From Candidatus Heimdallarchaeota archaeon (GTDB lineage: Archaea > Asgardarchaeota > Heimdallarchaeia > Heimdallarchaeales > Kariarchaeaceae), in contig WAKA01000222.1 of assembly GCA_015523565.1 (NCBI GenBank), positions 1 to 31,927 on the forward strand: a stretch of DNA of 31,927 bases. Reading direction: 5' to 3'. Position numbers and translations under genes: made by a program. The notes under the pieces were generated by a model that was given only the letters and a program-made list of their open reading frames with translations, was not told where the DNA came from and made no database searches. This document shows, one piece after another, positions 1-31,927 of this stretch (positions are counted from its first letter, which is position 1; each line of letters starts with the position of its first letter).

Positions 1-150
1 ATTAAACATACGTATAATTTTTTCATCATTGATATTTTTCTATTTTTGGGATTACAATGATAAGGATTTTTGTGCATAAATATTTACAAAATAGGATTAT
101 CATTGTCTTCTTTCCAAAATGTTTTTTTCTTACCTTTTCAAAGGGGATGT

Positions 151-396
151 ATGCCAAAATGCCCTTATTGCAATTCAAAACTTAGAATAAAACTGTCTGC
201 ACAATATGTTGATGAAATTGATCCTTCTTTTTACAACCTTGCCGAAAGGCAACTCCAAATGATGCCTGCAATGCTTCGAGGGCTTCTGCAACAGGTTTCT
301 CAAGCAGTGTCCAATCGATCCATCCCTGTCTACATTCTTTCCTGTGCAAGCTGTGACACTTTTCTTGATCTGGAGTTCAAGATAAGGGACTCCTAA
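151..396 (+). CDS. Small zinc-ribbon-like protein (81 aa)
   Basis: ATG at 151 preceded by AAGGGGA; CPYC at the N-terminus and CASC near the C-terminus. The upstream GTG start at 70 only adds an AT-rich, unlikely extension. Confidence 0.7.
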   Translation: MPKCPYCNSKLRIKLSAQYVDEIDPSFYNLAERQLQMMPAMLRGLLQQVSQAVSNRSIPVYILSCASCDTFLDLEFKIRDS

Positions 397-436
397 CCAA
401 TAACAACATACAATAACTGAGGGGCAAAAGGAAAAT

Positions 437-1357
437 GTGGACTTCATTTGGTCTGCCCTGATTGCAGTATTTCTTTTTGCGACCACCTCTGTGATGACAA
501 AGTATCTGATTGCCATGGTGGGTGGACCTTATCGTTTTCTTGCCTATCAGTTGACTGTCGGGTTGACCATTATCTGGTCTGTTTTTTTCCTTTTTGATTC
601 GACGCCTATTGACCCGAATCTAGGGAATCCTGAAGTTGTCATGTCTCTTCTTCTTTCAAGCATTTTTGCGTTTGGTGGATTTGTATGCCTCATGATTGGA
701 TTTTCAAAGGGAAATGCCTCTGTGGGCGGCATTTTCATTGCGTCAAGACTGATTGTGAACATTCCGCTGGCATTTGTTTTCCTCGGTGAAAAATATCCTT
801 TCTTTGTCTATGTGCTTATCTTGGTTACTCTTTTCGGGGCAATTCTGGTCTCTTGGGACGGGGACTTGACTGTCAAGGAGGTTTTTCTTATGAAAGGAAA
901 GGGTGTGGCATGGTTTTTCTTGACTATGGTGCTTTGGGGACTTTCCAACTTCTTCATTGCAGATATCGGCAATCAATTGTCTGCTCTTGAATTTCTTGCC
1001 TATCGCCAAGTCTTTCTGTTAATTGCTGTTTGGTTGTTCTATCCCCTGATCAGTCCCAATGTGGATGGAAACTCCAAGGGAGTCTCCTTATCTTTTATAC
1101 GGCTTCTTTTGCTGTATATTGCCTTTACTGTTTCTGCACAATTGTTGTTCATTTCCAGCCTTTTGCAGAACCTTACAATCACCGAGGGCATTGGCGCAAT
1201 GGAGGGTGCCGCCACCTTTCTCATCAGCTTAGGGACGGCAAAACTTTTGGGGAATTCCGTTCTTAATGAGGTAATGGATAGGAGAACCCTTCTATTACGG
1301 ATTGCAGGGGTGGTTTTGAGTACTTTCGGTGTATTGGCAATTATATTTTTTCTGTGA
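437..1357 (+). CDS. DMT/EamA-family transporter
   Basis: 306 aa, ~10 hydrophobic helices in two repeats; EamA-type motifs 'KGNASVGG' and 'LAFVFLGEK'. Confidence 0.85.
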   Translation: MDFIWSALIAVFLFATTSVMTKYLIAMVGGPYRFLAYQLTVGLTIIWSVFFLFDSTPIDPNLGNPEVVMSLLLSSIFAFGGFVCLMIGFSKGNASVGGIFIASRLIVNIPLAFVFLGEKYPFFVYVLILVTLFGAILVSWDGDLTVKEVFLMKGKGVAWFFLTMVLWGLSNFFIADIGNQLSALEFLAYRQVFLLIAVWLFYPLISPNVDGNSKGVSLSFIRLLLLYIAFTVSAQLLFISSLLQNLTITEGIGAMEGAATFLISLGTAKLLGNSVLNEVMDRRTLLLRIAGVVLSTFGVLAIIFFL

Positions 1358-1375
1358 TTGTGCAATACATCCTTG

Positions 1376-1616
1376 GAAAGCATGTTCTTCTTCAATTTTT
1401 CATACAAATGAGTTGTCACCATTGTTGGTTGGCGCCCGGATTGTTGTGTAAAATCATATTACTTTTGGAATGCTTTCTTGGTATAATATGTGACGTGGAA
1501 AAGTTCTCATAAGCATTTATTTTTGGAAAATGCTTTCGTTTTCTAATACTTTCGGGGTGGTCTCACTCCGCCAATGGACAAAACGGTCGTAGGGACTTTT
1601 ATGCTTTCATTTTCTA
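1376..1616. promoter_or_regulatory. Repeated ATGCTTTC operator-like motifs upstream of the radA-like/polB2 operon
   Basis: ATGCTTTC at 1470, 1530 and 1601; reverse complement GAAAGCAT at 1376; near copy ATACTTTC at 1546; inverted repeat AAGCATTT-N9-AAATGCTT at 1511-1535. Confidence 0.45.
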
Positions 1617-1617
1617 G

Positions 1618-2325
1618 ATGGATATGATGCTGGTACCTGCAGCATTCCTTTCCAACAATGGGCTTCAAGTCAATCCAAGAACATTGCCCCGTCTTCATCG
1701 TCTTTTTGGTCATTGGTTGGTTGGAAGCATTCATTTTATCGAGAGCGAGGACATCAAGTCACTTAACAAAGTGATGCATTCCGTACTGTTGGATGCGTAT
1801 ACCAATGAATGGAAGATATCTGTCATTGATTCCGCTAATTCTTTTGATCCTTTCATCATCGACCATTATGCAGGGGATGATTTGGATACCTCTGATATTC
1901 TTGGTCAAATCCATTTGGCACGTCCATTTCAAGCTCTACAAACACTTTCATTGGTGCAGGATGTGTCAAGACATATCACAGGTCCCTTTCATCTGCTTCT
2001 TGCCCCTTCGTTCCCGTCGCTTTTCAGGCAGGCAATTGAAGAGGATGCTTATTCAGGTATTGAGGTTACACTGCTTCAATCAATCCGCCTCTTACAGCAG
2101 TTGGCAGTAAGAGGTGCCACAATCATCCTGACTGATACAATTGACGATGGCGCTTTTATACAACCCGTCTGCAAGGTTCATGTTCGCCAACGAAGGATTT
2201 CAAATGACACATGGCTTGATCAGTTGATTGCTCATCCTTTCCTTCCCCCCGTTGAATTCAAGTTTTCTGAGAATGGCGTCAAAAAGGTTCCATCACAACA
2301 GTTGACTCTTGATGATTTTTTCTGA
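1618..2325 (+). CDS. Inactive RecA/RadA-like protein associated with PolB2; C-terminal PIP box
   Basis: 'VIDSANSFDP' and 'IHLARPFQALQ' match the RadA-like proteins encoded next to archaeal polB2; no Walker A GxxxxGK[TS]; ends in QLTLDDFF. Confidence 0.75.
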   Translation: MDMMLVPAAFLSNNGLQVNPRTLPRLHRLFGHWLVGSIHFIESEDIKSLNKVMHSVLLDAYTNEWKISVIDSANSFDPFIIDHYAGDDLDTSDILGQIHLARPFQALQTLSLVQDVSRHITGPFHLLLAPSFPSLFRQAIEEDAYSGIEVTLLQSIRLLQQLAVRGATIILTDTIDDGAFIQPVCKVHVRQRRISNDTWLDQLIAHPFLPPVEFKFSENGVKKVPSQQLTLDDFF

Positions 2326-2338
2326 AAGGTGCTGTTTC

Positions 2339-4885
2339 ATGGAATTTGTCGGTTGGATTATGAACATTCATTTCCGCGGTCAGAAAACGCATTTGTGGCT
2401 CAAGGATGAAATGCAAACCGTCCATCATCTTGAACTCAATTATTACCCCATTTTCTATGTGGATGTCTCAAAGCATTCCAATGTCCGCTATCTTTTATCT
2501 CAAGCCCAGAAACACCCCTTTGTCAAACGGGTGGAACTAATGCATGCATTTGCTTCAAATGAGTCTTCCACTCCCTCACTTGTTTTGAAGATATATGTTG
2601 TTTCCCCTGAAAAGTTTGACACAACTGTCAAGTCATTCAAAAAACTAGGGTTGCCTCTTTACAACATTGATCTGCATCCCCGTGAGAAGTTCTTTCAGGA
2701 TACTGCTTCCTTTCCATTAGGGAAGTGCCGTATCAGTCATGAAGAGAATGGTGATTTTACAATCGAAATGATGGATGACTTCCGTAAGCCATTCTATGAC
2801 ATTATTCCCTTAAAAGTTGCCAAGATCCGCGTTCAGCCATTCAAAGCGCCAAATAGTGTCTTTCCAACTTTCAGGGACCCCATTGCGACGATAGACATCG
2901 ATCTGATAACCAACCATTGTCTTTTGGATACAAATCTAAATCCTATCCATCCTGTATCTCGCATTGATCTCTTTCCATGCAATCTCCTTGAAATTTTTCA
3001 TTTGAAGAGGGATTGGGATGTTCAATCCTACCGTATTCATGTCCTTCCGTCGTTGGTTCCTTTTTTCAAGTCACTTAATCTCCAAAACACTGTTGACTCG
3101 TTCTTGAATCGACCTATGCAGGTTTTTCAAACAATGATGGAGCTTATTATGGGCAATGGAGGCACACCTTCTTTTGACAAATGCTTTGATGAAGCTTCAG
3201 CTCTTCTCCTCCTGAATTTCTTGATGATGTACTTTGATCCCGATATTCTTGTAATTGTTGACGGTGATAGTTTTACCCTTCCCTATTTGCAGCATCGTGC
3301 AATATCGTTGGATATTCGTCTGGAGTTGGGGAGACTTCCATCACGAATTCCTTTGCACACTAAGTCGCAGTCCTATTTCAGTTATGGGCGTTTTTATCGC
3401 AAGAATATGCCTATATTTATTCCTGGAAGAATACACATTGATCAACGGAATTCGCACTTTTTCAATGATACGGGTTTCTATGGGGTGATTGAACTTAGCA
3501 GACTAGGTGGCATCCCTCCTGACCGATGTGCACGCAACTCAATTGGGACTGTCTTGACGGCAATTGAGCTGATGGTGGCCGCACGTTCCATTCCTCCTGT
3601 CCTGATCCCGAATGGCAAGGCAAAAAGTGAAAGGTTCAAGCCCAGTGAAACGATTTTGGCATCTGACAATGGTGGGATCACATATCCTGCACTTCCTGGA
3701 ATCTATGCAGATGTTTGGGGAATTGACTTTGTTTCCCTCTATCCATCAATAATGCTTAAGCATAATATCAGCTCCGAAACTGTTCTTTGTGAATGTTGCA
3801 AAGGTGATGGTGACATAGTCCCTGGTATTGGCTATCATGTCTGTATCCGTAGAAGGGGCATTGTTCCAATGACAATGCAATTGATTTTGGAAAAACGGTT
3901 GTTCTACAAATATTTGCAAAAATCATGTGTTGATGAGTACTTAAGGAGGAGATATCAAGGGATATCCAATTCCCTTAAGTGGGTTCTAGTCAGTTGTTTC
4001 GGGTATCTCGGTTTCAAAAATGCACGTTTTGGATCGATTGAAAGCCATCAGGCAGTGACAGCATATGCCCGAAAATATCTGGTCGATGCCCAGCACATTT
4101 GCAGACAATTTGGTTTCAAGGTTTTGGCAGGGCTGACAGATTCATTGTTCATTCAAGCAACAGAAAGTAAGTTCAATACGTTACAAAACATTTCACAAAT
4201 GGTTTTTGAAATTTCAAGACAAACGGGTTTTGCGATAAACGTTGATGGTCATTTCAAATGGATTGTTTTCACAAGCATCAAGGGTCATGCTTCCATATCT
4301 GCGTTAAATCGATACTTTGGTGCTTATGATGCTGGTATCAAGATCCGTGGTATACTTTCAAGACAGCATTCAACCCCTGAAATTGCAAGAAAACTGCAAT
4401 GGGATATGCTGGAATTTATGTCCGGACTGGCAACCCCCACAGAAATCATAAAAAGGATTGATCATCTTATCGACATTTTGGAAAAGTGGAAACGTAAGGT
4501 TCTTTCTTATCAAGTGAACCGCCATGATCTTGTTTTTAGGGTTCGATTGGGGAAATCTGCATCAGACTATGTTTCAAATACTGTACAGTCATATGCCGCA
4601 AAGAGGTATCTTTTGCATGGTCGTTCCCTTGGTGCAGGAGATACAATGCGTTTTATCATCAAGGACAATAGCCTCAGATCAATAGATCGAGTAATTCTTG
4701 AAGATGAATTGGATTCTTCAAGTCCGTATGATGCAGAATGGTATTCTGAATACTTGGATCGCGCCTTCTTGGATCTTATGGAAAACATTGTCTACCAATT
4801 CAATATCTGCTTGCCTTCTTGGCTTCATGATAACCTTTCAGATCCTCCTGCCCCTTCATTGGAAACCTTTCTGTCTATGTCATAA
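2339..4885 (+). CDS. polB2: Family B DNA polymerase, PolB2 (Dpo2-like) group
   Basis: Motif A 'IDFVSLYPSIM', motif B 'KWVLVSCFGYLG', motif C altered to 'AGLTDS' (canonical YGDTDS), degenerate ExoII 'DGDSFTLPYL', 'SETVLCECC' segment. ATG at 2339 follows an AGGTG RBS. Confidence 0.88.
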   Translation: MEFVGWIMNIHFRGQKTHLWLKDEMQTVHHLELNYYPIFYVDVSKHSNVRYLLSQAQKHPFVKRVELMHAFASNESSTPSLVLKIYVVSPEKFDTTVKSFKKLGLPLYNIDLHPREKFFQDTASFPLGKCRISHEENGDFTIEMMDDFRKPFYDIIPLKVAKIRVQPFKAPNSVFPTFRDPIATIDIDLITNHCLLDTNLNPIHPVSRIDLFPCNLLEIFHLKRDWDVQSYRIHVLPSLVPFFKSLNLQNTVDSFLNRPMQVFQTMMELIMGNGGTPSFDKCFDEASALLLLNFLMMYFDPDILVIVDGDSFTLPYLQHRAISLDIRLELGRLPSRIPLHTKSQSYFSYGRFYRKNMPIFIPGRIHIDQRNSHFFNDTGFYGVIELSRLGGIPPDRCARNSIGTVLTAIELMVAARSIPPVLIPNGKAKSERFKPSETILASDNGGITYPALPGIYADVWGIDFVSLYPSIMLKHNISSETVLCECCKGDGDIVPGIGYHVCIRRRGIVPMTMQLILEKRLFYKYLQKSCVDEYLRRRYQGISNSLKWVLVSCFGYLGFKNARFGSIESHQAVTAYARKYLVDAQHICRQFGFKVLAGLTDSLFIQATESKFNTLQNISQMVFEISRQTGFAINVDGHFKWIVFTSIKGHASISALNRYFGAYDAGIKIRGILSRQHSTPEIARKLQWDMLEFMSGLATPTEIIKRIDHLIDILEKWKRKVLSYQVNRHDLVFRVRLGKSASDYVSNTVQSYAAKRYLLHGRSLGAGDTMRFIIKDNSLRSIDRVILEDELDSSSPYDAEWYSEYLDRAFLDLMENIVYQFNICLPSWLHDNLSDPPAPSLETFLSMS

Positions 4886-4916
4886 CCTTTAATTGAAAAT
4901 GCATTTTATTCGGCAC

Positions 4917-5153
4917 ATGAGCGATTTGGATGGAGTGATAGATTACCCTGTCTTCAAGACAGTAATAAAGACCAATCCTGATGAATTTGACAAGGCAATG
5001 ACAGAGATGCTTCAAGACGGGTGGGAAATCGACAGCACATTCCATCATGTTTTATCTGGGGGTGATCAGATGTTTGTTGCCTATATGGTCAAAGAAATTG
5101 ATGATGTCTTCGAGGGGCTTGACATTATTGATGAAGATGAAGGAACCGACTAA
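4917..5153 (+). CDS. Small acidic protein, DUF1737/DUF4177-like
   Basis: 'EFDKAMTEMLQDGWEI...VAYMVKE' pattern and acidic tail; start chosen at ATG 4917 (ORF is open from 4893). Confidence 0.6.
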   Translation: MSDLDGVIDYPVFKTVIKTNPDEFDKAMTEMLQDGWEIDSTFHHVLSGGDQMFVAYMVKEIDDVFEGLDIIDEDEGTD

Positions 5154-5192
5154 TGTAATGGTTTAAATGCCTCTTTGCCCATGATCTTTTAG

Positions 5193-5654
5193 ATGTCCAA
5201 ACGACGAGTAGTAAAAACATACAGCAATACCCGTGCCAAAGGGGAAAAATACACGATTGAAGGCAATCGTTTTTTTGTAAAAGTAGAGCTTGTAAGCATC
5301 AAGGTCATAGAAGAAGCGGACAAGATTGGCAGGACTTCTGAAATTTACTTGGAATGTGGGAAGTCCCGTATGAAGGCTAACCGGATACCCACTTTTGGTG
5401 AAATCCATTTGGATCGGAACGAAGTTTTCAAGCCAAGAGGTGGCATTACCCTGTATACTGCGTTTATTGAAAAAGAAGGTGGTGGAACTGTTGAAATTCC
5501 ATTCAAGGTAAGGGAGCAGGATATTGGCAAAGACGACACCTTGGTGAACACTACCCTTTCTGTCAATTTGGGTCAATCCTTGGAATATTTGGCATTTGAG
5601 GAGAATGGTCTCAAGGTCAAGATTTCAGTTTCTGCAAACAAGACAAAATACTAG
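5193..5654 (+). CDS. Hypothetical beta-sandwich protein, C2-domain-like
   Basis: Alternating beta-strand pattern with C2-like motifs 'ADKIGRTSEIYL', 'RNEVF' and 'FKVREQDIGKDDTL'. Confidence 0.6.
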   Translation: MSKRRVVKTYSNTRAKGEKYTIEGNRFFVKVELVSIKVIEEADKIGRTSEIYLECGKSRMKANRIPTFGEIHLDRNEVFKPRGGITLYTAFIEKEGGGTVEIPFKVREQDIGKDDTLVNTTLSVNLGQSLEYLAFEENGLKVKISVSANKTKY

Positions 5655-6748
5655 TGTGGGCTCCATCCATCTGGTGGATAGCCTTCATTGATTATTCTTT
5701 CATAAATTGCGATCAACGTATCTGTGGTTTTACGGATATCATGTTGCTGAACGTCCTTGAACGCCTGTTCCACGAGTCTGTTTCGAGTCTTTTCATCCCT
5801 GAGCAATTTATCCATTGAAAAGACGAAACCTTGAATGTCTGCCGCCCTGAAACAATTAACATCATTGAACAGCCAGTCAAACACTTCAATGTCTCTTACC
5901 ACAATTGGTGTTTTTGTTGCCGCCGCTTCCAATGGTGGCAGTCCCTGCGTTTCCATGTGGGTTGTCACCAACAACAGGTCAATTGCAAAGAAGAATTCTT
6001 CAATATCTTCAACAAATCCCACAAGTTTCATATTTCCCGGAACCTTTCCCAAATATCTATTGAAAAAGAATCTGGGATAAATTGGCTGTGATTTGCCGAC
6101 CCAAATGAATTGATAATCTACTTTTTGTAATGCCACCTGCTTGAAATCTCTTGCCCCTTTTCTTGGGAAAAGGGATCCAATCCCTCCTATTAGGGGTTTG
6201 TCTGGATCAAAGCCATACTTAAGTGTGAATCTTTCTTTTGCCCTTTTTCTGTCTTCCAAAGATGGCACTTTGAACTGATCCATTGGAATGCCATTGCTGA
6301 CTGCTGTTGCTGGGGTTGTCACTCCTATTTCCCTTACACATTTTTTAGCAAACTCAGATACAGGCACCAAAAAAGGGGCAAGATTATAATAATATCTCAA
6401 ATATCTCCGCATGAATGGATCAATCAGTGAATATCCCAAAATTCCACCAACCATGTCCTGTGGAACAGAATGCACATGCACAACTGCTTTTGTCTTTTTC
6501 TTTGCTTTTTTCAGGAAGAATGAATTGAACCCGAAATGAATGTCAACAAGATCATATTGCTCAAGTGGTTTTTTGCCATTGTAGTCAACTTCCACACCTT
6601 TTTCCCTTAGGGTCTTCATTAGGCGTTTTGGAGCTAACTCAATCCCTCCAAGCTTTGCCTTCTTTCCTTCCTTTCCTGCACCAATAATATTGATTTTCAA
6701 CAATTCATCGTCTTGGCAGGGAATTAATAGGTAATGGTTTTGTTTCAT
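5651..6748 (-). CDS. GT4 glycosyltransferase, glycolipid-synthase (CpoA/Dgs)-like
   Basis: 'VHVHSVPQD...YYYNLA', 'VSNGI', 'RKG' and the GT4 EX7E motif 'ETQGLPPLEAAA'. The true start may lie ~15 codons downstream. Confidence 0.85.
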   Translation of the reverse strand: MKQNHYLLIPCQDDELLKINIIGAGKEGKKAKLGGIELAPKRLMKTLREKGVEVDYNGKKPLEQYDLVDIHFGFNSFFLKKAKKKTKAVVHVHSVPQDMVGGILGYSLIDPFMRRYLRYYYNLAPFLVPVSEFAKKCVREIGVTTPATAVSNGIPMDQFKVPSLEDRKRAKERFTLKYGFDPDKPLIGGIGSLFPRKGARDFKQVALQKVDYQFIWVGKSQPIYPRFFFNRYLGKVPGNMKLVGFVEDIEEFFFAIDLLLVTTHMETQGLPPLEAAATKTPIVVRDIEVFDWLFNDVNCFRAADIQGFVFSMDKLLRDEKTRNRLVEQAFKDVQQHDIRKTTDTLIAIYERIINEGYPPDGWSPH

Positions 6749-7680
6749 TCATTTTCCCAGAGTCCAAGGTTTACGAGATCTTCTTTCGGTTCCATAAAAC
6801 TACAAGAGCCAAAGGAATGAAATGTCTCTTTTCTTCCCTTTTCAATCTGCTGTAAATCGATAAATGCATCATTCCATCCAATTCGCTCTTCTTCAAAGAC
6901 AAAAGCCTCAATACTCTCTTCTTTCAATATTGCTTCTATATTGTCTACATGTGCGATGGATGCAAAAATGACATTGAGAAATCCATGCATGTAAGTTCCC
7001 AATTCTTCTGAATAATTCCTGAATGGATGATGGAGTCCTGCAGTGGCTTTGAACAGAATATCTGAATCCTTGCACTTACGGATGAACGTTGCCACGTCTT
7101 CAATGGATGGTATTTGCTGTGCCTCTGTTCCTCCCGTCCTTATTTTCATTCCAATTCCATGGATTTTTGATAATTCTTGGACAAGATTTTCAAGTGCCGC
7201 TTGCCAATCCTGTACAAAATGATTTTCAAGGAAAAGATTTGAAATTACATTTTGATCCTTGAATATATTTTTCACTTCACCAACGAATTCATTTGCGTTT
7301 TTTGTTTCATAAAATGAATGTGGGATCTTCACTTCTGCTATTGGGAAAGAAAAGTTCGCATCAGAGATCTTTTGTTCAAGCAAAATCAGATCCTCTTCTA
7401 GGTTCTCATAAAATGATTTCTCGTCATTTCCCCCTCTAAGAAGAATCGAAAGCTCGATTGGATTGTCAAACTCGTCAAAACGCAGATGATATGGCTCCAA
7501 TTCATCCAGCTTTCCAATTGGGATGACCAATTTTCCGATCATCCAATTGTCCTCACTTTCCATATATTCCAAATAATTGGAAACGGTCTGCCCCAAAGGA
7601 AGTTTCGCAGGGGGAAACAATCCTGCATAATCAAGCACATGGAGCAACAACTGTTTCAGTGATTTTTTCACAGACCTCAA
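6745..7680 (-). CDS. Conserved hypothetical protein (DYAGLFPPA / KATAGLHHP / SFGSCSF family)
   Basis: Motifs 'DYAGLFPPA', 'KIRTGG', 'FKATAGLHHP', 'HGFLN' and 'SFGSCSF' of an uncharacterised, mainly bacterial, enzyme-like family. Confidence 0.75.
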   Translation of the reverse strand: MRSVKKSLKQLLLHVLDYAGLFPPAKLPLGQTVSNYLEYMESEDNWMIGKLVIPIGKLDELEPYHLRFDEFDNPIELSILLRGGNDEKSFYENLEEDLILLEQKISDANFSFPIAEVKIPHSFYETKNANEFVGEVKNIFKDQNVISNLFLENHFVQDWQAALENLVQELSKIHGIGMKIRTGGTEAQQIPSIEDVATFIRKCKDSDILFKATAGLHHPFRNYSEELGTYMHGFLNVIFASIAHVDNIEAILKEESIEAFVFEEERIGWNDAFIDLQQIEKGRKETFHSFGSCSFMEPKEDLVNLGLWENE

Positions 7681-7743
7681 ATTATGGCTTTGTGTTTAAG
7701 TCTTTTGGGCAAACTTTGTATTCATTCAAAAAAATATAGCAAT

Positions 7744-8868
7744 TTAACTTGTTTCCTGATAGTTGATTGTATTTGACAGGATGACATCCTCTCTGACATT
7801 CACTGCCAAATTCCTGCCTTTTGGAACCTCAATGTATCCATTTTCATCAACCTTGACAGGCGGATCAATTATGTCTTGCGTAAAATATCTGTCTGATCCT
7901 GATGTGTCTCCTGGAATTGTAAATTCGTCTTTTGCTTGGATGAAAATGTTGTGCATCCTTCCAATACCCATTTCCAGCATTCCTCCAAGCCAAACCTTGT
8001 CCTTGCCCAATTTCTCGGCGATTTGCTTTGCTTTATGGTAACCACCAACTCTTGCAGGTTTAATATTGATGATTTTTGCACATTCATATTCTATTGCCTG
8101 AATTGCATGGCTGACTGTATGGATTGATTCATCAAGGCAAATGGGGGTCGAAATTTCCGCCTGCAGTTTTTTGTGATCCAGCATATCATCATATGCCAAA
8201 GGCTGTTCAATCATCATGAGATCAAATCTATCCATTCTCTTGAAAATGTCAATGTGTTCCTTTTTCAAAGAATAGGCGGAATTTGCATCTACCATCAGTT
8301 TAATGTCCCCATATTCCTTTCTAATCGCCTGAACAACGTCGAAATCCCATCCAGGTTTAATTTTAATTTTTATCCTCTGGTACCCTTTTTCCAAAAATTT
8401 GCCGATGCGTTCCAATAATGCATCAAGTGAAGGTTGAATTCCAATAGAAACTCCTGTCGGAATTTTTGTCTTGGTCGCGCCATACAATTCCCCTACACTT
8501 TTATTTTCACGTTGGGCCTTCAAGCTCCAATAAGCTGATTCAATCCCTGTTTTTGCAAAATTATGCCCCCTGATCGGTGCAAATGCCTTATCAATATCTT
8601 CAATCGTGGGAAACCCATTTTCAAAAAGCTTCAAGAATGCTGGGATGAGGTATTTTTCTTGAATAGTCCAAGTTGTATCCATTGTTTCATATGCATATCC
8701 TGGGAATGGGTCTGCAACAGTCTCTCCCCATCCAACATTTTCATCTGCATCAATGAGCTTGATAATGATTGCGAATTTCTTGTCTTGTACGCCAAAACTA
8801 GTCTGAAAGGGATGAACAAGTGGAAGGCTGATAAGTGACTGGGAGATCTTCACTGGTGTATTGTCCAT
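7744..8868 (-). CDS. menC: o-succinylbenzoate synthase / N-succinylamino acid racemase (NSAR/OSBS, enolase superfamily)
   Basis: 'PFQTSFG', KxK 'KIKIKPG', metal ligands 'DAN', 'EQP' and 'DES', second Lys in 'INIKP', 'PGDTSGSDRYF'. Confidence 0.9.
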   Translation of the reverse strand: MDNTPVKISQSLISLPLVHPFQTSFGVQDKKFAIIIKLIDADENVGWGETVADPFPGYAYETMDTTWTIQEKYLIPAFLKLFENGFPTIEDIDKAFAPIRGHNFAKTGIESAYWSLKAQRENKSVGELYGATKTKIPTGVSIGIQPSLDALLERIGKFLEKGYQRIKIKIKPGWDFDVVQAIRKEYGDIKLMVDANSAYSLKKEHIDIFKRMDRFDLMMIEQPLAYDDMLDHKKLQAEISTPICLDESIHTVSHAIQAIEYECAKIINIKPARVGGYHKAKQIAEKLGKDKVWLGGMLEMGIGRMHNIFIQAKDEFTIPGDTSGSDRYFTQDIIDPPVKVDENGYIEVPKGRNLAVNVREDVILSNTINYQETS

Positions 8869-9003
8869 AGGTCAAGGGGAAAAATACCACTACTTCAATA
8901 TTGCTTCTTCTGTAATTGTGAATTTGCATCCGTTTTCAGATATTTGGATTTTTTCAATTCTTGATTCCTCTATTTTTTTATAATTCAATTCTATTCTGGA
9001 AAC

Positions 9004-9318
9004 ATGAGTAGTGAAGACTTATTCACTGTAACCATAGCTTCCCTAATGGAAAAAGCAAAAGAAGATGGGGTTATTACACCCGAGGAATTTGAACTCATTG
9101 AACAGGTGCGCTTGGATGCTGAAAAATATACACAAATGTTGAATGAAGCGACAAGTGATGGAATTCTCACCAATGCAGAATCACAAAAACTGGAAGAATT
9201 GAAAAGCAAGATTCTTGAAAGAGCAGAAATTGTTGCCAAAATAGACGGCAAGCTTGATGATGATGAGAAACAACTCTTGGAAACCTTGGCTAATATAATC
9301 AAGCAAAAATATGTGTAG
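9004..9318 (+). CDS. Small acidic helical protein with three DG-x-[IL]-[TD]-x-x-E loops (TerB/EF-hand-like)
   Basis: DGVITPEE, DGILTNAE and DGKLDDDE separated by amphipathic helices. Confidence 0.7.
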   Translation: MSSEDLFTVTIASLMEKAKEDGVITPEEFELIEQVRLDAEKYTQMLNEATSDGILTNAESQKLEELKSKILERAEIVAKIDGKLDDDEKQLLETLANIIKQKYV

Positions 9319-9319
9319 A

Positions 9320-10213
9320 TTAAATTTTCTTGAACAAATAAAAATTATGCCATTTTTTGTCCTGATCCAAAGACCTGATATAATTATATGCAACCCATCC
9401 TCTTTGAAAGTATTCGATACAAATTTCCCTGAATCTTATTCGCCAATCAATTGCAAGTTTTGTTTCTGTTTCTCGTATTTTCTGATAATTTGTGGGCATT
9501 TCAACCAAGAACTCCGTATCTTCCTCAAATGTGTCATTGGGCATGAACTTGTCATTTCTTACAAAATTAAAGGTTGGATATCTATCGACTAGTTCTTCAT
9601 AACTTGGATAATTTTTGTAAGATCCATTCCTGACATTTTGGATTGCCTTTTCCACCTTTTCGGTACGGATTTGCCATTTGACAAGGAATCGATCCGTTGG
9701 AACCCCACCATAAATGCCAACTCCCTCTGGCATCCCATAATAATTGATTTTGTATGTGTCACATATGACTCCCAATTTTCCAAAGTTAAGCCATGCATTG
9801 TTTGGAAGCAAGGGATCAACTGTCCATACTATTTCATTGATCTTGGGATTGGTGTGATTAATGGCTAAGTTCCTGTGTACCATTTTAAGTTCGAAACCAA
9901 CATTTTTTCCTTGCCATTTTGGGTCAATTCCCATCATATGACTATAATTTTTGTCTGGAAACATTGGGAAGGCATAAATGAAACCAATTGCTGTCTTTGG
10001 ATCTTCTTTGGATGTTGCCATGAGCACAGTTCCAAAATCAGATACTGCCTTCATCTCAAAAGTTGCAACATTTTCAAGGTCTGTTAAATCCCAAGCTCTT
10101 CTGATAACTTCCGTAATGCTCCTTACCTCTTCCATTGTCCTTACTCTACGTATTGCAATGGTGTCATTCTCCATCAGGAATGGATCTTGCTGGGCTTCAA
10201 ATTGTATCATCAT
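9320..10213 (-). CDS. GNAT acyltransferase, probable D-amino acid N-succinyltransferase (NSAR partner)
   Basis: 'YSHMMGIDPKWQGKNVGFELK', 'WTVDPL..NAWLNFGKLG', 'NYYG' and 'PTDRFLVKW', typical of the GNATs encoded next to NSAR/OSBS genes. Confidence 0.82.
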   Translation of the reverse strand: MMIQFEAQQDPFLMENDTIAIRRVRTMEEVRSITEVIRRAWDLTDLENVATFEMKAVSDFGTVLMATSKEDPKTAIGFIYAFPMFPDKNYSHMMGIDPKWQGKNVGFELKMVHRNLAINHTNPKINEIVWTVDPLLPNNAWLNFGKLGVICDTYKINYYGMPEGVGIYGGVPTDRFLVKWQIRTEKVEKAIQNVRNGSYKNYPSYEELVDRYPTFNFVRNDKFMPNDTFEEDTEFLVEMPTNYQKIRETETKLAIDWRIRFREICIEYFQRGWVAYNYIRSLDQDKKWHNFYLFKKI

Positions 10214-10249
10214 TTTTCTTTAGAGGGAGTTGGTTAAAGAATTCTTTCA

Positions 10250-10633
10250 TCATTCTATCAAGAATATTCCCTCAATTTCCACATTTAATCCTGCAGGGAG
10301 ATTGCTGACCTCAACAGCTGATCTTGCTGGCTTTGCTTCACCAAAGAATTCCTCATAAACCTTGTTGATTTTTGCATAGTTGTTTATGTCAGTCATAAAA
10401 ACTGTCATTTTTACTGCATTCTCCATTTTTCCGCCTGCGGCCTCTACAATCCCCTTGATATTCATCAATGTTCTTCTTGTCTCTTCTTCAATGGATGAGT
10501 TCATGACTTGCTTGGTTTTTGGATCAAATCCGCCCTGACCACTGGTGAACAGAAGGTTACCTACTTTCACTGCTTGTGAATATGGTCCAATGGCGGGAGG
10601 TGCATTTTCGGTAGAAATAATTTCTTTTGGCAT
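10250..10633 (-). CDS. ridA: RidA/YjgF enamine-imine deaminase
   Basis: 'APPAIGPYSQAV', 'SGQ', 'PARSAV', 'VEIE'; start taken at MPKEII. Confidence 0.92.
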   Translation of the reverse strand: MPKEIISTENAPPAIGPYSQAVKVGNLLFTSGQGGFDPKTKQVMNSSIEEETRRTLMNIKGIVEAAGGKMENAVKMTVFMTDINNYAKINKVYEEFFGEAKPARSAVEVSNLPAGLNVEIEGIFLIE

Positions 10634-10726
10634 ATGTGAGACAAAGAACAATAAATTAAAAATCGATAGGCAAACGCTTCCTTTTTTTGCGCAAATCTAA
10701 AAGTATGGGTAATCATATGATCATTT

Positions 10727-11386
10727 ATGTATATTGAAATCCTGATTATTATTGCCGCCTATTTGTTAGGATCGATACCCACCTCATATTTAATTGCAAA
10801 ATACAAGTACGGATTTGATATTCGGGAAAAGGGTTCAGGTAACGTTGGTGGTGCAAATGCCGCCAGAACGATGGGCATGAAGGTTGGTGTGTTTGCAGGT
10901 CTTGTTGATGTCTTCAAAGGGACTTTGGCAGTTAACATTGCGATTTGGTACTCAAAAACTTATCCTGCAACGTCTGGTTTTTTTGAAGACCCTAATATTT
11001 TAGTTGCAATTGCTGGGTTTACGGCAGTCATTGGTCATTGTTACAGTTGGGTGCTTGGCTTCAAAGGTGGAAAAGGCGGTGCAACTACAGCAGGGGTTGT
11101 GCTTGGATTGGATCCAATGACGTTTTTATGGTTACTGTTGGTTTGGATTTTGGTAGTGGGTACCACACGTTTTACAAGTTTGGGAAATCTTATCGCAGTT
11201 TGGGTCATCCCATTAATGTTTCAAATACGCATAGAAAATCTTTATCAACGTGTTGGAAGTCTAGTTTCTTCCGATGCATATACTGTCATGGCATATTCAT
11301 TGATTGTCTTGATTTATTTCAAACATCGGGACAATGTCATGCGCTTACTACAAGGTACAGAACGGAAATTTGGTCAGAGGGAATGA
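10727..11386 (+). CDS. plsY: Acyl-phosphate:glycerol-3-phosphate acyltransferase
   Basis: 'LLGSIP', 'DIREKGSGNVGGAN', 'GHCY...FKGGKGGAT' and 'KHRDNVMRLLQGTE', i.e. all three PlsY motifs. Confidence 0.92.
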   Translation: MYIEILIIIAAYLLGSIPTSYLIAKYKYGFDIREKGSGNVGGANAARTMGMKVGVFAGLVDVFKGTLAVNIAIWYSKTYPATSGFFEDPNILVAIAGFTAVIGHCYSWVLGFKGGKGGATTAGVVLGLDPMTFLWLLLVWILVVGTTRFTSLGNLIAVWVIPLMFQIRIENLYQRVGSLVSSDAYTVMAYSLIVLIYFKHRDNVMRLLQGTERKFGQRE

Positions 11387-12555
11387 TTTAGTTCCGCTAA
11401 TTTTTCAATTGACTTTTCAAGCTGATGAACCCTTTTTAGATCCATCTCAACAGCTTCATCCTTTAAATCCAATTCTGACAGGATTTCCTCTTTTCTTGCA
11501 TCTCTTGCAATTTTAAATGCCTGTATCAATTTCGGAAAGACGGGCAAACCTGCGACTATTGCATTCAAAGAAGGTTCGACCACCCCAAATTCATTTTTGA
11601 GACTTTCATCAGTCTGGATGAATTTAAGAAATGGTGTATTCTCAAATGCCTGAACAAATCTAGGGGCTTCATAGCTGAAATCTATTGTTTCGTACGATTT
11701 CCTGATAATGGCACAGTATATTTTTCTGCTTTCCAAGATTTCCTCTCGAGTCATAGAGGTTTTTGCAACAATCTCATCCACCAATATGTCAACATATCTC
11801 AGATTAAGCATTTCTCCCTCTCCTGTTTTCTCAAATGGTACATGCACTAAAAATGAGATCCCTGGCGTGTGGAATGTTTCCTCTAAATCTTCTAGAGATG
11901 CATCGTATCTTTCCCTGTAAGCTGATTGCATGGTTGAAACCAGAAGATTTGTGAATCCCCTGTTAAGGTATTCTATTTTCTGTCTGGCCAATATTTCAAA
12001 TGGGAGTTCCATTTCATCCAAAGTGGGCATATTGTCTATCAATATCACATTATTGCCCAAAGGGTCATTGGAAAATACCACTTTATAAAGGAATTCTGCC
12101 ATATTATAATGAACCCTTGAATTCTCAAACCTTTCAGGAAATACAAGGACAATTGGTGGTGTCAGATTGTAGTTTTCCTTAAGGATTTTTGAGACTGTCA
12201 GGATACTGCTTATTCCTGTTCCTCCACTTCCTGTTATCAGTAACATCAATCCGGGTTTCTTTGGAATTATTTTCTGGAGGTGGGGAATTATATCTGATTT
12301 CCAATTGCTTACATTTTCTAGAGCGATATCTAAATTTCTGGCAAAACCTTCTTTTTCTTCTGTTACACTAAATGTAATGTCATAGATCGGATTTGTAAAG
12401 TGTTCCCTCTTCCCTGCATTCATGGCCAATCCTTTGACATTTTCAATCCCCCCCGCCTTTAGGGTTTCAATTAGTTTTGCTCCCATTGTCTGCCCTATAT
12501 CTCCAGCCGCAATGATAGAAATGCTTAGTTGTTTGTTGAATAGATTAAACTTCAT
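11374..12555 (-). CDS. Divergent tubulin/FtsZ-superfamily GTPase, paralog B
   Basis: T1 'IAAGDIGQTMG', T3 'GFARN', T4 'GSGGTG', T5 'FPERFE', T6 'ILIDN'. ATG at 12555 follows a GGTGA RBS that overlaps the upstream stop codon. Confidence 0.8.
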   Translation of the reverse strand: MKFNLFNKQLSISIIAAGDIGQTMGAKLIETLKAGGIENVKGLAMNAGKREHFTNPIYDITFSVTEEKEGFARNLDIALENVSNWKSDIIPHLQKIIPKKPGLMLLITGSGGTGISSILTVSKILKENYNLTPPIVLVFPERFENSRVHYNMAEFLYKVVFSNDPLGNNVILIDNMPTLDEMELPFEILARQKIEYLNRGFTNLLVSTMQSAYRERYDASLEDLEETFHTPGISFLVHVPFEKTGEGEMLNLRYVDILVDEIVAKTSMTREEILESRKIYCAIIRKSYETIDFSYEAPRFVQAFENTPFLKFIQTDESLKNEFGVVEPSLNAIVAGLPVFPKLIQAFKIARDARKEEILSELDLKDEAVEMDLKRVHQLEKSIEKLAELNHSL

Positions 12556-12559
12556 TGTA

Positions 12560-13954
12560 TCACCCAATTAACTTAATGATTGCAGGTATTCCCCTGAATG
12601 CATATGCGCTGAACAGCAGTGAGAAGTAAAGCAATCTAAAGGGGTTTACAGGGCTTGGTTTCATGCTATAGATAAATTCTCTAAGAATAAAAATTACCTG
12701 TATGTCAATTTCTGTTCTTCTTTCTCTTCCAAGCGCCAAATTTGTAATCTCGTCATAAATAAATGGATCAAGTTCACGAAGTGCCTTTGTCCTGAATCTT
12801 CCCATGACATTTGAGATGGAAATAATTGGCAAAAGGATTTGACTAAATGAAAGCATCAATGAAACTATTAGGGCTATAACCACAATATTCCTAATGATTG
12901 TACTTTTTGCCAATATTTCTGCATTTGAGGCAGAACTCAGGATAATTTGTTGCTCTTCTGGACTTAGTTGACTAAGTTGGGCAACATTTTTGTCTGTCAG
13001 CAGTCTGGTTAACGTTTCTTCATAGCTTGTCCGTCCAACCTGCTCCACAAACGTGATGAAGAGTGGAGAGGAAACCAAAAATACAAGTGAATTGATAATG
13101 ATTGTAGCCGCTAAAAGCCCATAGAGTGGGATGTTTCCCAAAGATTGAATGGAAAGTCCTGGTGTATCTGCCAATACCTTTACCACTTCATAATTGTTTT
13201 TGGAAAGTATGCTGTCATGACCTTCATTGTATCCTTCTGCCCGTTCCTTGATTTTCTTCAATAGCATGTCATAAAGCCTTGAATTCAATCGTACATAATT
13301 CAAGGCAAGTAAAGAGACATAAATGATGAGCCCTACACCAAAGTGACTAAATAGGAGGAAAATTCCTCTTATGGCGATTCCTGTTGTTGCAATATTATGG
13401 TCAACCCAAATTTTCACCAACTGATAGTCCATAAAAAAAGGAATAACCATTGAAATCCATAATGGCGTTCTTGGCCACTTTCGCAGGTAATATGCATTGA
13501 AGTCCTTCTCAATGGATTTTTCGAGCCATGGTGCCCTTTTTGCTTCAATAATCTCTGTAAATGTGTTATATCCATATTTCAAATAAAACGGTGCTGTAAT
13601 AATCCCTGTAATTGCCAAAATTGCAAAAAATATGGATATTCCCAAAGATTGAAGCAATATGCCTGCTTCAATAGAGAGAACCAAGCTGGGGATTGCCAAA
13701 ATGAGAGGGATGGAAAACAGCTTTTTGAATGCACTGGGATTGAGGAAAAGTACCACATTCATTGGAAGCTTGGATAAGATACGCGGAAGCTTGAAAAGAT
13801 TCCTGAAAGGTCGCTCAAGATACTTGATATATGTGAAATATTCTGAATCGACCCCTTCAGGTAAAGTTTCCTCGTATGTGTCAAGAAGTTCCTCAAATTC
13901 AAATACGATATCCTTGGCATGTCTTGGTCGCTCAGAAAGGAATCTCATCGTCAT
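12560..13954 (-). CDS. Multi-pass (~7 TM) membrane protein of unknown function
   Basis: 464 aa with ~7 hydrophobic segments; the start overlaps the upstream stop (TAATG) and follows a GGAGG RBS. Confidence 0.8.
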   Translation of the reverse strand: MTMRFLSERPRHAKDIVFEFEELLDTYEETLPEGVDSEYFTYIKYLERPFRNLFKLPRILSKLPMNVVLFLNPSAFKKLFSIPLILAIPSLVLSIEAGILLQSLGISIFFAILAITGIITAPFYLKYGYNTFTEIIEAKRAPWLEKSIEKDFNAYYLRKWPRTPLWISMVIPFFMDYQLVKIWVDHNIATTGIAIRGIFLLFSHFGVGLIIYVSLLALNYVRLNSRLYDMLLKKIKERAEGYNEGHDSILSKNNYEVVKVLADTPGLSIQSLGNIPLYGLLAATIIINSLVFLVSSPLFITFVEQVGRTSYEETLTRLLTDKNVAQLSQLSPEEQQIILSSASNAEILAKSTIIRNIVVIALIVSLMLSFSQILLPIISISNVMGRFRTKALRELDPFIYDEITNLALGRERRTEIDIQVIFILREFIYSMKPSPVNPFRLLYFSLLFSAYAFRGIPAIIKLIG

Positions 13955-15303
13955 TAGTGATCATCCTCCAACTCTCCTCTTCTCTTTAGTGTGGCTTCTC
14001 TTGCCAATTCTTCAGCAATCTCCTGTGGTGCCTTGACTTCAATCTCTTCCCCGTCTTTTAGCTTGTCGATTTTTGGATTGATTCTTCCTCCTTCATCTCT
14101 TTTCTTTTCTTCATTCAATAGGTACACCCTGACGTCTTCTGCATCTCGCATGAAATTCCTTAATTTTTCAGGAATAGGAATGCCTACAAAGACCCCTCGA
14201 AAATGTAGTCCTTCATTATCCATTACTTTGAATTCATGGAAGATATCTTTGTTGGAAAATGTATTGAAGAAGTCCCTGTAACTTTTGGAAGTAACCTTGT
14301 CCTTTGTTGCTTGGATAAAAATATAACCTCTTGTACAATTTCTGGGATTGACCTGATAGGACACACTTTCTTTAATGGACGCGTCAAATATTTCAGTTAA
14401 ATTTCCTTGACAGGTATCCGAGTCAAATTCTGCAATTATCCCGATTCCTTTGACGGTTCTGAATATTTCAAGAAACTCATTCAGGTCACTGGAATATCCG
14501 TCACTTTCCAGTTCTGTGGCAACCAACAAGTCTGCAATAGTTGCTCCGATCTTTTCGTTGACTGCCCCAAATATTTTATCAAACGGTTGCCCTTCATTTT
14601 CAACAAAAAACTCGTCATTGTCAACCAGCAAGGTCATCAATCCCTTTGACCTGCTTCCAGGGGCATATGTAAAATGGTAGAGTGCTGCCGCCGCGATAAA
14701 TTTTGTACGAGTGTTCTCATATCGTGCAGGAAGAACAAGAATTGGAACTGGTCGTTTTCCTTTAGAGATTAAATAATCAACAAGTTTAATGGCAATGCCA
14801 ACTCCTGTCCCCCCACTTCCCAATATGAGAAAAACAAGGTCATGTCTGGTTTTCTGTGGAAAATTCTCTAAATAGTTGTCAATAAAGCTTTCTATTTTGT
14901 CTTTTTCTTTCTCATATGTTTCTGATGCCTTACGATATTGCTTTGCTGTGCCATAGGTTGTAGTTCCTATATGCAACTTGAATTTGACATTTTGTTTCTC
15001 AAGATTGATTTTGTCTGTTTCAATTAGTGCAGTATCTAAACTGACCCCATATTTGTTGACACGGTTCACAATGTTCCCCAATATCCTTCCTCCCGCACCT
15101 CCAATACCAATAATTGGCACTTCAGGGGAATCAAATTTCTCTTTGATGCTTAAAATCGGAGTGGATCCAAGGACATTCTCGTCAACAATTACTGTCTCAG
15201 GAATCTCTTGGGATTTCTGCTTTTTGTCTGGCTTGTCTAAATTCAATTTCAGCATGCGATAATGTGCAACATATGGGTTTTTTGAACGCCATAACTTTAC
15301 CAT
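13954..15303 (-). CDS. Divergent tubulin/FtsZ-superfamily GTPase, paralog A
   Basis: T1 'IGIGGAGGRI', T2 'IETD', T3 'GTAK', T4 'LGSGGTGVG', T5 'LPARYE', T6 'LVDND', T7 'DGYSSDLNEF'; ~60-aa N-terminal extension and charged C-terminal tail. Confidence 0.87.
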   Translation of the reverse strand: MVKLWRSKNPYVAHYRMLKLNLDKPDKKQKSQEIPETVIVDENVLGSTPILSIKEKFDSPEVPIIGIGGAGGRILGNIVNRVNKYGVSLDTALIETDKINLEKQNVKFKLHIGTTTYGTAKQYRKASETYEKEKDKIESFIDNYLENFPQKTRHDLVFLILGSGGTGVGIAIKLVDYLISKGKRPVPILVLPARYENTRTKFIAAAALYHFTYAPGSRSKGLMTLLVDNDEFFVENEGQPFDKIFGAVNEKIGATIADLLVATELESDGYSSDLNEFLEIFRTVKGIGIIAEFDSDTCQGNLTEIFDASIKESVSYQVNPRNCTRGYIFIQATKDKVTSKSYRDFFNTFSNKDIFHEFKVMDNEGLHFRGVFVGIPIPEKLRNFMRDAEDVRVYLLNEEKKRDEGGRINPKIDKLKDGEEIEVKAPQEIAEELAREATLKRRGELEDDH

Positions 15304-15450
15304 TTCTATCTATTCCTCTATAAAATTTAATTTAATAAGTATTTATCCCAATCAATCAAGATTTTATGCCTCTCAAATTTCAACTTCTCTCAAAAAAAAT
15401 TCATTGATGGAGCATTGTCTATATTAAGTTGAATTATGAAAACCCATTGA

Positions 15451-16917
15451 ATGAAAGCAAAAGAACAGAACAAGGCTGGAATAATAGGAACTATTGGTCC
15501 CTCGTCTGCAAAAGAGCCTATTTTAGAGAAACTTTTTGAATGTGGGATGAATATTGTTCGAATTAACCTTTCCCATGGTGATCATAAAACGGCAAAAAAG
15601 ATGTTTGAACTTGTCAGGTCTGTAAATGACAATATTCCTATTATGTTTGATTTATCTGGTCCCAAAATGCGTATTGGAAAAATTGATGGGCATGTCCATC
15701 TGGAAGTTGGATCTGAATTTCGTATCACAAAAAAGGAAACTATTGGCGACGAAAACAAAGTAAGTACAAACTATCCAGAGCTTATCGATTTGGCTCAAAT
15801 AGGAAATACTATCTACCTTAACGATGGGTTAATTGAACTACAGGTAATTGATAAAACTCCTGATGAAATTGTCACGAGGGTCGTCAGGGGAGGTGCCTTA
15901 AGCTCTCGAAAGGGGATTAATGCCCCACAAGTTCCCATCGGACTGTACTCGCCCACAGAAAAGGATCTCCGTGACTTGGACTTTACCCTTCCATTGGAAC
16001 CTGACTTTTATTCTGTCTCATTTGTTAGAAGGAAAGAGGATCTCCAAAAAGTCAGGCAAATTATCGAAAGCCATACGTCTGATCCAATCCATCTGATAAG
16101 CAAGATTGAACATCTAGATGGTCTTAAAAACTTTGATGAGATTCTCAAGGAAAGCGATGAGGTCATGATTGCAAGAGGTGACCTTGGAGTAGAAATGGAT
16201 CCTGCAAAAGTTCCACTTGTGCAAAAAGACCTAATCAAAAGATGCAATCGATTTGGGAAACCTGCCATTGTTGCCACCCAAATGTTGGAAAGTATGGTAT
16301 ATTCTCCACGTGCAACCCGTGCAGAAGCATCCGACGTTGCCAATGCCATTCTTGATGGTGCTGATGTTGTCATGTTAAGTGCAGAAACTGCCACAGGGGA
16401 GTATCCCGTAAAGGCAGTTGAAACAATGGCTCATATCATTGAGACTGTTCAATCCTCCATTCCTCCTCATAGGGAAAAATACCATCCTACCGAAAATCCA
16501 AATTGGGATGCAGTTGGAAGGGCGGCAGTTTATCTTGCAGAAGATTTGGGCGCTTCTGCCATTATTGCAAACACAAGATCTGGCGATACAAGCCGGGTAA
16601 TTGCAAAATATAGACCTTTACAACCCATCATCTCAATAACGCCAAATCGAAAAACATTCCGTCGTCTTAATATCCAATGGGGTGTCATTCCTGTCTTTAG
16701 TAAAACAAATTACCATGATACTGATGATATGATTGAAGACTCCATTAAAATAGCTGTAGATCTTGATTTGATAGAGAAGGACGATATTGTTGTCACCGTG
16801 GCTGGCTCTTTATTGGGCATGCCCTATACAACCAACCTAATCCAATATTATTACGTCAAGGACATCGTCAAATCATTAGAGGCAAAGAAAAAATTTTCAA
16901 CTGCATATTTAGAATAA
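15451..16917 (+). CDS. pyk: Pyruvate kinase (probably K+-independent type)
   Basis: 'TIGPSS', 'RINLSHG', 'DLSGPKMRIG' (Lys at the position that marks K+-independent enzymes), 'SKIE', 'ARGDLG', 'ATQMLESM', 'MLSAETA'. Confidence 0.97.
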   Translation: MKAKEQNKAGIIGTIGPSSAKEPILEKLFECGMNIVRINLSHGDHKTAKKMFELVRSVNDNIPIMFDLSGPKMRIGKIDGHVHLEVGSEFRITKKETIGDENKVSTNYPELIDLAQIGNTIYLNDGLIELQVIDKTPDEIVTRVVRGGALSSRKGINAPQVPIGLYSPTEKDLRDLDFTLPLEPDFYSVSFVRRKEDLQKVRQIIESHTSDPIHLISKIEHLDGLKNFDEILKESDEVMIARGDLGVEMDPAKVPLVQKDLIKRCNRFGKPAIVATQMLESMVYSPRATRAEASDVANAILDGADVVMLSAETATGEYPVKAVETMAHIIETVQSSIPPHREKYHPTENPNWDAVGRAAVYLAEDLGASAIIANTRSGDTSRVIAKYRPLQPIISITPNRKTFRRLNIQWGVIPVFSKTNYHDTDDMIEDSIKIAVDLDLIEKDDIVVTVAGSLLGMPYTTNLIQYYYVKDIVKSLEAKKKFSTAYLE

Positions 16918-16995
16918 AATCTTTTCATCATCCATATCGAAGGGAAATACTATTAATATTTGTTTAATGAAAATAACTACAGCTAGGGATGAAAC

Positions 16996-19011
16996 ATGAG
17001 CTTTGACAGAAGGGAATTATTTGGTGAATTAGCCAATAAAATCGGTGCAGAAGACATTACAGACCCATTTGAACTTCTCAAAAGAGGGGATGAGGAATCC
17101 CAAAAAGGAAATCATGGCAAGGCCAAGGAATTTTATGAAAAAGCAATAGCAACAGGCAAGGCAAAAGCAGAGCGTTTTGAAAGCAACAACCAGCATCGGT
17201 CTGCCGCAGAAATGAATTATGCGCGGGCTCTTGCCAATTTAAGACTAAATAAGACTGAAGCCGCCATGGCACTTTACTCAAAAATTGGAACACAATTGAT
17301 AGAAGGGGGGAAGAATTACATTGAATTGTACAAGGAGTATCAAGACGGGGTAATTTTGATTACATTGGGTGGACTGGTTTATGTCCTGCAGGATCGGGTT
17401 GAAGATGCCAAGAACCTGTACTTGACAATGATCAATGAAATTGAACAAAAAGGTCAAACAGGTGAAATTCAACAAGGTCTGGCCCAATTAAAGGAAACCC
17501 TCTGGACAGTTGGTTATATCATAAAGGCAATTCAAGATGTTGACCATAGTGCCCTCCAAAGTGCCCAACAATTAATTTCGAAGTCCATCAAACCAAACCT
17601 GAAAAAAGCAAAAGTTGCTGGAATGGAGCCATTATTGGACGAGGTGGTCAATTATACCCTGAATTACTTCCAAAGTCAAATTAAACTCCCACGGATTGTC
17701 ATTCGATCCACCATCCCCCCTGAAATGGTAGCAAATGAAATTTTTGAAATCAAATTTGATATTGAAAACAAAGGTGAAGGCGAAGCAAATTCCCTTGTCA
17801 TGGAAATGGAATTCCCCAACGACCTTGAACTGGTTGACGGATCACCCTCTGTTTCCTACGAAAAATTGGTCCCAAATCAACAATTAACCCAATCATATTC
17901 ATTGCGGTACCAAACAAGTATTGAAGAGGATCGCGAGTTTCAACTTCAAGGAAAACTATCCTACAAGGATATGCTCAATAATGAACAAGTTCAATTTATA
18001 GGTCCTATCCCACTGGAAATCAACGCGAAAAGCAAGAAAGATGAATTCACCTCCATATTGTCAGATAAACTTTCAAAATGGAACGAGATGAAAGAAAAGG
18101 GGTTCGCAGAATTAATCCCCTCTGAATTGGTTGATTCAATACAAACGTTGGTTGACAAGACCAAGTCACAGATTGAAACACTTATTGAAAACTCTCAATA
18201 CGAAAAAGCTGAAGCAATGTTCAGCACATTTGATACAATTCTCGAGTGGGTTGAAGAAAGCATAAGGGAAGGTGTTGTTGCCAAAAGACTACTAGATGCA
18301 ATCAAGAAAGGACAAGAGGCTTATGCCGAGGAAAAAGTAAGGGAAGCAGAAGAAAAACACAATCAAGAAATGGAAAAAACCATTGAACGGATAAATTCAA
18401 TGAAGGAAGAAGAAAAACAAGAGGCTCTTACAAAACAGGAAGCTGAACTAGAACGAAAATGGAAACAAGAAATTGAAAATCTAAAAGCTGAGCACCAACA
18501 AGAACTTGACAACCTCAAGGGCGAACATGAAAAACAACTTAAAATGAAATTAATTGAACTTGAAGAGGCACTGAATGAGAAACATCGAAAAGAAATTGAT
18601 GAAATCAATGAGAAAAATGAGAAAGGCATCAGAGAAATCCAACAAGAATACCAAAACGAATTGGAAACAAAAGTAGAGGAAGCAAAGCAACAAATAGAAG
18701 AAAAGTATGAGAAACAAATCAAAGAGCTGAAACAGAGTTTCGAAGAAGAAAAAAGACAGCTCATTGAACGCATGACAGAAGAAAAAGAAAATGAAATTCA
18801 AAGTTTAACTGCAAAATTTGAAGTGGAAAAAGAAAAATTGAAACAGGACTTGCGAAATGAATTTGAAGAAGAAAAGGAACAGGCAATCAATAAGGCATTG
18901 GAAGAAGCTTCAGAAAGCCAAGCCCGTGCATTCAAAGTAAAAGAAAATGAATATAAGGAAAAAATCGCCGAACTTGAACGAAGAGTGGCAAGATTAGAAA
19001 GCGGTGAATAA
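16996..19011 (+). CDS. TPR/SNAP-like solenoid + Ig-like domain + long C-terminal coiled coil protein
   Basis: Helical repeats in the first ~230 aa ('KAKEFYEKAI'), Ig-like segment 'FEIKFDIENKGEGEA...LSYKD', then an E/K/Q-rich heptad coiled coil of ~230 aa. Confidence 0.75.
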   Translation: MSFDRRELFGELANKIGAEDITDPFELLKRGDEESQKGNHGKAKEFYEKAIATGKAKAERFESNNQHRSAAEMNYARALANLRLNKTEAAMALYSKIGTQLIEGGKNYIELYKEYQDGVILITLGGLVYVLQDRVEDAKNLYLTMINEIEQKGQTGEIQQGLAQLKETLWTVGYIIKAIQDVDHSALQSAQQLISKSIKPNLKKAKVAGMEPLLDEVVNYTLNYFQSQIKLPRIVIRSTIPPEMVANEIFEIKFDIENKGEGEANSLVMEMEFPNDLELVDGSPSVSYEKLVPNQQLTQSYSLRYQTSIEEDREFQLQGKLSYKDMLNNEQVQFIGPIPLEINAKSKKDEFTSILSDKLSKWNEMKEKGFAELIPSELVDSIQTLVDKTKSQIETLIENSQYEKAEAMFSTFDTILEWVEESIREGVVAKRLLDAIKKGQEAYAEEKVREAEEKHNQEMEKTIERINSMKEEEKQEALTKQEAELERKWKQEIENLKAEHQQELDNLKGEHEKQLKMKLIELEEALNEKHRKEIDEINEKNEKGIREIQQEYQNELETKVEEAKQQIEEKYEKQIKELKQSFEEEKRQLIERMTEEKENEIQSLTAKFEVEKEKLKQDLRNEFEEEKEQAINKALEEASESQARAFKVKENEYKEKIAELERRVARLESGE

Positions 19012-19111
19012 ATGGCAATTCCCTTTATTCATAAACTCAATTTATGTTGAGATAATGTCAAAAACAGAAAATTAAACATATCATTAAAAATAATTCAATA
19101 GATATTCTCTT

Positions 19112-19705
19112 ATGATAAAACCATGGTTGCCACAGCAAGACGATTTTTCTGATTTGCCTCCTGTTGCCCAATTGGCATCAGATGATGTTATCTTATGGAA
19201 TTATGTGGCGGCTTCGGCATTATATGCATATGGTTTTTTTGGAAAGGCATTGGGCGAGCGAAAAATTTCCCCAACTTATGTTCCAAGACCTTTTGTCCTT
19301 TCTTATTTTGATACCCTTTATCTTCTGGAACATAGCATTATCCGTCTTGTGGATGAAGACGGAAAAATCATGGATGCAAACAAGTTCTTGGAATTTGCAA
19401 ATGACAAGTATGAGGACTTTGAGACAAAATATCATTTCTATAAAATTCTGAGAAAGAAGAAATATGTCCCCCGTCCAGGAATGAAATTCGGATCGGATTT
19501 CATTGTCTATTCTAAAGGGCCGGGTCTTGAACATTCTGAATGGGTATTTCATGTTGAAAAAGAAAATACAAAAATCAGAGCCATTCATGTTGTTCGTGCA
19601 GGAAGGCTTGCCGCTTCAGTAAGGAAGAAATACATGATTGCTGTTCATGACGAATCTGACAAACATAATGCAAAATTTTTTGTGTTTGAGAGAATTAAGA
19701 TTTGA
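19112..19705 (+). CDS. endA: tRNA-splicing (intron) endonuclease, catalytic subunit
   Basis: 'GMKFGSDFIVYSKGPGLEHS' (catalytic Tyr and His) and 'RLAASVRKK' (catalytic Lys). Confidence 0.93.
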   Translation: MIKPWLPQQDDFSDLPPVAQLASDDVILWNYVAASALYAYGFFGKALGERKISPTYVPRPFVLSYFDTLYLLEHSIIRLVDEDGKIMDANKFLEFANDKYEDFETKYHFYKILRKKKYVPRPGMKFGSDFIVYSKGPGLEHSEWVFHVEKENTKIRAIHVVRAGRLAASVRKKYMIAVHDESDKHNAKFFVFERIKI

Positions 19706-19839
19706 ATTAATGATTTTTCTAGAAAATCCTTTGATATTGATCTAATCACTCTGTTTTCATATATTTGCCCCTTTTTTCATGTACAATAAGGTGTAGTTTT
19801 TTATACAATAACGTTGAAAATTATCATGCAGATTGTGCT

Positions 19840-21027
19840 ATGAGCGACCTTGAGAGTTACATTGATAAAGTATTGCAAGACAGCCAAGATTTTCAAAAAA
19901 TTAAGAAATTAGCAATTGAAATAAATGAGGTTGGAAGTAGGGTTGCTGATTTTGTAACATCCATCAAGCCAAAATTAAGACAAATAAATTCTCATTTAAT
20001 GGATCTTGAAGAAGAATTTGACAATCTTGTTGTAAAATTAGCCAAAACTCCACCCCAGTTTATTTCAGTGCCTCCACTTAAAATTTTAGGGGATATGCCC
20101 GCACCTCCTCCTAGTGCAAGTGTATCACAACCCCAAGCTTCCCCCTCTACACCAACGACAAGTATTCCAAATTTACCATCCCCTGCTGTTACAGCATCTC
20201 CTGCCCCTGTCCATGCACCTAATTTGGGTGGAGCTTCCAGTGGCGGACCCAATTTGGGCGGAGCTCCCAGTGGCGGACCCAATCTGGGCGGAGCTTCCAG
20301 TGGCGGATCCAATTTGGGCGGAGCTCCCAGTGGTGGACCCAATTTGGGCGGTGCTCCCAGTGGTGGTCCCAATTTGGGCGGTGCTCCCCGCGGTGGTCCC
20401 AATTTGGGTGGTGCTCCCCGCGGTGGTTCCAATTTGGGTGGTGCTCCCAGTGGTGGTCCCAATTTGGGTGGTGCTCCCCGCGGTGGTCCCAATTTGGGTG
20501 GTGCTCCCCGCGGTGGTCCCAATTTGGGCGGTGCTCCCCGCGGTGGACCCAATTTGGGCGGTGCTCCCAGTGGCGGTCCCAATTTGGGTGCCGGTCCTAA
20601 ACCTGCAAGTCCTGCACCAATGGGTGGTCCAGGGATGATTGGTGCAGATGACCTGAAATCTGCATTGAGTAGTCTTAAAAAGGTCTCCCCTGAAGAAAAA
20701 TCTAAACCTGCAAGTACTCCTCCTCCACTTGGTGGTGGTGGCATGTTTTCAGAAGATGCCATCAAAGGTGCCTTAAGTAGCCTGAAAAAAGTTCCAAAGG
20801 AGGAACGAAAGGAAGTTACTGGAATAAGCTCTCCTGTAGGTATCTCTGAAGGTGTAATCAAAAGTGCCCTTAGTAGTCTAAAAAGTGTCAAGAAAAAAGA
20901 AGAAAAGAAATCCAAAAAATCCGAAGATGAGGATGATGTCTTGAGCAAAGAGGCAAATGTTGAGGAAATGTCTGCTGAAGAAATGAAAAGTCTCCTTCAA
21001 GAAAAACTGAAAGCTGCGTTCAAATAA
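19840..21027 (+). CDS. Coiled-coil / Pro-rich / Gly-repeat protein with three WH2-like motifs
   Basis: ATG at 19840; N-terminal coiled coil, P/S/T-rich tract, 12 x PNLGGAP[SR]GG, three [LI]K[SG]ALSSLK[KS]V motifs, acidic patch, C-terminal amphipathic helix. Confidence 0.8.
   Translation: MSDLESYIDKVLQDSQDFQKIKKLAIEINEVGSRVADFVTSIKPKLRQINSHLMDLEEEFDNLVVKLAKTPPQFISVPPLKILGDMPAPPPSASVSQPQASPSTPTTSIPNLPSPAVTASPAPVHAPNLGGASSGGPNLGGAPSGGPNLGGASSGGSNLGGAPSGGPNLGGAPSGGPNLGGAPRGGPNLGGAPRGGSNLGGAPSGGPNLGGAPRGGPNLGGAPRGGPNLGGAPRGGPNLGGAPSGGPNLGAGPKPASPAPMGGPGMIGADDLKSALSSLKKVSPEEKSKPASTPPPLGGGGMFSEDAIKGALSSLKKVPKEERKEVTGISSPVGISEGVIKSALSSLKSVKKKEEKKSKKSEDEDDVLSKEANVEEMSAEEMKSLLQEKLKAAFK
20218..20591 (+). 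repeat. 30-bp coding tandem repeat, 12 full units plus a partial unit
   Basis: Units begin aat(t/c)tggg every 30 bp from 20221 to 20581; consensus ccc aat ttg ggy ggw gct ccc mgy ggy ggw; no spacers. Confidence 0.97.
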
Positions 21028-21062
21028 TCCTTAGATTTTTAATTTCTGTAAATTTGCTAAAT

Positions 21063-21875
21063 ATGATGATTGATTTTTTATTTTATGTGTTATTGGGCGT
21101 TGTACAAGGGATCGCAGAATGGTTGCCAGTTTCTTCAGAAGGTATGCTTACTTTAGTTGGATTGGCCTTTGGGTATGACTTTTCACAATCAATCCGTATT
21201 GCCATATGGATCCATCTTGGTACTCTAATTGCTGCTGTTATTTACTATTTTGAGGATTGGAAACGTATTTTGTTGGATATTCGAAATTCTGTTCCCGAAA
21301 GAAATTTTCTAATCATTACTACAATAGGTACAGCTGTTACAGGCATTCCAATTAAAATTTGGGTATTAGACGCATTGGACGCAGATATAATGTCTGTATT
21401 GGGCTATCTAGTCATCGGGATTGCATTGTTGGTTACATCTGCCTTAATATATTTCTCTCGAAAGACATTTGAAACCAATCTCAAGGAAATTAAGGATCTC
21501 TCTTTTTTTGAGCAATTTCTTATTGGTATTGCTCAGGGGTTTACAATAATCCCTGGTATTAGTAGATCAGGTACCACTGTTTCTGCATTGCTCCTTGAAA
21601 AAGTTGATTCAGAGGAATCATTCCGTGGGTCTTTCTTAATGTCAGTTCCTGCAGTTTTAGGTGGTGTTGTCCTCGACATCATTGATATTTCCCAATCAAC
21701 TTCGAATGTGTCTTACAATATTGGTGGCATTATAATTGGAATTCTTCTCGCCTTTATTTTTGGAATCCTGACAATTCACACACTCATTAATTTTGCAAGG
21801 AAAATAAATTTTGCAACCTTTACATTCATTTTTGGTGTAATCCTTATTATAATTGGGCTGGTTCTTATCCTATAA
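21063..21875 (+). CDS. uppP: Undecaprenyl/polyprenyl-diphosphate phosphatase (BacA family)
   Basis: 'QGIAEWLPVSSEG', 'HLGT' and 'PGISRSG'; multi-pass membrane protein. Confidence 0.93.
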   Translation: MMIDFLFYVLLGVVQGIAEWLPVSSEGMLTLVGLAFGYDFSQSIRIAIWIHLGTLIAAVIYYFEDWKRILLDIRNSVPERNFLIITTIGTAVTGIPIKIWVLDALDADIMSVLGYLVIGIALLVTSALIYFSRKTFETNLKEIKDLSFFEQFLIGIAQGFTIIPGISRSGTTVSALLLEKVDSEESFRGSFLMSVPAVLGGVVLDIIDISQSTSNVSYNIGGIIIGILLAFIFGILTIHTLINFARKINFATFTFIFGVILIIIGLVLIL

Positions 21876-21877
21876 TT

Positions 21878-24800
21878 TTAGAGGTTTCTTCTATATTCAC
21901 CTCCAACCTTGTATAGGGCGTGACTTATCTGACCCAATGAACATACTTGCACAGTATTCAATAATTCCTCAAAAATATTTCCCCCTTCAATGGCAACCTG
22001 TTGAAGTTTTCTTAATGCCTGTTCAGATTTGTCTTTATGTTTGTCGTGAAATTCCCTTAATCTTCTGATTTGCATGTCTTTTTCTTCTTTTGTAGCCCTG
22101 ATCAATTCATTGACCTCTAATTCATTTGATTTCCTGTTTGGATTGAGGAATGTATTGACTCCAATTATTGGCAGTTGTCCCGTATTTTTGAGTGTTTCAT
22201 AATATAGGGATTCCTCTTGGATTTTACTTCGCTGGTATTGGGTTTCCATTGCTCCCAAAACCCCTCCTCTTGCGGTCAATCTATCAAATTCTGCAAGAAT
22301 GGCTTCTTCCACAAGTTCAGTCAATTCTTGAATAATAAATGCGCCTTGGTTCGGATTTTCATTCTTGGCTACTCCAAATTCACGATTGATAATTAACTGG
22401 ATTGCCATCGCCCGTCTTACAGATTCTTCAGTGGGTGTGGTTATTGCCTCATCATAAGCATTTGTATGTAGAGAATTGCAGTTGTCATAAATCGCTAATA
22501 ATGCCTGCAGTGTTGTTCTGATGTCATTAAAGTCAACTTCTTGGGCATGAAGGCTTCTTCCTGATGTCTGTATATGATATTTCAACATTTGACTTCTTTT
22601 GTTTCCTTTGTACTTATTTTTGACTGCAATTGCCCAAATACGTCTTGCGACCCTTCCTATGACGCTATATTCTGGATCAAGCCCATTGCTGAAGAAAAAT
22701 GAGAAATTGGGTGCGAAATCATCAATATGCAATCCTCTAGAGAGATAATATTCCAGATATGTAAATCCATTTGCAAGAGTAAATGCGACCTGTGTTATGG
22801 GATTTGCTCCAGCTTCTGCGATGTGGTATCCTGAAATGGAAACTGAGTAATAGTTCTTCACGTTGTTTTCAACGAAATACTGCTGGATATCTCCCATCAT
22901 CCTTAAGGAGAAATCTATTGAAAAGATACAGGTATTCTGGGCTTGATCCTCTTTAAGGATGTCTGCCTGTACCGTTCCCCTGACAACAGATATTGTCCGT
23001 TTTTTAATTTCCTCGTATATATTGTCAGGAATTAATTTTCTAATTTCTTCCCAGGGCTTTAGTTCTGGTGTATTTTCATCAACAATCCACCATTCACCAC
23101 TATGTACATTGAACCCATATCTCCCATCTCCTGTCCTGACAAAAGCTTCTGCCGGTTTAAGTAGTCCTTGTTCGACAACCCATTTCCTGCATTGCTGACG
23201 GATGGCTGTATTGAAGAAAAATGCAAGCATAATCGGTGCAGGACCGTTAATTGTCATACTAACGGAAGTTGACGGATCACAGAGATCAAATCCTGCATAC
23301 AGTCTTTCCATGTCTTCAATGGTACAAATGGAAACTCCGCTTTCCCCTACCTTTCCATAAATGTCTGGTCTTTCATCAGGGTCTTCACCATATAATGTGA
23401 CTGAATCAAAAGCTGTACTAAGTCGTGCTGCCTTTGAATCTTTGGAAAGGTAATGAAATCTCTTGTTTGTCCTTTCTGGAGGTCCTTCTCCTGCAAACAT
23501 CCTTGTGGGGTCTTCAAATGTTCGTTTGAATGGATATACCCCTGCTGTAAAGGGAAAAGTGCCAGGGACATTTTCAAGCAGTTGCCATTCTAAAATCTCC
23601 CCCCAATCCTTAAAGTTGGGCAAGGAAACTTTTGGTATTCGTTGGTGGGAGAGCGATTCAGTAAATGTCTGAACCCTTATTTCTCTTCCTCTAACTAGAT
23701 AAACAAATTCATCATTAGAATATTTCTTCTTTAATTCTTCCCAATTTTCTATCAATTTGCGGTTTTCTGGTGTCAGTTGGCTCTTGTACCATTCAATTTG
23801 TTGATCCAATAATTCCAGCATTCCTTCTGGAATATTCTCGATAAACGGAGGTCTTGGTTCATCACTCCTTGGATCAATTGGTTCATTCGCTTTCAGGATG
23901 GATTTCTTGACCTCCTCTAACTGCCACCATTTTCTCGCAAATTCTGCCTGCTGTCGAGCCCATTCCTTATATGTTCGTACTGTATCCGCAATTTCAGACA
24001 AATACCTTATCCTGTTTGGGGGAATGATATTGTCTTGTTGTGGAAGTCCTATGGGGAAATCTGCCAATTCCATCAATTGGGAATTGAAGGAAAGGTCTGG
24101 GAAACGTTCATTGATTATCCCCACTAAATGGAGATAAAGGGAATTAACGCCTGCATCATTAAACTTGCTTGCTCTTGTTCCAAATACGGGAAGTTTTTCA
24201 TCTGGATACTTTTCAATGTCAAATAACTTCCTTGATCTCCTGTATTGTTTCCGTACATCCCTCAATGCATCAAGCGAGCCTTGTCTCTCAAATTTATTGA
24301 TGACGATGATGTCTGCAAAGTCAATCATGTCAATCTTTTCCAGTTGGGTGGATGCACCATAGTCTGAAGTCATGACATACAACGAAATGTCACTTAAATC
24401 AACAATTTCTGTCCCAGATTGCCCAATGCCCGATGTTTCCACTATGATGACATCATATCCAACAAACTTGCAAATGTCCACTGCCTCATCTGCGGCCTTG
24501 CTAACTGCCAAATTTGCCTGTCTTGTCGCCAATGATCGCATATAGATGTTGTCTGTGTGGCTCAATGTATTCATTCTGATTCGGTCGGCAAGTAATGCCC
24601 CGCCTGTCTTGCGTTTTGACGGATCAATTGATATGATTGCCAATGTCTTGTCCGGAAAGTCCATGAGAAATCTTCTTGCCAGCTCATCTGTCAATGATGA
24701 CTTTCCTGCACCTCCAGTCCCTGTAATGCCAATGACAGGCACACGTTTTTTTCTTCCCTTTTCCAATATTTTCATGTCTTCCAAAAGATTGTTTTCAGCC

Positions 24801-25327
24801 TTTGTAATAGTCCCCGCGGTATATCGCCATTCCTCTTCCAATATTTTTGGATCAAACTCTTTTGGTGAATATTTACTGGTGTCAAAATCACACTCTTTGA
24901 GAATATAGTTGATCATCCCCTGTAATCCCATCTCCCTGCCGTCATCAGGGGAAAATATCTTTGAAATGCCATAGGCTTCCAATTCCTCAATTTCATGTGG
25001 AACAATGACACCTCCTCCACCACCAAAAATCTTGATGTGATCTGCATTGAACTTTCGCAACAAATCCTTCATATATTTGAAAAATTCCATGTGTCCGCCC
25101 TGATAGCTGGAAACTGCAATACCCTGTACATCTTCCTGCAAAGCCGCTTTCACTATGTCCATAACGCTTCGATTGTGTCCTAGATGAATAACCTCTGCCC
25201 CTGAATCCTGCAATATTCTTCGCATGATGTTAATTGCCGCATCATGGCCGTCAAACAGTGACGCCGCAGTCACTATACGAATTGCATGTTTTGATTTGTA
25301 GACCTCAGGCTCAGCAAATGTTTGCAT
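21878..25327 (-). CDS. icmF: Fused isobutyryl-CoA mutase / MeaI GTPase chaperone
   Basis: B12-binding '[16 protein letters not shown]', P-loop 'GTGGAGKSS', mutase 'TRMFAGEG' (Phe) and '[13 protein letters not shown]' (Gln), the IcmF specificity residues. Confidence 0.95.
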
Positions 25328-25407
25328 AATAATCAAATCACTTTTGTCATCATTTTAAAAAATGGTTTGGTTCTGTAATTGCAAAATCGCACACTCTCTC
25401 CCTTTGG

Positions 25408-25646
25408 CGCGTAAAGGATTTTGACCTTACAGGCTCTTCTCTCCCTTATTTTATGTTTTCTGATTTTCCAATTCGCGCCATTTAATTCTTAACCATTGTA
25501 AATTCAAAATTTCTTGGTATTTTCCCATGTGAAAAAAGCATGTTGATACCGCGAAATAATGAAATACAATTGGTTAATCAATTTATTTAAAATATAATTC
25601 TCGCGATAATTTAACAATTGATTAATTTCCGCGAGGTTTATATAAG
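25408..25646 (+). promoter_or_regulatory. Putative methyltransferase promoter: TATA box with clustered CGCG sites
   Basis: TTTATATA at 25637-25644; CGCG at 25408, 25474, 25550, 25602 and 25630; 10-bp inverted repeat TTAATCAATT (25574) / AATTGATTAA (25616). Confidence 0.55.
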
Positions 25647-25695
25647 CAAATGTGGGGGTAGCCTTACCGAAAGATATACACTGTGCGTGAAAGCC

Positions 25696-26637
25696 ATGGG
25701 AAAACGGACAAAAACCAGTACATTTGGAGCATCAAAACGCGAAAATCATGATTCCTCTTTTTTCTATGAATCAAAGCTTTATAGTGAAGTTCCTGTTGCT
25801 CCAACTTATAGACCCTCAAACCAAGGAAATCAATTGCCTGAACATCTCGTCAATACAATTGTCCAAGCGGATGCAAGAGATCTTTCATTCATTCCTGACG
25901 AAACTTTACATCTTGTTGTCACCTCTCCCCCTTACAATACCAGAAAAGAATATGACAAAAACCTTTCCCTTTCAGAATATCTCAGCCTTATCAGGGATGT
26001 TTTTTCAGAAATCTATCCCAAGCTTGTTGATGGGGGTAGAGTGGCAATAAATATTGCAAACATAGGAAGAAAACCATATATCCCCCTTACAGATTATGTA
26101 TCCCAAATCATGTCTGACATTGGATATTTTCAACGGGGGGAAATCATATGGGACAAGGGGGCAAGCGCGGGATCAAGTACTGCATGGGGTTCTTGGCTAA
26201 GCGCTTCCAACCCAACCTTGAGAGACGTGCATGAATACATTCTAGTTTTTTCAAAAGGTACAATGAAACGATCCAAAAAGAATAGGACAACAACCATTTC
26301 CCGAAATGAATTTATGGAATTTACAAAATCTGTTTGGTCCTTCCCCACCACCTCGGCTAAACGCATTGGTCATCCCGCTCCCTTTCCAATTGAGCTTCCC
26401 TATAGATTGATCCAACTGTATTCTTTCAAGGAGGATGTGATATTTGATCCCTTCATGGGAAGCGGAACTACTGCCATTGCCGCTCTGCATACAGAACGTA
26501 CGTTTGTAGGTGTGGAAATCAATCAAAAATACATTGACCTGGCAATGGAAAGGATTGAGGCATCAAAATTAAAACTCAAATATCCCCGTCTTACTTCTGA
26601 AAGTTCTAAGAACAACGAATTAAATATTGCAAGCTAA
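25696..26637 (+). CDS. Orphan beta-class DNA methyltransferase (probably N4-cytosine)
   Basis: Motif IV 'VTSPPY' precedes 'HPAPFP' and motif I 'DPFMGSGTT' (beta order); no adjacent endonuclease. Confidence 0.92.
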   Translation: MGKRTKTSTFGASKRENHDSSFFYESKLYSEVPVAPTYRPSNQGNQLPEHLVNTIVQADARDLSFIPDETLHLVVTSPPYNTRKEYDKNLSLSEYLSLIRDVFSEIYPKLVDGGRVAINIANIGRKPYIPLTDYVSQIMSDIGYFQRGEIIWDKGASAGSSTAWGSWLSASNPTLRDVHEYILVFSKGTMKRSKKNRTTTISRNEFMEFTKSVWSFPTTSAKRIGHPAPFPIELPYRLIQLYSFKEDVIFDPFMGSGTTAIAALHTERTFVGVEINQKYIDLAMERIEASKLKLKYPRLTSESSKNNELNIAS

Positions 26638-26705
26638 AAATTCCAAATCATATGATTAAATTTTATTATTAAATTGAAAATTCTTATTTTTATTAAGGAA
26701 AAAAT

Positions 26706-27737
26706 TTAGGGTGCTTGGATTAATCCCCATCCATATCCTGTATCATGGCCTGCTGGACCCAAATCCAGTGCATTTGCCTTTAGCCAATCATATACTGCTG
26801 CAGGGTCTCTTGTGCCACCCATTGCCAAATAGAGGGCAACAAGACCACTTACGTGTGGTGTGGCCATAGAGGTTCCAGAAAGGGTGTCATATCCTCCGCC
26901 CTTATATGTTGAATAGATGTTTTTACCTGGTGCGGCAAAATCAATATAATCTCCAGAATTGGAAAAGCTTGCAAGTGAATCGTCCTTATCCGTTGCTGCA
27001 ACAGCAATTACTTCGGGATATGCTGCGGGATATCCCATTTCAGTTGTGGATGGGTCGCCGTCTCCATCATTACCTGCTGCTGCAACAAGTGTGATCCCTG
27101 CATTATACAATTCAATTATCTTATCATGAACCGCTTGTCCAGGGTCGCTTGATGCTCCCAATGACATACTTACGACATCTGCATCGTCTGCGGTTCCAAC
27201 AACTCCATCTGGACCTCTCATTGCCAAATCCAATCCTGTAATCAGATCATCCCATGATCCAGATCCACCATTTCCTAAAACTTTAATGGCATAGATTTGT
27301 ACGTTGGCATACATCCCCACAACTCCGTTGTTATCCCTGATTGCACCAATTGTGCCTGCTACATGTGTTCCATGCCCATTTTTGTCATCTGCACTGTTTC
27401 CACCTGTTGCATCTACTGCCCATGCAATATTTGGTGCAAGGTCTGGGTGGTCAAGATCAATACCTGTGTCCAAAATAGCAACTTGAACCGCTGTTGTGTA
27501 TTGATCCCCATAATAGTTGCCGTTGAAAACCCTTTCAATTCCCCACGGTGTCTCAGGATCACTATCTTCCCAAGGGTATGTTGTTCCACTGTCACAAGTA
27601 CCAAAGAGGGAGCAAGGCGGTCCCCCAACTTGAATTGTTGGATCTTCAACCAAATTTGGGACTGCCATTGCAATTCCTAACCCAAAGGTTGAGACAAAAA
27701 ATATTGATATGATCAATGTTGCTTTTAACTTTTGCAT
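26706..27737 (-). CDS. Secreted subtilisin-like serine protease (S8)
   Basis: Signal peptide; catalytic 'ILDTG', 'HGTHVAG' and 'GTSMATPHV'; oxyanion 'AAAGN'. Confidence 0.95.
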   Translation of the reverse strand: MQKLKATLIISIFFVSTFGLGIAMAVPNLVEDPTIQVGGPPCSLFGTCDSGTTYPWEDSDPETPWGIERVFNGNYYGDQYTTAVQVAILDTGIDLDHPDLAPNIAWAVDATGGNSADDKNGHGTHVAGTIGAIRDNNGVVGMYANVQIYAIKVLGNGGSGSWDDLITGLDLAMRGPDGVVGTADDADVVSMSLGASSDPGQAVHDKIIELYNAGITLVAAAGNDGDGDPSTTEMGYPAAYPEVIAVAATDKDDSLASFSNSGDYIDFAAPGKNIYSTYKGGGYDTLSGTSMATPHVSGLVALYLAMGGTRDPAAVYDWLKANALDLGPAGHDTGYGWGLIQAP

Positions 27738-28003
27738 AACGATCAACTCCGTCCGAAAGATGCGTTGTTGTTTGTCCTTGTTTTTCGTAATTCGACAATT
27801 TTATTCCGCACTTTCGAAACTCTAATTGCATGATTTTTTGAAATTTATATAAGTATTTCGTGAATTATTGTGTAATATGTGCGTCTTATCGAAGGAAAAT
27901 TTTCATAGTTGCACAAATCACCTTCTATGGATAATTATTCCTATTGTAACTATATGACAATTTTTCACGAAATATTTATATTTATTATGGAAATATATGG
28001 GTG

Positions 28004-28471
28004 ATGAAAACGTCATATGCTATTTTATTTATCACAACAATCTTGGCATTGTCTATGATTCCTCCTTCTTTTGGAAGAGTGAGTATAAACAATACACGGG
28101 AACAGACCATCAGTATTAACATTACCTTTGCAAATTATACTGACCTGGACGGTGATGGGTTTCAAGATGATGTTTATGCAGAAGTAGAAGTGAAGCTTGA
28201 TGGTAGCAGTGCTTATACTTTTGAATACAATGTAACATTGACATTACCTAGTGGACTTAGTTTCAGTTATAAATTTATAATTTCAACAAATTATCAATCC
28301 TTTATCATATATCATTATTTTTTTGACCATGCTATAGAGTCTGGTTGGTATACTTTAAATGCGGAGGCTACTCTAAACAATGGTGGTCGGTCAACAACGT
28401 CCAATACTTTTGTTTTTGATCCTCCTGGTGGCTCAGGCGGTTCTGATCCAGACCTTGTAATTTCAACATAA
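28004..28471 (+). CDS. Secreted small beta-rich (Ig-like) protein with a DxDxDG Ca-binding loop
   Basis: Signal peptide, 'DLDGDGFQDD', beta-strand pattern, C-terminal 'FDPPGGSGGSDP'. Confidence 0.72.
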   Translation: MKTSYAILFITTILALSMIPPSFGRVSINNTREQTISINITFANYTDLDGDGFQDDVYAEVEVKLDGSSAYTFEYNVTLTLPSGLSFSYKFIISTNYQSFIIYHYFFDHAIESGWYTLNAEATLNNGGRSTTSNTFVFDPPGGSGGSDPDLVIST

Positions 28472-28477
28472 ATTTAA

Positions 28478-29653
28478 TTGTGGGGATTCCAATTGAAGGA
28501 TTTCGGTTTAATTGAAAAAGTAGTAATGTTTAACCTATTACAAGACCCTACTATCAGTATCAATTCTCTCAGAAAGCTTCTTGAAGATCAAGGGTATCCT
28601 GTTAGCTATCACCAGCTTACACAGGCTTTTTCTTTTCTTTATACGTCTGGCATATTAAGGCAAAGTAAAGAAATTTATGATTCTGTTCTTCCTGGCAATT
28701 TACGACTTCAAACAGAGGTTGAAGGTCGATATTATCCAAAACGTTTAGGGTTGGTAAGACAAGATGTTGTCTTTTATGGATTTCCATCAGAAGATGCAAT
28801 CCATCGTTTTTTCAAAATTTGTGACCTGCATCCGTATACCCATTATCGAACAATCTATCTGGATGCAGGGACAAATGCTTATGTGCAATTTGACATACCG
28901 ATCGAAGCAAAGTCCTTGATGGAGAGGTTTTATAAGACCATTCAAAATGAATTGGGGTTACTTTCATATTCTAAAATAGAAGACGAACGTATGAGTCTGT
29001 CAAAACTAGATATAACATCATGGGTCTCACCAAACCATTGGGACTTTAGGATATTTGGAGCCAATTCCCTTGAAAGTGCTTGGAATTCTTTATCAGGGGG
29101 GACATATTATGAAATAAGGGAAATGGATAGTTTAATGGGCAAATTGGATATGTTGGATTTGTATCTTATAAGGGAATTAACAATTAACGGAAAGGTTCGA
29201 CCTGTAGATATTGCAAAATTTTATGAAAGAGACGCTTCAACTATTTCCCGCCGTATAAAGAGACTACAAAAAAGGGTGATGGCAAGTCCTGTTTTGCAAT
29301 ATGATCGCAAGATTTTTGATGTGACTGTTCCTCTGTTAATCACTGGAGATGCACATAGTGCAGACAAAATCAACAAATTCCATTTATTGCTGGAGTCCGA
29401 CCATTTTCCGTTTCGTGCATTCATGCGTTCTGAAAGATCTCGTTTCATACAAGTTGCTTGGCTACCGCCTTCAATTGCAGGGGAATATGGGTATTTTCTT
29501 TGGAAACAATTTGGAGACATAAAGTTTTCATTTCTTTATCTTTCCGAGAAATATTCTTGGGTTTATCCTTTTTATAACCTCAACTATGATTTTGAGAATA
29601 AACAATGGAAACATGATGAGGACTATTTAATCCATGATCCTATGACACTTTAA
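28478..29653 (+). CDS. Tandem winged-HTH / Lrp-AsnC-like transcriptional regulator
   Basis: Internal Lrp-type HTH 'LDMLDLYLIRELTINGKVRPVDIAKFYERDASTISRRIKRL' and a degenerate N-terminal copy; start uncertain (28478, 28493 or 28526). Confidence 0.7.
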   Translation: MWGFQLKDFGLIEKVVMFNLLQDPTISINSLRKLLEDQGYPVSYHQLTQAFSFLYTSGILRQSKEIYDSVLPGNLRLQTEVEGRYYPKRLGLVRQDVVFYGFPSEDAIHRFFKICDLHPYTHYRTIYLDAGTNAYVQFDIPIEAKSLMERFYKTIQNELGLLSYSKIEDERMSLSKLDITSWVSPNHWDFRIFGANSLESAWNSLSGGTYYEIREMDSLMGKLDMLDLYLIRELTINGKVRPVDIAKFYERDASTISRRIKRLQKRVMASPVLQYDRKIFDVTVPLLITGDAHSADKINKFHLLLESDHFPFRAFMRSERSRFIQVAWLPPSIAGEYGYFLWKQFGDIKFSFLYLSEKYSWVYPFYNLNYDFENKQWKHDEDYLIHDPMTL

Positions 29654-31062
29654 TCTACTCGTTTTGCATCATGTCTAATGAAAACCATATGTGTCAAATC
29701 CAGTGCTTTTTCAAGTTCTTCGTCTGAAAGGAGATTTTCTTCCCTTACAACCTCTCGAATAGTCTTTCCTTCTTTATAGGCTTTTTTTGCCAACTCCGCA
29801 GCTTTGTCATAGCCGATCACTGGTGTCAGAGCTGTTGCAAGCATCAAAGATTTATCTACAAGGGATGCTATTCTTTCTTTGTTAGGTGTAATCCCCTCAA
29901 CTGCCTTTTTCCTGAATGAATCCATTCCCCTTGTCAATATGTCTATGCTTTCTAGGACGTTTGAGATTATCATTGGTTTCATCAGGTTAAGTTCATAAAA
30001 TCCCCATGTTCCTCCTGCTGTTACCGCTGAATCATTTGCAATGACTTGGACACCTACTTGAACCATCATTTCACATTGGGTTGGATTTACCTTTCCAGGC
30101 ATAATTGAAGAGCCTGGTTCGTTTTCAGGGAGATGTATCTCGCCAATGCCGCAACGCGGACCCGATGCAAGAAGCCTGATGTCATTTGCAATCTTAATCA
30201 AAGCAACAGCAAGTGTTTTCATGGCACCACTCACTGCCACAAGCCCATCCTTTCCAGCAAGCAATGCGAATTTGTTTCCTTCATCTGAGAACTGAACTCC
30301 TGTTCTTTCCGAGATAATCTCAATTGCCCTCTTTGACATGTCTGGATGTGCATTCAATCCAGTTCCCACTGCTGTACCTCCCAATGCTACGGGTCTTAAA
30401 AGTTCTTTTGCCTGCATAAGGGCATTTTTAGCAATAGTCAATTGGTGTGCATATCCACTGAACTCTTGACCCAATGTAAGTGGTACTGCATCTTGAAGAT
30501 GTGTTCGTCCAATTTTTACTATATCCATGAATTGTCTTGATTTTGTCTTAAATTCGTCTATAAGACTGTCTATGGATGGTATCAACCTCTTTTCAATCTC
30601 AACAAGAGCGGAAACATGCATTGCAGTTGGAATTACGTCATTGCTACTTTGTCCCTTGTTTACATGGTCATTTGGATGGACAGGGTTTTTTGAACCGACT
30701 TCACCACCCAATATTTGTATGGCTCTGTTTGCCAAAACCTCATTTGCGTTCATATTCGTTTGCGTTCCACTTCCTGTTTGAAAAATATCCAAAGGAAATT
30801 GGTCGAGGTGTTTTTCTTCATCAAGTATCTCTTCTGCGGCTTGGATAATCGCGTCTGCTATTTTCTTGTCGATTACGCCTAATTCCTTGTTTGCGATAGC
30901 AACAGCCCTTTTAATCTCAACCAATGCCCTGATAAAAGGTAACGGGAACTTTCTTGAAGAAATGCTGAAATTCATTAAAGATCTTTGGGTTTGTGCTCCC
31001 CAAAGCTTGTCAGCAGGGACTTGTACCTCTCCCATTGAATCTTTCTCTATTCTGAATGTCAT
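29650..31062 (-). CDS. fumC: Class II fumarate hydratase
   Basis: 'RIEKDSMG', 'QTGSGT', 'HPNDHVN', 'GRTHLQDA' and the signature 'GSSIMPGKVNP'. Confidence 0.96.
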   Translation of the reverse strand: MTFRIEKDSMGEVQVPADKLWGAQTQRSLMNFSISSRKFPLPFIRALVEIKRAVAIANKELGVIDKKIADAIIQAAEEILDEEKHLDQFPLDIFQTGSGTQTNMNANEVLANRAIQILGGEVGSKNPVHPNDHVNKGQSSNDVIPTAMHVSALVEIEKRLIPSIDSLIDEFKTKSRQFMDIVKIGRTHLQDAVPLTLGQEFSGYAHQLTIAKNALMQAKELLRPVALGGTAVGTGLNAHPDMSKRAIEIISERTGVQFSDEGNKFALLAGKDGLVAVSGAMKTLAVALIKIANDIRLLASGPRCGIGEIHLPENEPGSSIMPGKVNPTQCEMMVQVGVQVIANDSAVTAGGTWGFYELNLMKPMIISNVLESIDILTRGMDSFRKKAVEGITPNKERIASLVDKSLMLATALTPVIGYDKAAELAKKAYKEGKTIREVVREENLLSDEELEKALDLTHMVFIRHDAKRVD

Positions 31063-31189
31063 AATTTGAAATGCAGAAATTTTGTGTATAAGTGTTTAGT
31101 TTCTCCATATCCTTATTTAAAATCAATCAACAAAAAATTATAGGAAACTAGCCATGTTTTAATAAGAAACTTTTCTATTCATTGATAGA

Positions 31190-31927
31190 ATGAAAAAAAT
31201 AAGTTTTGATATCCAAAACGGAAAAGAAATAAAACTAAATTCCATATTCAAAACTGATTCTCTCAAAATTTGGCTTCCCACTGAAAAGGATTTGGAAGAA
31301 GAATTTTTTTTGAAAGTTCCTGATGGGGGGACAACCTTACTTTACGATTCATCTGATCGGGACGTCTCTTGGAAAGATGTTACTGGATATACATCAGTAA
31401 GCTTTATTCCCACCTCTAAGGAAGATGGGATTGTTTTTATTCCCCAAATTCTCAAACTACCGATAAGGCTTGATTTATCCTCACAACCAATAGATGTGAT
31501 ATTTTATTTTGACGCATCCTTGGCATCTGCAATGTCAACATCATTCCTAAAAATTCCTCCTTCAGAATTTTTGGGGCAACTACTTTCCCGCGTAATAATG
31601 ATCATTTCTAGCCCTTTGGATGAAATGAATGCATTTAAAGACAAAAGGGCAGGTGATATGGTTGCAGGTGAAAATATTCCTGGCGTGAGCTTAAAATTCA
31701 GTTTGTTAGGATTGAAATTGGAAAAAATTGAGCTTTCTGATAAAAAAACGGAAGAACTTGTTAACCCTGAGTTTGCAGATTTAACAAAGCTCCCTAAATT
31801 AGAAATTTCACAAGAAAAATCTAATGAATCCCCAATATTCTCCACTCAATCCTCACAAATGCAGGAAATTGAAGAAGATGAGGCTGAAGAAGAAGAAATG
31901 CAGGAAATTGAAGAAGATGAGGCTGAA
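31190..31927 (+). CDS. Hypothetical protein, truncated by the window end, running into an acidic repeat
   Basis: ATG at 31190 (MKKISFDIQNGK...) stays open for 246 codons to the last base; absent from the ORF track because it has no stop codon. Confidence 0.75.
   Translation, partial: MKKISFDIQNGKEIKLNSIFKTDSLKIWLPTEKDLEEEFFLKVPDGGTTLLYDSSDRDVSWKDVTGYTSVSFIPTSKEDGIVFIPQILKLPIRLDLSSQPIDVIFYFDASLASAMSTSFLKIPPSEFLGQLLSRVIMIISSPLDEMNAFKDKRAGDMVAGENIPGVSLKFSLLGLKLEKIELSDKKTEELVNPEFADLTKLPKLEISQEKSNESPIFSTQSSQMQEIEEDEAEEEEMQEIEEDEAE
31859..31927 (+). repeat. 39-bp coding tandem repeat (MQEIEEDEAEEEE), incomplete
   Basis: atgcaggaaattgaagaagatgaggctgaa occurs at 31859 and again at 31898. Confidence 0.9.

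Follow-up and report, generated by a model that had tools for sequence, protein, structure and literature searches.

The window, that is, the whole stretch of DNA analyzed here, comprises 31,927 nucleotides from a Candidatus Heimdallarchaeota archaeon and carries three closely spaced genes on its reverse strand. Paralog A (13954..15303, 449 aa) encodes a divergent GTPase of the tubulin/FtsZ superfamily with canonical T1, T4 and T7 loops, and paralog B (11374..12555, 393 aa from its ATG) a divergent protein of the same superfamily with an altered T1 loop. Between them lies the gene for a polytopic membrane protein of 464 aa, T (12560..13954), whose start overlaps the stop codon of A (TAATG) and which is separated from B by 4 nt. 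The listed reading frame of B opens at a TTG at 12567 that is probably not used; its start is likely the ATG at M5 of that frame, and orthologs open with MKFNLF or MRFRLF. T has hydrophobic segments at about residues 75-126, 192-223, 274-304 and 345-384, matched no Pfam or NCBIfam family, and found only unnamed clusters in a protein-atlas search. Pyruvate kinase (15451..16917, forward strand; Pfam PK, E 2.5e-108) is a neighbor conserved across the order and is mentioned for context only. Neither an Rfam scan nor a tRNA scan gave any match in the window.

The cluster belongs to a single Asgard order. A profile of B was present in 45 of 400 Asgard genomes, all from this order except for one short contig, and by family it was found in f1 (11/11), f3 (30/31) and f4 (2/3). 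The A profile matched 44 of the 47 genomes of the order; in f3 those matches land on the B gene, and genuine f3 copies of A were confirmed in eight loci. The gene order A-T-B was found in 9 of 9 public loci with enough flanking sequence and persists at 34-45% identity. Wherever the flanking sequence is long enough, T lies immediately upstream of B, and A and B always occur in the same neighborhood. In f3, A has been relocated and sits apart from T-B, so that the case for an operon is weaker. Housekeeping genes surround the cluster, namely pyruvate kinase, PlsY and RidA, and their synteny is conserved too, with pyruvate kinase adjoining A in loci L001-L003 and lying directly upstream of the A-like gene in f3. 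Our literature search found no paper describing the cluster. The LC_2 orthologs carry the automatic annotation "CetZ", and the LC_2 accessions OLS29073 and OLS29071 are absent from the Santana-Molina et al. 2023 supplements and from the other papers that were searched. The "Asg.Tub" group of that study was considered as a prior description and set aside, as the LC_3 protein OLS26264, which opens its C-terminal alignment, is unlike A or B over the stretch of sequence compared.

The full tubulin/FtsZ fold, with a Rossmann-type GTPase domain, the core helix H7 and a C-terminal domain, is present in both A and B, which are true paralogs. They align with each other by BLASTP (E 9e-10) and, as profiles, by hhalign (probability 99.8%, E 1.2e-28, 336 columns). 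Their AlphaFold2 models (A, pLDDT 74 and pTM 0.75; B, pLDDT 78 and pTM 0.80) matched superfamily structures with a Foldseek probability of 1.00 over 330-400 columns, namely TubZ, CetZ and FtsZ for both copies (A, E 7e-18 to 1e-13; B, E 2e-16 for TubZ and FtsZ). The best PDB profile match of A was CetZ2 (4b45, E 3.9e-9), spanning T1 to past T7, and that of B was TubZ (4ei7, E 6e-10), spanning T3 to the C-terminal helix; TubZ was reached by the B profile only, as a single-sequence PDB search with B returned nothing at E<=10. All of the best 50 Foldseek matches and of the PDB profile matches at E<=0.01 were TubZ, CetZ or FtsZ, with tubulin absent. Against Pfam PF00091, which has a gathering score of 33 bits, A scored 32.5 bits by hmmscan and 34.8 bits in a six-frame genome scan, and B scored 13.9 bits (E 0.066). 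Against NCBIfam ftsZ (TIGR00065), A scored 36.6 bits, under the 295-bit cut-off, and B had no match. The genome encodes a canonical FtsZ on another contig (C53; 164 bits to PF00091), and the genome scan found no true tubulin. In a quickly searched tree, in which the FtsZ branch is long and the root unreliable, a single branch splits A from B (SH-aLRT 95) and each side includes f1, f3 and f4, suggesting that the duplication predates the order.

The original prediction, made from the letters of the window, had proposed an alpha/beta-like division of labor from unequal T1 and T7 loops in the two paralogs, and its observations were confirmed in part. The motifs it named are exact in sequence and position when checked by translation, namely GIGGAGG (T1 of A, 15088..15108), DGYSSDLNEF (T7 of A, 14473..14502), AAGDIGQ (T1 of B, 12490..12510) and YDASLEDL (T7 of B, 11884..11907), all on the reverse strand. 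The T4 signatures, on the same strand, are GSGGTGVG in A (14797..14820) and GSGGTG, extended GSGGTGIS, in B (12214..12231); both are close variants of GGGTG[ST]G with the core G-G-T-G. Both T7 motifs fall in the T7 loop and the start of helix H8 according to the AlphaFold2 models (A: H7 241-262, loop 263-273, H8 274-279; B: H7 186-209, loop 210-220, H8 221-228) and to alignments with CetZ2, TubZ and the genome's own FtsZ. In the MAFFT alignment, FtsZ N-V-D-F-A-D corresponds to S-S-D-L-N-E in A and D-A-S-L-E-D in B, and hhalign gave the same register. Relative to the superfamily T7 motif N-x-D-x-x-[DE] (PMC12583498), A has both acids, with Ser for Asn, and B has only the last acid in register. 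A HMMER alignment with a gap relative to TubZ F-D-A-S-E-F offered another register, in which the Asp of Y-D-A in B would be the true first T7 Asp shifted by a two-residue insertion. This reading was rejected because f3 B, gapless against window B, reads N-A-D-L-N-D, which in the MAFFT register agrees with FtsZ N-x-D-x-x-D.

In A, the T1 pattern G-x-G-G-x-G is kept in nearly all orthologs from the window's family and public loci, and G164, G165, T166, G167 and G169 of T4 are invariant among 16 orthologs. In T7, all orthologs share N275 and E276, and at least 90% of them have D273; the counterparts of D273 and E276 are D209 and D212 in FtsZ and D251 and E254 in tubulin. The D-x-x-E motif, in which the original prediction saw a likeness to alpha-tubulin, also occurs in CetZ2 (V-D-T-S-E) and TubZ (F-D-A-S-E) and does not single out alpha-tubulin.

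Paralog B differs from its earlier description in two respects. The replacement of the first T7 Asp by Ser is true in the window, but the Ser is not conserved: among 15 B sequences from the window's family and public loci the position is N in five, S in three, G in three, E in two, D in one and T in one, and the close orthologs P0022 (64% identical) and P0023 (58%) have Asp there. The earlier description omitted the catalytic position (alpha-tubulin E254, FtsZ D212), where 41 of 43 B sequences carry Asp. A hallmark of the alpha/beta pair is a non-acidic catalytic T7 residue in one partner, with K254 in beta-tubulin and E254 in alpha-tubulin (PMC13394414). Since B is acidic at this position, a true alpha/beta-tubulin-style split is unsupported. 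In addition, "degenerate" is a misnomer for the T1 loop of B. Its pattern is G-D-x-G-x-x-x-G; all 14 B sequences from the window's family and public loci that have data at this site retain the G-D, with the Gly spacing intact, and G18, D19, G21 and G25 are invariant among seven orthologs. The Asp replaces the second Gly of FtsZ, at the position occupied by Gln in CetZ and tubulin, and a polar residue is common there in the superfamily, as in CetZ2 (G-V-G-Q-A-G-G) and in divergent representatives (G-Q in 11 more, G-N in P0057 and G-D in P0063). An acidic side chain at this position could instead repel phosphates. The other pocket motifs of B are also kept, including T3 G-F-A-R-N, which aligns with TubZ G-A-A-R-N, T4 GSGGTG, F-E-N-S-R and D-N; the family pattern of T4, G-x-G-[GA]-T-G, is decayed in L003 and f4. 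From these motifs the pocket of B looks competent, and guanine nucleotide binding is predicted. In practical terms, window B is probably a nucleotide-binding subunit with a catalytic Asp and not a dead partner.

Conservation of the asymmetry among orthologs, which the original prediction had put forward as a check, holds in the window's family, is reversed in f3 and is different again in f4. The f3 copies of A have T1 F-x-G/E and T4 N-[DN]-x-F, a dead pocket, and f3 B is fully canonical (GSGGGTGSA, with T7 N-A-D-L-N-D). In f4, the T4 of B is SSDGFS or SSGTFS, also a dead pocket, and A has a CetZ-type T1, G-x-G-Q-A-G. In each family, at least one paralog retains the pocket and the catalytic acid. 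A and B are unequal across the order; the polarity of the difference is not conserved.

A structural model of the A+B complex is consistent with a direct interaction. The A-B pair, the one combination of the paralogs in the comparison, gave an ipSAE of 0.66, with 0.00 for the best of three controls. Of 80 solved complexes, 58 reached the ipSAE mark, as did 2 of 110 mismatched pairs; these rates are rough because our own alignments were used. Runs agreed in at least 83% of contacts, with a partner pLDDT of at least 80, and the interface comprises A 268-279 and 334-360 and B D19, 66-74, 141-149 and 181-190. The T7 of A (residues 268-279) docks into the nucleotide face of B, and B D19 touches it, giving a single A-on-B contact of the canonical longitudinal kind in the model. 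The score may reflect the model's memory of solved FtsZ/tubulin protofilaments.

These results partly support the earlier interpretation, and they point to a probable heteromeric A/B system, but one without the alpha/beta pattern in this genome. Our preferred explanation, to which we give about an even chance of being right as a whole, is that A and B are ancient paralogs of one Heimdall-group order, in a tubulin/FtsZ-superfamily lineage nearest CetZ, TubZ and FtsZ and not tubulin, that would act jointly with T, the membrane protein whose gene separates theirs. Here, guanine nucleotide binding most likely persists in A as well as in B, and each keeps a catalytic T7 acid, which makes the asymmetry in this genome genuine but slight. 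A and B would probably join head-to-tail via the standard longitudinal contact, the most confident modeled contact being the insertion of the complete T7 of A (D273, E276) into the pocket of B. That pocket would be specialized, not dead, and the sole residue missing from the T7 of B is the auxiliary first Asp. Across the order, loss of GTPase motifs in one partner seems to be tolerated, with the family determining which one, and the simplest account would be a hetero-assembly that needs just one competent GTPase subunit. However, f3 and f4 would be explained equally well by a homopolymer of the intact paralog, its partner having an accessory role.

A strict alternating A/B heterofilament, in which A acts as alpha with the catalytic T7 and B contributes a non-activating T7, seems quite unlikely to us. 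The complete D-x-x-E of A, the lack of the first Asp in B and the longitudinal heterodimer in the complex model all favor it. Substitutions of FtsZ D209 and alpha-tubulin D251 impair GTPase activity, so loss of the first Asp could weaken the T7 of B. However, the alternation of active and inactive interfaces is unsupported in this genome, given the near-invariant catalytic Asp of B, where beta-tubulin has Lys (PMC13394414). Moreover, the first-Asp position of B is unconstrained, being D or E in some close orthologs, the polarity is reversed in f3, and neither paralog is closer to tubulin than to CetZ, TubZ or FtsZ. What is supported of the earlier interpretation is the paralogy with its shared fold, the nearness of the genes, the modeled A-on-B contact and the inequality of the two copies across the order.

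Unlikely, too, is the proposal that one paralog is the polymerizing GTPase and the other a non-polymerizing cap, nucleator or T adaptor, with A as filament and B as adaptor in this genome. The universal adjacency of T and B, together with the ability of A to relocate, would fit such roles, as would f4 B, which has lost T4 yet remains beside T, f3 A, which has lost T1 and T4, and the retention of pocket and catalytic acid by at least one paralog per family. The single longitudinal contact in the model is also what a cap would make. A pure adaptor, however, would presumably not need the nearly complete pocket motifs and catalytic Asp that B in the window's family keeps under purifying selection, and f3 would require a swap of roles, with B as the GTPase. 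It is rather improbable that A and B each build a homopolymer with a role of its own, the closeness of their genes being only a relic of an old tandem duplication and conserved synteny. The synteny of pyruvate kinase, PlsY and RidA is likewise kept, so gene order is generally stable in the order, and separate action has been reported for archaeal FtsZ1 and FtsZ2 and for multiple CetZ paralogs (PMC12583498). On the other hand, the genes overlap or lie 4 nt apart, their order holds at 34-45% identity, and the complex model favors A-B binding. With separate homopolymers, the reciprocal loss of GTPase motifs would also mean that one of the two polymers, standing alone, is non-functional in f3 and in f4.

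Among prokaryotes, the Heimdall-group Asgard archaea are nearest to eukaryotes. We speculate, as an unlikely reading, that A and B are an independent, obligately heteromeric polymer of the tubulin superfamily, coupled to T, in which only one nucleotide site per A-B unit has to turn over and the other partner drifts to a pseudo-GTPase (A in f3, B in f4, with an early stage here). If true, the archaeal lineage closest to eukaryotes would have reached the alpha/beta principle by a second, convergent path. A partner that repeatedly turns pseudo-GTPase would be a natural experiment in how duplication of an FtsZ/CetZ-like gene can yield catalytic and structural subunits, and f3 and f4 would provide the informative contrasts. 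The A-T-B cluster is nearly universal in one Heimdall-group order, in contrast to the true tubulins of the Heimdall group, which are reported from only about 1% of genomes (PMC13394414).

Several known systems share features with this family. CetZ, the archaeal tubulin-like cell-shape proteins (PDB 4b45, 4b46, 3zid), resemble A in being its best PDB profile match, in the D-x-x-E of T7 and in fold (Foldseek TM-score normalized to target, 0.81). However, identity is only about 15-18%, with about 18% for the CetZ2 profile match, A is under the Pfam Tubulin cut-off in hmmscan, and window A has G at the Gln position of the CetZ T1 (G-x-G-Q-A-G-G), so there is no clear membership in CetZ. Unlike CetZ, the present family is an A/B pair flanking a membrane protein in one Asgard order only. 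TubZ, the plasmid and phage partition GTPase (PDB 4ei7, 2xka, 3v3t), was the top Foldseek match of A (E 7e-18) and of B (E 2e-16), and T3 G-x-A-R-N, T7 F-D-A and a long C-terminal helix are points of likeness. Unlike TubZ, the cluster is chromosomal and order-wide, with housekeeping neighbors and no sign of plasmid or phage carriage; it has two paralogs and a membrane protein, and the T7 of B is longer by two residues. Canonical archaeal FtsZ shares the fold, the T1 G-x-G-G-x-G of A and a P-x-x-x-E-x-x-R segment after S5, and its T7 motif N-x-D-x-x-D recurs unchanged in the f3 copies of B, but A is far below the NCBIfam cut-off (36.6 versus 295 bits) and T3 is without G-A-G. Finally, alpha/beta-tubulin, Asgard AtubA/B and BtubA/B also consist of two co-encoded paralogs with unequal GTPase loops, and the modeled longitudinal heterodimer, with the D-x-x-E T7 of one subunit in the pocket of the other, would extend the likeness to alpha/beta-tubulin. 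Unlike beta-tubulin (K254; PMC13394414), B is acidic at the catalytic residue, the asymmetry flips between families, and the pair is split by the gene for a membrane protein.

We conclude that two divergent tubulin/FtsZ-superfamily paralogs, A and B, form a real system restricted to one Asgard order, and one that is apparently undescribed so far. By its database matches, the window belongs to Heimdall-group Asgard archaea (Kariarchaeaceae, Heimdallarchaeota LC_2). A and B are encoded in a three-gene cluster on the minus strand (11374-15303) comprising A (13954-15303, 449 aa), the polytopic membrane protein T (12560-13954, 464 aa) and B (11374-12555 from its ATG, 393 aa, with a TTG four codons upstream listed as the ORF start). 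The A stop and T start overlap in TAATG, and 4 nt separate the T stop from the B ATG. T has approximately 6-7 hydrophobic segments, and neither Pfam nor NCBIfam gives it a family. The A-T-B order was found in 9 of 9 public loci with enough flank, with A identities of 34-60%. Among 1.84 billion proteins, the B-family profile matched only 11 cluster representatives (E<1e-30). It detected 45 of 400 Asgard genomes: all 11 in the window's family (f1), 30 of 31 and 2 of 3 in two other families of the order (f3 and f4, respectively), and all within the order save one 4-kb contig from another family. Of the order's 47 genomes, 44 were hit by the A profile, with the f3 hits lying in the B gene; genuine A copies in f3 are more divergent and were recognized in 8 fetched loci. 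T-B adjacency is universal, and in f3 the A gene is shifted beyond pyruvate kinase, on the opposite strand. A and B split on one branch of a quick maximum-likelihood tree with an unreliable root (SH-aLRT 95), and f1, f3 and f4 occur on each side, which argues that the duplication predates the order.

The sole A-T-B cluster outside the order lies on a 4055-bp contig of Hodarchaeota YT2_004 (L004, G061:C52), in 1 of 22 genomes of its family (f5), and its A is about 45% identical to that of the window. This cluster may reflect mis-binning or recent transfer. Other genes accompany the cluster. Pyruvate kinase (15451-16917, plus strand, divergent from A; 6592-8031, minus strand, in locus L074) directly adjoins the A gene in each family of the order, and in f3 it is followed directly, on the same strand, by the relocated A-like gene. 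This adjacency may represent a functional link, such as local NTP regeneration, or synteny alone. Beyond it, a 671-aa protein (16996-19011, plus strand) without a Pfam match has a long charged coiled coil as its C-terminal half, and proteins of 660-707 aa occupy the equivalent place beside pyruvate kinase in three public loci (L001-L003). Directly downstream of B, a convergent PlsY-type glycerol-3-phosphate acyltransferase gene (10727-11386, plus strand; Pfam G3P_acyltransf, E 5e-47) overlaps the end of B by 13 nt, and is also a neighbor in Heimdall LC_2 (L001).

A literature search found no paper that names the A or B proteins, and the LC_2 orthologs OLS29073 and OLS29071 carry the automatic annotation "CetZ". 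Judged by its C-terminal alignment, the "Asg.Tub" group (PMC9871819) seems to be distinct from both proteins. The characterized Asgard tubulins AtubA/B are true tubulins, present in about 1% of genomes (PMC13394414). Apart from A and B, the only superfamily member detected in the source genome, which is 90% complete, is a single canonical FtsZ (L011, contig C53:10141-10617; PF00091 score 164 bits), with neither another FtsZ nor a true tubulin.

A is a weak but clear member of the superfamily (32.5 bits to PF00091, cut-off 33) that scores far under the cut-off for the ftsZ model TIGR00065, and B is barely detectable with PF00091 (E 0.066). Their paralogy was recovered by BLASTP (E 9e-10) and by profile-profile comparison (probability 99.8%, E 1.2e-28, 336 columns). 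AlphaFold2 models of A and B (pLDDT 74 and 78) match TubZ, CetZ and FtsZ (E 1e-13 to 1e-18), and alpha/beta-tubulin is absent from the best 50 structure matches of each. In A orthologs, a short hydrophobic/basic N-terminus (MVKLW.., MAKLSFLSFLKR..) precedes about 45 disordered residues, and a charged C-terminal tail is conserved (NPKIDKL .. EEI[ED]VK .. RRGE). In the window these correspond to residues 1-45 (15169-15303, minus strand) and 406-449 (13954-14088, minus strand), and are candidate membrane-targeting or partner-binding peptides.

The original prediction, that A and B share an alpha/beta-like asymmetry in their T7 and T1 loops, was partly confirmed as an observation and partly supported as an interpretation. 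Its peptides all translate exactly where it placed them, and in both models the proposed T7 segments cover the loop that follows the long H7 helix together with the opening turn of H8, the T7/H8 region. Alignments agree, so that the refuting condition set with the prediction, segments lying outside T7, did not hold: the genome's own FtsZ has N-V-D-F-A-D where A has S-S-D-L-N-E and B has D-A-S-L-E-D, and PDB profiles align CetZ2 V-D-T-S-E and TubZ F-D-A-S-E at the same place. B does lack the first T7 Asp, but this position is unconstrained among B sequences (N, S, G, E, D, T), with Asp in the close orthologs P0022 and P0023, and, across the order, 41 of 43 non-redundant B sequences carry Asp at the second, catalytic position.

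Likewise, the B T1 loop, A-A-G-D-I-G-Q, had been read as degenerate, but its pattern does not reflect decay. The first ortholog set shows G-D-x-G-x-x-x-G without exception, and wherever data exist for B of the window's family and the public loci, G-D is present (14 of 14 sequences). The Asp occupies the position of Gln in CetZ2 G-V-G-Q-A-G-G, a position that is Gln, Asn or Asp in many further divergent superfamily members; tubulin T1, G-Q-C-G-N-Q, has the same Gly spacing. Because B of the window genome also retains T3 G-F-A-R-N (aligned with TubZ G-A-A-R-N), T4 G-S-G-G-T-G, F-E-N-S-R and D-N, its sequence looks like that of a specialized nucleotide-binding subunit rather than a dead one.

Asymmetry itself is widespread, but the altered partner differs among families, and it is therefore conserved in its predicted form solely inside the window's family. 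In f1 and the public loci, A has canonical T1 and T4 with T7 D..E, and B has T1 G-D-x-G, a mostly intact T4 and T7 x..D. In f3, it is A that has lost T1 (F-x-G/E-x-x-G) and T4 (N-[DN]-x-F-x-L-G), with T7 D..D or D..N, and B has a textbook T4 (G-S-G-G-G-T-G-S-A) and often the exact FtsZ T7 motif N-A-D-L-N-D. In f4, A has T1 G-x-G-Q-A-G in 2 of 3 and T7 A..E or G..E, and T4 of B is destroyed (S-S-D-G-F-S or S-S-G-T-F-S). Across the order, these motifs suggest that one partner tends toward a pseudo-GTPase, and which one varies by family. This pattern fits A and B acting together with one competent GTPase being sufficient, and fits poorly with a fixed alpha-like and beta-like assignment. We consider reciprocal pseudo-GTPase evolution a more interesting result than the alpha/beta-like reading.

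Complex prediction with A 56-405 and B 1-365, each with its own alignment, gave an A-B ipSAE of 0.66 (runs 0.54, 0.66 and 0.72) whereas the highest-scoring of three controls gave 0.00. Among solved complexes 58 of 80 attain the mark used, as do 2 of 110 mismatched pairs; these counts apply only roughly, because own alignments were used here. Contact agreement between runs was at least 83%, and partner pLDDT at least 80. The modeled interface is the canonical longitudinal contact, in which T7/H8 (268-279) and C-terminal-domain loops (334-360) of A sit on the nucleotide face of B, contacting T1 D19, 48-50, T3 66-74, T5 141-149, 181-190 and the C-terminal helix. Given the solved filaments of FtsZ, TubZ and tubulin, any two such folds may score in this way. 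In the modeled orientation the complete T7 of A faces the altered pocket of B. A model in which A and B form two independent homopolymers is improbable in our view, as improbable as the alternating active and inactive filament originally proposed. Slightly better placed, but still unlikely, is a division into one polymer-former and one accessory or adaptor subunit, for which universal T-B adjacency and the f3 and f4 motif patterns speak.

The most likely mechanism, which we favor at about even odds, is a membrane-associated hetero-assembly in which CetZ/TubZ-like A and B would co-assemble at the membrane, connected in some way to T. In such a hetero-assembly, the window genome would probably retain catalytic capacity at both interfaces, and the Asp-bearing T1 would modify the B site without killing it, speculatively by tuning Mg2+ or nucleotide handling. 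The D-L-N-E-F resemblance of A to alpha-tubulin is real, but D-x-x-E is also found in CetZ and TubZ. The alpha/beta principle hinges on the second T7 position, where alpha-tubulin has the catalytic E254 and beta-tubulin K254 (PMC13394414). An alpha/beta-like arrangement is thus unlikely in the window genome, since B has Asp at the catalytic position where beta-tubulin has Lys.

What the first reader, a model, noticed from the sequence alone, without database searches (positions are those of the whole stretch)
19840..21027. WASP/Spire-like architecture: Pro-rich protein with three tandem WH2-like motifs
Seen: N-terminal coiled coil (~65 aa), Pro-rich tract (PAPPPS, TPPPLGG), long flexible linker, then IGADDLKSALSSLKKV, FSEDAIKGALSSLKKV and ISEGVIKSALSSLKSV (20638-20889), a basic then acidic patch (SEDEDD) and a terminal amphipathic helix (MKSLLQEKLKAAFK). 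Known: WH2 is an amphipathic helix followed by LKK[TV] that binds G-actin; tandem WH2 arrays nucleate actin (Spire, Cobl, VopL); polyproline binds profilin; Asgard archaea encode actin and profilin. Inference: an archaeal actin nucleator or elongation factor, perhaps dimerised by the coiled coil. It lacks the terminal acidic-Trp motif of Arp2/3 activators.
Basis: partly seen in the sequence, partly recalled or inferred. Interest (0 to 1): 0.88.

Follow-up and report, generated by a model that had tools for sequence, protein, structure and literature searches.

The report
Heimdall disordered scaffold with LKK helices
This gene encodes a real, conserved, mostly floppy protein of Heimdall-group Asgard archaea whose short docking helices resemble actin-binding motifs, but resemble ESCRT tail motifs equally well, so it is an interesting, untested candidate actin factor and not a demonstrated one.

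Summary
Window 19840-21027 (+) encodes a 395-aa protein with an N-terminal long helix, a Pro-rich tract, twelve PNLGGAPSGG repeats, three '...ALSSLKK/SV' helices, a basic and acidic patch, and a terminal helix.

The protein is not an orphan. It is the long, Heimdallarchaeales/Kariarchaeaceae form of an unnamed pan-Asgard family with a coiled coil, a Pro-rich linker and an end helix. This scan has met the family before on other DNA, in at least 37 genomes.

WH2 membership fails. The Pfam WH2 model does not match any of 12 members. No WH2 chain appears in a PDB profile search. The helix-to-LKK spacing is two residues shorter than canonical.

The tail resembles the GAB-FAB-coil order of Ena/VASP EVH2, but only weakly (profile P about 1e-3 to 2e-4). 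The LKK helices match this lineage's own ESCRT-III MIM1-like tails about as well as they match GAB (P 0.0015 against 0.007).

Gene context points to membranes, not actin. The neighbours are DedA/VTT, PAP2 or UppP genes in independent lineages, and one lineage has an Arf-like GTPase fusion.

A published Lokiactin pull-down gives no support for the Lokiarchaeum ortholog.

Verdict: a multivalent adaptor near the membrane. Actin is the best single guess for its partner (about 0.3).

The parts
19800..19805 (+). TTTATA, a TATA-box-like element about 35 nt upstream of the ATG
   Evidence: Sequence read and hexamer listed. The reading as an archaeal TATA box is inference.
19840..21027 (+). Coding sequence, 395 aa plus stop (P0001)
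   Evidence: Orthologs occur in 38 of 42 genomes of the same order that were searched, with one full-length match per genome in nearly all.
19843..20046 (+). N-terminal long helix, residues 2-69: a coiled-coil-type oligomerisation or anchor module
   Evidence: AF2 predicts helices 2-13 and 15-69 with pLDDT about 90. A PDB profile search returns only generic, mostly trimeric, coiled coils. It is homologous to the N-terminus of pan-Asgard short forms, hhalign P=7.8e-10.
20047..20220 (+). Pro/Ser/Thr/Ala-rich disordered tract, residues 70-127, including PAPPPS
   Evidence: Translation; pLDDT below 50.
20221..20588 (+). 30-bp tandem repeat, 12.3 copies, encoding (G/S)PNLGGA(P/S)(S/R)GG. PNL-type repeats of varying number occur in all orthologs.
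   Evidence: alignment A1.
20632..20703 (+). LKK helix motif 1, residues 265-288 (GMIGADDLKSALSSLKKVSPEEKS)
   Evidence: AF2 helix 269-280.
20740..20811 (+). LKK helix motif 2, residues 301-324 (GMFSEDAIKGALSSLKKVPKEERK), preceded by TPPPLGGGG
   Evidence: AF2 helix 305-316.
20836..20907 (+). LKK helix motif 3, residues 333-356 (VGISEGVIKSALSSLKSVKKKEEK), running into a basic cluster
   Evidence: AF2 helix 337-356.
20908..20970 (+). Charged, mostly acidic spacer, residues 357-377 (KSKKSEDEDD...)
   Evidence: Translation; pLDDT below 50.
20971..21024 (+). Family-defining end helix, residues 378-395 (SAEEMKSLLQEKLKAAFK)
   Evidence: K383, L386, L390 and A393 are invariant. AF2 predicts helix 379-394. 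It is homologous to the pan-Asgard end helix, hhalign P=1.7e-7.
21054..21875 (+). Neighbouring gene: undecaprenyl-diphosphatase UppP/BacA, 26 nt downstream on the same strand
   Evidence: Pfam BacA, 5.2e-52. The adjacency recurs in Kariarchaeaceae.

Best explanation
P0001 is the long form of an unnamed pan-Asgard protein family.

Shown:
- An N-terminal coiled-coil helix.
- About 200 disordered Pro/Gly-rich residues.
- Three short amphipathic helices ending in LKK(V)/LKSV.
- A charged spacer and a strongly conserved end helix.

Inferred mechanism: the N-terminal helix oligomerises the protein and places it near the membrane. The placement is suggested by conserved neighbours that are lipid-carrier membrane proteins, and by a fusion to an Arf-like GTPase in another lineage. 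The floppy spacer then presents many copies of the short helices to a soluble partner.

The most likely single partner is actin. In that reading the LKK helices dock in the conserved barbed-end hydrophobic cleft, as WH2 and VASP GAB motifs do. The end helix acts like VASP's FAB or arcadin-2's C-terminal helix. Together they concentrate or tether actin at the membrane in an Ena/VASP-like way.

The protein would work like an EVH2/WH2 array without being a member of those families. Actin binding itself is not shown.
For: Conservation:
- The family is real and under constraint. Matches occur in 9/10, 26/29 and 3/3 genomes of three families of the order.
- Motif positions 0 (L), +2 (K or S), +3 (mostly A or V), -4 (A or V) and -7 (mostly I or L) are conserved over 44 instances.

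Actin is available as a partner:
- The genome encodes one true actin (456 bits to PF00022). It is 61% identical to vertebrate actin, and the segments that I recall as lining the barbed-end cleft are unchanged in that alignment.

Resemblance to EVH2, using Ena/VASP sequences retrieved by the tool:
- The best local hhalign hit of the tail is the GAB (P=0.068 for A3, 0.0011 for the f1-type subset, 0.0069 for the motif profile).
- The FAB is the best hit for the pooled tails (P=0.0018) and for the pan-Asgard end helix (P=7e-4, against 0.29 for the reversed control).
- A global alignment is colinear (GAB, GGGG+FAB, coil start) with P=2e-4.
- For the three tail subsets (sub1, sub2, pooled) the real scores exceed all 25 window-shuffled and reversed controls; for alignment A3, which holds the window's own protein, they do not.
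- Smith-Waterman scores of four tails beat shuffles that preserve local composition (p<=0.015). The window's own tail gives p=0.06.

Other points:
- The motif spacing of 32-36 residues seems comparable to that of tandem actin-binding arrays, as I recall them.
- Short forms carry true polyproline. The Lokiarchaeum ortholog has PPPPPG three times.
- Heimdall profilin binds polyproline weakly (PMC8410842).
- There is an archaeal precedent: the last 17 residues of arcadin-2 bind crenactin's hydrophobic groove (PMC5173319).
- The recent literature names only gelsolins and profilins as Asgard actin regulators, so the role is vacant (PMC13716822).
Against: - The Pfam WH2 model does not match any of 12 members at E<=10. 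VASP_tetra was not among the Pfam families reported for any of them, and no WH1 domain was found.
- A PDB profile search of the tail finds no WH2 or VASP chain.
- The helix-to-LKK distance is two residues shorter than in WH2 and GAB.
- All EVH2 similarities are weak (hhalign probability at most 26%, apart from one artefact) and partly compositional. The broad alignment A3 does not beat the shuffled controls.
- The motif matches the order's own ESCRT-III MIM1-like tails without a gap, P=0.0015.
- No actin, profilin or gelsolin gene lies beside the gene in 90 family loci. The conserved neighbours are membrane lipid-carrier proteins.
- In the published Lokiactin co-IP, no protein of the size of the Lokiarchaeum ortholog (16.1 or 15.2 kDa) appears among rows with log2 ratio >=1.13. 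The enriched 'Arf' is not a family member.
Confidence: 0.3

Rival explanations
1. ESCRT-linked adaptor. The LKK helices are MIM1-type motifs that bind the MIT domain of Vps4, or another MIT protein. The oligomeric protein then recruits or regulates Vps4 at membranes.
For: - The order's ESCRT-III proteins end in conserved tails: '(S/T)DLExELxxLKK...' and 'DDLExEIQKLRKKEE'.
- P0001's motifs ('ADDLKSALSSLKKV', 'EDAIKGALSSLKKV') share the L-x3-L-x2-L-K-K spacing with no gap. hhalign gives P=0.0015 against the ESCRT-IIIA tails.
- The genome has a Vps4 with an MIT domain (50.9 bits) and two Snf7-family genes.
- A membrane-related context fits ESCRT function.
Against: - The motifs are internal, tandem, net basic and followed by Pro. 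The ESCRT-III tails are C-terminal and acidic.
- The best-conserved motif position is Ala at -4, which is Glu in the ESCRT-III tails.
- Position -3, a key Leu of MIM1, is K or A in many family members.
- The match to the ESCRT-IIIB tails is weak (P=0.071).
- The gene is not near the ESCRT clusters.
Confidence: 0.15
2. Accessory factor of membrane lipid-carrier handling. The protein works with polyprenyl/dolichyl-phosphate recycling or lipid-scrambling membrane proteins. Its amphipathic basic helices bind the membrane surface or those proteins directly, with no cytoskeletal partner.
For: - Three independent gene arrangements link the family to such proteins.
- A VTT/DedA gene lies directly upstream on the same strand in 10 loci from four Asgard families.
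- A PAP2 phosphatase is adjacent in 8 of 9 loci of a fifth family.
- UppP/BacA lies 26 nt downstream here. It is also adjacent in the two other genomes of the genus (G001, G002), and lies within 2 kb in two further Kariarchaeaceae loci (L019, L028).
- DedA proteins include undecaprenyl-phosphate flippases (PMC9876793, PMC10127716).
- UppP and some PAP2 enzymes dephosphorylate the same carrier (established knowledge).
- In one lineage the module is fused to an Arf-like GTPase, a membrane-associated switch.
Against: - Heimdallarchaeaceae orthologs have unrelated neighbours: a threonine-aldolase-like gene and a beta-CASP RNase.
- The hydrophobic faces of the helices are small (L, A, L), which is weak for membrane insertion.
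- An oligo-T and A/T-rich stretch separates the gene from UppP, so they may be separate transcripts.
- PAP2 and DedA are broad families with other substrates.
- This reading is compatible with an actin or ESCRT partner at the other end of the tether.
Confidence: 0.25
3. A true homolog of eukaryotic WH2-domain proteins (WASP, WAVE, WASH or Spire family).
For: - The LKKV tetrapeptide is preceded by a helix.
- One ortholog's N-terminal helix scores 25.5 bits on PF10152 (CCDC53 of the WASH complex), just above the cut-off of 24.6.
Against: - The WH2 HMM fails in every member.
- The N-terminal profile hits only generic coiled coils in the PDB. No BRK1, CCDC53 or WAVE chain is among the 60 listed.
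- The other 11 members do not hit CCDC53.
- There is no acidic-Trp motif.
- I searched the genome for Pfam Actin only. It gave a single match, the actin itself, so no actin-related protein was seen.
Confidence: 0.04
4. A generic disordered spacer or condensate-forming protein, whose conserved helices have only structural or self-association roles.
For: - More than half of the chain has pLDDT below 50.
- The repeat number is evolutionarily unstable.
- RGG-like triplets occur in some repeats.
Against: - RGG is not conserved in orthologs.
- The helices and their flanks are conserved at specific positions across orders, as expected for partner-binding linear motifs.
- The same tail module is attached to an unrelated integrase-like domain.
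Confidence: 0.1

Closest known systems
Ena/VASP EVH2 module with its preceding Pro-rich region (GAB, FAB, tetramerising coil)
   Same: - Both have a Pro/Gly-rich region followed by short helices that are preceded by Gly runs and end in a basic cluster. The family has ALxxLKK(A/V)P, against VASP's AIAGAKLRKV.
- A second helix+RRRK-type motif occurs in many family members and in the integrase-fused paralog. That paralog shares the exact ALLARRRK with the Ena/VASP consensus.
- An acidic/Lys-rich stretch and a terminal helix follow, and both proteins oligomerise.
- The colinear profile alignment gives P=2e-4.
   Different: - There is no EVH1 domain, and VASP_tetra was not among the Pfam families reported.
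- The oligomerising helix is N-terminal, not C-terminal.
- The motif is two residues shorter than GAB.
- The similarity is statistically weak and partly compositional.
- As I recall it, Ena/VASP is restricted to certain eukaryotic lineages, so any likeness is probably convergent.
WH2 domain (Pfam PF02205) and tandem-WH2 nucleators (Spire, Cobl, VopL/VopF)
   Same: - A short amphipathic helix followed by LKK(V).
- Tandem copies about 32-36 residues apart in a disordered region next to Pro-rich sequence.
- An oligomerisation element, as in VopL.
   Different: - The Pfam model does not match.
- The linker between the hydrophobic helix positions and LKK is two residues shorter.
- The family consensus is LKK(A/V)P, not LKK(T/V).
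- The AF2 monomer runs the helix through the Leu and first Lys of the LKK motif.
MIM1 motifs at the C-termini of ESCRT-III proteins
   Same: The pattern (D/E)-x-x-L-x3-L-x2-L-K-K has identical spacing to the tails of this order's own ESCRT-III proteins.
   Different: - The motifs are internal and tandem rather than C-terminal.
- They are basic rather than acidic.
- Ala at -4 is conserved where the ESCRT-III tails have Glu.
- The protein has no Snf7 domain.
Arcadin-2 of Pyrobaculum (crenactin regulator, PDB 5LY3)
   Same: An archaeal protein whose conserved C-terminal helix is the actin-binding element, docking in the hydrophobic groove (PMC5173319). It is a functional precedent for the end helix.
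   Different: I did not test for sequence similarity. Arcadin-2 relies on a Trp-containing peptide and belongs to the crenarchaeal arcade cluster.
Unnamed pan-Asgard 'coiled coil, Pro-rich linker, end helix' family (short forms of 130-190 aa)
   Same: The N-terminal helix (P=7.8e-10) and the end helix (P=1.7e-7) are homologous, and the order of parts is the same.
   Different: The Heimdallarchaeales/Kariarchaeaceae long form inserts PNL repeats and two or three LKK helices between the linker and the end helix.

Membership tests
WH2 domain (PF02205) | Match to the family profile | tested here: not met
   No hit at E<=1 in P0001. No hit at E<=10 in any of 12 orthologs. A whole-genome scan with the model finds nothing in the window's contig.
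WH2 domain (PF02205) | LKK(T/V) tetrapeptide | tested here: met
   P0001 has LKKV, LKKV and LKSV. The family consensus is L-K-K-(A/V)-P.
WH2 domain (PF02205) | Canonical spacing of the hydrophobic helix positions relative to LKK (LLxxIxxGxxLKKV type) | tested here: not met
   hhalign needs a two-residue gap to align the motif with VASP GAB. The hydrophobic positions lie at -7, -4 and -3.
WH2 domain (PF02205) | Binding in the barbed-end cleft of actin | not testable with these tools
Only the conservation of the cleft-forming segments could be shown.
Ena/VASP | EVH1 (WH1) domain and VASP tetramerisation domain | tested here: not met
   Neither PF00568 nor PF08776 was reported for P0001 or among the families listed for its orthologs.
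Ena/VASP | EVH2 order of GAB, FAB and coil, with sequence similarity | tested here: inconclusive
   - Global colinear hhalign gives P=2e-4, probability 21%.
- Local hits to GAB and FAB give P between 7e-4 and 0.07.
- The subsets beat the shuffled controls, but the broad alignment does not.
ESCRT-III MIM1 motif | (D/E)xxLxxxLxxL(K/R) amphipathic helix | tested here: inconclusive
   All three P0001 motifs fit the pattern. They align ungapped to the order's ESCRT-IIIA tails with P=0.0015. Position -3 is not hydrophobic in many orthologs.
ESCRT-III MIM1 motif | Location at the C-terminus of a Snf7-domain protein | tested here: not met
   P0001 has no Snf7 domain, and the motifs are internal.
WASH subunit CCDC53 / BRK1-type helix (PF10152) | Match to the family profile across members | tested here: not met
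   One of 12 members reaches 25.5 bits (cut-off 24.6); the others give nothing. The N-terminal profile finds only generic coiled coils in the PDB.
Pan-Asgard coiled-coil / Pro-linker / end-helix family (unnamed) | Homologous N-terminal helix | tested here: met
   hhalign of A2 against the short-form N-termini: probability 96.5%, P=7.8e-10, 57 columns.
Pan-Asgard coiled-coil / Pro-linker / end-helix family (unnamed) | Homologous end helix (LQxELKxxFxxL type) at the C-terminus | tested here: met
   hhalign: probability 93.8%, P=1.7e-7. The end-helix profile also finds a second order of the class (10/11 genomes) and a 189-aa member elsewhere.

The most novel reading that the evidence does not exclude
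The pan-Asgard family, of which this is the long form, is the missing archaeal actin-assembly factor. In this reading it is an oligomeric polymerase or tether coupled to the membrane or to a GTPase. It loads actin (or profilin-actin, through its Pro-rich tracts) by means of short basic helices, and it evolved independently of, or ancestrally to, eukaryotic Ena/VASP- and WH2-type factors.
Probability: 0.2. Interest if true: 0.9.

Novelty: new variant of a known kind. Interest (0 to 1): 0.6.

Why it matters
Asgard archaea have eukaryote-like actin, profilin, gelsolin and, according to another note of this scan that I did not check, cofilin in this very genome. No filament nucleator or elongator has been described for them. 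The 2026 work on Asgard motility still lists only gelsolins and profilins (PMC13716822).

A conserved, oligomeric protein associated with the membrane and carrying multivalent helix+basic motifs is the kind of molecule that could fill that gap. If it bound actin, it would show that EVH2/WH2-style assembly logic predates eukaryotes or arose convergently next to them.

If it instead binds Vps4, or serves lipid-carrier recycling, it would reveal a new linear-motif hub in Asgard membrane biology. Either outcome can be tested with a few peptides and purified proteins.

Tried and rejected
1. Complex prediction of the genome's actin (+ATP, Mg) with motif 2. The tool counted the job but did not fold it, because it judged the actin eukaryote-like. 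I attempted it by no other route. This says nothing for or against binding.

2. Word-indexed homolog search with the C-terminal 141 residues found nothing. The ESM Atlas feature search gave no usable hit.

3. An exhaustive profile search of 1.84 billion representatives gave only 21 hits. I read about 16 as family members. The rest are HEAT-like repeat proteins or unrelated repeat proteins.

4. CCDC53/BRK1 lead: one ortholog sits just above the Pfam cut-off, but the PDB profile search shows generic coiled-coil likeness only. Rejected as evidence of homology.

5. An hhalign hit of P=4e-8 between a four-sequence tail alignment and the VASP coil was an artefact of a poor alignment. With 24 end helices, P=0.033.

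6. Idea that the 'Arf' enriched in the published Lokiactin co-IP (GNAMCCOK_04696, 38.1 kDa) is the Arf-fused form of this family. I located a 329-aa, 38.12-kDa ORF in the 6.0-Mb single-contig genome G375. It is a GTPase with what looks, by eye, like a roadblock-type C-terminus, and it has no coiled coil or end helix. Rejected.

7. The Lokiarchaeum short-form ortholog (152 aa, 16.14 kDa) was sought by size among co-IP rows with log2 ratio >=1.13 and not found. Its locus number is unknown to me, so rows below that ratio were not checked.

8. Actin adjacency: tblastn of the actin against 90 family loci found none.

9. Weak Pfam WH2 hits elsewhere in the genome are spurious short ORFs.

10. N-glycosylation sequon reading of the PNLS repeats: rejected. 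The third position is not consistently S or T, and I see no signal peptide or membrane span in the sequence.
Full report
**Observation.**
The ORF at 19840-21027 (+) is open and encodes 395 residues. A TTTATA element 35 nt upstream favours the ATG at 19840 over the upstream TTG.

AF2, run with the ortholog alignment, predicts the following:
- one long N-terminal helix, residues 2-69, pLDDT about 90;
- about 200 disordered residues;
- a terminal helix, 379-394.

All the quoted peptides are present.

**Organism and actin.**
The assembly is 3.57 Mb in 233 contigs and 90% complete. It encodes one true actin (456 bits to Pfam Actin). The closest relatives of that actin are labelled Heimdallarchaeota, Kariarchaeaceae and Heimdallarchaeaceae.

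The actin is 61% identical to a fish cytoplasmic actin. The segments SLYASGRTTG and WIGGSILASL.TF..MW, which I recall as lining the barbed-end cleft, are unchanged in that alignment.

The neighbours of the gene are housekeeping genes: tRNA-intron endonuclease upstream, UppP/BacA 26 nt downstream, and an IcmF-like fused mutase on the other strand.

**The family.**
A word-indexed search with the C-terminal third found nothing. Six-frame searches of related genomes, however, found orthologs throughout the order.

- The 12-sequence alignment A1 shows a conserved N-terminal helix and PNL-type repeats of variable number.
- It also shows two or three copies of GG-(I/V)-S-x3-(I/L)-x2-A-(L/A/K)-x2-L-K-K-(A/V)-P, an acidic patch and a strongly conserved end helix S-x3-M-K-x2-L-Q-x2-L-x2-A-F.
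- A profile of the tail finds only 21 clusters among 1.84 billion representatives.
- Among 300 Asgard genomes the tail profile finds the gene in 9/10, 26/29 and 3/3 genomes of three families of the order, with one full-length match per genome in nearly all.
- Records that carry names are 'hypothetical protein' of Kariarchaeaceae or Heimdallarchaeota.

Prompted by earlier notes of this scan, I tested whether this is the long form of a wider family.

- An end-helix profile picks up a second order of the class (10/11 genomes) and a 189-aa protein in another lineage.
- That 189-aa protein in turn finds 130-190-aa proteins in many Asgard families, and a ~415-aa fusion in one large family (45/68 genomes).
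- Pfam shows that the fusion's N-terminal part is an Arf-like GTPase.
- Profile-profile comparison confirms homology of both ends: N-terminal helix P=7.8e-10, end helix P=1.7e-7.

The core of the family is therefore a coiled coil, a Pro-rich linker and an end helix. The LKK helices and the PNL repeats are an insertion specific to Heimdallarchaeales and Kariarchaeaceae.

**Is it WH2?**
The Pfam WH2 model does not match P0001 or any of 12 orthologs, even at E<=10. A whole-genome scan with the model hits nothing in this contig, and the weak hits elsewhere are spurious. A profile of the tail finds no WH2- or VASP-containing chain in the PDB at E<=10.

Across 44 motif instances the constrained positions are L at 0, K or S at +2, mostly A or V at +3, P at +4, A or V at -4, and mostly I or L at -7. 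To align these with VASP's GAB, hhalign must delete two residues between the helix and LKK. The motif is thus WH2-like in outline, but it fails the family tests.

**Is it EVH2-like?**
From them I built an EVH2 alignment.

- Different subsets of the family tail pick, as their best local match, the GAB (P=0.068, 0.0011, 0.0069), the FAB (P=0.0018, and 7e-4 for the pan-Asgard end helix) and the start of the coil (P=0.033).
- A global alignment is colinear, with P=2e-4.
- Reversed and window-shuffled controls score lower for the subsets, but not for the broad alignment.
- Smith-Waterman scores against shuffles that preserve local composition are significant for four tails. The window's own tail is marginal, p=0.06.
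- A paralogous tail on an integrase-like protein contains ALLARRRK, identical to the Ena/VASP consensus.

I read this as a shared 'grammar' that is probably convergent, not as homology.

**A rival of equal weight.**
The two ESCRT-III proteins of this genome end in '...NLEDELEALKKELEGK' and '...SDLEKEIEELRKDD'. These tails are conserved across the order.

P0001's motifs share the L-x3-L-x2-L-K-K spacing without any gap. The motif profile matches the ESCRT-IIIA tails at P=0.0015, against P=0.0069 for GAB. The genome has a Vps4 with an MIT domain.

Three things argue against this rival. The motifs are internal, basic and followed by Pro. Ala at -4 is Glu in the ESCRT tails. Position -3 is often not hydrophobic.

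**Gene context.**
No actin lies within the flanks of 90 family loci. Instead there are three independent arrangements:
- a VTT/DedA membrane protein directly upstream on the same strand in ten loci from four families;
- a PAP2 phosphatase adjacent in eight of nine loci of the Arf-fusion family;
- UppP/BacA next to the gene here and in the two other genomes of the genus, and within 2 kb in two more Kariarchaeaceae loci.

DedA proteins include undecaprenyl-phosphate flippases (PMC9876793, PMC10127716). UppP and some PAP2 enzymes act on the same carrier (established knowledge).

This is the only independent functional evidence that I found, and it places the family at the membrane. Heimdallarchaeaceae orthologs lack this context.

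**Published pull-down.**
The Lokiactin co-IP of Lokiarchaeum ossiferum lists an enriched 'Arf' of 38.1 kDa. I identified genome G375 as the likely L. ossiferum genome from its size, 6.0 Mb in one contig. In it I found a 329-aa ORF of 38.12 kDa. It is a GTPase with what looks, by eye, like a roadblock-type C-terminus, and it has no coiled coil or end helix. It is therefore not a member of this family.

The Lokiarchaeum ortholog of the family is a 152-aa, 16.14-kDa protein with three PPPPPG tracts and the end helix SLRGSIMDELKTLFSKRR, followed by DDDDDD. No protein of that size appears among the rows with log2 ratio >=1.13. This gives no support, but it is weak as counter-evidence, because I identified the protein by mass only.

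**What could not be done.**
The central claim, binding in the barbed-end cleft, is therefore untested.

**Verdict.**
The protein is a conserved, oligomeric, mostly disordered adaptor that carries multivalent short helices, and it is probably positioned at the membrane. My estimates for its partner are:
- actin, the best single candidate, about 0.3;
- a role with lipid-carrier membrane proteins and no cytoskeletal partner, about 0.25;
- Vps4-MIT, about 0.15.

It is not a member of the WH2, Ena/VASP or CCDC53 families. The family is undescribed in the literature I searched, but this scan has flagged it repeatedly on other genomes.

Noticed in passing
L030:448-2010 (+) = G000 contig C126:10447-12009; L031:330-2138 (+) in genome G008: An integrase-like protein (Pfam Phage_integrase plus SAM-like N-domain) carries the same kind of tail. 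In G008 the tail has PSLGG repeats, 'GGIADALKGLSKAPP' and 'MGELKALLARRRKMA'. In the window's own genome it has only 'GGGGLSFLSELKAKLQARNKEQKEKKE'. The tail is therefore a portable module.
   Followed up: partly
L114:1438-2661 (-), L123:1480-2718 (-), and 73 of 75 near-complete genomes of family f14: In one large Asgard family the coiled coil and end helix form the C-terminus of a ~415-aa protein, whose middle is an Arf/Rag-like GTPase (Pfam Arf, 1.4e-20).
   Followed up: partly
L103:581-1315 (+), L108:2276-3118 (-), L120:178-1161 (+), L101:2140-2868 (-): A VTT/DedA-domain membrane protein lies directly upstream of the short-form gene, on the same strand, in four different Asgard families. This is a conserved gene pair.
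   Followed up: partly
L035:1441-2058 (+) and L035:2066-2767 (+); tails collected from loci L038-L067: The order's two ESCRT-III paralogs have strongly conserved MIM1-like C-terminal tails: '(S/T)DLExELxxLKK...' and 'DDLExEIQKLRKKEE'.
   Followed up: yes
G375 contig C1, ORF around 5472482-5472904 (-), in locus L130: The 'Arf' enriched in the published Lokiactin co-IP (38.1 kDa) matches a 329-aa, 38.12-kDa GTPase with what looks, by eye, like a roadblock-type C-terminal domain. This is a Rag/Gtr-like layout rather than a plain Arf.
   Followed up: partly
P0133 (2389 aa, Nitzschia inconspicua) and P0140 (248 aa, metagenome, L037:673-1419): A diatom protein has 11 tandem copies of 'NPPPLAAGGGGGIAAMAAQAALKKAQAKTTEED'. 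A small protein that appears to have a signal peptide has four copies of 'ITPEELMEARSRLRKV'. Both match the motif profile, including its unusual spacing, and both have unknown function.
   Followed up: partly
window 16996-19011 (+): A 671-aa protein with weak TPR hits, a weak TRAP-beta/CARDB-like (Ig-like) segment and a ~230-aa highly charged coiled coil. No family passes a Pfam cut-off.
   Followed up: no
window 21878-25336 (-): A fused B12-binding domain, MeaB-type GTPase and methylmalonyl-CoA-mutase protein (IcmF-like, 1152 aa).
   Followed up: no
L020:44-691 (+), L020:615-1415 (+), L020:1459-2634 (+): Vps4 (MIT plus AAA, 391 aa) lies downstream of two small genes. They were not run through Pfam. 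The cluster is separate from the ESCRT-III pair on contig C11.
   Followed up: no
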